This document shows positions 1-64,000 of a stretch of DNA of 64,000 nt, piece after piece. Under the pieces are notes generated by a model. That model made no database searches. It was given only the letters and a program-made list of their open reading frames with translations, and had not been told where the DNA came from. How positions within the stretch are numbered: position 1 is the first letter of the stretch; each line of letters starts with the position of its first letter. Source of the stretch: Firmicutes bacterium CAG:646 (GTDB lineage Bacteria > Bacillota > Clostridia > Lachnospirales > Lachnospiraceae); NCBI GenBank assembly GCA_000432335.1, contig HF995366.1, positions 10,792 through 74,791 on the forward strand, written 5' to 3'. The position numbers and the translations under genes are program-made.

Positions 1-1456
1 ATGTTCCAGTACTTTCATAAATACAATCCCAATTTCTTTTTTCAGGATATCTTCCACATTTTCCTCAGTGAATGTATACTTTTCTTTCAGTTCATCCACC
101 CAGTCCGCATGTTTTTCCAGAACCTCATCCGCCCGCAAGTCTGCGCCGCTTACAATCGCCTTACACAGACCTTCCAGTTCTCCTTTCAGGCGCGCCGGAA
201 GCACTGCCAGACCCATAACCTCGATCAGACCGATATTTTCCTTTTTGATATGGTGAAGCTCTGCATGAGGATGATATACGCCAAGAGGATGCTCGTCTGT
301 GGTGATATTATTTCTCAAAACCAGATCCAGTTCGAACATCTCTCCCCGTTTCCGGGCGATTGGCGTGATCGTATTATGCGGCTCCCCATCTGTCTCAGCA
401 AAGATAAATGCGGCTTCATCGGTGTAGCCTCTCCATTTCTGAAGAATCCTGTCTGCCAGTTCGATCAGACGCTCTGTATCAGGACCGCTGATACGGATGA
501 CAGACATAGGCCATTTTACAATCCCAGCTTTCACATCCTCAAATCCTTCAAACGTCACTTCTTTTTCTACTGGCGCTTTCGCCATAGCAAACTCATAATG
601 TCCGCCCTGGAAGTGGTCATGGCTGAGGATTGATCCTCCTACAATCGGAAGATCTGCATTGGAACCCACGAAATAATGAGGAAATTGTTTTACAAAATCA
701 AATAATTTCGCAAACGTAGCCCGCTCAATCTTCATAGGCACATGCTGAGAATTAAATACGATACAGTGCTCGTTGTAATACACATAAGGAGAATACTGGA
801 ATCCCCAATCGCTGTTGTTAATTCTAATCGGAATAATCCGATGATTCTGACGAGCCGGATGATTTAATCTGCCTGCATAACCTTCATTTTCCACACATAA
901 CAGACACTTCGGATAAGAAGTCTGTTTCGCCAGTTTTGCCGCCGCAATCGCTTTTGGGTCTTTCTCCGGTTTGGACAGATTGATCGTGATATCCAGATCT
1001 CCGTATTCTGTGGGAGCTATCCATTTCATATCTTTTGCAATCCGGTAACGACGGATATAATCTGTATCCTGACTGAATTTGTAATGAGCGTCCGTAGCCT
1101 TTACCGGATCTTCCTTATACAATTCCCAGAAGCGGCGGATCACATTGCTGGGACGATCCACCAGAAGGCTCATCACCTTTGTATCAAACAGATCCCGGTA
1201 ACCTACGCTGTTTTCTTCCAAAATTCCCTGCTCATAAGCATAATCACAGATATCAGAAAGAATACTTTCCAACTCTCCCACTACACTCTGATCTGCGCCG
1301 TCAAATTCCAGAACTTCTTTCAGCGCTTCCTCATCGATAGCGTCCATCTTCAGAAGCTCCAGAATTTTATTCACCGTATAACGCTTGTCCTCTTCCTGAA
1401 TCAATCCCGTTGCCATGCCATACTGTACAAGTTTCACAATGCTCGTCTGAATCATT
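1..1456 (-). CDS. galT: UDP-glucose--hexose-1-phosphate uridylyltransferase (GalT, type 2). The 3' end runs off the window start.
   Basis: My own minus-strand translation begins MIQTSIVKLVQYGMATGLIQEEDKRY at an ATG (1454-1456). It reads as a continuous ~485-aa protein with the long Firmicute GalT architecture. RBS GGCAGGAGAG upstream. Not in the ORF track because it runs off the edge. Confidence 0.75.
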
Positions 1457-1518
1457 TCTCTCTCCTGCCTTTCCGTTTGTAAAAACTGTTATTTTTTTCG
1501 CAACTGCTCAGCAACCCT

Positions 1519-3546
1519 TTATTTCTTCTTTTTCAGCACAACAGTTCCCAATCTGTCAATCGTTCCGTCATACGTTCCCAGCCACACCGGATATTCCTCT
1601 ACCGGAAGTTTGATTTCTACCGGCTGCCGGTTAAAGTTCTGCACAAATACATATTCTGCATCCTGATTTTCTCTGGTGGTCACTTCTACACCATTAGGAA
1701 TATGACTGATCGTCCGTTTCACTCCGGCTTCCCCTGCAATTTTACGGTATACTTCATCATAAAATCCCTGTTCAAAATCAGCGCACACATAATAAGCCTT
1801 TCCTGCTCCATAGGTATTTACGGTAAATGCCGGCATGCCTGCATAAAAATCACTGCCATAAGTCATAAGCACTTCTGCAGCGGATGGCTGCACCAGATCG
1901 CAGAGATTGGTACAGGTATATGTTTTAGTAAGATGAAGCGCATTTCCATTCACCGGGCAGCCCGTATTGCTTTCCCCGTCATAGAGCCCGTCAATTTCCG
2001 TACTGCGAAGCCCCATCACATCCATCAGACCATAAGGCGTTCCCCCCAGGAAACAAAGATCCGTATCATCCACAATTCCTGACCAATATGTAAGAATAAA
2101 TCTTCCGCCCTTTTCCACATAGCGGCGAACTTTCTCTTCAAATCCCTCTCGGAACATGTATAACATAGGGGCCGCCACCACCTGATAACCATCCAGCTCC
2201 TGCTCCATATCGATCAGATCTACATTCAAGCCTAATTTTCGGAACGCATAATACGATTTTTCTACTGTTTCTTTATAGAACAATCCTTGATTTCTCGGTC
2301 CCTGAGCGTCTTCCATCGCCCAACGGCTCTCCCAGTCAAAAAGCACTGCCACCTTGGCATTAACGCCGGCTCCGGCGACTTCCGAAAGTTTCTCCAGAGA
2401 ATCTCCCACCTGACTGACTTCACGAAATACTCTGGTATCGTCGCCGCCGTAATGGTCGATCACTGCTCCATGGAATTTTTCTGAAGAACCCTGACTCTGG
2501 CGCAGCTGAAAATACTGAACGCTGTCTGAGCCATGAGCAATCGCCTGCATAGAGGCCGCATGAAGCATTCCCGGCTTTTTCAATTTACTCACCGGCTGCC
2601 AGTTGGTCGCTGACGGACAGCTCTCCATCAGAAGAAACGGTTTCTTCTGGATGCTCCGCATAATATCATGCTGCATTCCATCATCCATAGCTGTAAGATA
2701 TTCCTGTTTCTTATGCCACTGAGGGTAATTATCCCAGGAAACGATATCTATAATATCAGCAAATTTGTGATAGTTCAATCCCCGGAAGTCATACATCATA
2801 TTGATTGTTGTCGGTTTGTCAGAACCGCCATCACGAATTGCCTGAACTTCATGTTTTACAAAATCCACGGTTCTGTCTGTAACGAAACGTTTCCAATCCA
2901 GATTCAGTCCGTGCAGAGAATTTTCTCCCCGGGAAGACGGACTTTCTACCTGCTCAAAACTATGATATGTGTGACTCCAGAAGGTTGTTGCCCATGCCCG
3001 GTTGAGATTTTCAACGGTCTGATATTTCTCCTTCAGCCATTTTCCGAATTCCGCCTGACACAGCGGACAGTGACATTCTCCTCCATACTCATTGGAAATA
3101 TGCCATGCGATCACTCCTGGATGATTTCCAAAACGCTTTGCCAACTCCATATTGATAATTCTCGTCTTTTCCCGATATACCGGAGAAGTATAACAATGGT
3201 TGTGGCGGGCTCCAAACAGATTTCTGTGGCGCCCCTCGTCCACCCGCAAAACCTCCGGATATTTGTCTGCCATCCATTTTGGTCTTGCGCCGCTGGGTGT
3301 TGCCAGCATCACGGAAATACCATTCTCATACAGACGGTCAATGATTCTTTCCATCCACTCAAAATTAAAAACTCCCTCTTCTGGTTCCAGCGTAGACCAG
3401 GAGAAAATTCCCAGAGATACCTCGTTGATCTTTGCCTTTTTAAAATATTCAATATCTTTTTCCAAAATCTCCGGCATATGAAGCCACTGCTCGGGATTAT
3501 AATCTCCCCCGTGGATCAGCTTGCCGAAATTTACATTTTCACCCAT
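1519..3546 (-). CDS. GH42 family beta-galactosidase
   Basis: Track ORF 1519..3603. The internal start MGENVNFGKLIHGGDYNPEQW is preceded by AAGGAGG. The sequence resembles GH42 beta-galactosidases, including a zinc-binding Cys cluster CHCPLC. Confidence 0.88.
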   Translation of the reverse strand: MGENVNFGKLIHGGDYNPEQWLHMPEILEKDIEYFKKAKINEVSLGIFSWSTLEPEEGVFNFEWMERIIDRLYENGISVMLATPSGARPKWMADKYPEVLRVDEGRHRNLFGARHNHCYTSPVYREKTRIINMELAKRFGNHPGVIAWHISNEYGGECHCPLCQAEFGKWLKEKYQTVENLNRAWATTFWSHTYHSFEQVESPSSRGENSLHGLNLDWKRFVTDRTVDFVKHEVQAIRDGGSDKPTTINMMYDFRGLNYHKFADIIDIVSWDNYPQWHKKQEYLTAMDDGMQHDIMRSIQKKPFLLMESCPSATNWQPVSKLKKPGMLHAASMQAIAHGSDSVQYFQLRQSQGSSEKFHGAVIDHYGGDDTRVFREVSQVGDSLEKLSEVAGAGVNAKVAVLFDWESRWAMEDAQGPRNQGLFYKETVEKSYYAFRKLGLNVDLIDMEQELDGYQVVAAPMLYMFREGFEEKVRRYVEKGGRFILTYWSGIVDDTDLCFLGGTPYGLMDVMGLRSTEIDGLYDGESNTGCPVNGNALHLTKTYTCTNLCDLVQPSAAEVLMTYGSDFYAGMPAFTVNTYGAGKAYYVCADFEQGFYDEVYRKIAGEAGVKRTISHIPNGVEVTTRENQDAEYVFVQNFNRQPVEIKLPVEEYPVWLGTYDGTIDRLGTVVLKKKK

Positions 3547-3724
3547 AAAAAACCTCCTTGTTTTGTGGAAATACATCATAAAAATTAATATATATAGATA
3601 CATCGCAAACGCAGTCTGCGCTCACTTTGAGCCTAAGGTCTCAAAGATGTGCTCGACCATGCGTTTGTGATTGTATCTATATTTTCTTCCGTTTTATCGA
3701 AAGAAATTTTTCCACTAAAATTTA

Positions 3725-6700
3725 TTAAATGCCTTTAAAAGAGAACGTAAATGTCATCTTTTCTTCTGTATTCAGCAGGTATTCCGGGTGAGTTTTTGCT
3801 CCCCAGCTGTCGTCTCCGGCGATTCCCATCTGTTGTTTAGACACCCGGACTACCGTGTAATGCACTTGCGGCAGTTCGTAAGGATGCATTGCATTTTCCA
3901 GCTCATGCGGGGTATAAGGCAGAGCTGAAAATTCCATCCGATCTCCGGTAAACAGCATTCCTCTTCCTTTTCTGTCTGTAACTGTCGCCCATCGAACCCC
4001 CACTTTATTGCCACATTCCTGCGGAACCAGATATTTTGCCATATTGTCTTCTACTTTATTTTTGTAGATCCCCAGTTTTGCTCCCTTACATCTGTCCACA
4101 TAAGTCTCTTCCGGTCCCATACCATACCAGGTCACATGGTCGTAATCCGCATCGAATTTGAACATCACGCCAAATTCCGGCATATCTCCCAGTTCTTTTA
4201 CCGGTTCATAAGAGAGGGTAGTCTGAATCGTTCCATCCCCATAAACCTTATAAGTCAGTTCACACTGACTGGCAGGTGTCGTAGGCATCACATAAGTAAA
4301 TGTGATCTCCGCACAATCCTCGTGTACCTGGATCTTCGGTTCATGTCCTGCCGGATACGGTCCGTCTGTAGGATATTTATGAGACAGGTACATAGATGCC
4401 ACTTTCCACTGAGCATAGCGCATCTGCATCAGATTTCCACAATCATTGTCATTCGGTGCCCGCCAGAAGTTTGGCTTCGGAATCATCTGAATCATTTCCA
4501 CCCCGCCATATCGGTAAGACACAAGACCTCCGTTCAGATAAGAGAACATCACGTCAAAGTTCTCTCCCTTCACGCCAAAATCGTGTCCTGAGCGGATCAC
4601 CTGGAATTGTTCCGGTTTCACCGACACTGCCGGGGCTTCCACCTGATAAACGCCCTGGCCGAAAGCTACCTCATGTCCTCTCTCTGCCCATACCGTATCC
4701 TCTTTCAGACGGAAGGAAACAGTTACCGCATACTCTCCCGGCAAAGTCTGTACCGGAATCGGAAGTTCATAAACCTCCTGAGACAGTGGCGCCACGGAAG
4801 TTTCCATAGAAACCTTTTTCACCTGTTTTCCATTTTTCTCCAAAATCACTACACAATCATAGATATCTGTATTCACAAACAGATTTTTATTTACTACTGT
4901 TACTTTATCCTTTTCCACATTGGCCGTAATATTCTGATAATTAAATTTTACTTCCTGCATTTTCGGAGATGCGTCCCGCTCACCACCATAAGCGATACCA
5001 TTTCCGCTGAAATTATAATCGCAGGGACGATCATTAAAGTCGCCGCCGTAAGCCTGAAACTCTTTTCCATAACGGTCTTTTTTGTATATGGACTGATCGA
5101 TATAATCCCAGATAAATCCTCCCTGATACAAAGGCTCCGTATCGGTAAGATCGGTGTATTTGTGCATAGCGCCGCAGGAATTTCCCATGGCATGGGTATA
5201 TTCACAGCAGATAAACGGTTTACTTCTGTCCTTTTCCAGAAATTCCTGAATCTGTTCTACAGAAGGATACATCTGACTTTCCATATCGCTGGTATCATTA
5301 TAACGGCGGTCATGGACAATTCCCTCGTAATGCACCAGACGGGTAGGATCCAGTTTCCGGTAAAGCTGAGACATTTCATAAATATCCTTACCCCCAAAAG
5401 ATTCATTTCCACAAGACCAGATTAAAATTGCCGGATGGTTTTTATCTCTTTGATACATGGAATTTACACGATCCAGCATCATATCCAGCCACTCCGGGCG
5501 ATCACACGGCACAACGCCGGAAAAATCTCCCGTCTGTTCCGCAGACAAATCCCAACTGCCGTGAGATTCCAGATTACACTCTGCGATCATATAAATACCA
5601 TACTCGTCACACAATTCATAAATGCCTACCGCATCTGGATAATGGCAGGTACGGATCGCATTAATATTATTCCGTTTCATGGTAACCAGATCCTTAATAA
5701 GCTCTTCTCTGGACACATGACGTCCGCTGACAGAGCTGAACTCATGACGGTTTACCCCCTTAAAGACAATACGTTTTCCATTCAATGTCATGATATGATC
5801 CTTCATTTCAAACCGGCGGAAGCCTACTCTCTGAGGAATCACCTCTGTTACATTTCCCGCATCATCCATCACTTCCAGAAGAAGATCATACAAAACCGGT
5901 GTTTCTGCGCTCCACAATTCCGGCTGCTCCACCTTCATCACATAATGACTGTTTTCCTGCAAAGTTTCCTCTACCGTCTGAATTATTTTCTCATTCTTTG
6001 ACAAAGTAATTCGGATTTTTCCTGCCTTCGTAGCTTTTACTGAAAGATCCAGATCTGCTTTCGTAAAGGTATCATCCAGCAGCGTTTGCACTTTCAGGTC
6101 AGATACGTGTACTTCCGGGATTGCATACAGATATACATCACGATACAAACCGGAAAATCTGAAAAAGTCCTGATCCTCACACCAACTGCTGCTTGTCCAT
6201 TTGAACACCTGCGCCGCCAGTTTATTCTCTCCCTCACAAAGATACTGTGTCAATTCAAATTCCGAGGGGGTAAAGGTGTCTTCACTGTAACCCACAAACT
6301 GTCCGTTCATCCACAGAGCAATTCCACTCTCCGCTCCCTGAAAAGAAACAAAGATACGTTTTCCTTTCATCACTTCCGGAACCTCAAAATATTTCACATA
6401 ACTTGCCACCGGATTAAACTGTACAGGAATCTCTCCCGGCTGCAGTTCTTCTCTTCCCTCCCAGGGATACTGTACATTGGCATACTGAGGAGCATCATAA
6501 CCTTCCATCTGAATATGCGCCGGAACACGAATATCATCCCAGGACTTACAGCAGTACTCTTCTTTCTCAAATCCCGGAATCGTACAATTATAGTTTTTTG
6601 CATAGTGGAATTTCCACAGACCATTCAGACTGAAGCGATACTCTTCCACATCCTGTTCCATCTTCTCCACACTGACAAAATACCGATGATCCGAGTGCGC

Positions 6701-6763
6701 TTCCACGCGATTGTCATTAAAATAGGTGGGATCTTTCACCAACTCATAATTAAATACCTTCAT
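3725..6763 (-). CDS. lacZ: GH2 family beta-galactosidase (LacZ-like, 1012 aa)
   Basis: 1012-aa ORF with LacZ-like blocks (WSCGNESFGG, NRHEFSS...). RBS AAGGAGGG upstream of the ATG. Confidence 0.9.
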   Translation of the reverse strand: MKVFNYELVKDPTYFNDNRVEAHSDHRYFVSVEKMEQDVEEYRFSLNGLWKFHYAKNYNCTIPGFEKEEYCCKSWDDIRVPAHIQMEGYDAPQYANVQYPWEGREELQPGEIPVQFNPVASYVKYFEVPEVMKGKRIFVSFQGAESGIALWMNGQFVGYSEDTFTPSEFELTQYLCEGENKLAAQVFKWTSSSWCEDQDFFRFSGLYRDVYLYAIPEVHVSDLKVQTLLDDTFTKADLDLSVKATKAGKIRITLSKNEKIIQTVEETLQENSHYVMKVEQPELWSAETPVLYDLLLEVMDDAGNVTEVIPQRVGFRRFEMKDHIMTLNGKRIVFKGVNRHEFSSVSGRHVSREELIKDLVTMKRNNINAIRTCHYPDAVGIYELCDEYGIYMIAECNLESHGSWDLSAEQTGDFSGVVPCDRPEWLDMMLDRVNSMYQRDKNHPAILIWSCGNESFGGKDIYEMSQLYRKLDPTRLVHYEGIVHDRRYNDTSDMESQMYPSVEQIQEFLEKDRSKPFICCEYTHAMGNSCGAMHKYTDLTDTEPLYQGGFIWDYIDQSIYKKDRYGKEFQAYGGDFNDRPCDYNFSGNGIAYGGERDASPKMQEVKFNYQNITANVEKDKVTVVNKNLFVNTDIYDCVVILEKNGKQVKKVSMETSVAPLSQEVYELPIPVQTLPGEYAVTVSFRLKEDTVWAERGHEVAFGQGVYQVEAPAVSVKPEQFQVIRSGHDFGVKGENFDVMFSYLNGGLVSYRYGGVEMIQMIPKPNFWRAPNDNDCGNLMQMRYAQWKVASMYLSHKYPTDGPYPAGHEPKIQVHEDCAEITFTYVMPTTPASQCELTYKVYGDGTIQTTLSYEPVKELGDMPEFGVMFKFDADYDHVTWYGMGPEETYVDRCKGAKLGIYKNKVEDNMAKYLVPQECGNKVGVRWATVTDRKGRGMLFTGDRMEFSALPYTPHELENAMHPYELPQVHYTVVRVSKQQMGIAGDDSWGAKTHPEYLLNTEEKMTFTFSFKGI

Positions 6764-6834
6764 TTATTACCCTCCTTAAAAAAACAGGCGGATATTCAAA
6801 ATAAATATCCGCCCTGAATTTACTGCTCAAAAAC

Positions 6835-7644
6835 TTATTTAACTGCTCCTGTAATACCTTCTGCAAAGCTCTTCTGAAGCAGGAAGAAAATGATAACGGT
6901 AGGAAGTGTACAGATCAAAATACCAACCATCAGCATACCGTAATCTACTGCGTAAGCTCCCTGCAGGTTTGCTACCAACATAGGCATCGTAATTGACTCG
7001 TTGGATTTTAAGATTACCTTCGGCCACAGATAGTTATTCCATGCATTCATAAAAGTAATCGTCATAGCTGCCGCATAGGTAGAACGCATTGTAGGAATAA
7101 ACATGCGGAAAAAGATACCAATCTCACTTAAGCCATCGATTCGCGCCGCCTCAATGATATCATGAGGGAACGCCCGGGCGCTTTGCCGGAACATCATGAT
7201 CAAAAACGGTGTAGAAATCGTAGGAAGCATATAAGCAACCATGGTATTCACCAGTTTCAAATCAGAAAACATACGGAACAGAGGAATCATGATTGCCGCA
7301 AAAGGAATCATCATAGCGGTAAGAAGAATGGTAAATACCACGTCTTTTCCTTTGTCATGGTAAATCTCAAAACCATATCCTGCAATAGAACATACTACCA
7401 AAGCAATCAGGGTAAGGATCACCGCATTTCTAAAAGAATTCCACATAGCCGTTCCCAACGGCTGATTTGCAATCAGATTTTTAAAATTTTCCACCAGATG
7501 AGTTCCGGGATACAGTCTTCCTGTAATTACATCCGTACTCTTATTCGTTGCTCCACATGCCATGTAATACAGTGGAAATACAGACAGGAAAGAGACAATG
7601 GTCAGGAATGCATACATTAAAAATTTCTTTGGCTTACTCATCAT
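6835..7644 (-). CDS. Carbohydrate ABC transporter permease (MalG/LacG-like)
   Basis: Six-TM protein with the EAA-like motif EAARIDGLSEIGIFFRMFIP. Overlaps the upstream permease by 4 nt. Confidence 0.9.
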   Translation of the reverse strand: MMSKPKKFLMYAFLTIVSFLSVFPLYYMACGATNKSTDVITGRLYPGTHLVENFKNLIANQPLGTAMWNSFRNAVILTLIALVVCSIAGYGFEIYHDKGKDVVFTILLTAMMIPFAAIMIPLFRMFSDLKLVNTMVAYMLPTISTPFLIMMFRQSARAFPHDIIEAARIDGLSEIGIFFRMFIPTMRSTYAAAMTITFMNAWNNYLWPKVILKSNESITMPMLVANLQGAYAVDYGMLMVGILICTLPTVIIFFLLQKSFAEGITGAVK

Positions 7645-8528
7645 CGCTCATCACCCACTTTCATCTGGATTACTGCCAGGATTGCAACCATGATCAAAAT
7701 CAAAATAGACATAGCAGCCGCATACCCAAACTTCGGACTATTCTCAAAAGAAGTCGAATAAATATAATGTGACATCGTCATAGTCATTCTCGCCGGGCCT
7801 CCTCTGGTCAGGTTCATGGATTCATCAAACAACTGCAGAGTACCGTTCGTAGACATAATCGCCGTCATCAAAATAGTAGGTTTCAGCAGCGGAATCGTAA
7901 TCTTAAAGAAAGACTGTACCGCATTTGCCCCGTCAATCTTAGCTGCTTCATATACAGAATATTCGATATTCTGCATACCGGACAGATAGAATACCATATT
8001 ATATCCCGTCCACCGCCAAACCAGAGCAATGATAATTACAAATCTTGCCGTCCAGGCATTACCAAACCACTGAATCGGCTCCATTCCAATATTTCGGAGT
8101 ACCACATTGATAAATCCATCGTTTGCAAAAAGAGAACGGAAAATCAAAGAGTAAGCTACCAGTGATGTTGCACATGGAAGGAAAATACAGGTACGGAACA
8201 ATCCCTTAAACTTCAAATTTTTATTATTCAGCATAGAAGCCAGAGCAAGTCCCAAAACCAACATAATCGGCACCTGAATAATCAAATAAAAAAATGTATT
8301 AAATAATGTCTGTGTAAAAATCTTGTCCTTAAAAATACGGACATAGTTGTCAAACCCACAGAACTGCAGATTCAATCCTACACCTTTCTGTAAGGACAAA
8401 ATGAACGCCTGAATCATTGGATAAAAACTCATCCACGCAATCAACAACGTTGCAGGGAGCAAAAACATCCAGCCCGTCAGATTATGCTTTTTTTCCAATG
8501 TCAGTCCTTTTTTCTTCTGACCGCTCAT
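7641..8528 (-). CDS. Carbohydrate ABC transporter permease (MalF/LacF-like)
   Basis: Contains AAKIDGANAVQSFFKITIPLLKP and multiple TM segments. Confidence 0.9.
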   Translation of the reverse strand: MSGQKKKGLTLEKKHNLTGWMFLLPATLLIAWMSFYPMIQAFILSLQKGVGLNLQFCGFDNYVRIFKDKIFTQTLFNTFFYLIIQVPIMLVLGLALASMLNNKNLKFKGLFRTCIFLPCATSLVAYSLIFRSLFANDGFINVVLRNIGMEPIQWFGNAWTARFVIIIALVWRWTGYNMVFYLSGMQNIEYSVYEAAKIDGANAVQSFFKITIPLLKPTILMTAIMSTNGTLQLFDESMNLTRGGPARMTMTMSHYIYSTSFENSPKFGYAAAMSILILIMVAILAVIQMKVGDER

Positions 8529-8554
8529 AGAAACACCTCACTCAAACTAAACTT

Positions 8555-8592
8555 GAAAGGTCTGCTGCCGCCATTCGCAGCAGCAGACCTTT
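8555..8592 (-). promoter_or_regulatory. Intercistronic 13-bp perfect-stem hairpin between the SBP and permease genes
   Basis: AAAGGTCTGCTGC-cgccattc-GCAGCAGCAGACCTTT. No strong U-tract on the coding strand. Likely a partial terminator or mRNA stabiliser. Confidence 0.5.
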
Positions 8593-8630
8593 TGTCTGTT
8601 TATACTATCTCATGTTGCAAACCGATATCA

Positions 8631-9980
8631 TCAGCCACCCATTGTAAATTCTACTTCTTCCTGAGCCGCCTGAAGTGCGGTGTCAATATCTGCACCCTGC
8701 TGCATAATCTGTCCAAGTGCAGCTCCTACAGCATTACGAGCGTCATAATAGAACGGTCCAGTAATGTTAGATGGTGTTTTTCCTGCAAACTCAACCAGTT
8801 TGGAATAAACAGCATCTCCGCCCCAGAAATCTACAGTCTGTCCATACGCTTCCGTATCACGAGCTGGCTGCCATGTGGAAATAGCGCCTTTTTCCAGAAG
8901 TGTGTCATAGAACTCTGTGCTTCCTGCAAAACTGGAGTTCAGGAAGTCAACTGCCAGATCTACATTTTTACAATTGGATGTGATCATCCAGGAAGAACCA
9001 CCGTTGTTGGAGTAATTTGTTGCTCCTTCTACTGTCTCAAGTCTTGGGATATTGGTGATTGCCCATTTTCCAGCCTGATCTTCTGCAGGTGTAACAGAAG
9101 CCATTCTCCAGCATCCATCAATAACACCGGCTACTGTACCGCCGTTCAGTGCAGCTACACCCTGATCACCGTTGGTTACTTCTGCCAGAATACCTTTTTC
9201 TACCAGTTCCTGATAAACTTCCATACATTCTTTCAGAGCGTCATTTCCAACGATATTCAGACTTCCGTCTTCATTAAACAGGGAAGCTCCAGCTGACTGC
9301 AGCATCATCATGATCAGATCCGGCTCACCGGAAGTACCTGTCAGCATTGGATTTCCAGTAGCTTCTTTTACTTTTTCACCATTCTCAATGAACTGAGACC
9401 AAGTAATATCAGTAAAGTCATCTACGGTAAGTCCTGCCTCTTCCAACATATCTGTTCTCAGACCACAAATTACAGTACCGTTATCGAACGGAACAGCATA
9501 ATTCTTTCCATCTACTTTTGAGTAAGCAACTTTGGCTTCTGCAAACTGGCTGAAGTCAATTCCGCTGTCTGTCAGATCTGTAAACACATCCGGGTACAGA
9601 GACATATATTTCTGAATGGAGTTATCCTGCATCAGAACAATGTCAGGTAATGTACTGAAATCTCCTGCTGCCGCTGCATTTGTAATATTTACTTCAATAT
9701 CAGTAGACTGAATCTCCTGCTGTTCTACTGTAAAGTTCGGATGATCTTTCTGGTACAGCTCTGCTGCTTTATCGATAGCATACATATTGAAGTTCTTGTC
9801 CCAGCACCATACGGTCAGTTTTTCTTCTCCGTCACTGGAACCGCCATCATCTTTTTTCCCATCTTCTGTTGCTGCGTCTTTAGAAGCTGAATCTTTGCTT
9901 CCGTCATCTCCGCCGCCGCAGGCTGCCAGAGAAAATACCATTGTTGAAGCTAATAATACGGAAATAATTTTCTTCTTCAT
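8631..9980 (-). CDS. Extracellular solute-binding lipoprotein of a sugar ABC transporter
   Basis: Start MKKKIISVLLASTMVFSLAACGGGDDGS (lipobox LAAC), preceded by AGGAGGG. The track ORF extends further to a non-ATG start. Confidence 0.85.
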   Translation of the reverse strand: MKKKIISVLLASTMVFSLAACGGGDDGSKDSASKDAATEDGKKDDGGSSDGEEKLTVWCWDKNFNMYAIDKAAELYQKDHPNFTVEQQEIQSTDIEVNITNAAAAGDFSTLPDIVLMQDNSIQKYMSLYPDVFTDLTDSGIDFSQFAEAKVAYSKVDGKNYAVPFDNGTVICGLRTDMLEEAGLTVDDFTDITWSQFIENGEKVKEATGNPMLTGTSGEPDLIMMMLQSAGASLFNEDGSLNIVGNDALKECMEVYQELVEKGILAEVTNGDQGVAALNGGTVAGVIDGCWRMASVTPAEDQAGKWAITNIPRLETVEGATNYSNNGGSSWMITSNCKNVDLAVDFLNSSFAGSTEFYDTLLEKGAISTWQPARDTEAYGQTVDFWGGDAVYSKLVEFAGKTPSNITGPFYYDARNAVGAALGQIMQQGADIDTALQAAQEEVEFTMGG

Positions 9981-10172
9981 GTTACGTACCCTCCTGAAAA
10001 TAATAAATTTTCCCATTCACAAATTCTACTTTCAAATGCTCTACTTTACTTTGTATATTATGTACAGTTTTTGAACTCTTTGTGAATCATCATGGGTATA
10101 TTATAACAATTACCTCTTATCCATTGTGCACATTTTCAACTCCATTTTATGCATTTTCGCCCATTTTGCAAA

Positions 10173-10197
10173 AAAGGATGGCATTTTCACCATCCTT
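10173..10197 (-). terminator. Rho-independent terminator overlapping the AraC stop codon
   Basis: Minus strand AGGATGG-tgaaaatg-CCATCCT followed by TTTTTTG. The TGA stop lies in the loop. Confidence 0.7.
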
Positions 10198-11119
10198 CCT
10201 GCGTTTTTATATCATATTTCAACAATTTTCGCTCATAGTGTTCTGGCTTCGCCCTCCACTCACGCGGCGAAATACCCATAACTTTTTGAAAGTTCCTATT
10301 AAAAGTGGACAATGTGGAAAATCCCGCTCGAACAGCAATATCTCCGATAGAATCATTGGTTCGTTTCAGCTCGTCACAGGCGGTCTTAATCCTCACCCAA
10401 TTAATATACTCCACCGGCGTCATATTCATACATTTGGAAAAAATTCTCCGAAAATGTGTCTCACTGATATGGCATAGCTGCGCCAATTCCTCGATTTTAA
10501 TCTGCTGATCGTAATATTCACTGATAAAGTCCAACGCCGGAGATATTGCCACACTATTACTCAGTGGTCCCTCCTCCCGCTCATCTTCCGTCTTATTCCA
10601 GCGAGCGAGCTCAATAAGAAACGCCAGCAGCATCCCTTTCATTTCTTCCATATACAGCTCTTTCCGGTTTCTCATAATTTCCATAATCTGACGGATCATC
10701 GCGGCCACTTCCGGCTTTTCCTCCACCCGAACAAAATGCGCCTTTCGATTGATCCTGCGTATCAGCCGATCTGCCATCAGAGGGTTATCATGATAAAACT
10801 CCTGTAAAAACGCATCCACATCTATGAACAGATACTCCCAGGAGCTGAAACTATCCCCATCCGAATTTGTATTATGCGGAAGATTCTTCGGAATGACAGA
10901 AAACATCCCTCCTGAAAAAGAGCAATCCTCTTCCTCCAGCGTAAGGATTCCCTTACCTGAATAGCAAAATCCCACCTCCAGATGATTGTGAAAATGAAGA
11001 TAGTCAATCTCTCTTCCATAATTCTGCGTCCATTTTTCTCCCAGAAGCGCCAATATAGAGCTTCCGGCAGGCATTTCATAGTATCGGTATTCTATTCTGG
11101 GTTTTCTTTTTTTACTCAT
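10187..11119 (-). CDS. AraC family transcriptional regulator (cupin + HTH)
   Basis: C-terminal HTH LAQLCHISETHFRRIFSKCMNMTPVEYINWVRI...AVRAGFSTLSTFNRNFQKVMGISPREW. Confidence 0.85.
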   Translation of the reverse strand: MSKKRKPRIEYRYYEMPAGSSILALLGEKWTQNYGREIDYLHFHNHLEVGFCYSGKGILTLEEEDCSFSGGMFSVIPKNLPHNTNSDGDSFSSWEYLFIDVDAFLQEFYHDNPLMADRLIRRINRKAHFVRVEEKPEVAAMIRQIMEIMRNRKELYMEEMKGMLLAFLIELARWNKTEDEREEGPLSNSVAISPALDFISEYYDQQIKIEELAQLCHISETHFRRIFSKCMNMTPVEYINWVRIKTACDELKRTNDSIGDIAVRAGFSTLSTFNRNFQKVMGISPREWRAKPEHYERKLLKYDIKTQEGW

Positions 11120-11142
11120 AATCCCCCTGAAACTTTCTTTTT

Positions 11143-13287
11143 TTACATGGATTTACGGTCTGCAATCTCTGCCATTTTCGCATCATTTAATCGGGTATCT
11201 CCATGCACCCGGCTGTAAGACAGATAACCGTTCATCCGGTCAATCTTCGTCAGATTTCTAGAACCGCATACCGGACACACATCCATCTCCAGTTCCTGAT
11301 GGCCACAATCATCGCAGTATGCTAGAGACAGATTTACTCCCTCGTAATATCCCAGATCCATCGCTCTGCGAATCAACGCCTTGATCGCATGAACATTGTA
11401 ATCGATGGGGTATCTCACATACTGGATTTTCCCTCCATTGCACAATTCCCAGAATCTGCCTTCCAGATCCTGTTTCTGGATTGGACTGATATCCTCCGCC
11501 ACATGGCAGTGGAAACTATTGCTCACATACGGTCTGTCAGATACGCCCCGCACAATGCCAAACATTTTTCTGAACTGCTCTACCTGCAGTCCACAAAGGC
11601 TCTCTGCCGGCGTTCCGTAAATGGCATACAGAATCTGATCTTCTTTCTTATACACATCGATCTTCTTATTGATATACTTCAAAACCTCCAGCGCAAACTC
11701 TCCGTCTTCGGTGATGGACTTTCCATTATAAAGTTCCTGAAGCTCATTTAACGCAGTGATCCCGAAAGAAGCGGTCATAGGACGGAGCAGCGGACGGATC
11801 TTATCCCCTGGTTTTAAATGTCCGCCATAAAATCCTCCCTCACAGTACGCCAGCGGGTTTGTGGATGCACGCATCTCTCCCAGATAATCATATGTTCTCT
11901 TATGTAGTCCCCGGATCATCTCCAGATAAAAGTCCAGAACCTCATAAAAGTCTCGGTTCTCCGCTCTTGATTTTGCCAAAATCATCGGCAGATGGAGACT
12001 CACTGCGCCAATATTAAACCGTCCCACAAATACAGGCACATCATTTTCGTCTGCCGGCTCCATGCCGCCTCTCTCATACCAGGGGCTCAAAAATGCCCGG
12101 CATCCCATGGGGCTGATTACCTTTTTGTACTTTTTGTACATACTGGAAATATACCCTTCTCCGCTCATAGACAGCCAATCCGGATACATGGTCTTCGCAG
12201 AACATGCAACTCCCGCCTCAAATACATCTTCACATTCACATCCCAGATCATGGATATTTTTATCATACAAAAATACGATTTTCGGGAATAATACCGGTTT
12301 TTTATGCCCCTTCTTGCCCTGTCCTTCCTTGTGCACATTTAACAGAGAAACAGAAATCATTTTTTCAAAACGGCTGGTACCCAGTCCCAGTGTCACCGTC
12401 ACAAAAGGATAATCTCCACGGGAGGAGCCCACAGTATTCAGCTTATACTCAATTCCCTGCCAGCCCTGATCACAGTCGCGGCATACCTTTTCCCAGGCAT
12501 ATTTTTCTGCCCGCTCTTCTCTTCCTGACCAGGAAACATCCGTATATTCTAAAAATTCTTCGTGATATTTATCATAACTTTTCTTTGCATACGGCGCCAG
12601 AATCTTATCCACCTCCGGCACTGTAAATCCACCGTACTGCTGAGCGGCAGTACTGAGAATGATATCTCCCATAACGTCAAAGGCAGTATCCAGCGTCTTT
12701 GGCTCGTTGTACCAAACATTTCCCATCTCAAAACCGTCCTTCAGTACAGAAGCCACATCGAACAGACAACAGTTCATGGTGTCCAGACGGGCTGACTGAT
12801 CATGGATGTAAATATAACCGTCTTTACATGCCTGAAGTTCATTTCTATTCATAAAAAACTTTCTGTAAAGCTCTTTATTCAATTCGTTAAAAATCAAACT
12901 TCTCTTCGTAGCTACCAGCGCGCTGTCTGTATTGGCATTACTCTTATCTCCAATATAGCGAATAGACTGACTCTTTGTATATACCTCATCCATCATATGA
13001 ATAAAGTCTACCTTGTAGTTTCGATAGTCCCGGTAACTCTTTGCCACTGCCGGATTCACCTGTTCCAAAGCCCCCTCCACGATATTATGCATATCCTGGA
13101 TAAAGATCCCGTCCTTGCGTTTCTTTCCCAGAGTCTCTGCCTGTTCCGTCGCGTATTTACACAGAAAATCTATCTCTTCCGGCGCAAAAGAATACATAAC
13201 CCTGCTTGCTGATTTGTTCACCGCACGCACGATTTTATCGGCGTTAAAGGGCTCTTTCGTTCCGTCTTTCTTGATAATATATACCAT
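11143..13287 (-). CDS. nrdD: Anaerobic ribonucleoside-triphosphate reductase (class III RNR)
   Basis: N-terminal ATP-cone MVYIIKKDGTKEPFNADKIVRAVN. C-terminal zinc ribbon CDDCGH..CPVCGS and glycyl-radical motif RMNGYLSY. 714 aa. RBS AGGAGAGG. Confidence 0.9.
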   Translation of the reverse strand: MVYIIKKDGTKEPFNADKIVRAVNKSASRVMYSFAPEEIDFLCKYATEQAETLGKKRKDGIFIQDMHNIVEGALEQVNPAVAKSYRDYRNYKVDFIHMMDEVYTKSQSIRYIGDKSNANTDSALVATKRSLIFNELNKELYRKFFMNRNELQACKDGYIYIHDQSARLDTMNCCLFDVASVLKDGFEMGNVWYNEPKTLDTAFDVMGDIILSTAAQQYGGFTVPEVDKILAPYAKKSYDKYHEEFLEYTDVSWSGREERAEKYAWEKVCRDCDQGWQGIEYKLNTVGSSRGDYPFVTVTLGLGTSRFEKMISVSLLNVHKEGQGKKGHKKPVLFPKIVFLYDKNIHDLGCECEDVFEAGVACSAKTMYPDWLSMSGEGYISSMYKKYKKVISPMGCRAFLSPWYERGGMEPADENDVPVFVGRFNIGAVSLHLPMILAKSRAENRDFYEVLDFYLEMIRGLHKRTYDYLGEMRASTNPLAYCEGGFYGGHLKPGDKIRPLLRPMTASFGITALNELQELYNGKSITEDGEFALEVLKYINKKIDVYKKEDQILYAIYGTPAESLCGLQVEQFRKMFGIVRGVSDRPYVSNSFHCHVAEDISPIQKQDLEGRFWELCNGGKIQYVRYPIDYNVHAIKALIRRAMDLGYYEGVNLSLAYCDDCGHQELEMDVCPVCGSRNLTKIDRMNGYLSYSRVHGDTRLNDAKMAEIADRKSM

Positions 13288-13302
13288 GACTACCTCTCCT
13301 TA

Positions 13303-13318
13303 CCACTATATATAGTTT
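13303..13318 (-). promoter_or_regulatory. NrdR-box-like palindrome upstream of nrdD
   Basis: CCACTATATATAGTTT matches 13 of 16 positions of the NrdR box consensus aCaCwAtATaTwGtGt as I recall it. It lies just 5' of the nrdD RBS. Confidence 0.4.
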
Positions 13319-13378
13319 CTTCTCTTATTCTTCTAACAACATTTTGTATGCACCAGTATAACACGCTTTTCCACAAAA

Positions 13379-13415
13379 GGGAAGAGGAAGAACTGTAAAA
13401 TTTCTTCCTCTTCCC
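13379..13415 (-). terminator. Rho-independent terminator of the zinc-ribbon gene
   Basis: GGGAAGAGGAAGAA-ctgtaaaat-TTCTTCCTCTTCCC, a perfect 14-bp stem, followed by TTTTGTGG on the minus strand. Confidence 0.8.
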
Positions 13416-13454
13416 GCTGCTCTTTTGGTTATATCATCACGAACCGCTCCTCAT

Positions 13455-14216
13455 TCAACGATATCCCATGGGAACCAGAACAATCTCACATTCCGCCTCA
13501 TTTTCCGGTTGCATGGAAATTTCTGCGCCCTCTAAAAGGGTAAGTCCCAGAGTTCTGGAAGGACCGCTGACCTCCTCCTGATCCAGATAATATACTTCCT
13601 CCGCCCGGTTTTCCTCAGAATAATCCATATAATAAAAATATCCCTGCCCCGTCTTAATCACCGCATCATACACGCCCACCGGAAAATCTTTCCCGGCAAT
13701 CATAATCTCTTCTGTCACCAGGATCTCTTTCGTCGCTGCGCTCTCTTCCTGAGATTCTCCCTGAACCTCACTCTGGCTTTCTCCCTGCTCCTCCATCTCA
13801 TCCAAAACGTCTTCCAACTGAGCAAAAATCTCCTGATTTTCCTCGTATTTTTCCACTTGTTCACTGACATCCAGAAACTCATCTCCGTCCCATTGGAACG
13901 TCTCCATGGTCTCCACTTGCTCCTCGCTCTTCTTCTGACCGGAACGTATCGCATAGACCACGGTCAGAATAAGAACAACGATAAAAGCAAAAATCCAAAA
14001 AACTCTGCCCTTTTCTTCTTTTTCTTCCGAAAGAGGCTCGGTGACCTGTTTCTGCTGGTTGGGCTTCCCCCCTTTGGAAACAGGCATTGGTTTCTCATCC
14101 TCCCGCATCTCATTCAGGTAATATCGACCCGTTTCGCTGGGATAATACATTCCACAGTCCTGACATCTGCCATTTACAATTCTTCCCCCACATACACTGC
14201 ATTTTGTCTGTTCCAT
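13455..14216 (-). CDS. Zinc-ribbon domain protein with one TM helix and an acidic C-terminal region (function unknown)
   Basis: MEQTKCSVCGGRIVNGRCQDCGMYY, then TM helix FWIFAFIVVLILTVVYAI, then an E/Q-rich tail. RBS AAGGAGAGG upstream of the ATG. Confidence 0.6.
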   Translation of the reverse strand: MEQTKCSVCGGRIVNGRCQDCGMYYPSETGRYYLNEMREDEKPMPVSKGGKPNQQKQVTEPLSEEKEEKGRVFWIFAFIVVLILTVVYAIRSGQKKSEEQVETMETFQWDGDEFLDVSEQVEKYEENQEIFAQLEDVLDEMEEQGESQSEVQGESQEESAATKEILVTEEIMIAGKDFPVGVYDAVIKTGQGYFYYMDYSEENRAEEVYYLDQEEVSGPSRTLGLTLLEGAEISMQPENEAECEIVLVPMGYR

Positions 14217-14428
14217 GCTCCATCCTCTCCTTCTCGTTCCTGTGGCAGTTACTGTTGCTGTTGACACTACCCTATCACAGTTCCTGCCTTCTTGCAACAT
14301 GGCTTTTACCGTGTGAATAGTGATTTTTTATCACTTTAATTTGATATCATTAAAAATTAATCATTGTATTTCCACCAATTCCTGCTATAATGTCTTATAA
14401 AGTCTTAGAAATTTTTGAGGAGGATACC

Positions 14429-15439
14429 ATGGAAGATTTTATTATTCCCCAAAACTACCAACCAGCTTTGAATCTCCACGATACCCAGATTGCCATTAAA
14501 ACCGTGAAGGATTTCTTTCAGAAAACCCTGGCGGAACGGCTGCATCTTCTCCGGGTATCTGCACCGCTTTTCGTCAACCCGGCTTCCGGATTAAATGACA
14601 ACCTGAATGGCGTAGAGCGCCCCGTACAGTTTGACCTCAAAGAAATTCCCGATGAAAATGCTGAAATTGTCCATTCTCTGGCAAAATGGAAACGATATGC
14701 CCTGAAAAAATATGGATTTTCCCAAGGGGAAGGACTTTACACCGATATGATCGCTATCCGGCGGGACGAAGATACGGACAATATTCATTCTATTTATGTG
14801 GATCAGTGGGACTGGGAAAAGATTATTTCCCGGGAGGAACGGACCATGGAGACTTTGCAGAATGTAGTCCGCACCGTCTACACTGCCTTGAAAAAAACAG
14901 AAAAATACATGGCTATTCAATATGATTATATAGAAGAAATACTCCCGCGGGATATTTTTTTCATCACTTCTCAGGAACTGGAAGACCGCTATCCTTCCCA
15001 CTCTCCCAAAGAACGAGAGTACCTGATTGCTAAAGAAAAGGGTGCCGTATTCATCATGCAGATTGGAAAATATCTGGCTTCCGGCGAGCGCCACGACGGT
15101 CGCGCCCCGGACTATGACGACTGGGAACTGAACGGAGATATTATCGTATACTATCCCGTTCTGGATATTGCGCTGGAGCTCTCTTCCATGGGAATCCGTG
15201 TAGACTCCCATTCCCTGAAACGCCAGTTAGCAATCAGCGGATGCGAAGACCGGGCTTCTCTGGACTTTCAGAAAGCCATTCTGAATGATGAACTCCCCTT
15301 CACCATCGGGGGCGGCATTGGACAGTCCCGTATCTGTATGTTTTATCTCAGAAAAGCGCATATCGGGGAAGTTCACTGTTCCCTGTGGTCGGAGAAAACA
15401 TTACGGACAGCACAGGAACAGGGAATTCCTCTTCTATAA
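14429..15439 (+). CDS. asnA: Aspartate--ammonia ligase (asparagine synthetase A)
   Basis: Collinear with E. coli AsnA: VHSLAKWKR, SIYVDQWDWE, GDIIVYYPVL, GIRVDSHSLKRQLA, TIGGGIGQSR. RBS GAGGAGG. Confidence 0.9.
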   Translation: MEDFIIPQNYQPALNLHDTQIAIKTVKDFFQKTLAERLHLLRVSAPLFVNPASGLNDNLNGVERPVQFDLKEIPDENAEIVHSLAKWKRYALKKYGFSQGEGLYTDMIAIRRDEDTDNIHSIYVDQWDWEKIISREERTMETLQNVVRTVYTALKKTEKYMAIQYDYIEEILPRDIFFITSQELEDRYPSHSPKEREYLIAKEKGAVFIMQIGKYLASGERHDGRAPDYDDWELNGDIIVYYPVLDIALELSSMGIRVDSHSLKRQLAISGCEDRASLDFQKAILNDELPFTIGGGIGQSRICMFYLRKAHIGEVHCSLWSEKTLRTAQEQGIPLL

Positions 15440-15508
15440 AAGACACGTTTTACAACTTATATCTTAGAATTAAAATCAAAAACTGTGGTATAAATCACTG
15501 GTTATAGA

Positions 15509-15550
15509 AAAAAGTATCCTTGTTTTCCTGAAATTCCGGGATACTTTTTT
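15509..15550. terminator. Bidirectional rho-independent terminator between asnA and dapF
   Basis: AAAAAGTATCC...GGGATACTTTTTT, with an A-tract 5' and a T-tract 3'. Confidence 0.75.
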
Positions 15551-15605
15551 CTGAAAATACAATTTGATCCCCCAAATTCTTGCATTTTTATACCCAATTC
15601 AAAAT

Positions 15606-16469
15606 TTAACAGTTCTTTATTTCCCCATCAAAAACTATCTCCGCAGGTCCTGTCATGTATACCTGATTTTCTTCTCTGTCCCAGAAAATCTCCAAATCCC
15701 CTCCCAGAAGCTTTACGGTCACGCAATCTTTTGTATAACCGTTTAATATAGAAGCCACTGCCACGGCGCAGGCGCCCGTCCCGCAGGCAAGCGTTTCCCC
15801 GGAACCTCTCTCCCACACTCGCATTTCTGCCGTATGATCATCCAGAATCTTTACAAATTCCGTATTAACCCGATCAGGAAAACAGGAATGATTTTCAAAT
15901 AACGGACCTACCTTTTCAATATCCAGTCCTTGTACGTCATCCAGGTAGACAATACCATGGGGATTTCCCATAGAAACTGCCGTGATATGATATTCCTGAC
16001 CGCCGATGGTTATAGGCGCATTCACGATCTGTTTTCCATGAAAATCGTTGTTTTTCCCCATTTTCTCCGGCAATACAGGAATCTTCTCCGGTTCCAGAAT
16101 GGGAGCACCCATATTTACCCGAATTCGCTCCACTTTTCCCTCTTCTACTGTCAGTTCCAAATATTTAACCCCGCTGGGTGTGCTGACAGTAATGGAGGTT
16201 TTATCCGTCAGACCGTAATCGTACACGTATTTACCCACACAGCGAATACCGTTTCCGCACATGGAGCCCCGGGACCCATCCGCATTGTACATATCCATCT
16301 CAAAATCTGCCACATCTGAGGGCTTGATCAAAATCAACCCGTCCGAACCAATCCCAAAATGACGGTCACTTACTTTTTTTGCCATTTCACTGGGATTTTC
16401 CACTGTTTCCTCAAAACAATTTACATATACATAATCATTTCCAATTCCCTGCATCTTTGTAAATTTCAT
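15606..16469 (-). CDS. dapF: Diaminopimelate epimerase
   Basis: MKFTKMQGIGNDYVYV...GSMCGNGIRC and a second active-site Cys block ACGTGACA. RBS AAGGAG. Confidence 0.9.
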   Translation of the reverse strand: MKFTKMQGIGNDYVYVNCFEETVENPSEMAKKVSDRHFGIGSDGLILIKPSDVADFEMDMYNADGSRGSMCGNGIRCVGKYVYDYGLTDKTSITVSTPSGVKYLELTVEEGKVERIRVNMGAPILEPEKIPVLPEKMGKNNDFHGKQIVNAPITIGGQEYHITAVSMGNPHGIVYLDDVQGLDIEKVGPLFENHSCFPDRVNTEFVKILDDHTAEMRVWERGSGETLACGTGACAVAVASILNGYTKDCVTVKLLGGDLEIFWDREENQVYMTGPAEIVFDGEIKNC

Positions 16470-16549
16470 ATTTTCTCTGCTCCTTCTCTTGTCTATTTTC
16501 AGATTCTAAAACTATTATAATGCATTTTGTCGAATCTGGAAATATGGCA

Positions 16550-16579
16550 TTGACAAATCCCTCTTTTATCCGCTACAAT
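16550..16579 (+). promoter_or_regulatory. Sigma-A type promoter for the permease leader
   Basis: TTGACA (16550-55), 18-nt spacer, TACAAT (16574-79). Confidence 0.6.
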
Positions 16580-16590
16580 GCACTTTAGAA

Positions 16591-16656
16591 GGTAACCATT
16601 TCCTGAGGGTTTAAGGCTCCACCGGAATGGTTACTTTGTATTTTGTAACCATTTTA
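16591..16656 (+). promoter_or_regulatory. Leader hairpin-terminator (attenuator-like) upstream of the NCS2 permease
   Basis: GGTAACCATTTCC...GGAATGGTTAC followed by TTTGTATTTTG. A second copy of GTAACCATTTT directly follows the U-tract. Confidence 0.5.
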
Positions 16657-16680
16657 TCACCATTAGAGGAGGGAAATCTC

Positions 16681-18042
16681 ATGGAAAAACTCTTTAAACT
16701 GAAAAACCACAACACCACGGTCAAAACAGAAGTTATGGCTGGTATCACCACCTTTTTGACCATGGCGTACATTCTTGCAGTAAATCCAAACCTGCTGAGC
16801 GCTTCTGGTATGGATTCCGGCGCTGTATTTACAGCTACCGCTCTTGCATCTGCTCTTGCCACTTTTATCATGGCATTCTGGGCAAACTACCCCATCGCTC
16901 TTTCTGCCGGTATGGGTCTGAACGCTTACTTTGCTTTTACCGTATGTCTCGGTGATCTGCAGGGTGTGGACGATCCATGGAAAGTTGCTCTGGCAGCCGT
17001 ACTTGTAGAAGGTATCATCTTTATTATCTTATCTTTCTTCAAGCTGCGGGAATCTATTGTAAATGCAATCCCGGCGAATCTGAAATACGGCATCACTGCT
17101 GGTATCGGTCTTTTCATCGCCTTTATCGGTCTGCAGGGCGCAGGTGTTGTTGTATCCGACGATTCTACACTGCTGGCTCTCGGCAATTTTGCTTCACCGG
17201 AAGTTGCGCTGTGTCTGGTAGGTGTTGTCGTTATTGCAGTTATGAACCATTTTAATGTAAAAGGTTCCATCCTATGGGGAATTCTGATCACCTGGGGCCT
17301 TGGAATCATAGCAGAACTTACCGGATGGTATGTGGTAGATCCGGAAGCAGGCGTTTACTCCCTGATTCCATCTTTCTCCGCTTCTTCTTTTATTCCGCCA
17401 TCCATCGCACCTACATTCTTCCAGTTTGATTTCAGTTGGATTGCTTCCAACATTTCACAGTTCATTATCATCGTATTCTCATTCCTTTTCGTGGATATGT
17501 TTGATACGATTGGAACCGTTATTGGTGTTGCTGACAAGGCAAATCTTCTGGATAAAGACGGAAAACTTCCAAGAGTAGGACGTGTTCTTATGGCTGACGC
17601 TGTTGGTACTGTTGCAGGTTCCATGCTTGGTACTTCCACTATCACAAGTTTTGTGGAATCCAGTTCCGGTGTTGCTGAAGGCGGAAAAACAGGTCTGACC
17701 GCAATGACTACTGGTCTTTTGTTCATCGTGGCTCTGTTCCTGTCTCCGATTTTCCTGGCAATCCCAAGCTTTGCCACTGCGCCTGCGCTGATCATCGTAG
17801 GTTTCTTCATGGCATCTTCTATTAAGAAAATGCATTTTGACGGAGATGTAGCGGATGCTGTAGGAGGATATCTGGCATTCCTGATCATGCCTCTTACTTA
17901 CTCCATCGCCAACGGTATCATGTTCGGTATGCTGGCATGGTTCATCATCAAAATCTGTACAGGACAGATCAAAAAAATTCATCCGGTTATGTACATTGTA
18001 TGTGCGTTGTTTATCTTCCGGGTAATTACACTAATCATCTAG
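16681..18042 (+). CDS. NCS2 family nucleobase permease (AzgA/PbuG-like guanine/hypoxanthine permease)
   Basis: MEKLFKLKNHNTTVKTEVMAGITTFLTMAYILAVNP is the typical PbuG/AzgA N-terminus. Multi-TM protein. RBS GGAGGG. Confidence 0.85.
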   Translation: MEKLFKLKNHNTTVKTEVMAGITTFLTMAYILAVNPNLLSASGMDSGAVFTATALASALATFIMAFWANYPIALSAGMGLNAYFAFTVCLGDLQGVDDPWKVALAAVLVEGIIFIILSFFKLRESIVNAIPANLKYGITAGIGLFIAFIGLQGAGVVVSDDSTLLALGNFASPEVALCLVGVVVIAVMNHFNVKGSILWGILITWGLGIIAELTGWYVVDPEAGVYSLIPSFSASSFIPPSIAPTFFQFDFSWIASNISQFIIIVFSFLFVDMFDTIGTVIGVADKANLLDKDGKLPRVGRVLMADAVGTVAGSMLGTSTITSFVESSSGVAEGGKTGLTAMTTGLLFIVALFLSPIFLAIPSFATAPALIIVGFFMASSIKKMHFDGDVADAVGGYLAFLIMPLTYSIANGIMFGMLAWFIIKICTGQIKKIHPVMYIVCALFIFRVITLII

Positions 18043-18053
18043 AATTCTATTCG

Positions 18054-18077
18054 AGGAGCTGCCCAAAACGGCAGCTC
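18054..18077. terminator. Bidirectional terminator hairpin between the convergent permease and deacetylase genes
   Basis: GGAGCTGCC-caaaac-GGCAGCTCC, a 9-bp perfect stem, followed by TTCCCTTTACATTTTTG. Confidence 0.65.
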
Positions 18078-18112
18078 CTTCCCTTTACATTTTTGAAACA
18101 GTCTCTAAAAAT

Positions 18113-18883
18113 CTATTCTTTCGCAAACTGCCTTCCGCTGCTGTCCATATAAAAGTTCTCCCGATAAATCAATCGGGAAACGGGAACTACTTCATACCCC
18201 TTCTCCCGCAATATTTTCAATACCTGCTCTAATGCCTCAACTGTATACTTTCCATTCGTATTCCATCGAATGATCGCCCCATTTTTGAGATCTTCATGTT
18301 CTGTCACACGGGAAATGATATCCTGTTTTCCATAATTTTTCCAATCCATCGTGTCCACACTCCAGCAAACAGGATAGTACCCACAAGCATAAATACTTTG
18401 GATCACACGGTTATCATACCTGCCATATGGCAGAGAAAATAGCTCCATTTCATAGCCAAACTTTTCTCGGATGCTCTCATGAAGCTGCCTGATCTGATTC
18501 CTGCATGCTCTCTGGGATAATGCCGTCATTTCTCTGTATTCCTTACCGCTGCTACCTAGATCGTGTCCTCCCTCGATAAGATTTCTCACATCTTCCGGAT
18601 AAGCTTTCGCCCATGCTCCATCCACAAAGAAAGTAGCTTTTACCTGATTTTTTTCCAACACCTTCTCTATTTTCCGCAAATTTTCATTACTGCCCTTCAC
18701 CTGAAAAGACAGCGCAATCCGGGGATCCCTGCATTCCACCGAATAGATAGGATATTCTGTTCCATTTACACTGGCGCTGGCAGTCATAAGACGTTCTCCC
18801 ACATCCCTCCAATACAGAATTGACAATCCTGTAATCAAGGTCAAAGCCAGAAGAAGCACACCTCCTATTCCTGATTTTTTCAT
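18113..18883 (-). CDS. Polysaccharide deacetylase family protein (NodB homology; PdaA/PdaB-like)
   Basis: TM/signal anchor, then ATFFVDGAWAK...LGSSGKEY..ELFSLPYGRYD, NodB-type motifs. Start MKKSGIGG. The track start is a TTG codon. Confidence 0.8.
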   Translation of the reverse strand: MKKSGIGGVLLLALTLITGLSILYWRDVGERLMTASASVNGTEYPIYSVECRDPRIALSFQVKGSNENLRKIEKVLEKNQVKATFFVDGAWAKAYPEDVRNLIEGGHDLGSSGKEYREMTALSQRACRNQIRQLHESIREKFGYEMELFSLPYGRYDNRVIQSIYACGYYPVCWSVDTMDWKNYGKQDIISRVTEHEDLKNGAIIRWNTNGKYTVEALEQVLKILREKGYEVVPVSRLIYRENFYMDSSGRQFAKE

Positions 18884-18926
18884 AATGCCCCCCAAAAATG
18901 TTGTTATTCCAGTATATGCTTCCCAT

Positions 18927-18958
18927 CAAAGAAAAAGAGACCGTCCCAGACAGTCTCT
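18927..18958 (-). terminator. Rho-independent terminator downstream of the small exporter gene
   Basis: Minus strand GAGAGACTGTC-tgg-GACGGTCTCT followed by TTTTTCTTTG. Confidence 0.7.
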
Positions 18959-18965
18959 CATACTA

Positions 18966-19466
18966 TCAACTTACAATATTTCCCAGCAAAACATAAGATA
19001 CGAAATACATGATAACTGTAGCGATCAGGATTCCGCAAAGAATTGCCAGAGAAGATTTTTTAATATCAATTCCCAGCAAAGAAGCAATCAGCGCTCCCGT
19101 CCAAGCTCCCGTTCCCGGAAGAGGAATTCCCACAAAAAGCATCAGACCTACAAATTCATACTTCTGAATCTTATCACTTTTGCTCATTGCCCGCTTTTCC
19201 AACTTTTCAATCAGCCCACGGAAAAGATTAACTTTCTTCATCCATTTAAAAATATGTTTGATAAACAAAAGAATAAACGGAATGGGAAGAATATTTCCAA
19301 TAATACTGATGGGGATGGCTTCTATTTCCGGTATCTTCAAAAGGCTGGCAGCCAGAAGTCCGCCTCTCAGCTCCAAAATCGGCATCAGAGAGATAATAAA
19401 AATAACAGCTTTCGGGGATATATACATTCCCAGATGCGTAGTAAACCAGGTAACAAGTGATTCCAT
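18966..19466 (-). CDS. Small multidrug-export-family membrane protein (COG2426 / Sm_multidrug_ex-like)
   Basis: Signature blocks ILELRGGLLA and GIPLPGTGAWTGALIASLLG. Four TM helices. Confidence 0.6.
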   Translation of the reverse strand: MESLVTWFTTHLGMYISPKAVIFIISLMPILELRGGLLAASLLKIPEIEAIPISIIGNILPIPFILLFIKHIFKWMKKVNLFRGLIEKLEKRAMSKSDKIQKYEFVGLMLFVGIPLPGTGAWTGALIASLLGIDIKKSSLAILCGILIATVIMYFVSYVLLGNIVS

Positions 19467-19476
19467 GCAATTTCTC

Positions 19477-20535
19477 CTATTTCTTCAGATAATCTTCTAA
19501 AAACGCTACTAATTGTTCCATTTCCTGCTGTGTTCCGATACTGATTCTCAGATAATTGTCAATCCTCGGCTTATCAAAATACCGGACAAAAATATTTGCC
19601 CTGCGAAGCGCTGCAAATAATTCTTTTGCCGGACAGCTTTCATGAGTGGCAAAAATAAAATTCGCTTTCGAATCTCCAAAAGAAAATCCCAGCTTTCTCA
19701 ACTGTTCTTTCGTCCATTCTCTGGTCTCCACCACTTTATGTACTGTACGCTCAAAATATTCCCGGTCTTTTACCGCTGCAGCTCCCAGCACCAAAGAAGT
19801 CTGATTCATGGTATACGAGTTAAAAGAATATTTCACATCGTTCAGATATTTGATGAGTTTTGGATTTCCCATGGCATAGCCAATCCGCATTCCTGCCATT
19901 CCTCTGGACTTTGAAAACGTCTGCACTACCAGAAGATTGTCGTATTTTTCAATCAGCTGTAAAGATGAGGCTGCGCCAAAATCCACATAAGCCTCGTCTA
20001 CCACCACGACCACATCCTGATTCTCTTTTACGATTTCTTCGATATCCGACAGCCCCATCTCCATTCCTGTAGGAGCATTCGGATTTGGGAAGATCACGCC
20101 GCCGTTCTTTTTGAAATAATCTTCTTTTCGAATAAGAAATTCTTCCGAAAGAGGTACCGTCTCATACGGTATCCGCAACATATCTGCCCAGACATCATAA
20201 AAGGAATAGGTAATATCCGGAAACAAAATGGGTTCCGTGGAATTAAAAAACGTCATAAAAATCATGGCAAGAACATCATCCGAACCAACGCCTACAAAAA
20301 CCTGATCCTCCTGCAAGTGATAAAACTCTGCGATCGCTTCCACCAGCACATGGGCTGTCGGATCCGGATACAACCGCACACAGTCAGGCTCCATTTCCCG
20401 AAGGGCTTTTGCTACCATGGGAGATGGCGGATAAGGATTTTCATTGGTATTCAGTTTAATCATTTTCTCTGCTTTTGGCTGCTCACCGGGTATATAGGGA
20501 ACAACCTTACGAACATTTTTTTCCCAGTTTTTCAT
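19477..20535 (-). CDS. hisC: Histidinol-phosphate aminotransferase
   Basis: KLNTNENPY, FSKSRGMAGMRIGY (PLP-lysine block). The start MKNWEK follows GGAGAACC. Confidence 0.9.
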   Translation of the reverse strand: MKNWEKNVRKVVPYIPGEQPKAEKMIKLNTNENPYPPSPMVAKALREMEPDCVRLYPDPTAHVLVEAIAEFYHLQEDQVFVGVGSDDVLAMIFMTFFNSTEPILFPDITYSFYDVWADMLRIPYETVPLSEEFLIRKEDYFKKNGGVIFPNPNAPTGMEMGLSDIEEIVKENQDVVVVVDEAYVDFGAASSLQLIEKYDNLLVVQTFSKSRGMAGMRIGYAMGNPKLIKYLNDVKYSFNSYTMNQTSLVLGAAAVKDREYFERTVHKVVETREWTKEQLRKLGFSFGDSKANFIFATHESCPAKELFAALRRANIFVRYFDKPRIDNYLRISIGTQQEMEQLVAFLEDYLKK

Positions 20536-20611
20536 CGGTTCTCCTCTCTGTTTCCTGTCCAACAGCATCAATCTGTATTATACGGACGTAATCTTATGAA
20601 GTCAAGGTTAT

Positions 20612-22342
20612 TTAAAACTGCATCTGATAGAGTCCTGCATAAATGCCGCCCTTTTCCAGCAAACTTTCATGCGTTCCTTCCTCTGCGATTCCATTTTCTG
20701 TGAGCACCAGAATCCTCTGGGCATTGCGGATAGTGGAAAGGCGATGAGCGATCACAAAAGTAGTTCTGTCCTTTGCCAGTTTTTCCAAAGACTGCTGCAC
20801 AATCTTCTCGCTCTCATTGTCAAGCGCCGAAGTAGCTTCATCAAAAATCAACACCGGCGGATTTTTCAAAAATACCCGGGCAATGGAAAGCCGTTGTTTC
20901 TGTCCTCCGGAAAGCTTCACACCTCTCTGTCCAATATCCGTCTCATAGCCCTGAGGAAGTCCCATAATAAATTCATGTGCATTTGCCGCCATAGCCGCCC
21001 GGATCACCTCTTCATCCGATGCATCCGGCTTACCATATCGAATATTATCCATAACATTTCCTGCAAACAAGTACACATCCTGCTGCACAATACCGATCTG
21101 ACGACGAAGCTCCTTCAATTTTATATCCCGGATATCCTTTCCGTCCAAACGGATACTTCCCGAAGTAACATCGTAAAATCGCGGAATCATGGAACACAGC
21201 GTCGTTTTTCCCGCACCGCTGCTTCCCACAAGCGCTACATATTCTCCCGGCTTCACTTTCAGATTCACATGAGAAAGTACATTTTCCTCGCTATCTTCAT
21301 AATGGAAACTTACGTCATCAAACTCTATATCACCCTGCACGTTTGTCACGCTCACCGCATCGGGACGATCTGCAATGTCAGGCGCAATACTCATGATTTC
21401 CAGAAAACGTTCGTAACCACTGTAGCCATTCTGGAATTGTTCGGTAAAATTCACCAATTTCTTGACCGGCTCTGTAAAATTGTTAATATACAGAAGGAAA
21501 GTTACCAGATCTGCTGCATTCAACTCTCCCACTGCCATCAGATACGCTCCCATAATCAGAGAACCCACCGTGATCAACGTAGAAAATGCTCCCATACCAG
21601 AATGATAGATTCCCATATATTTATAGCTTCTTCGCTTGGAGGCCACGAAACGGGCATTTCCCTCTTTGAACTTTTCCATTTCCTTCTTTTCATTACTGAA
21701 AGATTTTACCACACGGATTCCCGAAAGACTGTCCTCGATCTGGCTGTTGATATCCGCAATGCGGGCACGATTTTCTTTAAATGCACTTTTCATCTTCTTA
21801 TTCAGAGCAACCGCATACACTAACATCACCAGCACAATTCCGATCGCTACTAACGCCAGTTTCACATTCACCGTCACCAGAATAAGAAATGCTCCCACCA
21901 ACTTGATCACTGAGATCACAACATCTTCCGGACCATGATGAAGCAATTCCGTAATATCAAAAAGATCGCTGGTAATTCTGGAAAGAAGATGACCTACTTT
22001 CTGATTGTCATAAAAGGCAAACGACAATTTCTGATAGTGAGCAAAAATCTCATTTCGCATATCATGCTCAATCTTTGCCCCCATCAAGTGACCGTAATAG
22101 GTAATAAAGAAATTACAAAAACCTTCCAGCGCCACCATTGCCACCATGACAATTCCCAACTGAACAATAATTTTTGTAGACTCTGCCAGAGGCATTTCCA
22201 CCACCGTTCCGGTAATATAACGAACCATCAGCGGTATGATCAGCGTGATGGCTGCCCCCAGCATGGCAAAAAACATGTCTGCCCAGAAAAGTCCACGATA
22301 CGGCTTATAATAAGCCGCAAGTTTCTTTAACTTGTGATCCAT
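20612..22342 (-). CDS. ABC transporter, fused permease/ATP-binding protein (MsbA-like exporter)
   Basis: Six-TM domain plus Walker A GSSGAGKTT, signature LSGGQKQR, Walker B ILIFDEATSALD. Confidence 0.88.
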   Translation of the reverse strand: MDHKLKKLAAYYKPYRGLFWADMFFAMLGAAITLIIPLMVRYITGTVVEMPLAESTKIIVQLGIVMVAMVALEGFCNFFITYYGHLMGAKIEHDMRNEIFAHYQKLSFAFYDNQKVGHLLSRITSDLFDITELLHHGPEDVVISVIKLVGAFLILVTVNVKLALVAIGIVLVMLVYAVALNKKMKSAFKENRARIADINSQIEDSLSGIRVVKSFSNEKKEMEKFKEGNARFVASKRRSYKYMGIYHSGMGAFSTLITVGSLIMGAYLMAVGELNAADLVTFLLYINNFTEPVKKLVNFTEQFQNGYSGYERFLEIMSIAPDIADRPDAVSVTNVQGDIEFDDVSFHYEDSEENVLSHVNLKVKPGEYVALVGSSGAGKTTLCSMIPRFYDVTSGSIRLDGKDIRDIKLKELRRQIGIVQQDVYLFAGNVMDNIRYGKPDASDEEVIRAAMAANAHEFIMGLPQGYETDIGQRGVKLSGGQKQRLSIARVFLKNPPVLIFDEATSALDNESEKIVQQSLEKLAKDRTTFVIAHRLSTIRNAQRILVLTENGIAEEGTHESLLEKGGIYAGLYQMQF

Positions 22343-22451
22343 TTTCATTCATCCTCCCATAAAAAATCATATGGTCAGTATAAAGGCTTTCTTATAAAAA
22401 ATCAATCCATCACCCGGACTGTTTTTCACTTTCTCGCCCAAAATACAGCGT

Positions 22452-22500
22452 GCAAAAAAGCTGCTGTATCTCTATTCTTGAAATACAACAGCTTTCTTTT
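22452..22500. terminator. Terminator hairpin downstream of the oadG-like gene
   Basis: AAGCTGCTGTAT...ATACAACAGCTT, with A and T tracts on either side. Confidence 0.65.
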
Positions 22501-22509
22501 CACATTTTT

Positions 22510-22656
22510 TTATTCTTCTTCATCGTCTTTTTTTCCACCAATTTTTCCCATGATGAAAACACAGACCATAATAATCAGAATCGTTACAAAGATTCCCAGC
22601 ATTCCTTTCCACATGATATCCAGAGAATCCAGAATATTTGCCATATTTAAATGCAT
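22510..22656 (-). CDS. OadG-like small membrane subunit of a Na+-translocating decarboxylase (48 aa; not in the ORF track)
   Basis: My translation: MHLNMANILDSLDIMWKGMLGIFVTILIIMVCVFIMGKIGGKKDDEEE. It fits the OadG pattern (LxxGxxLMxxGMGxVF...). RBS AAGGAGG 7 nt upstream. Lies 12 nt after the oadB stop. Confidence 0.5.
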   Translation of the reverse strand: MHLNMANILDSLDIMWKGMLGIFVTILIIMVCVFIMGKIGGKKDDEEE

Positions 22657-22668
22657 ATGCTTACCTCC

Positions 22669-23805
22669 TTACAGCATACTGGTTACAAGATTGATAACCA
22701 TTCCACCGGCGATTACAGAAGCAATCTGTCCGGACACATTTGCGCCTGCTGCGTGCATAAGAATGATATTGGTAGGATCTTCCTGCATAGCAATCTTCTG
22801 AACCACACGGGAAGACATCGGGAATGCGGAGATTCCTGCGCCACCAATCATCGGGTTAATCTTCTTCTTCAGGAAAAGATTAATAAACTTCGCAAACAAA
22901 ACGCCGCCGATCGTATCCATTACGAACGCAAACAAACCTATCGCCATGATCATAATTGTCTGAACTGTTACAAAGTTCTCTGCCTGCATACTGAAAGAAA
23001 TTGTGATACCCAGAAGCAGCGTGATCAGATTTGCCAGATTATTCTGTGCAGTATCAGACATTGTTCCCAAAACACCACATTCACGGATCAGATTACCAAA
23101 CATCAGGAAACCAACCAGCGCTACGGACTGAGGCGCGATCATACCAACTACTAACGTAACTACGATAGGAAATGCAATACGCATTTTACGGCTTACACTC
23201 TTTGGATTATACTCCATATGGATGCAGCGCTCTTTCTTTGTAGTAACCAGCTTGATCGCTGCTGGCTGAATAATCGGAACCAACGCCATGTAAGAATAAG
23301 CAGCAACCGCGATAGCGCCAATATATTTAGAGTTCAGAATCTGAGATACCAAAATAGAGGTAGGACCATCTGCAGCGCCAATGATACCGATAGAAGCGGC
23401 ATCTTTCATATCAAATCCTAAAAATGCTGCCAGCAGGATTGCTGCAAAGATACCAAACTGAGCTCCCGCTCCAAATAAGAACATGACGGGATTAGACAAA
23501 AGCGGTCCAAAATCAATCATTGCTCCGATACCGATAAACAGCAGAATCGGCATCGCCTCGGATGCATTGATACCCACATCAAATAACCAGGAAATAATAC
23601 CATGTGATTCGATACCTCCCTGTAATACCTGATCCAAAACACCAGACATGGGAAGGTTTACCAGAATTGCTCCAAATCCCATGGGAAGCAGCAGAGACGG
23701 CTCGTACTCTTTGCGGATTGCCAGCCAGATCAGCAAAATTCCCACGGCATACATGACAACCTGCTTCCAGGTCAGGCTCATAATGCCCTCAATTAAAAAC
23801 TCCAT
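22669..23805 (-). CDS. oadB: Na+-translocating decarboxylase beta subunit (OadB/GcdB/MmdB family)
   Basis: 378 aa, about 10 TM helices, with blocks typical of OadB (GAILVNLPMSG, GIIGAADGPTS, FGNLIRECGV, GGAGISAFPMS). RBS GAAGGAG. Confidence 0.85.
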   Translation of the reverse strand: MEFLIEGIMSLTWKQVVMYAVGILLIWLAIRKEYEPSLLLPMGFGAILVNLPMSGVLDQVLQGGIESHGIISWLFDVGINASEAMPILLFIGIGAMIDFGPLLSNPVMFLFGAGAQFGIFAAILLAAFLGFDMKDAASIGIIGAADGPTSILVSQILNSKYIGAIAVAAYSYMALVPIIQPAAIKLVTTKKERCIHMEYNPKSVSRKMRIAFPIVVTLVVGMIAPQSVALVGFLMFGNLIRECGVLGTMSDTAQNNLANLITLLLGITISFSMQAENFVTVQTIMIMAIGLFAFVMDTIGGVLFAKFINLFLKKKINPMIGGAGISAFPMSSRVVQKIAMQEDPTNIILMHAAGANVSGQIASVIAGGMVINLVTSML

Positions 23806-23883
23806 ACATATAACTCCTTCTATTTTATTTTGAAAAGATACCGCTGCCGAAAGCCCCTTCCTCAAGTGCCAAAAAACACCTCT

Positions 23884-23934
23884 GCAAAGAAAAAAGACTC
23901 TTACTGCAGCATCTGAAACTGCAATAAAAGTCTC
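23884..23934 (-). terminator. Strong intrinsic terminator inside the oadB 5' leader
   Basis: Minus strand GAGACUUUUAUUGCAG-uuucagaug-CUGCAGUAAGAGUCUU followed by UUUUCUUUG. 16-bp stem including 3 G-U pairs. Confidence 0.7.
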
Positions 23935-24027
23935 GCTATTTCAATCCTCCGCGGGCTGCATATAGATACAACCGATATGACGCAGAAAATCCACCGCAGT
24001 GGCAGCTACTCCCTTTCATCTGGACTA

Positions 24028-24056
24028 ATTATAAACAATCTATAAACTGTTGTCAA
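24028..24056 (-). promoter_or_regulatory. Consensus sigma-A promoter driving the oadB leader
   Basis: Minus strand TTGACA - 17 nt - TATAAT, exact consensus hexamers. Confidence 0.7.
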
Positions 24057-24084
24057 TTCTTTTGTTTTATTGTAGCTGGGGAAA

Positions 24085-25263
24085 TTAGCTGCCATATTTT
24101 TTTAATTCTTCCAGCCTGCGAAAAAACATTTCTTTCCATTCTCTTCGATTTTCAAAAATCTCCTCATCAATCTCCTGGATCTGATGAAGACCAATCTCTT
24201 TCACCGCTTCGATTGCCGCTTCTCTCTGTGTCTTCTTTTCCGGATATATCGGCTGGCAATTCGCTCCGTCTATCGTGTCATAACTTCCAAAACTTTGATT
24301 AAAGTCCATAATCGGATACAAAGATACGTATTCGTTCGTCCGATTATCTACCAAAAATCCCCAGTTCTCCGGATGGCGATCTATATTACCAACCAAATAA
24401 TCCAGTATATTCATACCATAATAGGTTTCTTTGTCTATTCTTATACACTCTTTTAATACATCCAAATCATGATTTTCCGCATATATTTCAAATGCCATCT
24501 TAGATACAATGGAATACTTCGGAGATGTAATAAGCCTACTCTTCGTCACCTTTTGTCCAGCGTAAGAGCCTTCTTCATATCTCACTTGTTTAAAGTCAAA
24601 ACACTGACATAAACTGCTTGCCAATAATTCTTTTTGAACAACCTCCTCACCACCATCTTTTAACAAAATAGAATCTTTTCCTCTCCTGATCCACGCTTTC
24701 GGAAAACACCCCCTCGTGGACAAATCTGGCGCCAGTTCCTGATTTGTAACTGTCATCGGTTTTCCTCGCAAAGAAAGCTTCACAACTGCCTCATTTAAAG
24801 AATTATCATATAAATTTATCTTTTCATATGAAATTGGTTCATTACTCTTTCTGACCCAATATACATCTGTCAAGGACACACAATGGTAAGACAAGGAGAT
24901 TTTTGCACGATCCCGATCTGTCATCGCCTGCGCCATTCCGATACTGTTCAAAATTTCTTTCGCATATTTTCTATCCAGAGACAATACCCGCGAAGCGCAC
25001 CAATGATAAAAATTCTCCATATTATTAAGCAACATATCAAAATCATCAGTCTCTTCCAAATAAAGATCATAGGGCATAAACTTTTCATCATAAACACTAA
25101 CTCGTCCTCGAGTATTAATCTCTGCCACTTTTCGTTCTCCATGCATGATATCATAACTTGTAATGTTATTTTTTTGTCTTTTTCTCTGGGTATTCTTATT
25201 TAATTCTATAATTCCCTGTCCCAACAAACTATTTTCCAAACAATCACCCCTTCTATTATTCAC
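24085..25263 (-). CDS. HipA-like kinase domain protein (putative toxin)
   Basis: 392 aa. The motif LVGNIDRHPENWGFLVD resembles the HipA catalytic loop (D-x-H-x-K-N) with E in place of K. An XRE gene lies directly upstream. Confidence 0.45.
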   Translation of the reverse strand: MNNRRGDCLENSLLGQGIIELNKNTQRKRQKNNITSYDIMHGERKVAEINTRGRVSVYDEKFMPYDLYLEETDDFDMLLNNMENFYHWCASRVLSLDRKYAKEILNSIGMAQAMTDRDRAKISLSYHCVSLTDVYWVRKSNEPISYEKINLYDNSLNEAVVKLSLRGKPMTVTNQELAPDLSTRGCFPKAWIRRGKDSILLKDGGEEVVQKELLASSLCQCFDFKQVRYEEGSYAGQKVTKSRLITSPKYSIVSKMAFEIYAENHDLDVLKECIRIDKETYYGMNILDYLVGNIDRHPENWGFLVDNRTNEYVSLYPIMDFNQSFGSYDTIDGANCQPIYPEKKTQREAAIEAVKEIGLHQIQEIDEEIFENRREWKEMFFRRLEELKKYGS

Positions 25264-25349
25264 TATACAAAATATATTCCGCTTATCCTTCTGTATTATA
25301 TTTTATCAAAAACACTTCATTTTTTAAGCCCTTAAAGACCTTTTTAAAT

Positions 25350-25631
25350 TTATTTTTCCTTCGCCACCAACTCAACCTGCCATGTCCTCCCTAATGCTGC
25401 TGCGATCCGCACCATCATTTCCAGAGATGGATTGTAATTGCCGCTTTCAAATCTTGTAATATTGCTTCTTGGAACTCCTGCCCTCTTCGCAAGTTCTTCC
25501 TGGGTAATTCCCTGTGTTTTCCGACAGCACACATACTGTTCAACAACAGATTGTCTCGCACTTTTCTGTTCTACCTCTATTAAAATCTTTTGTTCACCTG
25601 ATGTATAAATATAATCCATACTATTTCTCAT
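25350..25631 (-). CDS. XRE family HTH transcriptional regulator (HipB-like position)
   Basis: QGITQEELAKRAGVPRSNITRFESGNYNPSLEMMVRIAAALG. Confidence 0.75.
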   Translation of the reverse strand: MRNSMDYIYTSGEQKILIEVEQKSARQSVVEQYVCCRKTQGITQEELAKRAGVPRSNITRFESGNYNPSLEMMVRIAAALGRTWQVELVAKEK

Positions 25632-26006
25632 AATTTGAATCCTCTTCTTCCATATGTATATGCAAATGCTTCCTGACTTTCTTATATGCTGAACAAAATT
25701 TTCCTGCAGCGTAATCTATTTTATCTACACATATAAACGCTTTCCCCTTTTCTGTATTCACCATTAAAATATCTCCTGGAACAACTGGTAATTTTAACGT
25801 ATATATCCAAATATATCGTTTCCTGCCCTTTTTCTCCATCTGCCATCAGAAAACTTAACGTGCATTCCTCTGACAACCTTTCGAAGCGGCTGCCCAGATA
25901 CCATTTCACAAATATCTGCATGTATATTATATTTTTTCGCCAGAAGATATGAGATATGACCATCTCTGAGCTGTCTGTCTTCATCTACTACAATCGCATG
26001 AGGCAA
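25621..26006 (-). pseudogene. Probable remnants of a response-regulator receiver domain spread over three reading frames
   Basis: Frame A AIVVDEDRQLRDGHISYLL resembles the beta1-alpha1 of the LytTR regulator at 29205. Frame C ETIYLDIYV carries the LDI phospho-acceptor motif. Frame B continues to the XRE start. Confidence 0.3.
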
Positions 26007-26101
26007 TTTTCCATTACGGTCAATCTATTTGTTTTACTTTAAAATAAAAGTTCAGTCATTCGACTGTGGATTGAAATATGAATAAATATTATTTTGTTCA
26101 A

Positions 26102-26171
26102 CTAAGGAACCCTTCCATCTGTCATCTTCTCAATTTCAATGAAACAAATGATAGATGGAAGGGCTCCTTAG
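26102..26171. repeat. 19-bp inverted repeat (one mismatch) with a 32-nt spacer
   Basis: CTAAGGAACCCTTCCATCT ... AGATGGAAGGGCTCCTTAG followed by TTTTCTATCC. Confidence 0.7.
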
Positions 26172-26214
26172 TTTTCTATCCCTATCACTTATCTTTTACG
26201 CCAGCACTACCTTT

Positions 26215-28305
26215 TCACATAACAATTTTCTCTGCCTTATACATAGCATATTTGTAAACAGCATACAAAATCATTCCCATCCCCAACAACATACCTGCCA
26301 GAATTGTAAGAGCTTTTGCCTCAACCCCATTGATCATTCCATCATTCATAAAATTCATAACGAAGGCAAAGACAAATCCCAGAACGCAGCCGATGACTCC
26401 CGGATACTGTACAATACGTGCAATCTGCTTTTTCAGAATATTTTTCTTATAGCGTGTATCTGCCCCGAGTTTCGTAAGACTTTCAAAAAGTCCTTTATTA
26501 TCTGTTGCCACGGAGATGCTTCTGACATACGCCATTACACTGACTGCTGCCAGAGATATAATGAAGATATAAAGACTTAACATTACGTAAACACTGATCA
26601 GCTGCATTCTGTCCTGAGCGGTAACAATGTTGAACTGTGGCGCATATTTCCAATCTCCAAGGAGCATATTATTGTCTATGGTCATGTTGATTTTGTCCCC
26701 ATAATCATACTCTTCTCCTGCCTCGTCCGCCATTTTCTGCGCCCATATGTTCCAGTAACCCATATGATTTGAAAGATCGGTAGCCCGTTCTACATACTGA
26801 GCCAGAAGGTCTTTGGCAAAATCATAAGACTCTTCCACATTAACTGCATTAAAAGAAATAATATTTTCTTTATATGCATCATCCAATCCTTCTGTCATCT
26901 TTCGATACTCTTCATCCCCCACCACATAGGCAAATGGTTCACTGAATGGCGCCAGAATATCGCTCTCCACACTTCCACCATAAGTAAGAGGATAAATCTC
27001 TCCGGTATTTGGATTCATAACTTCCTGTAATCCATCTTCATACTCAAAGAATCCATTATAATCGGTTGTCGTAACCGTCTGATAAGCGCCCGGTTCTACT
27101 GCAAGATCCTGTCCTGACAGCTTTTCAAAATCACTTTCTGAAACAAAAAGAGCTGCCATTTCTTTATCCTTGTAAACCTCAATATATCGACTGGTTTCCT
27201 CGTCAAAATCCTTTGCCCGATAGGAAACAACAAGATTCGAAGCTACATTTTCTGTAAAATCAGTCACTTCTATTTTATAAGAAGCGGCGGTGTCATAGAT
27301 CTCTTCTTTTCCAATCTGATCTTCTGCAACAGGATAATGAAGGGAAAAATCCTTGCTGTTTTCCGTATCTATCCCACCTCCTGCCAGTACATACTGCATT
27401 CCATAAAAGGCAGAAAAACCACACACAAAGATAAGAAGGGTCATCACACACATATTCTTTGTAGTTGCTTTTGCCGTAAATCGCATAAGACTAATGGAGA
27501 CAAGATTTCCATAATATTTTTTTCTATTTTTCTTTGCGCGGCTCTGGGCAACTGCCGACAAAAGAATAAAATAAATTCCCACAAGAGACAGTAAATAAAA
27601 GAGATTTACAATGCCCGGAAGCCCAATTCCAAAGACTCTTGCTGCTATCTGGGGAAGTCCTGCCCCAAGCAAAATTCCAAGAATCGTCAAAACTACTCCT
27701 ACCGGAAAAGTCCAACTTTTAATTTCTTTTACCATCTCCGTTTTCTGTTGTGTGCGAAGAATCTCCATAATATCAGAGCGGTTAATAAATCTTCTTCCTG
27801 CAAGCCCCAGAACACCGGCAAGAATACAGGCAAAAAGAATTCCAGGGAAAAATCCAACTACTCCAAAACGATACGTCATCTGTCCATTAGAAATAATAAA
27901 CAGCTCAAACAATTTCCAAATCAGGAAAGATACCGGAACGGATACAAGCAGCCCCAGAAAGGAAGACAGCGCCGTAACCACTGAAAGTTCCTTAAAAAGA
28001 AGCCCTTTCAACTGTCTTTTTTCAGTTCCTAACGCCATTAATATTCCATACTCTCTCGCCTTAAAACGAAAAAACAGCCCGGAAGCATATACAGTAAATA
28101 CAAAACATCCCACCGCAGTTACCCCCAGAAGCAGAGATGCCATTTTTCTTGTATCTCCTCCTTCCGGGAGAAACGCCTGCACCGTTGGTCCAAAATACAT
28201 CAGTGAAAAAGAAGTCACAAGAAGGACAGACAAAAACACGCAGAAGCTTAACAAATAATACTGTCCCTTTGTGTTTTTCCGAAGTTTTTTATAAATCTTA
28301 TTCAT
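26215..28305 (-). CDS. ABC transporter permease with two FtsX-type domains (MacB/BceB-like)
   Basis: About 690 aa, TM clusters at both ends, large extracytoplasmic domain. Start MNKIYKK is 9 nt after GGAGGAG. Sits 2 nt downstream of the ATPase gene. Confidence 0.8.
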   Translation of the reverse strand: MNKIYKKLRKNTKGQYYLLSFCVFLSVLLVTSFSLMYFGPTVQAFLPEGGDTRKMASLLLGVTAVGCFVFTVYASGLFFRFKAREYGILMALGTEKRQLKGLLFKELSVVTALSSFLGLLVSVPVSFLIWKLFELFIISNGQMTYRFGVVGFFPGILFACILAGVLGLAGRRFINRSDIMEILRTQQKTEMVKEIKSWTFPVGVVLTILGILLGAGLPQIAARVFGIGLPGIVNLFYLLSLVGIYFILLSAVAQSRAKKNRKKYYGNLVSISLMRFTAKATTKNMCVMTLLIFVCGFSAFYGMQYVLAGGGIDTENSKDFSLHYPVAEDQIGKEEIYDTAASYKIEVTDFTENVASNLVVSYRAKDFDEETSRYIEVYKDKEMAALFVSESDFEKLSGQDLAVEPGAYQTVTTTDYNGFFEYEDGLQEVMNPNTGEIYPLTYGGSVESDILAPFSEPFAYVVGDEEYRKMTEGLDDAYKENIISFNAVNVEESYDFAKDLLAQYVERATDLSNHMGYWNIWAQKMADEAGEEYDYGDKINMTIDNNMLLGDWKYAPQFNIVTAQDRMQLISVYVMLSLYIFIISLAAVSVMAYVRSISVATDNKGLFESLTKLGADTRYKKNILKKQIARIVQYPGVIGCVLGFVFAFVMNFMNDGMINGVEAKALTILAGMLLGMGMILYAVYKYAMYKAEKIVM

Positions 28306-29050
28306 TGTCTTCATCTCCTCCAAGCTCTCTCAAAATATCCAGAAGCTCATCCATAAATTCCCGCCGTGTTCCTGTACGTTTCACTTCCTGGTGAATCTCT
28401 CCATCTTTTAAAACAACAACTCTGTCGCAGAAAGAAGCCGCATAGCTGTCATGGGTCACCATAAAAATTGTAGCCCCGATCTGCTCTTTTGCCTGCAAAA
28501 AGGCATCGATTACTGCCTTGCAGGATTTACTGTCCAAATTTCCTGTGGGCTCGTCCGCTAAAATGATATACGGATTATTCATAAGCGCTCTTGCAACGGC
28601 TGTTCTTTGTTTTTCACCGCCGGAAATTTCCGCCGGGTACTTATCCATAATCTTCTTAATTCCAAACAAACTGCATAATTTCTCTGATTTTGCCTCCATC
28701 TGCGCGATAGGTTTCTTTGCAATAATCTGTGGAAGACATATATTTTCCCGAACTGTAAGACCATCGAGAAGCATAAAATCCTGAAAAACAAATCCTAACT
28801 TTTCATTCCTTACATGGGCCAACTGACGCTCATCCAAACTTGAAATATCCATATCTCCTAATTGTATATTTCCGCTGTCATGAGGAATAAAACAGGAAAT
28901 ACAGTTTAAAAGCGTTGTCTTTCCGCTCCCGGATGGTCCCATAACCGCTACAAATTCTCCTTTTTTTACATGAAGTGAAACATCCTTCAATACAGGATAT
29001 GTGTTCACACCATTCGTATAACTTTTGTTCAGCTTTTCTACCTTTAACAT
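28298..29050 (-). CDS. ABC transporter ATP-binding protein (MacB/LolD type)
   Basis: MLKVEKLNKSY..GPSGSGKTTLLN...LSGGEKQRTAVARAL...ILADEPTGNLD. RBS AAGGGAGGA. Confidence 0.9.
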   Translation of the reverse strand: MLKVEKLNKSYTNGVNTYPVLKDVSLHVKKGEFVAVMGPSGSGKTTLLNCISCFIPHDSGNIQLGDMDISSLDERQLAHVRNEKLGFVFQDFMLLDGLTVRENICLPQIIAKKPIAQMEAKSEKLCSLFGIKKIMDKYPAEISGGEKQRTAVARALMNNPYIILADEPTGNLDSKSCKAVIDAFLQAKEQIGATIFMVTHDSYAASFCDRVVVLKDGEIHQEVKRTGTRREFMDELLDILRELGGDEDNE

Positions 29051-29204
29051 GCTGCATCCTCCCTTGTCTGTTGTTGCTCTTATTATAAAAAAACAAGTGG
29101 GATATTTCTCTTCTGATCCTGTTATTTTTGACATGGATTTTGTAAAGTTTGTATGGTATGATAATTTCCTAAAGAAATACGATCAGACATCAAGGAGTTA
29201 CACC

Positions 29205-29906
29205 ATGAAAATAGCAATCTGCGATGATGACAAAAAACTTCGCAAAGATTTACGTCATTTAATTGAGATCCATCTTGATCTTATGGCGCTTACTTACGAA
29301 ATAGAGGAATATGAGTCAGGAAATTCCCTTCTTGAACACATGGATAAAGACGAACCGGATATTCTTTTTCTTGATATTGAAATGCCAGGAATGGGAGGTA
29401 TGGCTACAGCCAAAGCCCTTCGAAAGCTCGAGAAAAAGATGTTGATTATCTTCATTACCGCATATCCCGACTATGTATTTCAGGGATATGAAGTACATGC
29501 CTTTCATTATATTTTAAAACCATATGAAAAAAACAAATTAAAGGAAGTGCTGGAAAGCGCTGTAAAAGAGCTTTCTTCGCTGGAAGAGCAGTTCTATCTT
29601 GTACAGCAAAAATCTGGAACTCTCCGTCTCAGCATCCGTGAAATCTCTTATTTTAAGAGTGACAGGCGCAACGTATGCGCCGTACAAAAAAACGGTGAAC
29701 AGGTTTCTTTTTATGAAAAATTAGATGAGGTGGAAGCAAAACTTCCTGATTTTTTTCAGCGCATCCACAACCGTTATCTTGTGAATATGAACTATATTTC
29801 CAAAATAGAAAGTTCTTCCTGCATCTGCAACGGAGAAGAACTTCCTGTAAGCCGCGCTTATAAACAGCCCCTTGCAGTTTCCTTTGCAAAAATAATGTTA
29901 AACTAA
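29205..29906 (+). CDS. LytTR family response regulator
   Basis: Receiver MKIAICDDD...ILFLDIEMPGMGG...ILKPY and a C-terminal LytTR domain (SIREISYFKSDRRNV...). RBS AAGGAG. Confidence 0.85.
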   Translation: MKIAICDDDKKLRKDLRHLIEIHLDLMALTYEIEEYESGNSLLEHMDKDEPDILFLDIEMPGMGGMATAKALRKLEKKMLIIFITAYPDYVFQGYEVHAFHYILKPYEKNKLKEVLESAVKELSSLEEQFYLVQQKSGTLRLSIREISYFKSDRRNVCAVQKNGEQVSFYEKLDEVEAKLPDFFQRIHNRYLVNMNYISKIESSSCICNGEELPVSRAYKQPLAVSFAKIMLN

Positions 29907-29917
29907 GGAGCCGCCTT

Positions 29918-31210
29918 ATGAATCCTTCTATTATTATTTTTATATTTAATCGACTGGCAAATGTCCTGGAATTTATTACGGGATATTTCTTTATGAAATG
30001 TATGGATTGTACGATGATAAGACGGAAAGGAAAATTGCCCTTTCTTGTGAGCCTTTTTCTGTATACCATTATTTCTACTCTTGTCGTGTTTCCAAAAGAT
30101 ATGACAAATATTTCCATGACTCTGTTATTATTTCTTCTGACAAACTTTACACTATACAGAGGAAAATGGCTTGTAAAACTTTCCATGGTTCTTGTTTTTT
30201 TACCCATTGCAGCCGCTGTCAATCTGCTTCATATAGACATCGGAGGCCATATTTTCATGCAGTTTTTTACAGAATCAGATGCAGTTGCAAATTCTATTTT
30301 TTCTTCTATTTCTTTTGTTATTCTTCCTGTTTTCTGGATGACTTTTTACCATTTTTTCAGCCCTTCTCTGAAAAAGATCCAGAATATTTTTACAGACAAA
30401 GCATGGACGATTGTGGACGTGATCAGCCTTGCATCTTTTTGTGCATTATTTAGCTGTATCTATCTCGCCCCGGAACACCAAACCTATTTTATCTGGCCCT
30501 GTATCCTCGCCTGTCTGGTTACGAATATCTGCAGCGTACGCCTTGCCGCTTATTTAGCGGACGGACTGCATGCTAATCTGGAACGAAAAAATCTTCAGCT
30601 TCAGAAAAATTATTATGAAGAACTGGAACACAACCAGAATCAAATCCGTAAATTTCGCCATGATATGAATAATCACCTTTCTGTTGTGGGAAATCTCCTT
30701 GATGAAGGAAATCTTTTGGCAGCAAAAGAATATTTCAACAGCATCTCCGGGTATATGCAGACTGCAAATCGAAAATTCTGTCAAAATAGTGTGGTAAACG
30801 CAGTCATAAACGCAAAATATCAGTTGATGACAAATTCTTCCATTGATATGTTTCTTAATATTGACATTGATAAAATGATGTTTATCGACGATGTAAGCCT
30901 TTGTACGATTTTTGCAAATACTCTGGACAATGCTATTGAAGCCTGTCGTAAAATAGATGATACTACAAAAAGAAAACTGGAGCTAAAATGCCGCTACACC
31001 GAAAACGGATACTTCAGCTTTGAACTTACCAACAGCAAATCCAACGAAATTTTTGAGAGAAAAGGACGCCTTCTCTCTGATAAAGAAGATCAAAGCGCCC
31101 ATGGAATCGGCATTTCCTCTGTAAAGGAAATTGTGGATAAATACGACGGAACACTGGATATTTCTTACGCCAAGGACTGGTTTAAGGTAGTCATCTTAAT
31201 TGGATCGTAA
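29918..31210 (+). CDS. Sensor histidine kinase, GHKL type (HPK10 / AgrC-LytS-like) with a 6-7-TM sensor domain
   Basis: Polytopic N-terminus, H-box FRHDMNNHLSVV, C-terminal ATPase NTLDNAIEA ... HGIGISSVKEIVDKYDG. Confidence 0.8.
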   Translation: MNPSIIIFIFNRLANVLEFITGYFFMKCMDCTMIRRKGKLPFLVSLFLYTIISTLVVFPKDMTNISMTLLLFLLTNFTLYRGKWLVKLSMVLVFLPIAAAVNLLHIDIGGHIFMQFFTESDAVANSIFSSISFVILPVFWMTFYHFFSPSLKKIQNIFTDKAWTIVDVISLASFCALFSCIYLAPEHQTYFIWPCILACLVTNICSVRLAAYLADGLHANLERKNLQLQKNYYEELEHNQNQIRKFRHDMNNHLSVVGNLLDEGNLLAAKEYFNSISGYMQTANRKFCQNSVVNAVINAKYQLMTNSSIDMFLNIDIDKMMFIDDVSLCTIFANTLDNAIEACRKIDDTTKRKLELKCRYTENGYFSFELTNSKSNEIFERKGRLLSDKEDQSAHGIGISSVKEIVDKYDGTLDISYAKDWFKVVILIGS

Positions 31211-31239
31211 TATAAATTCACAAAAAATTCAAACAGATG

Positions 31240-32973
31240 TTATTTCGGTATGCTGTCCCTCACGCACAGCGCCCCATACCCCACCTGCGGATTCGGAAAT
31301 TCTGCGAATCCCGGCAGTTGCCTTGCCCCGCTGATCAGATAGCTTTTCAATTTTTCCCCGTACAAATACGGATCATTCCTCTTCACAATCCCCCACTCCA
31401 TCAACAGCGCCGCCCCACCTGACACAAACGGTGTGGCAAAAGATGTCCCTGTCACCAAATCATATCCTCCGCCCGCCCTGGCAGTGCGGATATCCACTCC
31501 CGGCGCCACCAGATCCGGTTTTATATAGTCGGTTCCTCTGGTATAACCTCTTCCTGAAAAATCTGCATAAGATTGGAGCCGTGGATTATAAGCCCCCACT
31601 GTGATCACCTGAAGAGCTGTAGATGGAATCGTGAGTGTTCGATCAAGCGTAGGCTGATAAAATCTGGTAGCTTTCTCCACCTGTCCCCCACCAGGCAGCC
31701 ACATATCAAAATCTCCTTCTACAATCCGCACTGGCTCCAGATAAAATTTCCATATTCCACTGTCCACATAATCCTGTACCGGAAGAAAGTCCACATAGAT
31801 TTCCTGGGCTATACTGTAGGGACTTGGTTCTCCATAATACACCAGAAGCTGCGTATCACCCATGCGAAAACGCTGCGCTTCCAGAATCTGTTCCAACGGT
31901 CCAACCCGTTCTCCTGAAGGATGTTCCAGATATATTTTCATACGATCCTGATAGTTTTTCCAGATCTGTACATTCACTGACGGCTCATACATTCCAATTC
32001 CCATTTCTACCGGATAAGTTTCACGTGGAGAGACCGTTCCCGACGTATGACCTCCCACATTTCCTTCATTTCCGCTGCCCACGCAAATGACTGTTTTCCC
32101 CATGCCCGCCACGTCATCCAGATACGTTTCCACAAGACTTCTTCCGCTATGAGCCCCGTAACTATTCCCAAAACTAAGATTGATCACCAGCGGTTTTCCC
32201 AGCCTTACTGCTGTTCGCACCGCATAGTCCACCCCCTGCATCAGTTCCGTTGTTCTGGGAAATCCGCCCTCCCGGGGAACTCCTAATTTTACCACCAACA
32301 GTTCGCTTTCCGGCGCCACTCCCCGATATACACCCTGACTTTCTGCCCCATTTCCGGCGGCGATTGCCAAAACCGCTGTGCCATGTCCGCTGGTATCTCG
32401 ACTGGGGACAAGTTTTGCTCTTTCTGCTAACGATGTACTCTGCAAAGCTGCATTAATTTCCTCCCGGGTATATTCCGTTCCAATCCGATATCCTTCCGGA
32501 GGATTGCCGGGAATCGTCTGATCCCACAAACTAAAAATTCTCGTTGTTCCATCCTCATTGCGAAAATCCCGGTGCGCATAGTCCACACCAGAATCAATAC
32601 AAGCGATAAGAACACCCTTCCCATATAATGGGATCTTATCGCTCTGCACCGGATTGACACAAGATACCGCTCTTCCTGTTACCACAGAAAAAAACAGACT
32701 TTTGGGCTTTTCCACATATTCCACCTGTGGTCTATGAGAAAATTCCTCCAGTCTGTTTTGAGGAAGATTGACAACAGCATAATTTCCCAGTAACGGAGTA
32801 ATAATAATCCCTTCGCTTTCCAGTCCAGAAAGTTCTCCAGAATACTTTATGATCACATTCCAGCGCTCATCCTCTGCATCATATCCCACTTCCAGTTCCA
32901 GCGATTCCTCCCGTTCCCGTTCGGTAGCTTCCATGGCAAGATTTAAAAGATTACCTACTTTTTGATTATTCAT
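31240..32973 (-). CDS. Subtilisin-like S8 serine peptidase, Csp (germination protease)-like, no signal peptide
   Basis: Prodomain-like N-terminus VIIKYSGELSG...YAVVNLPQNRLEEF...VEYVEKPKSLFF. Catalytic triad IDSGVD / HGTAV / GTSFATP intact. Confidence 0.75.
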   Translation of the reverse strand: MNNQKVGNLLNLAMEATEREREESLELEVGYDAEDERWNVIIKYSGELSGLESEGIIITPLLGNYAVVNLPQNRLEEFSHRPQVEYVEKPKSLFFSVVTGRAVSCVNPVQSDKIPLYGKGVLIACIDSGVDYAHRDFRNEDGTTRIFSLWDQTIPGNPPEGYRIGTEYTREEINAALQSTSLAERAKLVPSRDTSGHGTAVLAIAAGNGAESQGVYRGVAPESELLVVKLGVPREGGFPRTTELMQGVDYAVRTAVRLGKPLVINLSFGNSYGAHSGRSLVETYLDDVAGMGKTVICVGSGNEGNVGGHTSGTVSPRETYPVEMGIGMYEPSVNVQIWKNYQDRMKIYLEHPSGERVGPLEQILEAQRFRMGDTQLLVYYGEPSPYSIAQEIYVDFLPVQDYVDSGIWKFYLEPVRIVEGDFDMWLPGGGQVEKATRFYQPTLDRTLTIPSTALQVITVGAYNPRLQSYADFSGRGYTRGTDYIKPDLVAPGVDIRTARAGGGYDLVTGTSFATPFVSGGAALLMEWGIVKRNDPYLYGEKLKSYLISGARQLPGFAEFPNPQVGYGALCVRDSIPK

Positions 32974-33038
32974 AAAGCTCCATTAATTAATATTTATTAT
33001 AATATCTATAGTTATACAAAATTATCCCAAATATATCT

Positions 33039-34046
33039 TTAAATTTTCAACATCCTAAAAAATGTAGGTTCTGTATCCAACAATGCAGAACCCACATCAA
33101 AGCCATCACTAATTTTTTTAATTGCATTTTTTTGTCTTCCATATACCTCGCAAAAATATTTAAATAGTTTCTCCCGATCCATCTCTGCCGCCAAACATCC
33201 CATCTTGGTCACAGCATTTCCACCTGTAATATTTCCAAATCGAATACAATCATCCAATGTGTATCCATAATACAGCCCATACATAAAACCAGCCGCAAAG
33301 GCATCTCCTGCCCCAGTAGAATCCACATGATTTACAGGGAGCGGTTCTATAACGTATATCTCCCCGTTTGCTTTATACATACATCCTTCATTTCCATTTT
33401 TTACAATAGGATTTTTCAAATACTCCGCTAGCGTTTCCAATGCTTGTACCGGTGTATCTGCTCCAGTTATTTTCATAGCTTCCATAGCATTCGGTATAAA
33501 GTAATCCACATAAGGAAAAATATCATAATACCACTCTAAACTCAACATATCATTCCAAGCAGAATCTAAAACAATCGTGCATCCTGCTTCTTTTAAAGGC
33601 TTACATAACTCTTTTTGTTCTAAGGAAAGAAAAGCAATTTGACAATCCTCATAAAACTCATATATTTTCTTTTTTTTCACCTCAAAAGCTGTTTCCTTAG
33701 GTTTGTAAGAAATAATTCCTCGATCCTGATTACAGGAAACCACGCAACTTAGAGTAACCGGATCTCTCTCCTCTGTTGAAAGCATATTTCTGTATTCAAT
33801 TTTATTCTTCTTCAGTTCCTTTACCAGATATCTGCTGAGAGGACCTTCTCCAATATAAGTCGCCAATTTTACAGGGACTCCAAGTCTGGATAATTGAATC
33901 AACGTAGCTACAGCTCCTCCTCCAAGCTGTTGTGAACAACTTTCACTATACACTTCTTCTCCTAATCGGGGCATCCTATGTGCATTTCCAAAAATGATAT
34001 CTATATTAGCAATTCCAAATCCCCCTACACTCTTCATATCTTCCAT
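33039..34046 (-). CDS. PfkB family carbohydrate kinase (ribokinase-like)
   Basis: N-terminal GG motif and C-terminal VDSTGAGDAFAAGFMYG. Confidence 0.85.
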   Translation of the reverse strand: MEDMKSVGGFGIANIDIIFGNAHRMPRLGEEVYSESCSQQLGGGAVATLIQLSRLGVPVKLATYIGEGPLSRYLVKELKKNKIEYRNMLSTEERDPVTLSCVVSCNQDRGIISYKPKETAFEVKKKKIYEFYEDCQIAFLSLEQKELCKPLKEAGCTIVLDSAWNDMLSLEWYYDIFPYVDYFIPNAMEAMKITGADTPVQALETLAEYLKNPIVKNGNEGCMYKANGEIYVIEPLPVNHVDSTGAGDAFAAGFMYGLYYGYTLDDCIRFGNITGGNAVTKMGCLAAEMDREKLFKYFCEVYGRQKNAIKKISDGFDVGSALLDTEPTFFRMLKI

Positions 34047-35326
34047 CCTCCTGTATAATCTCTGTAAACCTCAAGATATTCCTTTAACAATTCTTCTGCC
34101 AGAGAATAGGAATTTACTAATGGATGCACCATGAGAGCCTCTACGGCTTTTCCAGTATTCTGCTCTACTATAGCCTGAGCAGCCATTCTCTCATAATATT
34201 TTACTGTACAAATCAGTTGCTTTGCGCTTTCTGGTAATATATATGGACCAGATTTAGGTGCCGCTCCTTTTTTTGAAATATGACAAGATACCTCTATCAC
34301 ATCTGTATCTTCCAACCAATCCACCGTTCCCTGGTTCGGCATGCAGAGGATCATCTCTCCTTCTTCCCCTGTAATTTTTGCCCGCATAAGCGCCAGAGCA
34401 ACTCCTGCATATCCCCCTTCATCTTTTGTCTTCAAATCAAATTTCGGAATACAAATATTATCTCGAGATACAGAAGTTTCTCCCTCCATATAATTACTCT
34501 CACGCATATAGATATACTTGCTATATATTTCCAACATTTTATCAAAATCTGTTTTGGCATTGTATTTACTTAATTCCTGCAACATATTGTCATTAATCTT
34601 TTTAATTCTCTCGCCTCTTGTTTCTCCTGTCCTTTTTATATTCTCAAGTGCCTTTTCTCTATAATAAAAATAATACAAGTATTCGTTAAGCATACATCCC
34701 ATATGCTGTGCTAATTTGGGTTCAAAATATCGCATATCTGTCTGTTCATAAAGTCTGGGATTTTTTAATATTTCTGAAAGTATCTCTGCATTATCTTTTT
34801 TTACACTGGTAAAATATGATAAATGATTCAAACCTATAAGATGCACTTGAAAATCCGAAGCTTCTGCTTTGTATAATCCTGCAACCTGACGCAAAAAACC
34901 AGACGGAGCATCACAAATTCCATACACAAAAGAATATCCCTGATCTCTTAATGCCTGAGTCACAAGCCCCGCGGGATTCGTAAAATTGAACACCATAACA
35001 TTAGGATTAGCATATCTGCGAATCAATTCACAATAATGCAACAAGATAGGAATCGAACGCAATGCCATTGCAAATCCTCCTACTCCAGTTGTTTCCTGAC
35101 CTATGACTCCATGCTTTAAAGCCACCCTCTCGTCTATAATACGGCTCTCTTCTTTTCCAGCACGAATAGTAGTAATGATAAAATCTGCCTTTCCTACAGC
35201 TTCTTTTTCATCTGTCGTACATATATATTTTACAAAAGGTGCCATACGAGCAAAAATTTCTCTTACCATAGCTCCAAAAATACAAACTCTCTCTTTATCA
35301 AAATAGCTATGACCCCGGGATTTTTT
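34034..35326 (-). pseudogene. GH4 family glycoside hydrolase (6-phospho-glucosidase-like), N-terminally truncated
   Basis: Aligns to GH4 from about residue 60 onward (YICTTDEKEAVGKADFIITTIRAG, ICDAP, NHLSYF). The NAD-binding GGGS N-terminus is absent. The open frame extends only 19 codons upstream of the first ATG (35269). Confidence 0.6.
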
Positions 35327-35469
35327 TGTTTATACACTGGGATATATGCCAGTTCTCGCACTGCTTCTTCGATTCTTTTTGCTGTTTCTGTTGTCACAAT
35401 ATTTTTTCCATGAAAATATCTTGAAACAGTAGCTGGTGATACACCTGCCCTTTTTGCAACTTCTCTCAT
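35263..35469 (-). pseudogene. LacI-family regulator fragment (HTH plus a few linker residues only)
   Basis: MREVAKRAGVSPATVSRYFHG...ELAYIPV then stop after 68 aa. A 4-codon upstream mini-ORF (MGQP) carries the good RBS and overlaps the start as ATGA. Confidence 0.55.
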
Positions 35470-35551
35470 GGTTGTCCCATTTTATCACTCCTTTGTTTTG
35501 TGCATTTTGCATTTGTTTTTGCTTTATTTTTAATTTACTTGTATATTTCTA

Positions 35552-35579
35552 CCATTCCTTCTATGCCCTAATTATAAAG
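35552..35579 (-). promoter_or_regulatory. Near-consensus promoter for the LacI-fragment transcript
   Basis: Minus strand TTGACA - 16 nt - TATAAT. Confidence 0.6.
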
Positions 35580-35603
35580 CACCTTAAAATTATGTCAATA
35601 TTG

Positions 35604-35652
35604 TTTCATTTGTTTCATATTTGTTTCATAAGTTTCATTTATTTTCTTTCAT
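35604..35652. repeat. Five phased copies of TTTCAT (minus strand ATGAAAC) at 9-14 bp spacing, upstream of that promoter
   Basis: ttgTTTCATttgTTTCATatttgTTTCATaagTTTCATttattttcTTTCAT. Confidence 0.7.
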
Positions 35653-35658
35653 TTCTAA

Positions 35659-35695
35659 CAAAAAAATAACTGTCGAACCTTAAAATTCGACAGTT
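35659..35695 (-). terminator. Rho-independent terminator of the NUDIX gene
   Basis: AACTGTCGAA-ccttaaaa-TTCGACAGTT, a perfect 10-bp stem, with a T-tract on the minus strand (TATTTTTTTG). Confidence 0.8.
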
Positions 35696-35737
35696 TCTGT
35701 TAAATATAAGTCTATATCTATTAAACTAAAAATTTTA

Positions 35738-36355
35738 TTAATCTCGATGCCCCCCCAAAAACCCAAACGGTTCCTCCTCCTGCAAAAAGTGCATCATCTG
35801 ATACGCGCAAATAAGCGCCACCCGTTCCTCTTTCAGTATTCTCCGAACCTCTTCCCTGTCTGCCAGAATCACCTGTATTTCTTCGCTGTCTTCCTGATAC
35901 TTTTCACTGATCGTACCGGAAGCATAGCCATAGACTGTCGCGCAGGACTCATCCGTCATTCCCACTGTGGTAAAATATGGATTTTCATATATTTCATCTG
36001 CCACAATCGGCTCCAGCGTAAGTCCGGTCTCTTCTTTTAATTCCCGCATTGCTGCCTCATGATAATTTTCTCCCGCATCTACCAGACCTGCCGGAAGCTC
36101 ATAGACATATCCCCCTACCGGATACCGATACTGGCGAATCAACACGACCCGATCCCTTTTCTCTCCGTAAAGGCTGTAGATAACTACCCCATCCGGCGTA
36201 TTTTTTCTTGTCCGTATCTTCAACTCTTCCTCTGTTTTTGCACGGGAAGCCACATAATAATGCCCTTCCCGTCCCACTTTATTCTCTGTCTCCAAATCAT
36301 AAAAATTCAAAAACGGATTCTCTGTAACTTTGATAATATTTTTAATCTTCCCCAT
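35738..36355 (-). CDS. NUDIX hydrolase (ADP-ribose pyrophosphatase-like)
   Basis: Nudix box GLVDAGENYHEAAMRELKEETGL. Confidence 0.85.
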   Translation of the reverse strand: MGKIKNIIKVTENPFLNFYDLETENKVGREGHYYVASRAKTEEELKIRTRKNTPDGVVIYSLYGEKRDRVVLIRQYRYPVGGYVYELPAGLVDAGENYHEAAMRELKEETGLTLEPIVADEIYENPYFTTVGMTDESCATVYGYASGTISEKYQEDSEEIQVILADREEVRRILKEERVALICAYQMMHFLQEEEPFGFLGGHRD

Positions 36356-36379
36356 GATTGACCTCCCAATTTTTCTTTT

Positions 36380-37009
36380 TTATCCTGCCAAAATCCTTCT
36401 GATATGTTTGTATAACCCCAGTGTCAGCCCGGACACCAGTATTCCCTTCAACAGATTGAAGGGAAGAACAGAAAACAGGCAAAAGGTAAATAGATCGTCA
36501 ATCGCAGGAATGAGCAGCGCTCCCATATCCACAAAAGCCTCCACCGGCATGCCAAAAGCTTTTCCGTAAGCCGGAAGGAGCAAAAAGGCATTTAATACCG
36601 CTGCTGCCACCGCCATGCAGACCGTTCCTGTCGCCATACCAATCATCGCATATTTTTTGTTTTTTACTCTTCGATAAATCATTCCGGCCGGCACCACAAG
36701 CGCACAGCCCATCAGAAAGTTTGCTAGCTCCCCAATTCCTGCCGTGACTGTTCCATTCAATACAAAATTCATAAGGATCTTTACCAACTCGATTGCAGCC
36801 CCTGCCAGCGGTCCCATAGCAAAAGCGCCGATCAGCACCGGCACCTCGCTGAAATCCAGCTGATAAAAGGATGGCGCCAGAAAGGGCAGTGGAAATTCCA
36901 CCAACATCAGTACTGCCGCCACTGCAGACAGCATGGCAATCTGTACCAGCATTTTCACATTGGTGTTCTTGTTTACTCCTGTTCTTCTTACTGCATTTGT
37001 TGTGTTCAT
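36380..37009 (-). CDS. ECF transporter S component, RibU-like riboflavin transporter (inferred from the FMN riboswitch)
   Basis: About 210 aa, 5-6 TM helices. Start MNTT is 9 nt after AAAGGAG. The track ORF extends through the riboswitch. Confidence 0.75.
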   Translation of the reverse strand: MNTTNAVRRTGVNKNTNVKMLVQIAMLSAVAAVLMLVEFPLPFLAPSFYQLDFSEVPVLIGAFAMGPLAGAAIELVKILMNFVLNGTVTAGIGELANFLMGCALVVPAGMIYRRVKNKKYAMIGMATGTVCMAVAAAVLNAFLLLPAYGKAFGMPVEAFVDMGALLIPAIDDLFTFCLFSVLPFNLLKGILVSGLTLGLYKHIRRILAG

Positions 37010-37042
37010 ATCATCCATCTCCTTTTCATTTTCGAAAAAGGA

Positions 37043-37076
37043 AATTCCCGGAAATAAAAAAACCAGAGGAACTGAC
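37043..37076 (-). terminator. Expression-platform terminator of the FMN riboswitch
   Basis: Minus strand CCGGAGG-gatggtcagtt-CCTCTGG followed by TTTTTTTA. Confidence 0.7.
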
Positions 37077-37157
37077 CATCCCTCCGGGTGAAACAGGAGC
37101 TGACACGCAACGCGCAGCCTTATGAAATATATAAGAAATATCTCATATCTCCTATCT

Positions 37158-37290
37158 CTTCTTCTCTCATCCAGACTATACTGTCGGTACCGGAATCTCA
37201 CCGGTTCAGCCATGCTGCCATGGGTCGCGGACTTTACCGCCGGTGGGGAATTACGCCCCGCCCCGAAGAATTTTCTTTTCTTCCCCTATC
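37158..37290 (-). promoter_or_regulatory. FMN riboswitch (RFN element)
   Basis: Minus strand CTTCGGGGCGGGGCGTAATTCCCCACCGGCGGTAAAGTCCGCGACCC...GGTGAGATTCCGGTACCGACAGTATAGTCTGGATGAGAGAAGA matches the conserved RFN blocks of B. subtilis ribD. Preceded by TTGAAC-17-TATGAT. Confidence 0.85.
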
Positions 37291-37420
37291 ATAACGCAGA
37301 GTTCCATGAAGTTCAATAGAATTTTGATAACTATTTTTTATCATTTCGATAAAATTTATGTATTTTTATTATTATCAGTTCTGTAGTATCCTAAATCCAG
37401 AAAAAACGAGGAGGTCTCTC

Positions 37421-37996
37421 ATGAAAAAGAAAGCAAATCCAAAGATTTTATGGCAATTATTTACTTCGATGTTTTTATTAAGTTCCTGTACTTTCGGAGG
37501 GGGATTCGTGATCGTCTCGCTCATGAAAAAAAAGTTTGTAGATGAAAAGAAATGGCTGGAGGAAGATGAAATGCTGGATATCACCGCTATCACCCAATCC
37601 TCCCCCGGACCTTTGCCGGTCAATGCCTCCGTGATCATCGGTTATCGCATGGCAGGAATCGCCGGTTCTCTCACCGCCATCGCCGGTACCATCCTGCCCC
37701 CCATGATCATCATATCTCTGATCAGCCTGTGCTATGAACAGTTCCGCACCAATGAAATTGTGGCGTTAGCTCTTCAGGTAACCCGGGCAGGCGTTGCCGC
37801 CGTCATACTGGACGTCACTTTGAATCTGGCAGGCAACATCATCAAGCTGCACAACGCTTTTTATCTGGGGATGATGATTCTCTGCTTTATCGCCGTAGTA
37901 TTTTTCAATGTAAGCGCTATGGCAGTGATCCTCACCTGCCTGGCAGTAGGGATTGTAAGCGCCGTAATCACCAGTCTCAGAAAGGAGGAAGCATAG
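37421..37996 (+). CDS. chrA: Chromate transporter ChrA-family protein, N-terminal half-size paralog
   Basis: MKKKANPKILWQLF...GGGFVIVSLM. RBS GAGGAGG. Confidence 0.85.
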   Translation: MKKKANPKILWQLFTSMFLLSSCTFGGGFVIVSLMKKKFVDEKKWLEEDEMLDITAITQSSPGPLPVNASVIIGYRMAGIAGSLTAIAGTILPPMIIISLISLCYEQFRTNEIVALALQVTRAGVAAVILDVTLNLAGNIIKLHNAFYLGMMILCFIAVVFFNVSAMAVILTCLAVGIVSAVITSLRKEEA

Positions 37997-37997
37997 G

Positions 37998-38552
37998 ATG
38001 ATCTGGAAATTATTTTTTGCCTTTATTCAGGTAGGACTCTTCAGCGTAGGCGGAGGCTACGCAGCCATCCCCCTGATTCAGGAACAGATTGTAAATATTC
38101 ATCATCTGATGACACTGGAAGAATTCAGTGATCTGATCACCATTGCCGAAATGACGCCCGGACCGATTTCTATCAATTCTTCTACCTTTGTAGGAATGCG
38201 TCTGGCTGGAATCCCCGGTGTTTTACTCTGTACTCTGGGCTGTATCCTTCCTTCTTTTATCATCTGCCTTACACTGGCACATTTTTACTATAAATACAGA
38301 AATTTTTCCGGCATCCAGAAAGTACTCGCTGCCCTTCGCCCGGCTGTCGTTGCACTCATCGCTTCCGCCGGTCTTTCCATCCTCACCGTAGCAGTTTTCC
38401 AAAATGGTGTAATTTCCCTGGAAAATATTCGTTATATCGAGGTTATACTTTTCGCCGTAAGTCTGTATTTACTTCGCCGACATAAAGTGAATCCCATTCT
38501 GATCATTCTGGGAAATGGTGTCGTGGGAACTATTCTTTATCTGCTCTTCTAA
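37998..38552 (+). CDS. chrA: Chromate transporter ChrA-family protein, C-terminal half-size paralog
   Basis: MIWKLFFAFIQVGLFSVGGGYAAIPLI. RBS AGGAGGAAG. Confidence 0.85.
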   Translation: MIWKLFFAFIQVGLFSVGGGYAAIPLIQEQIVNIHHLMTLEEFSDLITIAEMTPGPISINSSTFVGMRLAGIPGVLLCTLGCILPSFIICLTLAHFYYKYRNFSGIQKVLAALRPAVVALIASAGLSILTVAVFQNGVISLENIRYIEVILFAVSLYLLRRHKVNPILIILGNGVVGTILYLLF

Positions 38553-39410
38553 AAGTTCAAGGAAAATCTGCATAACAGGAGAAAGAAATTTATTTTTATG
38601 ATAAATCAGCCGGATGGTTCTCTTAAACTCCCTCTGTTCCAGAGGGAGCGCCACCAGCTTTCCCTCCTTCAACTCCTGCTCCACCATCATTTTTGACAAA
38701 ATAGCATAGCCTTCTGTATAGAGAAGCGCCTGTTTCATGGTTTCCGTATTACTACAGGAATATATGGGAACCATTTTTATTCCCGACTCCACGAGATACT
38801 GTTCCAGCTGATTTCGGGCGCTGCTGCCCCCTTCTCTGGATATAAACGGATACTTTTCCAGATCCTGTATCGTAATGTTTCCCTTCTGCGCCAGAGGATG
38901 TCCGCTGCGGGAAGCGATTACCAGTTCATCTTCCATCATATCCCGCACCACCAGATCGCTGCTGTTCACAGTTCCCTCCACCAGCGCCATATCCAAAGCA
39001 TATTCTTCCACCATATGTTCAATGGTACTGGTGTTATCCACCGTTGCCTCATACGTTATTTCTTCCGAATACTCCCCCAACTTCTTGAGAAGCGGCGGAA
39101 GAAGCCGGGTACCCACACTTACCGACGCTCCGATCCGAATATGCTGCTTTTGCCCCTCCTGATATATTTCCGATTCCATCTGGTGAAACGTTTCCAGAAC
39201 CCGAAGGGCGTGAATCCGCATTTTCTCCCCTGCCGCTGTGAGATAGAGCCGCTGACGGATTCTTTCAAACAGCCTCACCTGATAATATTTTTCCAATTCA
39301 CTGATTCCCTTTGAAACTGCCGGTTGGGACAGATTCAGTTTTTTTGCCGCCCCATGGGTAGTCTTTTCCTGGCATACCGCCACAAAAATTTCCAGATGAT
39401 GTAAAGTCAT
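38469..39410 (-). CDS. LysR family transcriptional regulator
   Basis: MTLHHLEIFVAVCQEKTTHGAAKKLNLSQPAVSKGISELE. The 3' end overlaps the convergent chrA by about 84 nt. Confidence 0.85.
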   Translation of the reverse strand: MTLHHLEIFVAVCQEKTTHGAAKKLNLSQPAVSKGISELEKYYQVRLFERIRQRLYLTAAGEKMRIHALRVLETFHQMESEIYQEGQKQHIRIGASVSVGTRLLPPLLKKLGEYSEEITYEATVDNTSTIEHMVEEYALDMALVEGTVNSSDLVVRDMMEDELVIASRSGHPLAQKGNITIQDLEKYPFISREGGSSARNQLEQYLVESGIKMVPIYSCSNTETMKQALLYTEGYAILSKMMVEQELKEGKLVALPLEQREFKRTIRLIYHKNKFLSPVMQIFLELLEEQIKNSSHDTISQNDQNGIHFMSAK

Positions 39411-39549
39411 GTAATCCTCCTGTTTCCCAATATTTTTTCTCTAAAATAATATTTACAAAACCAGTCTTTATCCCTTATAATCATACCATGATTATAGATT
39501 TTTCAGACTGAAAAAACAACAGTCTGCACAAATGAAAGGGGGATATTCT

Positions 39550-40212
39550 ATGAATTGTCCACATTGCCAAAATCCCGTAGATGACAATACTGTTTTTTGT
39601 CCTGTCTGCGGTCAGTCAGTACAGTCTGCTCCTACGCAGAACACTTACGAACAGCAGCAGTCCTAAACCGCTCCTGACGGCTCCTATCAGCAGAATGGAG
39701 CAAACTTTGGGGACATTCCTCAGGGAAATTATCAGTACCAGAATCCGCAAACGCCGTATCAGCCGCAGCAGTTTCCTATGAAATGGTTCAAATTTATCAT
39801 TTATTTCCAGTTATTTTTGACCATGGTTACTTGCGTGATCAATGCCATCACTTATTTTAGCGGGCTTCATTACGGCGGCACCATGGATGCCGCTATGGTA
39901 TACGCTTACTACGGCACTGGACTTAAAATCATAGATATCTTCTTTGCCCTTGTTTATATCGGCATCGGCGTATTGGCATTTTTTGTCCGTCAAAAACTGG
40001 CGCACTTTAAGAAAAAGGCTCCCACATGGTACATCGGTCTTCTGGTCTGCTCGCTGGCAGCCAATCTTGTTTATCTGATTCTTGTTTCGATTCTGACTGG
40101 TATCTTCCTTCTGGATGCCAGCACGATTGGAAGCATCATTGGAAATGTAATCATGATCGTAGTGAACTGGATTTATTTCCAGAAACGTACAAGTCTTTTC
40201 ATAAATGACTGA
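39550..40212 (+). pseudogene. Zinc-ribbon / Q-Y-P-rich linker / 4-TM protein gene interrupted by one in-frame TAA at 39664-39666
   Basis: MNCPHCQNPVDDNTVFCPVCGQS...QQQS-TAA-TAPDGSYQQNGANFGDIPQGNYQYQNPQTPYQPQQFP-MKWFKF... All in one frame, no other stop, and no RBS before the downstream ATG. Confidence 0.5.
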
Positions 40213-40252
40213 TTCCCAAAACAGAGCTGCCGCAAATGCGGCAGCTCTGTTT

Positions 40253-42400
40253 TTACTGAATCCCTCTCATGGACAGTCCAATTCTCTTTTTATTCAGATC
40301 TACGCTGATCACACGCACATCTACCACATCCCCCACGCTTACAACTTCCAACGGATGTTTGATGAATTTGTCACTGATCTGAGAAATATGTACCAGACCA
40401 TCCTGGTGCACTCCAATATCTACGAACGCTCCAAAGTCAATTACATTTCTTACAGTCCCCTTCAGAACCATACCTTCCTTCAAATCTTTCATATCCAAAA
40501 CATCAGACCGCAGAATCGGTTTTGGCATATCTTCTCTGGGATCTCTTCCCGGGCGCCCCAGTTCTTTCACAATATCGTGAAGAGTAATCTCGCCGATTCC
40601 CAGTTCCTTCGCCGTTTTTTCATAGTCTTTAATAAAGATCGCTTTGTGTCCGTTTTCAAAATAATCCTTCACTGTAAATCCCTGCTGGGCAAATAATTTT
40701 TCCACTGCATCGTAACTTTCCGGATGAACGCTGGTGGCATCCAGTGGATTTTTACCTCCCAGAATCCGCATAAAGCCCGCGCACTGCTCGAAGGCTTTCG
40801 GTCCCAGTTTCGCCACCTTCAAAAGCTCCCGACGATTGGAAAATCTTCCATTTTCTTCCCGGTAAGCCACGATATTTTTCGCAATAGCTTTGCTGATACC
40901 GGAAATATATTCCAACAGAGAAGCGGATGCAGTGTTCAGATCCACACCGACCTTATTTACGCTGTCCTCCACTACGCCGTTTAACGCCTCACCCAGTTTT
41001 TTCTGGTTCATATCATGCTGATACTGTCCTACACCGATCGCTTTCGGATCGATCTTTACCAGCTCCGCCAGTGGGTCCTGCAATCTTCTTGCAATAGAAG
41101 CCGCACTTCTTTGTCCCACATCAAAGTTTGGAAATTCCTCTGTTGCCAGTTTACTTGCGGAATATACGGAAGCGCCTGCCTCATTTGTGATCACATACTG
41201 TACTTTTTCTGGAATTTCTTTCAGAAGTTCCACGATAATCTGCTCAGATTCTCTGGAAGCTGTTCCATTTCCCACAGATATCAATTCAATATGATACTTT
41301 GTGATCAATTTTTTCAGTGTTTCCTTTGCCGCCTTGATCTTAGCCTCCGTAGTGGGCGCTGTAGGATAAATAACCGTAGTATCCAGCACCTTTCCTGTCT
41401 CGTCCACTACAGCCAGTTTGCATCCTGTACGAAAAGCAGGGTCCCAGCCCAATACTACTTTTCCTACGATAGGCGGCTGCATCAGAAGCTGTTCCAGATT
41501 CTTGCCAAATACTTTGATAGCCCCATCTTCCGCTTTTTCTGTAAGATCACTGCGTATTTCCCGCTCAATCGCCGGAGCGATCAGACGCTTGTAGCTGTCC
41601 TCCACTGCCGCTTCCAGAATTGGGCTGGTATTCGGATTTTCTTTTTTAATCACCTGACGCTTCAACCATTTTAAAATCTCCTCTTCTGGAGCGTTGATCT
41701 TCACCGTGAGGATTTTTTCTTTTTCTCCTCTATTTAACGCCAATACTCGGTGCCCTGCAATCTTCGATACCGGCTCTTCAAAATCATAGTACATCTCATA
41801 TACAGATTCTTCTCCCTCTTTCTTTGCTGAGGAAGCCAGTGTTCCGCTCTTCACCGTCATTTTACGGATATAGATTCTGTAATCTGCCTCATCTGAAATA
41901 GCTTCTGCCAGAATATCCTGCGCGCCTGCCAAAGCCTCTTTGACATCTGCCACACCCTTCTCTTCGGAAACAAATGGTTCTGCTTCGATTTCCAGCGGCT
42001 GCTCTGTCATCTGCAGCAAAATAATATTTGCCAATGGCTCCAATCCTTTTTCTTTTGCCACTGTCGCTCTGGTACGGCGTTTCGGACGATACGGGCGATA
42101 CAGATCCTCTACAACTACCAATGTCTGGGCAGCCAGAATCGCATTTTTCAATTCTTCTGTCAATTTTCCCTGCTCTTCGATACTGGAAAGCACCTGCGCT
42201 TTTTTATCTTCCAGATTTCTCAGATACAGAAGTCTTTCATGAAGATTTCTCAATACCTCATCATTCAAAGAACCGGTTGCTTCTTTTCTGTATCGGGAAA
42301 TAAAGGGAATCGTATTCCCTTCATCTATCAATTTAACAGCAGCTTCTACCTGCCACCGCTGTACTTGCAATTCATCAGTTAAAGCCTGAATAATATCCAT
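40253..42400 (-). CDS. tex: Tex-family transcription accessory protein (YqgF/HhH/S1 domains)
   Basis: 715 aa. C-terminal S1 domain GMVLKGTVRNVIDFGAFVDIGVHQDGLVHISQ. Tex-like N-terminus MDIIQALTDELQVQRWQVEAAVKLIDEGNTIPFISRYRKE. Confidence 0.9.
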   Translation of the reverse strand: MDIIQALTDELQVQRWQVEAAVKLIDEGNTIPFISRYRKEATGSLNDEVLRNLHERLLYLRNLEDKKAQVLSSIEEQGKLTEELKNAILAAQTLVVVEDLYRPYRPKRRTRATVAKEKGLEPLANIILLQMTEQPLEIEAEPFVSEEKGVADVKEALAGAQDILAEAISDEADYRIYIRKMTVKSGTLASSAKKEGEESVYEMYYDFEEPVSKIAGHRVLALNRGEKEKILTVKINAPEEEILKWLKRQVIKKENPNTSPILEAAVEDSYKRLIAPAIEREIRSDLTEKAEDGAIKVFGKNLEQLLMQPPIVGKVVLGWDPAFRTGCKLAVVDETGKVLDTTVIYPTAPTTEAKIKAAKETLKKLITKYHIELISVGNGTASRESEQIIVELLKEIPEKVQYVITNEAGASVYSASKLATEEFPNFDVGQRSAASIARRLQDPLAELVKIDPKAIGVGQYQHDMNQKKLGEALNGVVEDSVNKVGVDLNTASASLLEYISGISKAIAKNIVAYREENGRFSNRRELLKVAKLGPKAFEQCAGFMRILGGKNPLDATSVHPESYDAVEKLFAQQGFTVKDYFENGHKAIFIKDYEKTAKELGIGEITLHDIVKELGRPGRDPREDMPKPILRSDVLDMKDLKEGMVLKGTVRNVIDFGAFVDIGVHQDGLVHISQISDKFIKHPLEVVSVGDVVDVRVISVDLNKKRIGLSMRGIQ

Positions 42401-42500
42401 TTTATCTGTCTCCTTTCTTTTCCTGTACTACCTTACCAAAAACCTGCTTCTTTTGTCAATAAAAAGAGGCACAAGATCTCTCTTATCGTAACAGTTCATC

Positions 42501-42530
42501 TTGCCACATTTCCCCGGAATATGCTATACT
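42501..42530 (+). promoter_or_regulatory. Promoter for the DUF4190 gene with a long (about 230 nt) structured leader
   Basis: TTGCCA - 18 nt - TATACT. Confidence 0.5.
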
Positions 42531-42762
42531 ATGTCATAATTAAGTTGATACCTTTATGACCCGTCCCAATATGCGAATAAAAGTGGGGCGCATGCCCCAC
42601 GATATTCGAATTTGGGGCAGAATTGTGGAAGTGCGAAGCACGAAACAATTCGTCAGGCATCTTTTGATTTTAATATCATTAAAATGCAACGATCGAAAAG
42701 TCATAAACCACTTAGTGCCTGCACTTATGTGGTGTTATGTCTGGATCAGAATGGAGGAAATT

Positions 42763-43569
42763 ATGGATAATAACCAGAGACAGGACTGGTGGCCCAATAA
42801 CGACAAGGCTCCTGAAACAGATACATCCTCTGGCGCCGAAGTACACGATTCTGTACAGCCACATCCGGAACCAGACCCTGTTCCCCACCAGATTCCAGAA
42901 GAATCCGGCACTGAACCTGAAACTGTTCCTCAGGAAAATTCCTATAATACCTGGAACAATCCACAAGGACAAACCCAGGACAATCCTTATAATAACTGGA
43001 ACAACCAGCAGGGACAATATCAAAACAATCCTTACAATAACTGGAACAACCAGCAGGGGCAGTATCAAAACAATCCCTACAATAATTGGAATAACCAGCA
43101 GGGACAATATCAGAATACCCCTTATAATAATACGCCTAACCGTCCTCCCATGCGGTCAAACAATGGAATGGCAATCGCCTCCCTAGTCATGGGTGTTTTA
43201 TCCATTGCGCTGATCTGCTGTGGCTTCTCCTATTTCTTTGGAGCCCTTGGAATCCTTTTTGCCATACTTTCCAGAAAAAATGGACCTATGGATCCACAGG
43301 CAAAAGTCGGTCTGGGACTTTCCATCGGAGGTACCGTTGTCGGACTTCTCATGATTCTTTTCGTATTGTTTGGAAGTACGGAATATTCTGATTTTATGCA
43401 GGAATACGAACGTTTCTATAACGAATATGAAGACGATTATGATTCCTATGATGACCCGTATTACGATGATTATTACGGAGAAGACTTCTATTTCGACGGT
43501 CCTTTCCAGAATCTCCCTAATCAGGGTGACTGGAATATGGAAACACCGGACGAGGGAAGTTCCCTGTAA
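42763..43569 (+). CDS. DUF4190-like membrane protein with N-terminal N/Q/Y-rich tandem repeats and an acidic Y/D-rich tail
   Basis: MAIASLVMGVLSIAL...FGALGILFAILSRKNG core. Repeat NPYNNWNNQQGQYQN x3. Alternative start MEEIM at 42751. Confidence 0.65.
   Translation: MDNNQRQDWWPNNDKAPETDTSSGAEVHDSVQPHPEPDPVPHQIPEESGTEPETVPQENSYNTWNNPQGQTQDNPYNNWNNQQGQYQNNPYNNWNNQQGQYQNNPYNNWNNQQGQYQNTPYNNTPNRPPMRSNNGMAIASLVMGVLSIALICCGFSYFFGALGILFAILSRKNGPMDPQAKVGLGLSIGGTVVGLLMILFVLFGSTEYSDFMQEYERFYNEYEDDYDSYDDPYYDDYYGEDFYFDGPFQNLPNQGDWNMETPDEGSSL
42936..43130 (+). repeat. About 3.5 tandem copies of a 45-bp coding repeat
   Basis: caatccttataataactggaacaaccagcagggacaatatcaaaa at 42981, 43026 and 43071, with a few substitutions. 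Confidence 0.8.
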
Positions 43570-43574
43570 TTTTC

Positions 43575-44009
43575 TTACAACGTGGGAATATGAAACAGCA
43601 ACAGGATATTTCGCAAGATCCAGTTGACTGCCACAATGACCACTGCGCCGATCCCGTACCACCGATGAAATCGGCTTCCCACTGCCAATTTCCCTCTGGA
43701 AAGCCATTCGATGGTATTGGACAGCAAATACCATGCATACAGCATTACCGTATATAATACAATGGGATGATAATATAAGGACTGAAACCATTTTCCTCGA
43801 AGCAGCGCCAGTACGGCTCTTGTTCCTCCGCAGCCCGGACAGTAAAATCCTGTCAGTGTATGAAATACACAGGGAGGCATGCGGCGCAGGATAGCTTCCG
43901 GGAAAATTCCCATCTGTCGAAGCCTGATACCGAACACCAAAAATAGAAGTATGAGACACCAGCTGATCTGACACAGACGGTAAGCATTCTTCTTTCGGTC
44001 ATTCTTCAT
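43575..44009 (-). CDS. DUF2752 family membrane protein
   Basis: HTLTGFYCPGCGGTRAVLALLRG signature. Confidence 0.7.
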   Translation of the reverse strand: MKNDRKKNAYRLCQISWCLILLFLVFGIRLRQMGIFPEAILRRMPPCVFHTLTGFYCPGCGGTRAVLALLRGKWFQSLYYHPIVLYTVMLYAWYLLSNTIEWLSRGKLAVGSRFHRWYGIGAVVIVAVNWILRNILLLFHIPTL

Positions 44010-44048
44010 GATTGTGTTCTCCTTTCATCCCCATCTGGAGGTTAGTAT

Positions 44049-44789
44049 ATGAAACGTTCAAAAGAACTGAAAACAATGGCCAGAATGCAGCTGGCCGGAA
44101 AATACAGCACCTATATAGGCGCCTACGCTCTCTTTTTTATGATATCCGGGACTGTCGCATCCCTGTTGGGATTTTTCCTTATGAGCGGAAGTCTGTCCTC
44201 ATCAGACGGTTTACCCTTTACAAGCATTCCCCAACTGATTCTGTATTTTGTGATCGAATTGATTGTTTCCCTGATCTTATCTATATTCTCCCTGGGATTC
44301 AACAAAATGTTTCTGGATGGAAGCCGTGGCTATCGGGTACGGTTTGAGGATCTTTTCTACGGATTCCGTCATCATCCGGATCGAGTGATCCTCCTGCAGT
44401 TTTTGCTCCTGCTTATCTCTATGGCGTGTATGGCTCCGGGCTATATCCTGGTCCTGTGTGCGATGAACATGGAGCTCCCCACCCCTGTACTGATTCTCAG
44501 TATCATCCTTCTGATCGCCGGAATCATTCTGTTGGTTTACTTTGCTTTAATTTTCAGCCAGAGTACCTTCCTGATCGCAGACTATGATGACCTCAGCGCC
44601 ATACAGGCGCTCAAAGAAAGCCGTAAACTGATGCATGGAAAGAAAGGAACATACTTTTATCTTCAACTTTCTTTTCTGGGTATCCTGTTTCTCTGCATCT
44701 TTACTTGCTACATCGGTTTTCTGTGGGCGATTCCTTATATCATGATGACACAGACCAACTTCTACAGAAATATTATCAACGAGATTTAA
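44049..44789 (+). CDS. DUF975 family integral membrane protein
   Basis: About 246 aa, 5-6 TM helices. Start ...AGGTTAGTAT ATG; a long N-terminal TM. Confidence 0.55.
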   Translation: MKRSKELKTMARMQLAGKYSTYIGAYALFFMISGTVASLLGFFLMSGSLSSSDGLPFTSIPQLILYFVIELIVSLILSIFSLGFNKMFLDGSRGYRVRFEDLFYGFRHHPDRVILLQFLLLLISMACMAPGYILVLCAMNMELPTPVLILSIILLIAGIILLVYFALIFSQSTFLIADYDDLSAIQALKESRKLMHGKKGTYFYLQLSFLGILFLCIFTCYIGFLWAIPYIMMTQTNFYRNIINEI

Positions 44790-44791
44790 CC

Positions 44792-44838
44792 CAAAAGGGG
44801 CTTTCGGTTTTCCATTGGATCTCCGATCGCCCCTTTTT
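44792..44838. terminator. Bidirectional terminator between the DUF975 gene and lysC
   Basis: AAAAGGGGCTTTCGG...CCGATCGCCCCTTTTT. Confidence 0.65.
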
Positions 44839-44850
44839 CATTTTCTCGTT

Positions 44851-46062
44851 TTATTCTGACAATCCAAACGCCTCATGTACGGCATTCATGGCAGATACGG
44901 CATCCTGTGAATCTACCAGCACCGTAATACGGATTTCGGATGTTGCAATCATATTAATATTTACATTCTGGCTATACAGACATTCAAACATCTTAGCTGC
45001 CACGCCGGGATTGGACATCATACCTGCCCCTACGATGGACAATTTTGCCACATCGCAGTTATATTCCACTCTTTCAAATCCCAACACATCCTTATATTCT
45101 TCCAGAAGCTCAATCGCCTCCCGAAGATTTTCATGGGATACGGTAAAGGAAATATCCTTTGTCTCCTCACGACCTACGGACTGGATAATGATATCCACAT
45201 TAATATTTCTCTTTGCCAATGTATTGAATAATTTAAATGCGCTTCCCGGTACGTCCTGTATTCCGATCACGGAAATTCGATCCGCATTTCTGTCCAGCGC
45301 CACGCCGCTGATGAGCATTCTCTCCATCTTTTTCACGACCTCCTTAACTTCCGTTCCTTCTGATTCATTCAAACTGGACCGCACAATCAGGCGCACTCCA
45401 TATTTTTTTGCCATTTCTACGGAACGGTTGTGCAGTACGCCTGCTCCCAATGCTGCAAGATCCAGCATCTCGTCATAGGTAATGGCTTTCAGTTTTTTGG
45501 CTTTGGGAACCAGACGGGGATCTGCCGTATATACACCGTCCACGTCAGTATAAATCTCGCAGGCATCTGCGTGAAGCTCTGCTGCCAGAGCAACCGCCGT
45601 CGTATCAGATCCGCCCCTTCCCAGAGTGGTAAAATCATCGTACTTATTTACCCCCTGAAATCCGGTAACGATCACGATTTTCCGGTCATCCAGTTCTCTG
45701 CGAATCCGAGTTCCGTCAATTTTTTTCAGACGCGCATTTCCATAAGCGCTGGTGGTTGTCATAGGTACCTGAAAAGCGTTTAAGGATACTGCCCGAACAC
45801 CCATCTGTGCCATCGCCATGGACATCAGAGATACCGACATCTGTTCGCCTATGGTAAGCAGCATATCCATCTCTCTTTTCGGTGGGTTGGGATTGATCTC
45901 CTTCGCCTTTGCGATCAGCTCGTCCGTATATTTTCCCATGGCGGAAAGAACCACAACCACGTCATGCCCTTCGTTATAATCACGAATACAGCGCTCTGCC
46001 ACATGAAAAATCCGCTCTTTGTCTGCCACGGAAGTTCCGCCGAATTTTTTAACGATTAACAT
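44851..46062 (-). CDS. lysC: Aspartate kinase
   Basis: MLIVKKFGGTSVADKERI... and a C-terminal tandem ACT region. Confidence 0.9.
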   Translation of the reverse strand: MLIVKKFGGTSVADKERIFHVAERCIRDYNEGHDVVVVLSAMGKYTDELIAKAKEINPNPPKREMDMLLTIGEQMSVSLMSMAMAQMGVRAVSLNAFQVPMTTTSAYGNARLKKIDGTRIRRELDDRKIVIVTGFQGVNKYDDFTTLGRGGSDTTAVALAAELHADACEIYTDVDGVYTADPRLVPKAKKLKAITYDEMLDLAALGAGVLHNRSVEMAKKYGVRLIVRSSLNESEGTEVKEVVKKMERMLISGVALDRNADRISVIGIQDVPGSAFKLFNTLAKRNINVDIIIQSVGREETKDISFTVSHENLREAIELLEEYKDVLGFERVEYNCDVAKLSIVGAGMMSNPGVAAKMFECLYSQNVNINMIATSEIRITVLVDSQDAVSAMNAVHEAFGLSE

Positions 46063-46095
46063 TCGTTTCCTCCTCATTGTTCCCGCAGAGCCGTT

Positions 46096-47295
46096 TCACC
46101 GAAGGAAATATTCCATAAGCTCCCATCCGTTCTCAAAAAATACTCCGCTCTTTTTCGCCTCTGCTTCGTTGTAATTCCATGTGTGTTCTTCCTCCCCTGC
46201 ACTGTCATACAGAAGATAGGGAACGGGGTCTGCCGTATGCGTTCTCACTGAAACCGGTGTGGGATGATCCGGCAGGATCAGCATGCGATACGGCTCGCCA
46301 AAAGCATCCAGCCCTTCCTTTACCGGAAGGATCACTCTCTGATCCAGATACTGGATGGCTTCTGTCTTTCGTTCCACACTTCCCTGATGCCCCATCTCAT
46401 CGGGAGCCTCCACATGGATGTAAGCAAAATCATACCCCTTTTTCGTCAATGCGTCAACTGCTGCCCGGGCTTTTCCCTCATAATTTGTGTTTAAGCCTCC
46501 GTTTGCCCCCTCCACGTGGATATTTGTCATTTCTGCGCCGACAGCAATCCCTTTCAGAAGATCCACTGCCGAGATCATCACGCCTTTTTTTCCATATTTA
46601 CTATAAAAAGAATCCAGAGCCGGACGGGTACCCGCGCCCCAGAACCACAAACTGTTGGCAGGATGCAATCCCTTCGCTTTTCTCTCCTGATTTAAAGGAT
46701 GCGATGACAAGATCTCATAGCTTCGTCTCTGCATTTTTGCCAATACAGACTCCTTTGGCAGATGGGAACCGATTTTTTGTCCCAAAATATCATGCGGCGG
46801 TGTCAGCTCCACGATGTTTCCCTGTCTCCAAACCAGACAATGGCGATAACTGGTTCCCACATAAAACTGAAATCCTTCTTCTTCCAGTCTTTCTTTCACC
46901 GCCTGTAAAAGAACCGCTGCATCCTCCGTACTGATCTCATCGGCACTGTGATCCATCATTACTTTTTCTTCATAACACACTTCTTCCGATGACACTGTGA
47001 CCAGATTACAACGGATGGCAACATCGCCCTCATCCAATGTAATCCCAATACTTAAAGCCTCCAAAGGTGATCTTCCCGTATAATACTTTCGGGGATCGTA
47101 TCCCAGTACCGACAGATTTGCCGTATCACTGCCCGGCTGCATCCCTGTTGGAACTGTCTGTACCCTTCCTATCTGAGAAACCTTCGCCAGTTCATCCATA
47201 ACAGACGTCTTTGCATATGCCAGCGGCGTCTTCCCATCCAGCTGTTCCAATGGCAGATCCGCCATTCCATCGCCCAAAACCACCACATACTTCAT
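46096..47295 (-). CDS. Cofactor-independent phosphoglycerate mutase family protein (ApgM/COG3635); position suggests a non-orthologous homoserine kinase
   Basis: MKYVVVLGDGMADLPL...GSDTANLSVLGYDP... Sits between hom and lysC. Confidence 0.75.
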   Translation of the reverse strand: MKYVVVLGDGMADLPLEQLDGKTPLAYAKTSVMDELAKVSQIGRVQTVPTGMQPGSDTANLSVLGYDPRKYYTGRSPLEALSIGITLDEGDVAIRCNLVTVSSEEVCYEEKVMMDHSADEISTEDAAVLLQAVKERLEEEGFQFYVGTSYRHCLVWRQGNIVELTPPHDILGQKIGSHLPKESVLAKMQRRSYEILSSHPLNQERKAKGLHPANSLWFWGAGTRPALDSFYSKYGKKGVMISAVDLLKGIAVGAEMTNIHVEGANGGLNTNYEGKARAAVDALTKKGYDFAYIHVEAPDEMGHQGSVERKTEAIQYLDQRVILPVKEGLDAFGEPYRMLILPDHPTPVSVRTHTADPVPYLLYDSAGEEEHTWNYNEAEAKKSGVFFENGWELMEYFLR

Positions 47296-47324
47296 ATTCA
47301 TCTTTCTCCCATTTCACTGTTTCT

Positions 47325-48542
47325 TTAAAAGTGTACTCGGATCATCCCCAGAATATTATCAAACTGCTCTGCTTTTTCCAGATAAGCAGCCTCTGTCATT
47401 TCTTCCGTAATAAAGCCAAATTCTCCATTTACCTGCGCCAGAACTTTCGCATCCACATTTCCGAAAACTTCTTCGACTCTGGAGAGATTTTCCGTAAAGC
47501 TTCCCTTCATGCGCACAAAAAATCGGCTGGACAGATCACGAATGTCTCCAAGCTCTAATTTGCTGTTACTCCATCCCACCATTACATTCACATCCTGATG
47601 TTTGGCGGCATCGATCACATCTGCCACCACGGCGCTGGCAGTAGGAAGCTTGCCTGCTCCGCTTCCGTAAAACATAGCGTCTCCCAGCATATTTCCATGT
47701 ACCAAAATAGCGTTATATACATCATTTACACTATACAGTGGACTGCTGCTGTTGATCATAACCGGAGATACTCTCGCATAAAATTTTTCTCCCATCTTCT
47801 GGCTGACAGCTAAAAGTTTGATACTGGCATTCCAGTTTCTGGCATACTTGATATCCGCTGAAGTGATATGTGTAATCCCTTCTGTGGGAATATCCTGATA
47901 ATCCACATAATGTCCAAACGCAATGGAGGACAAAATCGCAATCTTGCGGCAGGCATCCCACCCTTCTATATCTGCTCCGGGATTTCGCTCTGCATAGCCT
48001 CTTTCCTGAGCTTCTTTCAGCGCTGCATCAAACTCCGAACCTTCCGCATCCATTCTGCTGAGGATATAATTCGTCGTTCCATTCAAAATGCCGGTAATTT
48101 CTTCTATCTCATCTGCCGTCAAAGAAGAATGCAGCGGGCGGATAATGGGAATCCCCCCTCCGCAGCTTGCTTCAAACAAAAAGTTGATATTTTTTTCCCG
48201 GGCAATTTCCAGCAGCTCTACGCCATGCTCTGCTACCAGCTCTTTGTTGGAAGTACACACAGATTTTCCCTGCAACAGCGCTTTTTTCACAAACGTATAC
48301 GCCGGCTCTGTTCCTCCCATCACTTCCACCACGATTCGAACCTCTGGATCTTGCAAGATCACCTCATAATCATGAACAATTTTTTCCTGTATCGGATCAC
48401 CGGGAAAATCTCTCAGATCCAACACATATTTAATCTGAATCTCATCCCCCGCTCTCTTACTGATCAGCTTGCGATTGGCATGAAGTACTTCCACCACACC
48501 GGAACCCACAGTTCCATATCCCAACACTGCTATCTGTATCAT
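47325..48542 (-). CDS. hom: Homoserine dehydrogenase
   Basis: MIQIAVLGYGTVGSGVVEVL and a C-terminal ACT domain. Confidence 0.9.
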   Translation of the reverse strand: MIQIAVLGYGTVGSGVVEVLHANRKLISKRAGDEIQIKYVLDLRDFPGDPIQEKIVHDYEVILQDPEVRIVVEVMGGTEPAYTFVKKALLQGKSVCTSNKELVAEHGVELLEIAREKNINFLFEASCGGGIPIIRPLHSSLTADEIEEITGILNGTTNYILSRMDAEGSEFDAALKEAQERGYAERNPGADIEGWDACRKIAILSSIAFGHYVDYQDIPTEGITHITSADIKYARNWNASIKLLAVSQKMGEKFYARVSPVMINSSSPLYSVNDVYNAILVHGNMLGDAMFYGSGAGKLPTASAVVADVIDAAKHQDVNVMVGWSNSKLELGDIRDLSSRFFVRMKGSFTENLSRVEEVFGNVDAKVLAQVNGEFGFITEEMTEAAYLEKAEQFDNILGMIRVHF

Positions 48543-48547
48543 AAATC

Positions 48548-48991
48548 TCACTCCCTGCCTAATATTTTCAAGTAATGAACGCCTGTCTGGTCTTCCATCT
48601 GGCGGATCATATCCTCGGCATCACCCGCCTCAGGTAAAATCTCCACACTCAATGTCAATGTGGCAACGCCATTAATAGGAATACTCTGATGAATCGTCAG
48701 GATATTCCCCCTGAATTGTGCAACCGTTCTTAAAATATCCGAAAGAATTCCCGGCTTATCATCCATCTGAAGAATAAAGGTAACTGTTCTTCCCTTCGCC
48801 TGATCGTGAAACGGAAAAATATCATCCTTATATTTATAGAAAGAACTCCTGCTGATTCCTACTCTCTCTGTGGCTTCCTGAACCGTAACTGCCTTTACAG
48901 AGTCCAGAATCTTCTTGGCTTCCACAACCTTCAAAAGAACTTCCGGTACTGCCTTTTCTTTTACAACGTAGTATTTTGTCTTATTTTCCAT
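48548..48991 (-). CDS. ACT domain-containing protein (small regulatory protein preceding hom)
   Basis: N-terminal HTH-like VQEATERVGISRSSFYKYK plus ACT GRTVTFILQMDDKPGILSDILRTVAQF. Confidence 0.7.
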   Translation of the reverse strand: MENKTKYYVVKEKAVPEVLLKVVEAKKILDSVKAVTVQEATERVGISRSSFYKYKDDIFPFHDQAKGRTVTFILQMDDKPGILSDILRTVAQFRGNILTIHQSIPINGVATLTLSVEILPEAGDAEDMIRQMEDQTGVHYLKILGRE

Positions 48992-49184
48992 ATTTCCCCC
49001 TGCCTCATTTTCTGCCGCCCCTGAATATGTACGTCACTGAAATACATTTGTAATCATGAAACAGATGTTATCATGTTTTCAATGGTTATGCAAGCTTTTT
49101 CTCCCTTAAGCTTTCCTTTTCAAAATAGAAATTTTATTATATACTGATCTTATATCTTCATTATTATATAAAGGACGGATTACT

Positions 49185-49982
49185 ATGAAATTACTCGCTA
49201 TCGATATGGACGGCACCTGTCTGGATCCCCACAGCCGTATTACAGATTCTACACTGGAAGCGCTGCGAATGGCAGCCGATTCCAACATTCTTATAGTTCC
49301 CACCACCGGTCGGGCTTTATCCTGTCTGCCTCATCAACTTATTGAGGAATCTTTCTACCGTTATGTAATTACTTCTAATGGCGCTCAGGTGACCGATCTC
49401 CAGACAAATGCCACTATTTTTCAGGCTTTGATCCCTCGTTTGGTGGCTCAGGAGCTCCTTCATTCCTGTCATTCCTTGAAACTGGGACTCACTGCGCACA
49501 TTCATCAGGAATACCTTCTGCAAGGCAGACTGCTGGCTCTTCTTGGAAGGATTTTCTACAAAAAAGACGCCCGAAAAGCGCTCTGTGTAAAGGATCTGGC
49601 TCATATTGTTAAAACCACTTCCTACGATATTGAAGAACTGCAATTTTACTTTTTTTCTTCCTCCGCTTCCAGCCGTTTAAAAGAAATTCTGGCTTCCTAT
49701 CCGCAACTGCTGGCTGCTTATACGGGAAGCTATGTGGAGATTTTCTCTCAGAATGCCTCAAAAGGAAACGCTCTGGCTGCACTGGCAGCTCATCTGCATA
49801 TCCCCACCTCTCAGATCGCCTGCATCGGTGATGGAGAAAACGACCTTTCCATGTTTCAATCATCTGGACTCCGCTTTGCTATGGGAAATGCCGTTCCCGC
49901 CCTCAAAGAAAAAGCGGACCACATCCTCCCCTCCAACGGACAGGAAGGCGTGGCCCACGCCATTCGCAAATATCTCCTATGA
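49185..49982 (+). CDS. Cof-type HAD-IIB family hydrolase
   Basis: MKLLAIDMDGTCLD...VPTTGRA...GDGENDLSMF. Confidence 0.85.
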   Translation: MKLLAIDMDGTCLDPHSRITDSTLEALRMAADSNILIVPTTGRALSCLPHQLIEESFYRYVITSNGAQVTDLQTNATIFQALIPRLVAQELLHSCHSLKLGLTAHIHQEYLLQGRLLALLGRIFYKKDARKALCVKDLAHIVKTTSYDIEELQFYFFSSSASSRLKEILASYPQLLAAYTGSYVEIFSQNASKGNALAALAAHLHIPTSQIACIGDGENDLSMFQSSGLRFAMGNAVPALKEKADHILPSNGQEGVAHAIRKYLL

Positions 49983-49993
49983 TAATGTTGCGA

Positions 49994-50800
49994 TCATAAG
50001 CTGCGGCCTCCGCCTCCATGGCTGGAGCCGCTGCTGGAAGTATGCACGCTGCTTCTTCCCCCACCGCCTCCGCCAGAAGAATTGGAGGAAGAGATAGTTC
50101 TTTTCGTCACTGTTTCATTAATAAACTGATCTTCTTTTTGCTCCAGCCGCACCCCGCCCAATTTCTGGAAAGGATAAAAATACTGCTGTTTCTTCAACTT
50201 ATAAGAAGAATGCAGAGACACTACAAAAATAATCACGCCTCCCAAAGCGAGCCCCAGTGCTACCAGCGCTTCCACCCACGTGATAGAATAATATCGGCTG
50301 ACTTCTCCTGTCTCGGGATTATAATTATACTGTCCGTCCGGTATTCCTGCATTCATATACCGCTCCGTCTGATCCAACATCTGCAGTATTCCGTCTCCGT
50401 ACTGCTGTATTTTCAGATTCCCATAACCCGCATCGATCACGGACTGGATTCTGTCATCGGTGAGAAAACGGATCATGGAACCGCTGGTGGATATCCATAC
50501 GTTATTATTATACAAATCAATGAGAAACAGCGCTCCATTTTCACTGTAATCATGGCTGTCATAATAATCATCTGCATATTCTTCAGAGGTTTTCCCTGTC
50601 GCTTCCCTTACTGTCACCACCACATAATCCTGTTTCCAGGCTTCTGACATTTCTCCTGCTTTTTCCCGGATCTCCTGTTCCTGAACTTCGTCAAAAAGTT
50701 CCGCCTGATCCACTACAAGCTCCTTTTCCGCCTTTACCGGAGCCGGCACCATCAGAAAAAGGACCAGAAACAAACCCGCAAGCCACCCTGTCTTTCTCAT
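49994..50800 (-). CDS. TPM domain-containing membrane protein (YdjH/YgcG-like) with a Gly/Ser-rich tail
   Basis: Signal peptide MRKTGWLAGLFLVLFLMVPAPVKA, TPM domain, TM helix, SSGGGGGGRSS tail. Start overlaps the upstream gene by 4 nt. Confidence 0.7.
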   Translation of the reverse strand: MRKTGWLAGLFLVLFLMVPAPVKAEKELVVDQAELFDEVQEQEIREKAGEMSEAWKQDYVVVTVREATGKTSEEYADDYYDSHDYSENGALFLIDLYNNNVWISTSGSMIRFLTDDRIQSVIDAGYGNLKIQQYGDGILQMLDQTERYMNAGIPDGQYNYNPETGEVSRYYSITWVEALVALGLALGGVIIFVVSLHSSYKLKKQQYFYPFQKLGGVRLEQKEDQFINETVTKRTISSSNSSGGGGGGRSSVHTSSSGSSHGGGGRSL

Positions 50801-51888
50801 AATAGTAATCCTCCTGCAAGCCCAAGTAAAAATATAATGGCAAATAAAATACCGGAGATAATCCCCACTTTCTTCCTGTCTATGGGAAGTTCTCCACAAA
50901 CCTTTCCCGTTTGTCCATTAATAGCGTAGTAATAGGTCTTCTGATCCTGCCCCTGATAGGTAATTACCCAGGCGGGAACCAACGCATACTCCCAATCCTC
51001 CTGTAATGTCTGAATATCGAACCCCTGGACCGTCACAGTTGTATAGCCTTTCGCCGTAGCTTTCAGCAACTTCTCACCGTATTCTTTCACGTCTTCCTGA
51101 ATGCTCTGCTGAAATTCCTCTCGCTCCATGTCCCGTTTTTCTGCCTGAAAACCAGACAGATAACCCATGGAAAATTCTTTTGCCTTCTGAATCTCATAAG
51201 GCTGAATCCCTTCCACCAGTTTTTTGTTCGCTTTTCGCAAAGCATTTCTGGACATGGCTGGAAATTCCAGTTCTCCGCTTCGCTGCAGCCTATAATGACG
51301 GGTCTCCGTATATTCTGTATTTCCTCTCCGCCACACCCGCACCTTGGTCGCCCTCGCCTCCAGAGCGCCCCGTCCTTTCCAGTTGATCATCCAGTACGGA
51401 AAATACACTCCCGAGAGCAGTTCGATCTGTTTTTTATCAAAAAATCCGTTCGGTACGAATTTTTTCTTTTTCATTGCATCCAGAAAAATCTGTTCTGCTT
51501 TCTTCCTGTCTATGGAAAAAGGCAGAATCCAGCCGGGAAGGTATTTCCCGGACAATCTTCCAGATAATACCACCGGATTGTGACAATAGTAGCAAAAAGT
51601 AGCCGCCGTCGTCTCGTCTGTGATAATTTCTGCTCCACAGCTGGGGCAGGTATAGACTACCGCTTCCCCACTCTGTTCTTCTTCCTCTTTTACCGGCTCC
51701 TCTTCTCTTTTCTCCCCATCAAAATCAGCCGTCCCGGATTCCCGGGGCGGCTGTTCCTGCGGATACATCTCATCCATCTGATCCTGTGTAAAATCAGAAC
51801 CGCAGTACGGACATTCGTACTTCTGGGTAGAAGGTTCAAAAACTAATTCCCCATCACAGTTGGGGCATTTGAAGCTAATTACCGACAT
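50797..51888 (-). CDS. Double zinc-ribbon membrane protein (YdjG-like)
   Basis: FKCPNCDG..CPYCGS and CPSCGA...CYYCHN, with a C-terminal TM helix. RBS GGAGG. Confidence 0.6.
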   Translation of the reverse strand: MSVISFKCPNCDGELVFEPSTQKYECPYCGSDFTQDQMDEMYPQEQPPRESGTADFDGEKREEEPVKEEEEQSGEAVVYTCPSCGAEIITDETTAATFCYYCHNPVVLSGRLSGKYLPGWILPFSIDRKKAEQIFLDAMKKKKFVPNGFFDKKQIELLSGVYFPYWMINWKGRGALEARATKVRVWRRGNTEYTETRHYRLQRSGELEFPAMSRNALRKANKKLVEGIQPYEIQKAKEFSMGYLSGFQAEKRDMEREEFQQSIQEDVKEYGEKLLKATAKGYTTVTVQGFDIQTLQEDWEYALVPAWVITYQGQDQKTYYYAINGQTGKVCGELPIDRKKVGIISGILFAIIFLLGLAGGLLL

Positions 51889-51935
51889 AGCAAAACCTCC
51901 TGTCCTATTTATCTTAGGAAAGTATGAAACTCCCG

Positions 51936-52175
51936 TTATTCCCGGGATTTTCCGCATTCACTGCAGAATCTTCCTGTATTCTTATGTCCGCAGCTGCAGA
52001 TCCACTCTCCTGCTGGACGCGGCTTTCCACATTCACTGCAGAATTTTCCTGTATTCTCATGACCACAAGAGCAGATCCAGCTTTCTTTTACCGGTTTGGG
52101 CTGTCCGCACTCGCTGCAGAATTTTCCTGTATTCTCATGGCCACAAGAACAGATCCAACCCGCTTTTACTGGTTT
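51936..52175 (-). repeat. Three tandem repeats of about 75 nt encoding zinc-ribbon modules
   Basis: WICSCGHENTGKFCSECGQPKPVKES / ...GKPRPAGE / ...GKSRE. They also generate the repetitive spurious plus-strand ORFs. Confidence 0.75.
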
Positions 52176-53198
52176 TTCCTCCTGCGCTCTGTTTTCTTCT
52201 GCTTTCTGCTGCGCTGCCTGCTGCAGATTAGCGGCAGACATGGAAGACGTCATATTGCCGCCCATCTGAGCGCCCATATTCATCCCCATAAAGCCTACAG
52301 TGCTTCCTCCCGGATTCTTTCCGGCAGCCTCCATGCCTCGGGCAAACGCCCCCTGCACATAGCCTTCCCGCACCATAGGGTCTCCCAGCATGGCTCCCTG
52401 ATTTCTCATATTGATCAGTTTCTGGGATTCCTCGTCATAAGATACACTGGCAATTCCCACCGACTGGATCTCCATTCCGCGATTCTTTCTCCAGTCCTCG
52501 TCCAGCGTATCTGCCATATATTTTGACAACTCCCGGCTCTTGGACGGTACATAAGAAATTCTCACCCCGTCCATCGACATCTGATTGATGGAGGACTGCA
52601 AAGCATCCAGAAATTCAAACAAATACTGTTCGTTGATATCCCGGATCTCCACCTGATCTCTGTTCTTTGGAATCGCCTCCGCATAAAAGCGGATAGGGTC
52701 TGTAATCTTCACGGAATACGTTCCATGGGCTCTCAAAAACAACTCTGCATTATAAAAATTGTCGAAATAATTGATCGGATTGCGTGTTCCAAACTTAATC
52801 CCCTTAATCTCCTGAAGGTTCAGATAATAAACCTTCTGGGCGGTGGGCGCTGCGCCGCCAAATCGGAATCTGTCAAAGGAACTTTTCAGCACATCATCCA
52901 GATCACCGCTGAACATGGACGGCATAGAGGAATTATCCACGGTAAAATATCCGGGTTCCGCACTGTAATCTACGATTTTTCCTCCATCTAACAGCATCAT
53001 AAACTGACCTTCATACACATGGATGACAGAACCATTGGAAATCGTATCTCTTGTGCCTTTTTTATTTGCTCCTTTGCCCGTACAGATTCCCCGGGTCATG
53101 ACCGTCTGATCTCCCATATCCTCCGGTTCCACAACTTCCAGCCACTGATCAGCCAAAGATCCCCCCACGGTCTCTTTTATTGCCTTAATAATACCCAT
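51936..53198 (-). CDS. SPFH/Band-7 domain protein (YdjI-like) with three C-terminal tandem zinc-ribbon repeats
   Basis: MGIIKAIKETVGGSLADQWLEVVEP... SPFH-like N-terminal region. WICSCGHENTGKFCSECG x3. Confidence 0.7.
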   Translation of the reverse strand: MGIIKAIKETVGGSLADQWLEVVEPEDMGDQTVMTRGICTGKGANKKGTRDTISNGSVIHVYEGQFMMLLDGGKIVDYSAEPGYFTVDNSSMPSMFSGDLDDVLKSSFDRFRFGGAAPTAQKVYYLNLQEIKGIKFGTRNPINYFDNFYNAELFLRAHGTYSVKITDPIRFYAEAIPKNRDQVEIRDINEQYLFEFLDALQSSINQMSMDGVRISYVPSKSRELSKYMADTLDEDWRKNRGMEIQSVGIASVSYDEESQKLINMRNQGAMLGDPMVREGYVQGAFARGMEAAGKNPGGSTVGFMGMNMGAQMGGNMTSSMSAANLQQAAQQKAEENRAQEEKPVKAGWICSCGHENTGKFCSECGQPKPVKESWICSCGHENTGKFCSECGKPRPAGEWICSCGHKNTGRFCSECGKSRE

Positions 53199-53245
53199 AT
53201 ATACCTCCCTTCCTGATCTTTCGTCAAGGCTTTACCAGCGAAAGA

Positions 53246-54380
53246 TCATTCCTCCTGATTATCTGCCTTCTTTCCTCCAAGGGCGATCCATTTCAGATAT
53301 CCATTAATGAATGGATCGATATTTCCATCCATTACGCTGTCCACATTACCGCTCTCTGTTCCCGTTCGGTGATCCTTCACCATGGTATACGGCTGCATCA
53401 CATAAGAACGGATCTGATTTCCCCAGGCGATATCCGTCACTTCTCCTCGAATGCCGGAAAGTTTTTCCATATTCTCCTGCTGTTTCAGAAGATACAGCTT
53501 CGCTTTCAACATCTGCATCGCCTTATCCTTATTCTGGAACTGGGAGCGCTCATTCTGGCACTGTACCACGATACCCGTAGGAAGATGGGTGATTCGGATT
53601 GCAGAGGACGTCTTATTAATATGCTGACCACCGGCGCCGCTGGAGCGGTACGTATCGATTCTCAGTTCATCCTCTTTGATATCCACATCCAGATCCTCGT
53701 CAATATCCGGCATAACATCGCAGGATACGAAAGACGTCTGACGTTTTCCCGCCGCATTGAAGGGGGAAATACGCACCAGACGGTGCACACCTTTTTCTGA
53801 TTTCAGATAACCATAGGCATTTTCCCCATGTACCTCAAAGGTAACAGACTTAATACCCGCCTCGTCGCCGTCCAGATAATCCAGCACTTCCAGAGAAAAT
53901 CCCTTCTTTTCTGCCCAACGGCAATACATACGATAAAGCATTCCTGCCCAATCACAGGATTCCGTTCCGCCTGCGCCTGCATTCAGCTTCACGATAGCGT
54001 CATTCTTATCGTATTCTCCTGAAAGCAGCGTTTTCATACGGATACTCTCAAAATCCGCCTCAAACTGGTCAAGGATTTCCTGAATCTCTTCGATAACGGA
54101 AGGATCATTTTCCTCATATCCCATCTCGATCAGCGTTTCCATATCCTCCATCTGGCTTTCCAGATTTTCGTAAGTCTCTTTATCATCCTTGAGACTTTTC
54201 AGTTCTTTCATCATTTCCTGGGAGCGTTCCGGGTCATCCCAGAAATTCGGCTCCTCCATTTTTCTTTCTAATTCTTCGATCCGCTTTTCTTTATTAGCGA
54301 GGTCAAAGTGAATCCCTCACTTCCACTAATGGTTGTGTATAGGAATTCAGTGTAGCTTTGAATTGATCTAATTCTACCAA
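53246..54380 (-). CDS. prfB: Peptide chain release factor 2 with a programmed +1 frameshift (CTT TGA C at 54303-54308)
   Basis: Frame 0 gives (TTG)VELDQFKATLNSYTQPLVEVRDSL then TGA. The +1 frame continues DLANKEKRIEELERKMEEPNFWDDPER... through the SPF and GGQ regions. An SD-like GAGGGA lies upstream of CTT. Confidence 0.85.
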
Positions 54381-54458
54381 AAGTTTCACCTTCTTTCCAT
54401 ATAATCACAAACTGCCTGCCAACATGACTGGCAGTTCCTCTTCATTATACGTGTTATT

Positions 54459-55121
54459 TCAAAAATGCACAAGTGGAAAGATTTTATCCTCCCATTCCTC
54501 GTAACTCTCCAGATAAATATCTCCCAGCGCTTTCAGTCTCTCCTGCTCTTTCTCGGAAGCATCCCATACTGCCACCAGGGGAAATCCCGCTCTTTTTACA
54601 GTTTCCGCCGCATGAAGAGCATCTTCAAAAACCAGCGTTTCTTCCACGGCGCTTCCCAGATCCTCCCTCGCCACCTGATAAATCTTATCCGAGTGTTTTC
54701 CCTCTCCCACCTGTCTGCAGCAGAAGACGGACTGAAAATAATCCCGAAGCCCTGTATGTTCCAGTGCATATTCGATCATATACGTATCTGTGGCGGACGC
54801 CACGCACATAGGCACTCCCGCCGCCTTTAAACTGTCCAATACCTTTCGGATTCCCGGTTTTTCCTTCACCTCATGAAGATAAAATTCCTCCATCACCTTA
54901 TAAATATCCCGTACCAGTTCTTCCGGTGTCTCCGCAAATCCATATTTGTCTTTTAAAAACTGCGCCGCTTCCAGCATCGTCATCCGTGTCAGCATATCAT
55001 ACAACCCCGGCTCCGGCGTTTTCCCTCTCTTCTTCAGATACAGATTTCCCAGTTCATACCACATAAACATAGAATCCACCAAAGTTCCATCCATATCAAA
55101 AATCGCACCTTTTATCTTCAT
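54459..55121 (-). CDS. HAD-IA family hydrolase (beta-phosphoglucomutase-like phosphatase)
   Basis: MKIKGAIFDMDGTLVDS... Confidence 0.85.
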   Translation of the reverse strand: MKIKGAIFDMDGTLVDSMFMWYELGNLYLKKRGKTPEPGLYDMLTRMTMLEAAQFLKDKYGFAETPEELVRDIYKVMEEFYLHEVKEKPGIRKVLDSLKAAGVPMCVASATDTYMIEYALEHTGLRDYFQSVFCCRQVGEGKHSDKIYQVAREDLGSAVEETLVFEDALHAAETVKRAGFPLVAVWDASEKEQERLKALGDIYLESYEEWEDKIFPLVHF

Positions 55122-55241
55122 GGTATTCTCCCTGTTCTTTACTCTTTACATAAAGGAAACAGGAGCCGCCATGCCAACACCCCCTGAAAATCAGGTCTGC
55201 TGTTCTGACAGCTCCTGTTCTGTCTTATTTATCCTGTACTT

Positions 55242-57812
55242 TTAAACTCTCTTTCTTCCGCAGCACTGTTTGTATTTCTTTCCGCTGCCGCATGGACATG
55301 GATCATTTGGATAAACCTTATCCTGCTGACGGCGAACCGGTCCTTTCTGGGAAGATTCGTCTTTATTCGTTCCGGTAACCTGAGCTACCTGCTCTCTTTC
55401 TACCTTCTGCTCAATGCGAACGTGGTAGAGAAGCCGGATCGTATCCTGCTGGATACTGCTGATCATACTGTCAAACATCTCAAAAGCGCTCATCTTATAT
55501 TCCACCTTTGGATCTCTCTGACCGTACGCCTGCAAACCGATTCCCTGACGAAGCTGTTCCATATCGTCAATATGATCCATCCATTTCCGATCGATCACTT
55601 TCAGAAGAACTACACGCTCCAGCTCACGGATCTGCTCCGGTTCCGGGAATTCTGCTTCTTTCAATTCATACAGCTTAATTGCTTCTTCTTTGATATTCTG
55701 CTTTAACTGATTTTTTCTCAGTCCTTTTACGCTCTCTGCGGTAATCGTCTTCACCGGAATGATCGGCAAAAGAACGGTATTCAATTCTACCAGATCCCAT
55801 TCTTCAGCTTCCGCCTCGTCATTGATACACATGTCGATGGTATTGTCAATGGTATCGGTAATCATCTTACAGATCGCATCCCGCATATTCTCACCGTCCA
55901 GAACACGGCGTCTCTCTTTATAAATAATTTCTCTCTGCTCGTTATTTACCTGATCGTATTCCAACAGATTCTTACGGATTCCGTAGTTATTGCTCTCAAT
56001 CTTCTTCTGAGCTTTTTCAATGGCGCTGGAAAGCATCTTATGCTCAATCTGTTCGTTCTCCGCAACTCCCAGATTACTGAATACGGTCATCAGCTTTTCT
56101 GAACCGAACAGGCGCATCAGATCATCTTCCAGAGAAATATAGAAACGGGATTCTCCCGGATCTCCCTGACGTCCCGAACGTCCGCGGAGCTGATTATCAA
56201 TACGGCGGGACTCGTGACGCTCTGTACCGATAATTTTCAGACCGCCTGCTTCTCTCGCCTCGTCATCCAGTTTAATATCCGTACCACGCCCTGCCATGTT
56301 GGTAGCGATGGTCACTGCACCGGACATACCTGCCTGCGCTACGATCTCAGCCTCCAGCTCATGGAATTTGGCATTCAATACCTGGTGCTTGATTCCTTCC
56401 CTGCGCAGCATATTACTCAAAAGTTCAGAAGTCTCGATGGTAATCGTACCCACCAGAACCGGCTGATTCTTTTCATGGGCTTCCTTGATCTCCTCTACCA
56501 CTGCCCGGAACTTCTCTTTCTTTGTCATATATACTGCATCTTCCCGGTCAATACGCTGTACCGGACGGTTCGTTGGAATCTCGATAACATCCATACCGTA
56601 GATCTCACGGAACTCCTGCTCCTCAGTCAGAGCCGTACCCGTCATACCTGATTTTTTCTTATATTTATTAAAGAAATTCTGGAAAGTGATCGTAGCCAGC
56701 GTCTTACTTTCCCGACGAACCTTTACATGCTCTTTTGCCTCGATCGCCTGATGAAGTCCGTCAGAATATCTTCTTCCCGGCATGATACGTCCGGTAAATT
56801 CATCTACGATCAATACCTGGTCGTCTTTTACCACGTAATCCTGGTCTTTAAACATCAGATTATGCGCCCGGAGTGCCAGAATAATATTGTGCTGGATCTC
56901 CAGATTCTCCGGATCTGCCAGGTTCTCGATGTTGAAGAACTTCTCTACCTTCTTCACACCTTCCTCTGTCAGATTCACCACTTTATCCTTTTCATTTACG
57001 ATAAAATCACCGGTCTCTGTGATCTCTTCGCCCATGATAGCCGTCATCTTGGTCATCTCACCGCTGGCTTCGCCTCGTTCCAGCTGTCTTGCCAGAATAT
57101 CGCAGACCTCATAAAGCTTCGTGGACTTCCCACTCTGCCCGGAAATGATCAGCGGAGTACGCGCCTCATCAATAAGGACAGAGTCCACCTCATCGATAAT
57201 CGCATAGTGCAGATCTCTCTGTACCAGCTGTTCTTTGTAGATTACCATATTATCACGAAGATAATCAAAACCATCTTCATTATTTGTCACATAAGTAATA
57301 TCGCAGGCATACTGCTCCCGTCTCTCATCATTCTTCATGGAGTTTAAGATCACACCTACGGTCAGTCCCAGAAACTCGTGAACCTTTCCCATCCACTCTG
57401 CATCACGCTTTGCCAGATAATCATTGACAGTTACGATATGAACGCCTTTTCCCTCCAGCGCATTCAGATATGCCGGACAGGTAGATACCAGCGTCTTACC
57501 TTCACCAGTTCTCATCTCCGCGATACGTCCCTGATGCAGAATAATACCACCGATCAGCTGTACACGGTAATGTTCCATATTCAGAACACGTCTGGATGCC
57601 TCACGAACAGTGGCAAATGCTTCGGGAAGCAGATCGTCCAAAGTCTCCCCCTTTGCCAGACGCTCCTTAAATTCTCTTGTCTTATCTTTCAACTGCTCGT
57701 CTGTCAGCTCTACCATAGACGGACGAAGCGCTTCAATCTTATCCACCAGGGGCATAATTCTTTTCAATTCTCTGGAACTGTGGGTTCCGAAGAGTTTTTC
57801 TGTTAATTTCAT
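55242..57812 (-). CDS. secA: Preprotein translocase ATPase SecA
   Basis: Start [10 protein letters not shown]-terminal zinc-binding [14 protein letters not shown]. Confidence 0.95.
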
Positions 57813-57921
57813 ATGGTCACTCCTGTTAAAATTCATGTTTTCACAATACTAATAACTATTTTAACACTTTCTTTCCGGTTAGACAACTTTATTTTTTCGC
57901 AAAAACACTACACTTTTCCGC

Positions 57922-59475
57922 TTAGTGCTGTACATCTTGATCGTTCAGAGTTTCCATAAGATTACATGGAGGAAGGATACTGTTGATCCGTTCAAATAAC
58001 GCATCATCAAAATTGTACCGTACCTCACATTCCTTATCAAAAATCATCGTCGGCTCCTGTTCTTCCGTAACCGCAGTCCATTCTGGAAGCAATTCCTGCG
58101 CCGGTTTGCCTGTGCGGACAAATTCCATAAACGCTCCAAACATCTGATTTTCCAATCGTTCCGTCACCTCCGGGATCGCACACACTTCCACTTTATCCGT
58201 ATTATGGAAGAAGAAAGGAATATCGGAACAATGCCATGCGACCTTATGCATCATAGGAAACTCCAGCGTAAATTCATACAGATACGTTCCTGCTTTCTTC
58301 CCTTGGGCATGCATTGCCGCAAGTTTTTTGGATGGTTCCCGCATCACACGATCCACACTCAAAAGATCTGTCAGATCTTTGCCCGGATATGTCTTTGCAA
58401 AAATCTCCGCCATCTCCTCCGTATGTTCCCCGTAAACCCGACGCACAATATCCATTCTCTCCTGCTCTGTAAGCGCCGTCTTGTCAAATGTGGAAGGAGC
58501 GAAAGCAAATTCTCCATATACAGAACCAATCATCAGAGGAATCTCATACCCATGTTCCCGCATTCCAAATTGCAGCGGACTTCCCTGATACCATTCGTTT
58601 ACCTGAGGACCATTTCCCACATAACCTCCGCTCCTAGCCACCGATGGCATTACCTTGGTATAAGCTTTTACCAGATCCGGATATGGCAACGTTTCCAACT
58701 GTTCCACATCCGTTTCTTCCAGCCCTAACTCCTTCAGAATCGCTTTTACAATCTCCTCTCCCGTTCCCATGCAGGACGGCAGCAGCATCTCATTCGCAAC
58801 ACCGCTCATAATCAGACCACGGTGAAATAAACCGTCTGCCGCAGGAATCTGCATCAGATCCGCCACTTTCATTCCGCCGCCGGACTGTCCGAAAATAGTC
58901 ACATTTCCCGGATCCCCGCCAAACTCTGCGATATTATCATGAATCCACTGCAAAGCAGCTACCATATCTGCATGTCCCGCATTTCCTGAATTTTTATATT
59001 TTTCGCCAAATGGTGAAAGGTCCAAATATCCCAGAATATTCAAACGGTGATTCAAGGTAACTACCACCACATCCCCTTTCTCACACATGGCATGACCATC
59101 ATAAGCCACCTGCTCAATGGAAGAGCCTGCAAAATATCCGCCGCCATGCAGCCATACCACAACGGGCTTCTTGGCATTTGTATCCAATTCTTTCGTCCAG
59201 ATATTCAGGTTCTGACAATGCTCATCCATCGGCCAGTAGCGATGAGGAACCATTAATTCACCAGTGGGTGTCTCCTGCGCCATCAGCGGACATACAAACC
59301 CATAGGACGTTGCCTCCCGCACCCCTTCCCAATGGGAAGGGCGCGGCATTTGAAAACGCTCCGCATAAGCGTACGGAACTCCTTTAAAAATATATTCTCC
59401 ATCATAAAAATAACCTTTTAATTTTCCGGAGGTGGTTTCCACTACCGGAACTTCATCATACCGAAATACTTTCAT
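57922..59475 (-). CDS. Type-B carboxylesterase/lipase family protein
   Basis: The WLHGGGYFAGS oxyanion block and the nucleophile elbow GQSGGG, a variant of GESAG. Confidence 0.8.
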   Translation of the reverse strand: MKVFRYDEVPVVETTSGKLKGYFYDGEYIFKGVPYAYAERFQMPRPSHWEGVREATSYGFVCPLMAQETPTGELMVPHRYWPMDEHCQNLNIWTKELDTNAKKPVVVWLHGGGYFAGSSIEQVAYDGHAMCEKGDVVVVTLNHRLNILGYLDLSPFGEKYKNSGNAGHADMVAALQWIHDNIAEFGGDPGNVTIFGQSGGGMKVADLMQIPAADGLFHRGLIMSGVANEMLLPSCMGTGEEIVKAILKELGLEETDVEQLETLPYPDLVKAYTKVMPSVARSGGYVGNGPQVNEWYQGSPLQFGMREHGYEIPLMIGSVYGEFAFAPSTFDKTALTEQERMDIVRRVYGEHTEEMAEIFAKTYPGKDLTDLLSVDRVMREPSKKLAAMHAQGKKAGTYLYEFTLEFPMMHKVAWHCSDIPFFFHNTDKVEVCAIPEVTERLENQMFGAFMEFVRTGKPAQELLPEWTAVTEEQEPTMIFDKECEVRYNFDDALFERINSILPPCNLMETLNDQDVQH

Positions 59476-59622
59476 ATTTTTCTATCCCCTTTTTTCCACA
59501 TCTTACTCTTTCTGATTTCCATAAATGAATACCCAAACCATCCACATCTCTGTAAATGATTTGGGTATTCGCTTAAACTATCGCTGCTTTGCGACAGATT
59601 TTGTGTTATTTAATTTTCCGGA

Positions 59623-60150
59623 TCAGCACTCCGGTTCAATCAGTCCGTAAGTATTTCCCTTTCTTTTGTAAACTACATTGACTTCATCTGTCTCTGCATT
59701 ACGGAATACAAAGAAGTTATGTCCCAGCAATTCCATCTGTACACAAGCATCTTCCGGATACATGGGTTTGATACCGAAACGTTTGGTACGGATAATATTT
59801 ACTTCCTCTTCCTCTATAAAATCGTCTTCCATGAATGTTTTCTGGAAGTTTCCTGCACCCTGCTGTTTGTTCACGATCTTTGTTTTGTACTTGCGAAGCT
59901 GACGCTCGATCACTTCTTCCACCAGATCGATAGATACGTACATATCGCTGCTTACCTGTTCTGACCGGATAATATTTCCCTTTACCGGAATAGTCACTTC
60001 AATCTTCTGTCTTTCCTTCTCCACACTTAACGTAACGTGGACTTCAGTCTCAGGAGTAAAATACTTTTCTAACTTTCCAAGCTTGTCCTGGATCGCTGTT
60101 TTTAAACCTTCTGTCACATCGATATTTTTTCCGCTGATAATAAATTTCAT
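59623..60150 (-). CDS. hpf: Ribosome hibernation-promoting factor, long form
   Basis: MKFIISGKNIDVTEGLKTAIQDKLGKLEKYF... Confidence 0.9.
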   Translation of the reverse strand: MKFIISGKNIDVTEGLKTAIQDKLGKLEKYFTPETEVHVTLSVEKERQKIEVTIPVKGNIIRSEQVSSDMYVSIDLVEEVIERQLRKYKTKIVNKQQGAGNFQKTFMEDDFIEEEEVNIIRTKRFGIKPMYPEDACVQMELLGHNFFVFRNAETDEVNVVYKRKGNTYGLIEPEC

Positions 60151-60294
60151 GCTGTCAACCCCTTCGCCCTTTATTTTACAAAAACTTTACTACAACTTTT
60201 GTAAGTGACTATATTATAACAATTTATCCTGAACTTGGCAACTTTTTTTGCAAAATTTATATACAATTTATATTTTTTTGCAACAGTTCAGATT

Positions 60295-61077
60295 TTATTT
60301 AAGAGCTTCACACCATTTCAGTACTTTCTCAAACTCCATATTCCCCCCAAACAAATCCAAAGCGCTTCCTATAGTCACATCCACCCGATTTTCCCCCGCT
60401 TTTCTAAGCTTTTCCAGATCTTCAAAACTTCCCACACCGCCAGCGTAAGTCACCGGGACGTTTCCGCACTGCGCCAGCAGTTTTACCAGCTCTTCTTCAA
60501 TTCCAGAAGCCTTTCCTTCCACGTCCACAGCATGTACTAAAAATTCATCGCAATACCCGGAAAACTCTTCCAGCGTTTTTGTATTTACCGGAACCTGAGT
60601 AAATCTCTGCCAGCGATCCGTGACAATATAATATTCTCCCTCCCGTTTCCTGCAGCTAAGATCCAATACCAGATGTTCTTTCCCCACTGCCCGACGCATC
60701 CGCTCCAGATTTTCCCAGCATACCTGTCCATCCTGAAATACATAGGAAGTCACGATCACATGACTGGCTCCCCCTTGCAAAAATTCTTCTCCATTTTCCG
60801 CCCGGATACCGCCTCCTATCTGCAAAGCTCCCGGATAGGCTGCCAGAGCCTGCATCGCCTGCCTTCTGGTCTCTTCATAATATGGAGAATCCACTGCGTT
60901 CAATAAAATAACATGTCCGCCCCGAATATGGTAAGATTGATAAAAACGCGCATAATAAGCCGCATCCTGACCGGACACAAAATTTTCTTTTGCCTGATCC
61001 CCTTGATCCTTAAGGCTTCCGCCTACAATCTGTTTTACTTTTCCATTATGTATATCAATGCATGGTCGAAATTTCAT
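60295..61077 (-). CDS. hisA: ProFAR isomerase HisA, eukaryotic His6-like type
   Basis: MKFRPCIDIHNGKVKQIVGGSL...LVLDLSCRK...YAGG is collinear with yeast His6 as I remember it. Confidence 0.75.
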   Translation of the reverse strand: MKFRPCIDIHNGKVKQIVGGSLKDQGDQAKENFVSGQDAAYYARFYQSYHIRGGHVILLNAVDSPYYEETRRQAMQALAAYPGALQIGGGIRAENGEEFLQGGASHVIVTSYVFQDGQVCWENLERMRRAVGKEHLVLDLSCRKREGEYYIVTDRWQRFTQVPVNTKTLEEFSGYCDEFLVHAVDVEGKASGIEEELVKLLAQCGNVPVTYAGGVGSFEDLEKLRKAGENRVDVTIGSALDLFGGNMEFEKVLKWCEALK

Positions 61078-61133
61078 ACGGTTATCCCCTTTCCATGCAT
61101 TGATCTTATCACGATCTGCCGATACCAGCAAGA

Positions 61134-61604
61134 CTATTTCATGGTACCGTTATTCGTGGAGTTATCGTCTGTCGTATGGTTCGTATTGTTATTCTTTTCA
61201 CTTCCGCCGCCGGTAAGGTCTTCTACACCCTCTCCAACGCCCTCGCCAATATCTTTAATTCCCTCGCCTACATCTTCTCCCAGATCTTCCACCACATTTC
61301 CGTCATTCTGCGGATTGTCTTCTCCCGCTGTCGCGTCGTTTACATTGCCATCCATCGCGCCGTCATCCATAGTGTTATCTGTGTTCGCACCATCCTGATC
61401 CACGGTTCCCTTGTTATCTGTACCGTTCATGGTATCCTTCTGATCTTTTCCATTTGCGTCCTTATCATCGGTATTCTGATTTTCATCTGTGGTTCCCGCT
61501 CCGTTCTTATCGGTGTTTCTGCCGGAATTACCGCAGCCTGCTGCCATACTCATCGCTGCTGCCAGCGCCATGACCATCATCCATTTTTTCAAATGTCTCT
61601 TCAT
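61134..61604 (-). CDS. Lipoprotein, D/N/G/T-rich low-complexity
   Basis: Lipobox MSMAAGC. Compositionally biased remainder. Confidence 0.55.
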   Translation of the reverse strand: MKRHLKKWMMVMALAAAMSMAAGCGNSGRNTDKNGAGTTDENQNTDDKDANGKDQKDTMNGTDNKGTVDQDGANTDNTMDDGAMDGNVNDATAGEDNPQNDGNVVEDLGEDVGEGIKDIGEGVGEGVEDLTGGGSEKNNNTNHTTDDNSTNNGTMK

Positions 61605-61808
61605 GATCTAATCTCCTTTTCTATGTTTTTTTGAACTTTACTATCCTTACTATGTACAAAACATTGAAAAATATGCATGAAGAAAAAATGACGCAGCAGA
61701 TATTTAGTCTTAACTTTCTCTCCTAAATTTCTGCTGTGCCATCTTATAACTACTACGTTACAGGCAGCTGCAATGATTTTTATCCAATTTTTTCAAAAAT
61801 AAATTTAT

Positions 61809-62564
61809 TTATCCGATCACATCACTCATCTGATACCAGCCCGGTTCTTTTCCTGCCAGGTACTTCGCAGCCTGAATCGCGCCTTTGGCAAATATATTCT
61901 TGGAGTAAGCGGTATGCTGGAAGGTTATCACTTCATCTTCCCCTGCAAAGATCACGTCATGCTCTCCCACGATCGTACCGCCCCGCACTGCAGAAATTCC
62001 AATTTCTTTCGGATCTCTTTTTTCTCTTCTCTGACTTCTGTCATATGTATAATGATATGCCTGATCCAGACCTTCATTGATACTATCTGCCAGAGCCAAC
62101 GCAGTTCCGCTGGGCGCATCCACCTTCAGACGATGATGCTTCTCCACGATCTCCATATCAAATCCTGCCGCTGCCAGTGTCTGCGCCGCTTCCTTCACCA
62201 GCTTCATCAGCAGATTGATTCCCAGAGACATGTTGGCAGACTTTAATACCGCCACCTTTTTACTGGTATCTTCCACCTTTTTCAACTGTTCCTCACTGAG
62301 CCCGGTGGTACACAGCACTACTGGCAACTTTCTGTCTGCACAATATTCCAAAAGAACATCTGTGGCTTTTGCTGAACAGAAATCAATCACTACATCCGCC
62401 TCTGTCTGACAGCTCCAGATATCGGTAAATACCGGATAGCCGTTCTCCCGGTTATCCACCAGATCGATACCGGCTACGATCTCAACTTCCGGATCGGCCG
62501 CTGTCATCGCACTTACTACCTGCCCCATATGACCATTACAGCCATGCATAATTACTTTTACCAT
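61809..62564 (-). CDS. dapB: 4-hydroxy-tetrahydrodipicolinate reductase
   Basis: MVKVIMHGCNGHMGQVV... Confidence 0.9.
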   Translation of the reverse strand: MVKVIMHGCNGHMGQVVSAMTAADPEVEIVAGIDLVDNRENGYPVFTDIWSCQTEADVVIDFCSAKATDVLLEYCADRKLPVVLCTTGLSEEQLKKVEDTSKKVAVLKSANMSLGINLLMKLVKEAAQTLAAAGFDMEIVEKHHRLKVDAPSGTALALADSINEGLDQAYHYTYDRSQRREKRDPKEIGISAVRGGTIVGEHDVIFAGEDEVITFQHTAYSKNIFAKGAIQAAKYLAGKEPGWYQMSDVIG

Positions 62565-62587
62565 TTTTTCGTCCTCTATTTCACTTT

Positions 62588-63475
62588 CTATGCCAGCCTC
62601 AGTCCGAATTTTACCATTTCGTCTGCCAAAACTTTTTTGTGCGCTTCTTCCATCTCCGTAAGCGGCATACGCAGCGGTCCTACTTCCATACCCATCAGAT
62701 TCATAGCGGCTTTTACCGGAATCGGATTTACTTCACTGAACAATGCTCTCACCAGCGGCAGGGCTTTCAACTGAAGTCTGCGGCTTTCCTCTATCTTTCC
62801 ATTCATAAACAGTTCTACAATATCGTGCGTTTCCCGGGGAGCGATATTGGAAAGTACGGAAATCACACCTTTTCCTCCCAGAGACAGGATCGGTACGATC
62901 TGATCGTCATTTCCTGAATAAATATCAATCTTCCCATCACATTTCTCTATGGTTTCTGCCACATGGCTGATGTTGCCGGAAGCTTCCTTTACCCCCACGA
63001 TATATTCCACATTTTTTACCAGATGAGCAATCGTGTCCGCAGACATACTGCATCCGGTACGACTGGGTACATTATACAAAACTGCTGGAACCTTTGCCGC
63101 ATTCGCCACCGTTGTATAATGTCCGATCAAACCTTTCTGCGTCGCTTTATTATAATAAGGCGTAACCAGAAGGATACCGTCTGCTCCCACCTGCGCCGCT
63201 TCCTCCGACATCTGAACCGCTGTTGCGGTGGAATTTGATCCTGTACCTGCAATCACCGGAATTCTATGGTTCACTTTATCAATGGTGAATCTAATCGTTT
63301 CCAGATGTTCTTCCTCGGTAAGTGTTGCAGATTCTCCTGTGGTTCCGCAGATAACAATACAGTCGGTACCGCCCGCAATCTGATCTTCCAGAATCTCATC
63401 CAACTTCTCATAATTCACCTCATAATTGTCTTTCATCGGTGTAACGATCGCCACACCTGCACCTGTAAAAATAGC
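62588..63475 (-). CDS. dapA: 4-hydroxy-tetrahydrodipicolinate synthase
   Basis: MAIFTGAGVAIVTPM...GTTGES...; Schiff-base Lys block VGVKEASG. RBS GGAG. The track start is upstream inside the riboswitch. Confidence 0.9.
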   Translation of the reverse strand, partial: AIFTGAGVAIVTPMKDNYEVNYEKLDEILEDQIAGGTDCIVICGTTGESATLTEEEHLETIRFTIDKVNHRIPVIAGTGSNSTATAVQMSEEAAQVGADGILLVTPYYNKATQKGLIGHYTTVANAAKVPAVLYNVPSRTGCSMSADTIAHLVKNVEYIVGVKEASGNISHVAETIEKCDGKIDIYSGNDDQIVPILSLGGKGVISVLSNIAPRETHDIVELFMNGKIEESRRLQLKALPLVRALFSEVNPIPVKAAMNLMGMEVGPLRMPLTEMEEAHKKVLADEMVKFGLRLA

Positions 63476-63510
63476 CATAACAAATCTCCTTTCTGTACGA
63501 AGTATTGCAA

Positions 63511-63758
63511 AAACAAAACAGAGGTGCGCCGCCAACGGAAGCCCACCTCTAAAGAATCCATACAGTAATAAAACAACTTCACCTGTTTTCTTCGGATAGC
63601 ACTCCATCTTGCGATGACAGTCATGAGGTTCTTCACCCCCATGCCCAGGGACAAGATCTCAGGTCTCCTGTTCCTTCGGCACCCTCTCCTTTCCCTTTCC
63701 TTCTCCTGTTCCTGATACATCTGAAAAGGTACTGATAGAACGTGCAACCTCTATCTCT
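63511..63758 (-). promoter_or_regulatory. Lysine riboswitch (L-box) with terminator, controlling dapA-dapB
   Basis: Minus strand AGAGGTTGCACG...GGTGCCGAAGG...GGAGAC...TGACTGTCATCG...TGGAGTGCTATCCGAAG, then AGAGGTG...CACCTCT GTTTTGTTTTT. Matches L-box hallmarks (AGAGGTGC, GCCGAAG, GCTGTCA, TGGAGGGCTATC in B. subtilis lysC). Confidence 0.8.
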
Positions 63759-63769
63759 GTGTTTTATTT

Positions 63770-63798
63770 ACTATATCATTATTCAATTTTGTTGTCAA
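63770..63798 (-). promoter_or_regulatory. Promoter of the L-box transcript
   Basis: Minus strand TTGACA - 17 nt - TATAGT. The -35 overlaps the stop codon of the upstream gene. Confidence 0.6.
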
Positions 63799-64000
63799 TC
63801 CACATACTCCAGTTTGCTTACGGAAATCTCATATGCCGTCCTCTTTTCTGTCTCTTCCTCACTGAGTCTTTTTACATATTCCCGGCTCTGGATTCTTCCC
63901 CAGATCAGCACATGACCTCCCACCTGAAAAGCCGACGCATAACGGGCGTTTCTGCCCCAGCAGATACAGGGGATATAATCTGATTTTCCATAAGGCCGGT
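63795..64000 (-). CDS. 3' end of an unidentified gene (68 codons; runs off the window end)
   Basis: Minus-strand frame ...SDYIPCICWGRNARYASAFQVGGHVLIWGRIQSREYVKRLSEEETEKRTAYEISVSKLEYVD ending at TGA. Confidence 0.35.
   Translation of the reverse strand, partial: RPYGKSDYIPCICWGRNARYASAFQVGGHVLIWGRIQSREYVKRLSEEETEKRTAYEISVSKLEYVD

Follow-up and report, generated by a model that had tools for sequence, protein, structure and literature searches.

A three-way-junction yybP-ykoY-class leader, probably a Mn2+-responsive ON switch, precedes a solitary oadB-like gene in a gut Lachnospiraceae genome

The canonical yybP-ykoY riboswitches, represented by L. lactis yoaB, X. oryzae as well as E. coli mntP and modelled in Rfam as RF00080, fold around a four-way junction in which P4 is stacked on P3. 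In the solved Mn2+ riboswitches, L1 forms a sarcin-ricin-like loop that extrudes an A-minor adenosine (PMC6754395, PMC6649816), and on the 3′ side of L1 the AGA is invariable while the nucleotide before it varies (PMC6649816). In L3, published as ACAUACU (ACA48UACU) and UCAAUUC (UCA41AUUC), the C-A is invariable, and the N7 of its adenosine (A41 in L. lactis, A48 in X. oryzae, A50 in S. pneumoniae) contacts Mn2+. The 3′ segment of P1.1 belongs to the terminator stem, and the stabilisation of P1.1 by Mn2+ leads to read-through, a logic published for L. lactis. Martin et al. 2019 (PMC6649816) defined a three-way-junction subclass in which P4 is replaced by an invariant UNAAA, where N is U or G, and described this junction as conserved among Streptococcus, upstream of mgtA. 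The other known three-way variant is E. coli alx, in which P2 is replaced by a capping loop, L2, and P4 is kept. A separate class, the Na+-I (DUF1646) riboswitches, has aptamers of about 55-66 nt with the conserved blocks CGGUUG, UUCAAGA and GGGGUGGGA, and includes the Acetivibrio cellulolyticus pycB/oadB element, an ion-responsive ON switch with a terminator before an oxaloacetate-decarboxylase beta-type gene (PMC9337991).

The leader described here lies on the minus strand of a 64-kb stretch of DNA, referred to below as the window, and belongs to the following transcription unit:

24028..24056, minus strand: sigma-70-type promoter, with -35 TTGACA at 24056-24051, a 17-nt spacer and -10 TATAAT at 24033-24028
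23884..23934, minus strand: intrinsic terminator, with a 17-bp stem at 23934-23894 that includes a 7-nt loop, and a U-tract at 23893-23884
23806..23883, minus strand: rest of the 5′ UTR, weakly conserved except near the RBS, AAGGAG at 23819-23814
22669..23805, minus strand: solitary oadB-like gene, whose 378-aa product belongs to the sodium ion-translocating decarboxylase beta subunits (Pfam OAD_beta, TIGR01109)

A first-pass annotation of this DNA had reported a consensus TTGACA-17-TATAAT promoter, a leader of about 215 nt and, at 23884-23934, a strong terminator with a 16-bp stem and a U-tract, all upstream of an orphan oadB, and every one of these features was confirmed at the coordinates given. 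The promoter agrees with the consensus at 12/12 positions and is the only perfect instance in the 64-kb window, where chance predicts 0.05; among 100 shuffles, 5 contained one. The orthologous loci L001, L003, L005, L007, L010 and L012 have a TTGACA...TATAAT or TATACT promoter at the same spacing 5′ of the aptamer. From a predicted transcription start at about 24021 on the minus strand, 2 nt 5′ of P1.1, the leader runs for about 216 nt to the oadB ATG at 23805; the earliest ATG, at 23809, encodes just MYGVFN*, and the in-frame oadB start is 23805. The terminator stem has 17 pairs and is followed on its 3′ side by UUUUUUCUUU. It is formed when the full leader adopts its MFE structure, the leader folds much more stably than its shuffles (z = -5.3), and in every ortholog inspected the aptamer is followed by a terminator. 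A further terminator-like site is located 3′ of oadB, at 22421-22403.

The leader's first 100 nt form a conserved, structured aptamer with these parts:

24013..24019, minus strand: 5′ strand of the switch helix P1.1, AUGAAAG, pairing with 23930-23924
24007..24012, minus strand: 5′ side of L1, GGAGUA, a motif present in 170/170 aligned instances among the matches listed
24003..24006, minus strand: 5′ strand of P1.2, GCUG, pairing with 23938-23935
23991..24002, minus strand: P2 hairpin, CCAC-UGCG-GUGG, helix 3 of the alignment, which covaries
23981..23990, minus strand: 5′ strand of P3.1, AUUUUCUGCG, in which C23982 pairs with G23952 as the C-G receptor pair
23974..23980, minus strand: L3 bulge, UCAUAUC, with C23979 and A23978 as the counterpart of the metal-contacting C-A
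23954..23973, minus strand: P3.2 hairpin, GGUUGUAU-CUAU-AUGCAGCC, helix 5 of the alignment, variable in its distal part
23944..23953, minus strand: 3′ strand of P3.1, CGCGGAGGAU, from alignment and covariation
23939..23943, minus strand: UGAAA joiner at the position of P4, an instance of the UNAAA that marks the three-way-junction subclass
23935..23938, minus strand: 3′ strand of P1.2, UAGC, from covariation
23931..23934, minus strand: 3′ side of L1, GAGA, which is also the start of the terminator 5′ arm
23924..23930, minus strand: 3′ strand of the switch helix P1.1, CUUUUAU, inside the terminator 5′ arm at 23934-23918

Alignment of the leader with the regions upstream of oadB orthologs, the comparison on which the first-pass annotation had staked its proposal of a riboswitch or attenuator, found the aptamer conserved and covarying upstream of oadB in 44/78 species-level loci. 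A seed alignment of 40 sequences was used, and at least 170 instances were collected in all. In the aptamer alignment 94.0% of cells pair, as against 37-46% in slid controls, and 23 of the 29 aptamer pairs have changed on both sides; the covariation score of 0.62 compares with 0.10-0.16 in controls and was matched by none of 500 shuffles. RNAalifold, run independently, returned the identical five helices with compensatory changes in 25/30 pairs, and the MFE structure of the window aptamer alone is the comparative three-way-junction structure. P1.1 shows compensatory changes in 5/7 pairs (for example AUAAAAG/CUUUUAU against AUAUAGG/CCUGUAU), P1.2 (helix 2) is paired in 96% of cells and covaries through GCU/AGC, GUC/GAC, GCC/GGC and ACC/GGU, and P3.1 (helix 4) is paired in 97.5% of cells with covariation in 9/10 pairs. 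P2 varies in length among relatives and reaches about 60 nt in Blautia loci.

The leader is most probably a Mn2+-responsive riboswitch of the yybP-ykoY class, of the three-way-junction subclass with UNAAA in place of P4, that would serve the solitary oadB-like gene as a transcriptional ON switch. The assignment is carried by the conserved covarying structure together with all of the diagnostic nucleotides, the mutually exclusive layout of P1.1 and terminator, and the family's metal-exporter regulon. L1 is present on both sides (GGAGUA at 24012-24007, GAGA at 23934-23931), and NAGA is found on its 3′ side in 170/170 aligned instances among the matches listed. L3 is a 7-nt bulge with C-A that separates P3.1 from P3.2 on the 5′ strand; among the matches listed, CA occupies positions 2-3 in 170/170 aligned instances and the length is 7 nt in 146/170. 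The C-G pair above L3 in P3.1 (alignment columns 97/176; C23982-G23952 in the window), whose counterpart in S. pneumoniae's mgtA riboswitch is C46-G83 (PMC6649816), is C-G in 40/40 seed sequences and would provide the putative A-minor contact. The leader contains the yybP-ykoY hallmark GGGAGUAGC...AGCGAGAC, and the RF00080 consensus given for the control, E. coli mntP (UGGGGAGUAGCc..P2..GcuUgCGUCA-ACAUACU-..), has the blocks seen in the leader. A model built from oadB leaders only retrieves the E. coli mntP riboswitch at 16.9 bits (E 5e-4), aligning GGGAGUAGCC...GGCGAGAC. The L3 of the window, UCAUAUC, differs from every characterised L3, including the UCAAUA-type L3 of the streptococcal riboswitch.

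The lack of a P4 helix makes the junction three-way and excludes the canonical four-way form with P4 stacked on P3, although not the class. With the four-way riboswitches the element shares the L1/L3 metal core, the A-minor receptor pair, the competition between P1.1 and the terminator, and a family regulon of cation exporter genes, MntP and P-type ATPase among them. P4 was absent from all 43 oadB leaders located by way of the protein, with no RNA pattern used, and in the window only UGAAA stands between P3.1 and P1.2; 39 of these 43 leaders have UNAAA (UGAAA in 33, UUAAA in 6). P2 is retained, giving three hairpin arms whose coaxial stacking is putative, and after the aptamer comes an intrinsic terminator that ends in a U-rich tail. 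The E. coli alx element likewise keeps the yybP-ykoY core minus one junction helix, but the helix it lacks is P2 rather than P4, and it is translational, pH-coupled and found in Enterobacterales, whereas the window element is transcriptional. The closest known counterpart is the mgtA riboswitch of S. pneumoniae (PMC6649816), which has the same succession of P1.1, L1, P1.2, P2, P3.1, L3, P3.2, UNAAA, P1.2′, L1′, P1.1′ and overlapping terminator, the same GGAGUA, NAGA, L3 C-A and C-G receptor pair, and the same predicted ON logic; all of the features listed for it (UNAAA, the 5′ side of L1, AGA in the 3′ side of L1, L3 C-A, the C-G receptor and the terminator) were found. It differs in that mgtA encodes a PII-type ATPase, whereas the gene here is a solitary OAD_beta gene, and in that the host here is a gut Lachnospiraceae bacterium, with its closest loci in Oliverpabstia and 'Eubacterium sp. 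UBA3279'. The idea that the P4-less form is undescribed, which a comparison with alx (a variant with no P2) would suggest, was rejected, the form being described in Martin et al. 2019. The kind of riboswitch is thus already known, and what is new, and modestly interesting, is its conserved control of a solitary oadB.

An Rfam scan, which the first-pass annotation had suggested as a check, turned out to be a misleading negative. At gathering level Rfam gave no match on the leader, either in the whole window or in 20 ortholog loci; when 401 nt and 116 nt were searched at E<=10, the leader drew only chance-level matches apart from SSRC10. RF00080, whose gathering threshold is 45 bits, had no match on the aptamer in either search even at E<=10; in Rfam 15 this model requires P4 and leaves P1 unpaired, and the E. 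coli mntP control itself reached only 41.6 bits, below the threshold. The sole trace was SSRC10 (RF02617), which aligned over its full length with the window at 14.2 bits (E 3.7), short of its gathering threshold of 56 bits. The same model scores 41-42 bits, also sub-threshold, on the relatives L139, L160 and L184, which makes the 14-bit match in the window meaningful. Its consensus is visibly the leader motif and the model is narrow (streptococcal); RF02617 is likely the Rfam counterpart of the S. pneumoniae mgtA riboswitch. Because RF00080 gave no match and SSRC10 just 14 bits, class membership rests on our own alignment and on the feature-by-feature comparison. The leader does not belong to an unrecognised class; yybP-ykoY was absent from the list consulted by eye (FMN, lysine, purine, T-box, c-di-GMP, ydaO).

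The 3′ strand of P1.1 (23930-23924) falls inside the terminator's 5′ arm, which makes aptamer and terminator mutually exclusive, as in L. lactis, and metal binding should yield read-through. The calculated energies are -47.8 kcal/mol for the terminator state and -30.2 kcal/mol for the aptamer state. By analogy with the characterised members of the class, the ligand would be Mn2+, with Ca2+ probably bound as well, and the switch would work in the ON direction. Transcription would start about 2 nt 5′ of the aptamer, which would fold into a right leg of P1.1, L1, P1.2 and P2 and a left leg of P3.1, L3 and P3.2. A divalent metal placed between L1 and L3, touching A23978 of L3, would dock the legs and thereby stabilise the distal switch helix P1.1. 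A stable P1.1 would then prevent the terminator, whose 5′ arm is made of the P1.1 3′ strand and the 3′ side of L1, and the polymerase would read into oadB; with no metal, the far stabler terminator would form and transcription would end near 23884.

The gene downstream codes for a Na+-pump subunit and no known Mn2+ exporter, which counts against this reading, as does an L3 unlike any characterised one. One alternative is that the same aptamer family reads another signal, and that the pocket type of oadB and ATPase leaders (L3 of the UCAGUAC/UCAAUAC kind) answers in vivo chiefly to a divalent cation other than Mn2+, be it Ca2+ or a different one. The S. pneumoniae mgtA aptamer binds Ca2+ 50-fold more tightly, with a Kd of 1.7 uM against 54 uM for Mn2+ (PMC6649816), yet read-through of the same RNA is half-maximal at 0.23 mM Mn2+ as against 1.1 mM Ca2+, and mgtA is induced in vivo by Mn stress (PMC6649816). 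Sherlock and Breaker have suggested changed specificity, with other divalent ions possible, for some yybP variants, and the top models for the associated P-type ATPases are Ca2+-ATPases. Among the matches listed, L3 also divides by gene class, with ACAUACU/C in MntP and CaCA leaders and with UCAGUAC, UCAGAAC and UCAAUAC in common between OAD_beta and P-type ATPase leaders, but this split is confounded with taxonomy, and the similar L3 of L. lactis, UCAAUUC, belongs to a validated Mn2+ switch. The adenosine that confers Mn2+ selectivity through its N7 donor is, moreover, invariant in 170/170 instances among the matches listed. We therefore regard a mainly Ca2+-driven or otherwise altered response as unlikely.

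It had also been suggested that the leader is a Na+-responsive sensor of the nhaA-I/DUF1646 type, and a new Na+- or Li+-sensing class would suit a Na+-pumping OadB. Na+-I riboswitches do occasionally precede oxaloacetate decarboxylase genes, the Na+-site residues are kept in this OadB, and Na_Ca_ex and Na_Pi_cotrans genes lie downstream of some family members. However, the leader has neither sequence blocks nor architecture in common with validated Na+-I aptamers (UUCGGUUGAGC..UUCAAGAG..GGGGUGGGAA), which are unrelated, smaller two-hairpin structures with other conserved nucleotides and a monovalent ligand; in a direct comparison with the published Na+-I constructs, none of the three conserved Na+-I blocks was found in it. 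DUF1646, nhaA-I and nhaA-II had no Rfam match at E<=10, nhaA-I, like nhaA-II, is associated with other taxa and genes than the window element, and the Na+-II class, an nhaA-I variant of Proteobacteria, is set apart together with the Li+ classes by the published descriptions and by Rfam. The pocket nucleotides of the leader are exactly those of the yybP-ykoY divalent-metal site, and the commonest regulated gene of the family, among the matches listed, is the Mn2+ exporter MntP. A monovalent-ion sensor is thus very improbable.

We consider it about equally improbable that the promoter-to-terminator unit is primarily a separate gene for a trans-acting small RNA of about 135 nt, similar to SSRC10, with oadB transcribed apart. 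The streptococcal homolog RF02617 is filed in Rfam as 'Gene; sRNA', a terminated transcript would be abundant, stable and structured, and a promoter-like site agreeing at 9/12 positions occupies 23850-23822, between the terminator and oadB. Such sites are at chance level, however, with 11 found against 8.1 expected, and the streptococcal homolog is a demonstrated cis-acting riboswitch (PMC6649816). The element always stands directly 5′ of a co-oriented cation-transport gene, as in 43/43 protein-found oadB cases and in 104/115 other ORFs that, among the matches listed, fall in four transporter families, and the covariation of the P1.1/terminator overlap follows the logic of an expression platform. 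The other half of the first-pass proposal, a protein-mediated or leader-peptide attenuator with no direct metal sensing by the RNA, is scarcely credible: such systems, too, have a promoter, a long leader and a terminator, and a bglG-type model matches weakly (15.6 bits, E 3.5), but that match is confined to the terminator hairpin, the conserved nucleotides are the metal-coordinating ones of the family crystal structures, and no leader ORF is conserved, the sole small ORF being MYGVFN*, which overlaps the oadB start.

The one unusual aspect of the riboswitch is the gene that it controls, which codes for a lone sodium-pump subunit. The oadB product matches Pfam OAD_beta at 3.9e-149 and NCBIfam Na_pump_decarbB (TIGR01109) at 408.7 bits (cut-off 190.6), and aligns with the Salmonella OadB structure 6IVA at 5.9e-94, keeping the Na+-site residues D203, S382 and N412. 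The gene was correctly called an orphan: its neighbours in the window encode a HipA-like kinase, an HTH protein, an ABC transporter and an aminotransferase, and no decarboxylase partner (alpha, gamma or biotin-carrier subunit) is conserved beside the riboswitch-associated oadB across orthologous loci. Replacement of Arg304 by Thr was considered as a marker of riboswitch-controlled OadB and rejected, since Thr or Ser is found clade-wide, with or without the riboswitch. A tentative explanation is that the solitary OadB of Lachnospiraceae and Oscillospiraceae is more than a spare decarboxylase subunit and is dedicated to the relief of Mn2+/Ca2+ stress, possibly as an unrecognised elevator-type Mn2+/Ca2+ exporter coupled to Na+ or H+, possibly through Na+ extrusion that powers the CaCA-type antiporters of the regulon. 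This suggestion is based on the presence of a metal-ON riboswitch at 44/78 species-level genomes, on the aptamer pocket type in common with P-type ATPase exporters, on the adjacency of oadB-type genes to such ATPases in several genomes and on the lack of a conserved neighbouring decarboxylase partner. We found no literature on a solitary oadB in the Mn2+/Ca2+ regulon, the gene-context figure of Dambach 2015 and Price 2015 (PMC4376352, PMC4703321) lying outside the comparison; the 50-genome discovery paper of the Breaker lab has no oadB-associated motif, and in Weinberg 2017 Mn2+ riboswitches appear only with the terC motif.

Association with exporter genes, which in the yybP-ykoY class include MntP, P-type ATPase, TerC and UPF0016, characterises the family as a whole, while the window copy precedes OAD_beta, no recognised member of the regulon. 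A fully general family pattern would give thousands of chance matches, so a narrower one was used on metagenomes; by design it retrieves P4-less forms only, and this census does not bear on how three-way and four-way forms compare in number. Of the 115 ORFs downstream of 126 further instances, MntP (Mntp) accounts, among the matches listed, for 48, P-type ATPase for 31, Na_Ca_ex for 17, OAD_beta for 8 and GDT1 for 1. The three-way form occurs in Lachnospiraceae and Oscillospiraceae, in Treponema and in many metagenomic lineages (24-64% GC).

These results indicate a widespread three-way form of the Mn2+ riboswitch, with at least 170 instances, that is invisible to RF00080. As that model misses the form and SSRC10, the one Rfam family that corresponds to it, is listed as a streptococcal 'sRNA', such leaders are left blank in annotation and resemble novel riboswitches; a rebuilt model would recover them. 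In the material collected here the three-way junction is the standard form in gut Clostridia, over MntP, P-type ATPase, CaCA and OAD_beta genes. It places a solitary Na+-pump beta subunit robustly within a Mn2+/Ca2+-responsive regulon, which gives a testable handle on orphan OadB paralogs.

Judged by its sequence, the oadB leader of the window is a three-way-junction yybP-ykoY Mn2+ riboswitch, an already known kind. The minus-strand promoter, the long leader and the terminator read by the first-pass annotation are all borne out. The perfect promoter match is unique within the 64 kb, where 0.05 would be expected, and the leader, estimated at about 215 nt, is about 216 nt long if the predicted start near 24021 is taken; the terminator stem, first given as 16 bp with a U-tract, we count as 17 pairs.

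Features of the oadB leader (helix and loop names follow yybP-ykoY nomenclature)
24056-24051, minus: promoter -35, TTGACA, with a 17-nt spacer to the -10
24033-24028, minus: promoter -10, TATAAT, giving 12/12 consensus with the -35
23980-23974, minus: L3, UCAUAUC
23943-23939, minus: joiner in place of P4, UGAAA
23934-23894, minus: terminator hairpin of 17 pairs, then UUUUUUCUUU
23805, minus: oadB start ATG, 8 nt past AAGGAG (23819-23814)

A 6-codon ORF, MYGVFN* (23789-23809, minus), has its ATG 4 nt ahead of the oadB start and overlaps it in another frame; it also occurs in two compared loci, L001 and L002 (ACATGTATG), and is probably incidental.

A protein-guided scan with one genome per species gave 78 oadB loci, the closest being those of 'Eubacterium sp. 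UBA3279' (98% amino-acid identity) and Oliverpabstia (97%), which indicates that the window comes from gut Lachnospiraceae. By blastn and direct reading, about 100 nt at the 5' end of the leader are conserved in Oliverpabstia, Fusicatenibacter, Blautia, Acetatifactor and others, and a diverged version is present in Oscillospiraceae-type genomes and one Treponema. A MAFFT seed alignment of 40 instances shows no variation in GGGAGUA, in AGAC, in a bulged C-A dinucleotide or in a C-G pair. RNAalifold, without our input, predicted five helices with compensatory changes in 25 of 30 pairs. Under our explicit structure model 94.0% of the cells in this alignment pair, versus 37-46% when the partners are slid by 1-3 columns, double-sided changes occur in 23 of the 29 pairs, and the covariation score (0.62 vs 0.10-0.16) was reached by none of 500 shuffles. 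The alignment of ortholog leaders that the first-pass annotation had proposed as a check thus came out in favor of a conserved element, with covariation in the 40 sequences and full-length matches to the covariance model built from them (R1) upstream of oadB in 44 of the 78 loci. A degenerate copy in a Fusicatenibacter MAG (L004:2665-2764, 49.7 bits; downstream part to about 2960) has some 130 nt inserted between the 3' part of the aptamer (AAAACAGCGGGG) and a second ACAGCGAGAC-plus-terminator unit, as if the expression platform had taken up an insertion or been partly duplicated.

For a wider census we used a search pattern made from the conserved blocks, which recovered 22 of 46 known instances with no false match in 560 kb. 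It found six stretches in IMG/VR, five of them confirmed by R1, and at least 120 in the metagenome collection; R1 confirmed every one of the 120 listed, with scores of 39-74 bits, and the GC content of the matches listed spans 24-64%. The first downstream ORFs were clustered (four large clusters) and the families named by Pfam.

First downstream ORFs among the matches listed (n=115)
Mntp, manganese efflux pump: 48
Cation_ATPase_N + E1-E2_ATPase: 31
Na_Ca_ex: 17
OAD_beta: 8
GDT1/UPF0016, Na_Pi_cotrans and a few others: 1 each

The five 'viral' IMG/VR contigs with confirmed copies (L080, L082 and L084, also L081/L083) have a DUF6064/metallo-beta-lactamase protein, an MntP-like protein or a P-type ATPase after the copy, and are likely to be bacterial flanks or misclassified contigs and not phage-borne riboswitches. 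One contig, L181, holds two three-way-junction copies 2 kb apart on opposite strands (3341-3499, plus; 5585-5692, minus), one with a 56-nt P3.2 insertion and the minus-strand one ahead of a Na_Ca_ex gene; L203 is likewise arranged.

This regulon, taken with the sequence GGGAGUAGC...AGCRAGAC, led us to propose the yybP-ykoY identity. The consensus of the Rfam model of that class, RF00080 (UGGGGAGUAGCc-[P2]-GcuUgCGUCA-ACAUACU-[P3.2]-UGGCGcAagC-[P4]), includes the conserved blocks of the oadB leaders, and R1, which was built from oadB leaders only, picked out the E. coli mntP riboswitch (16.9 bits, E 5e-4) with P1.1, L1 and P1.2 aligned. In the published anatomy the right leg comprises L1, P1.1, P1.2 and P2 and the left leg L3, P3.1, P3.2 and P4; P1.1 is the switch helix, an invariable L3 adenosine (ACA48UACU in X. 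oryzae, UCA41AUUC in L. lactis) contacts Mn2+ via N7, and the sarcin-ricin-like L1 extrudes an adenosine into a receptor in P3.1. The helices of the oadB leaders correspond to it one to one, P4 alone missing. The alx three-way-junction variant lacks P2 and has P4, whereas the window element is without P4. Martin et al. 2019 (PMC6649816) report exactly this P4-less form for the mgtA riboswitch of S. pneumoniae: UNAAA (N = U or G) invariably takes the place of P4, the 5' side of L1 is conserved and its 3' side keeps an invariable AGA, C49 and A50 of L3 do not vary, and C46-G83 is the receptor pair. Among the 170 listed instances aligned to R1, GGAGUA, NAGA and the L3 C-A are each present in all 170, and L3 is 7 nt long in 146; the window L1 is GGAGUA/GAGA. 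The joiner is UGAAA in 33, UUAAA in 6, UAAAA in 2 and GUAAC in 2 of the 43 oadB leaders that were located via the protein and hence are free of sequence-pattern bias. A novel class for this leader is not supported.

We show both a structure for the window RNA and the mutual exclusivity of its aptamer and terminator. Folded as a single sequence, the 100 nt between the predicted start and the last base of P1.1 have exactly the comparative three-way junction as their minimum free energy structure (-31.3 kcal/mol), and the first 11 nt of the terminator 5' arm are the 3' L1 GAGA (23934-23931) and the P1.1 3' strand CUUUUAU (23930-23924). The earlier reading as a termination riboswitch holds in this form, with a conserved, covarying aptamer whose P1.1 3' strand sits in the terminator. 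The terminator state is calculated at -47.8 kcal/mol versus -30.2 for the aptamer state (-39.4 with a residual hairpin), and the unconstrained fold of the leader shows the terminator; because the terminator is far more stable once its 3' arm has been transcribed, termination would be the default. What the RNA binds and which way it switches we infer from its relatives: metal would dock the aptamer and stabilize P1.1, allowing read-through into oadB. Metal-dependent read-through has been demonstrated in X. oryzae (PMC6754395), and in the three-way-junction mgtA riboswitch Mn2+ activates read-through half-maximally at 0.23 mM, while Ca2+ binds more tightly (Kd 1.7 vs 54 uM) and activates more weakly (1.1 mM) (PMC6649816). 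Since some yybP variants may have altered metal specificity (Sherlock and Breaker), Ca2+ or another divalent ion is a live alternative to Mn2+ as the ligand. Among the instances listed, L3 is ACAUACU/ACAUACC/ACAUUCU in MntP and CaCA (Na_Ca_ex) leaders, OAD_beta and P-type ATPase leaders have UCAGUAC/UCAGAAC/UCAAUAC in common, and the variable 3' L1 nucleotide is A in 32 of 51 before oadB and mostly G before the other classes. By L3 type, oadB would be placed with an ATPase-type (mgtA/yoaB-like) pocket, a grouping confounded with taxonomy, and these differences could be metal-affinity tuning or simply phylogeny.

The Na+-responsive element, for the first-pass annotation a tempting hypothesis, is not supported. 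Neither at gathering level nor at E<=10 did Rfam 15, its nhaA-I and Li+/Na+ models included, produce a credible match to the leader. The validated Na+-I aptamers (UUCGGUUGAGC...UUCAAGAG...CUGGGGUGGGAA, 55-66 nt) have no block or architecture in common with it, although Na+-I riboswitches do sometimes precede oxaloacetate decarboxylase genes (PMC9337991), and Na+-II is a variant, itself rare, of the nhaA-I motif of Proteobacteria. RF00080 is insensitive even toward canonical members. As printed, its P1 is unpaired and the model stops at P4, and our positive control, the experimentally validated E. coli mntP riboswitch (L205:2462-2558), scored 41.6 bits (E 7e-10), under the model's own threshold of 45 bits. 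Three relatives match a different model, RF02617 (SSRC10, 'Streptococcus sRNA 10'), at 41-42 bits (GA 56), and the window (23889-24003, minus) matches it over its full length at 14 bits.

SSRC10 matches among the relatives
L139:1228-1352
L160:3218-3342
L184:1573-1682

The SSRC10 consensus, GGGAGuagCAG...CGUCAaUA...CUgAAACAGCgaGaCc plus terminator, is the motif of the P4-less Mn2+ riboswitch, and Rfam files it as type Gene; sRNA, with no link to RF00080. SSRC10 is probably the prematurely terminated transcript of a streptococcal three-way-junction riboswitch and probably needs reclassification. The result is a database blind spot, in which a widespread form is missed by one model and filed as an sRNA under another. 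The other gathering-level Rfam RNAs in the window are an FMN riboswitch (37155-37274, minus, 115.9 bits), a lysine riboswitch (63589-63761, minus, 109.2 bits) and a Clostridiales-1 RNA (42519-42662, plus, 68.4 bits).

The oadB product (22669-23805, minus) is a sodium ion-translocating decarboxylase beta subunit (Pfam OAD_beta 3.9e-149; TIGR01109 408.7 bits) that can be aligned to the Salmonella OadB structure (6IVA) at 5.9e-94. It keeps Glu40, Asp203, Tyr229, Asn311, Asn373, Gly377, Ser382, Arg389, Asn412 and Ser419, among them the residues shown to bind Na+ in Salmonella, all of whose Na+-site residues are conserved. Where Salmonella OadB has Arg304, reported as essential, the window protein has Thr and nearly all 78 orthologs have Thr/Ser; the change is clade-wide, with or without the riboswitch, so the position carries no specific message. 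The gene is an orphan, as first described: its neighbors encode a weak HipA/PI3-kinase-like protein, an HTH protein, an FtsX-type permease, an ABC transporter and an aminotransferase, with no decarboxylase partner, and a terminator-like site follows it at 22421-22403. Just upstream of the promoter (24085-25631, minus), the 392-aa protein, which weakly matches HipA_C/PI3_PI4_kinase, and the 93-aa HTH_3 protein are a possible HipBA-like toxin-antitoxin pair. Around riboswitch-controlled oadB genes generally, 333 flanking ORFs fell into 203 clusters that included neither a conserved neighbor nor a decarboxylase partner.

Control of oadB by this riboswitch is recurrent, in 44 of 78 species-level loci and at least 8 metagenomic cases; a literature search whose coverage stopped short of the class's two founding papers found no paper linking yybP-ykoY with oadB or related terms. 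At L043 and L045 the two R1 matches are on the strand opposite oadB and precede a type-II P-type cation ATPase gene; the riboswitch there controls this gene, about 1.6 kb from oadB, instead of oadB itself, and in five loci where the riboswitch is absent (L020-L024) oadB is divergent from such an ATPase. Between the two genes in these five loci, about 170-300 nt ahead of oadB (at 3001), lies a conserved inverted repeat, TGCACGATAA...TTATCGTGCA, perhaps a protein operator. A NiCo riboswitch (L069:91-188, plus, 58.7 bits) lies 1.4 kb upstream of one Mn2+-riboswitch-oadB unit, giving two metal riboswitches in one neighborhood, and a ZTP riboswitch (L015:6333-6475, plus) lies downstream in another locus. 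The solitary OadB has a robust place in a regulon responsive to divalent metal, and this placement suggests that these paralogs have an unrecognized role.
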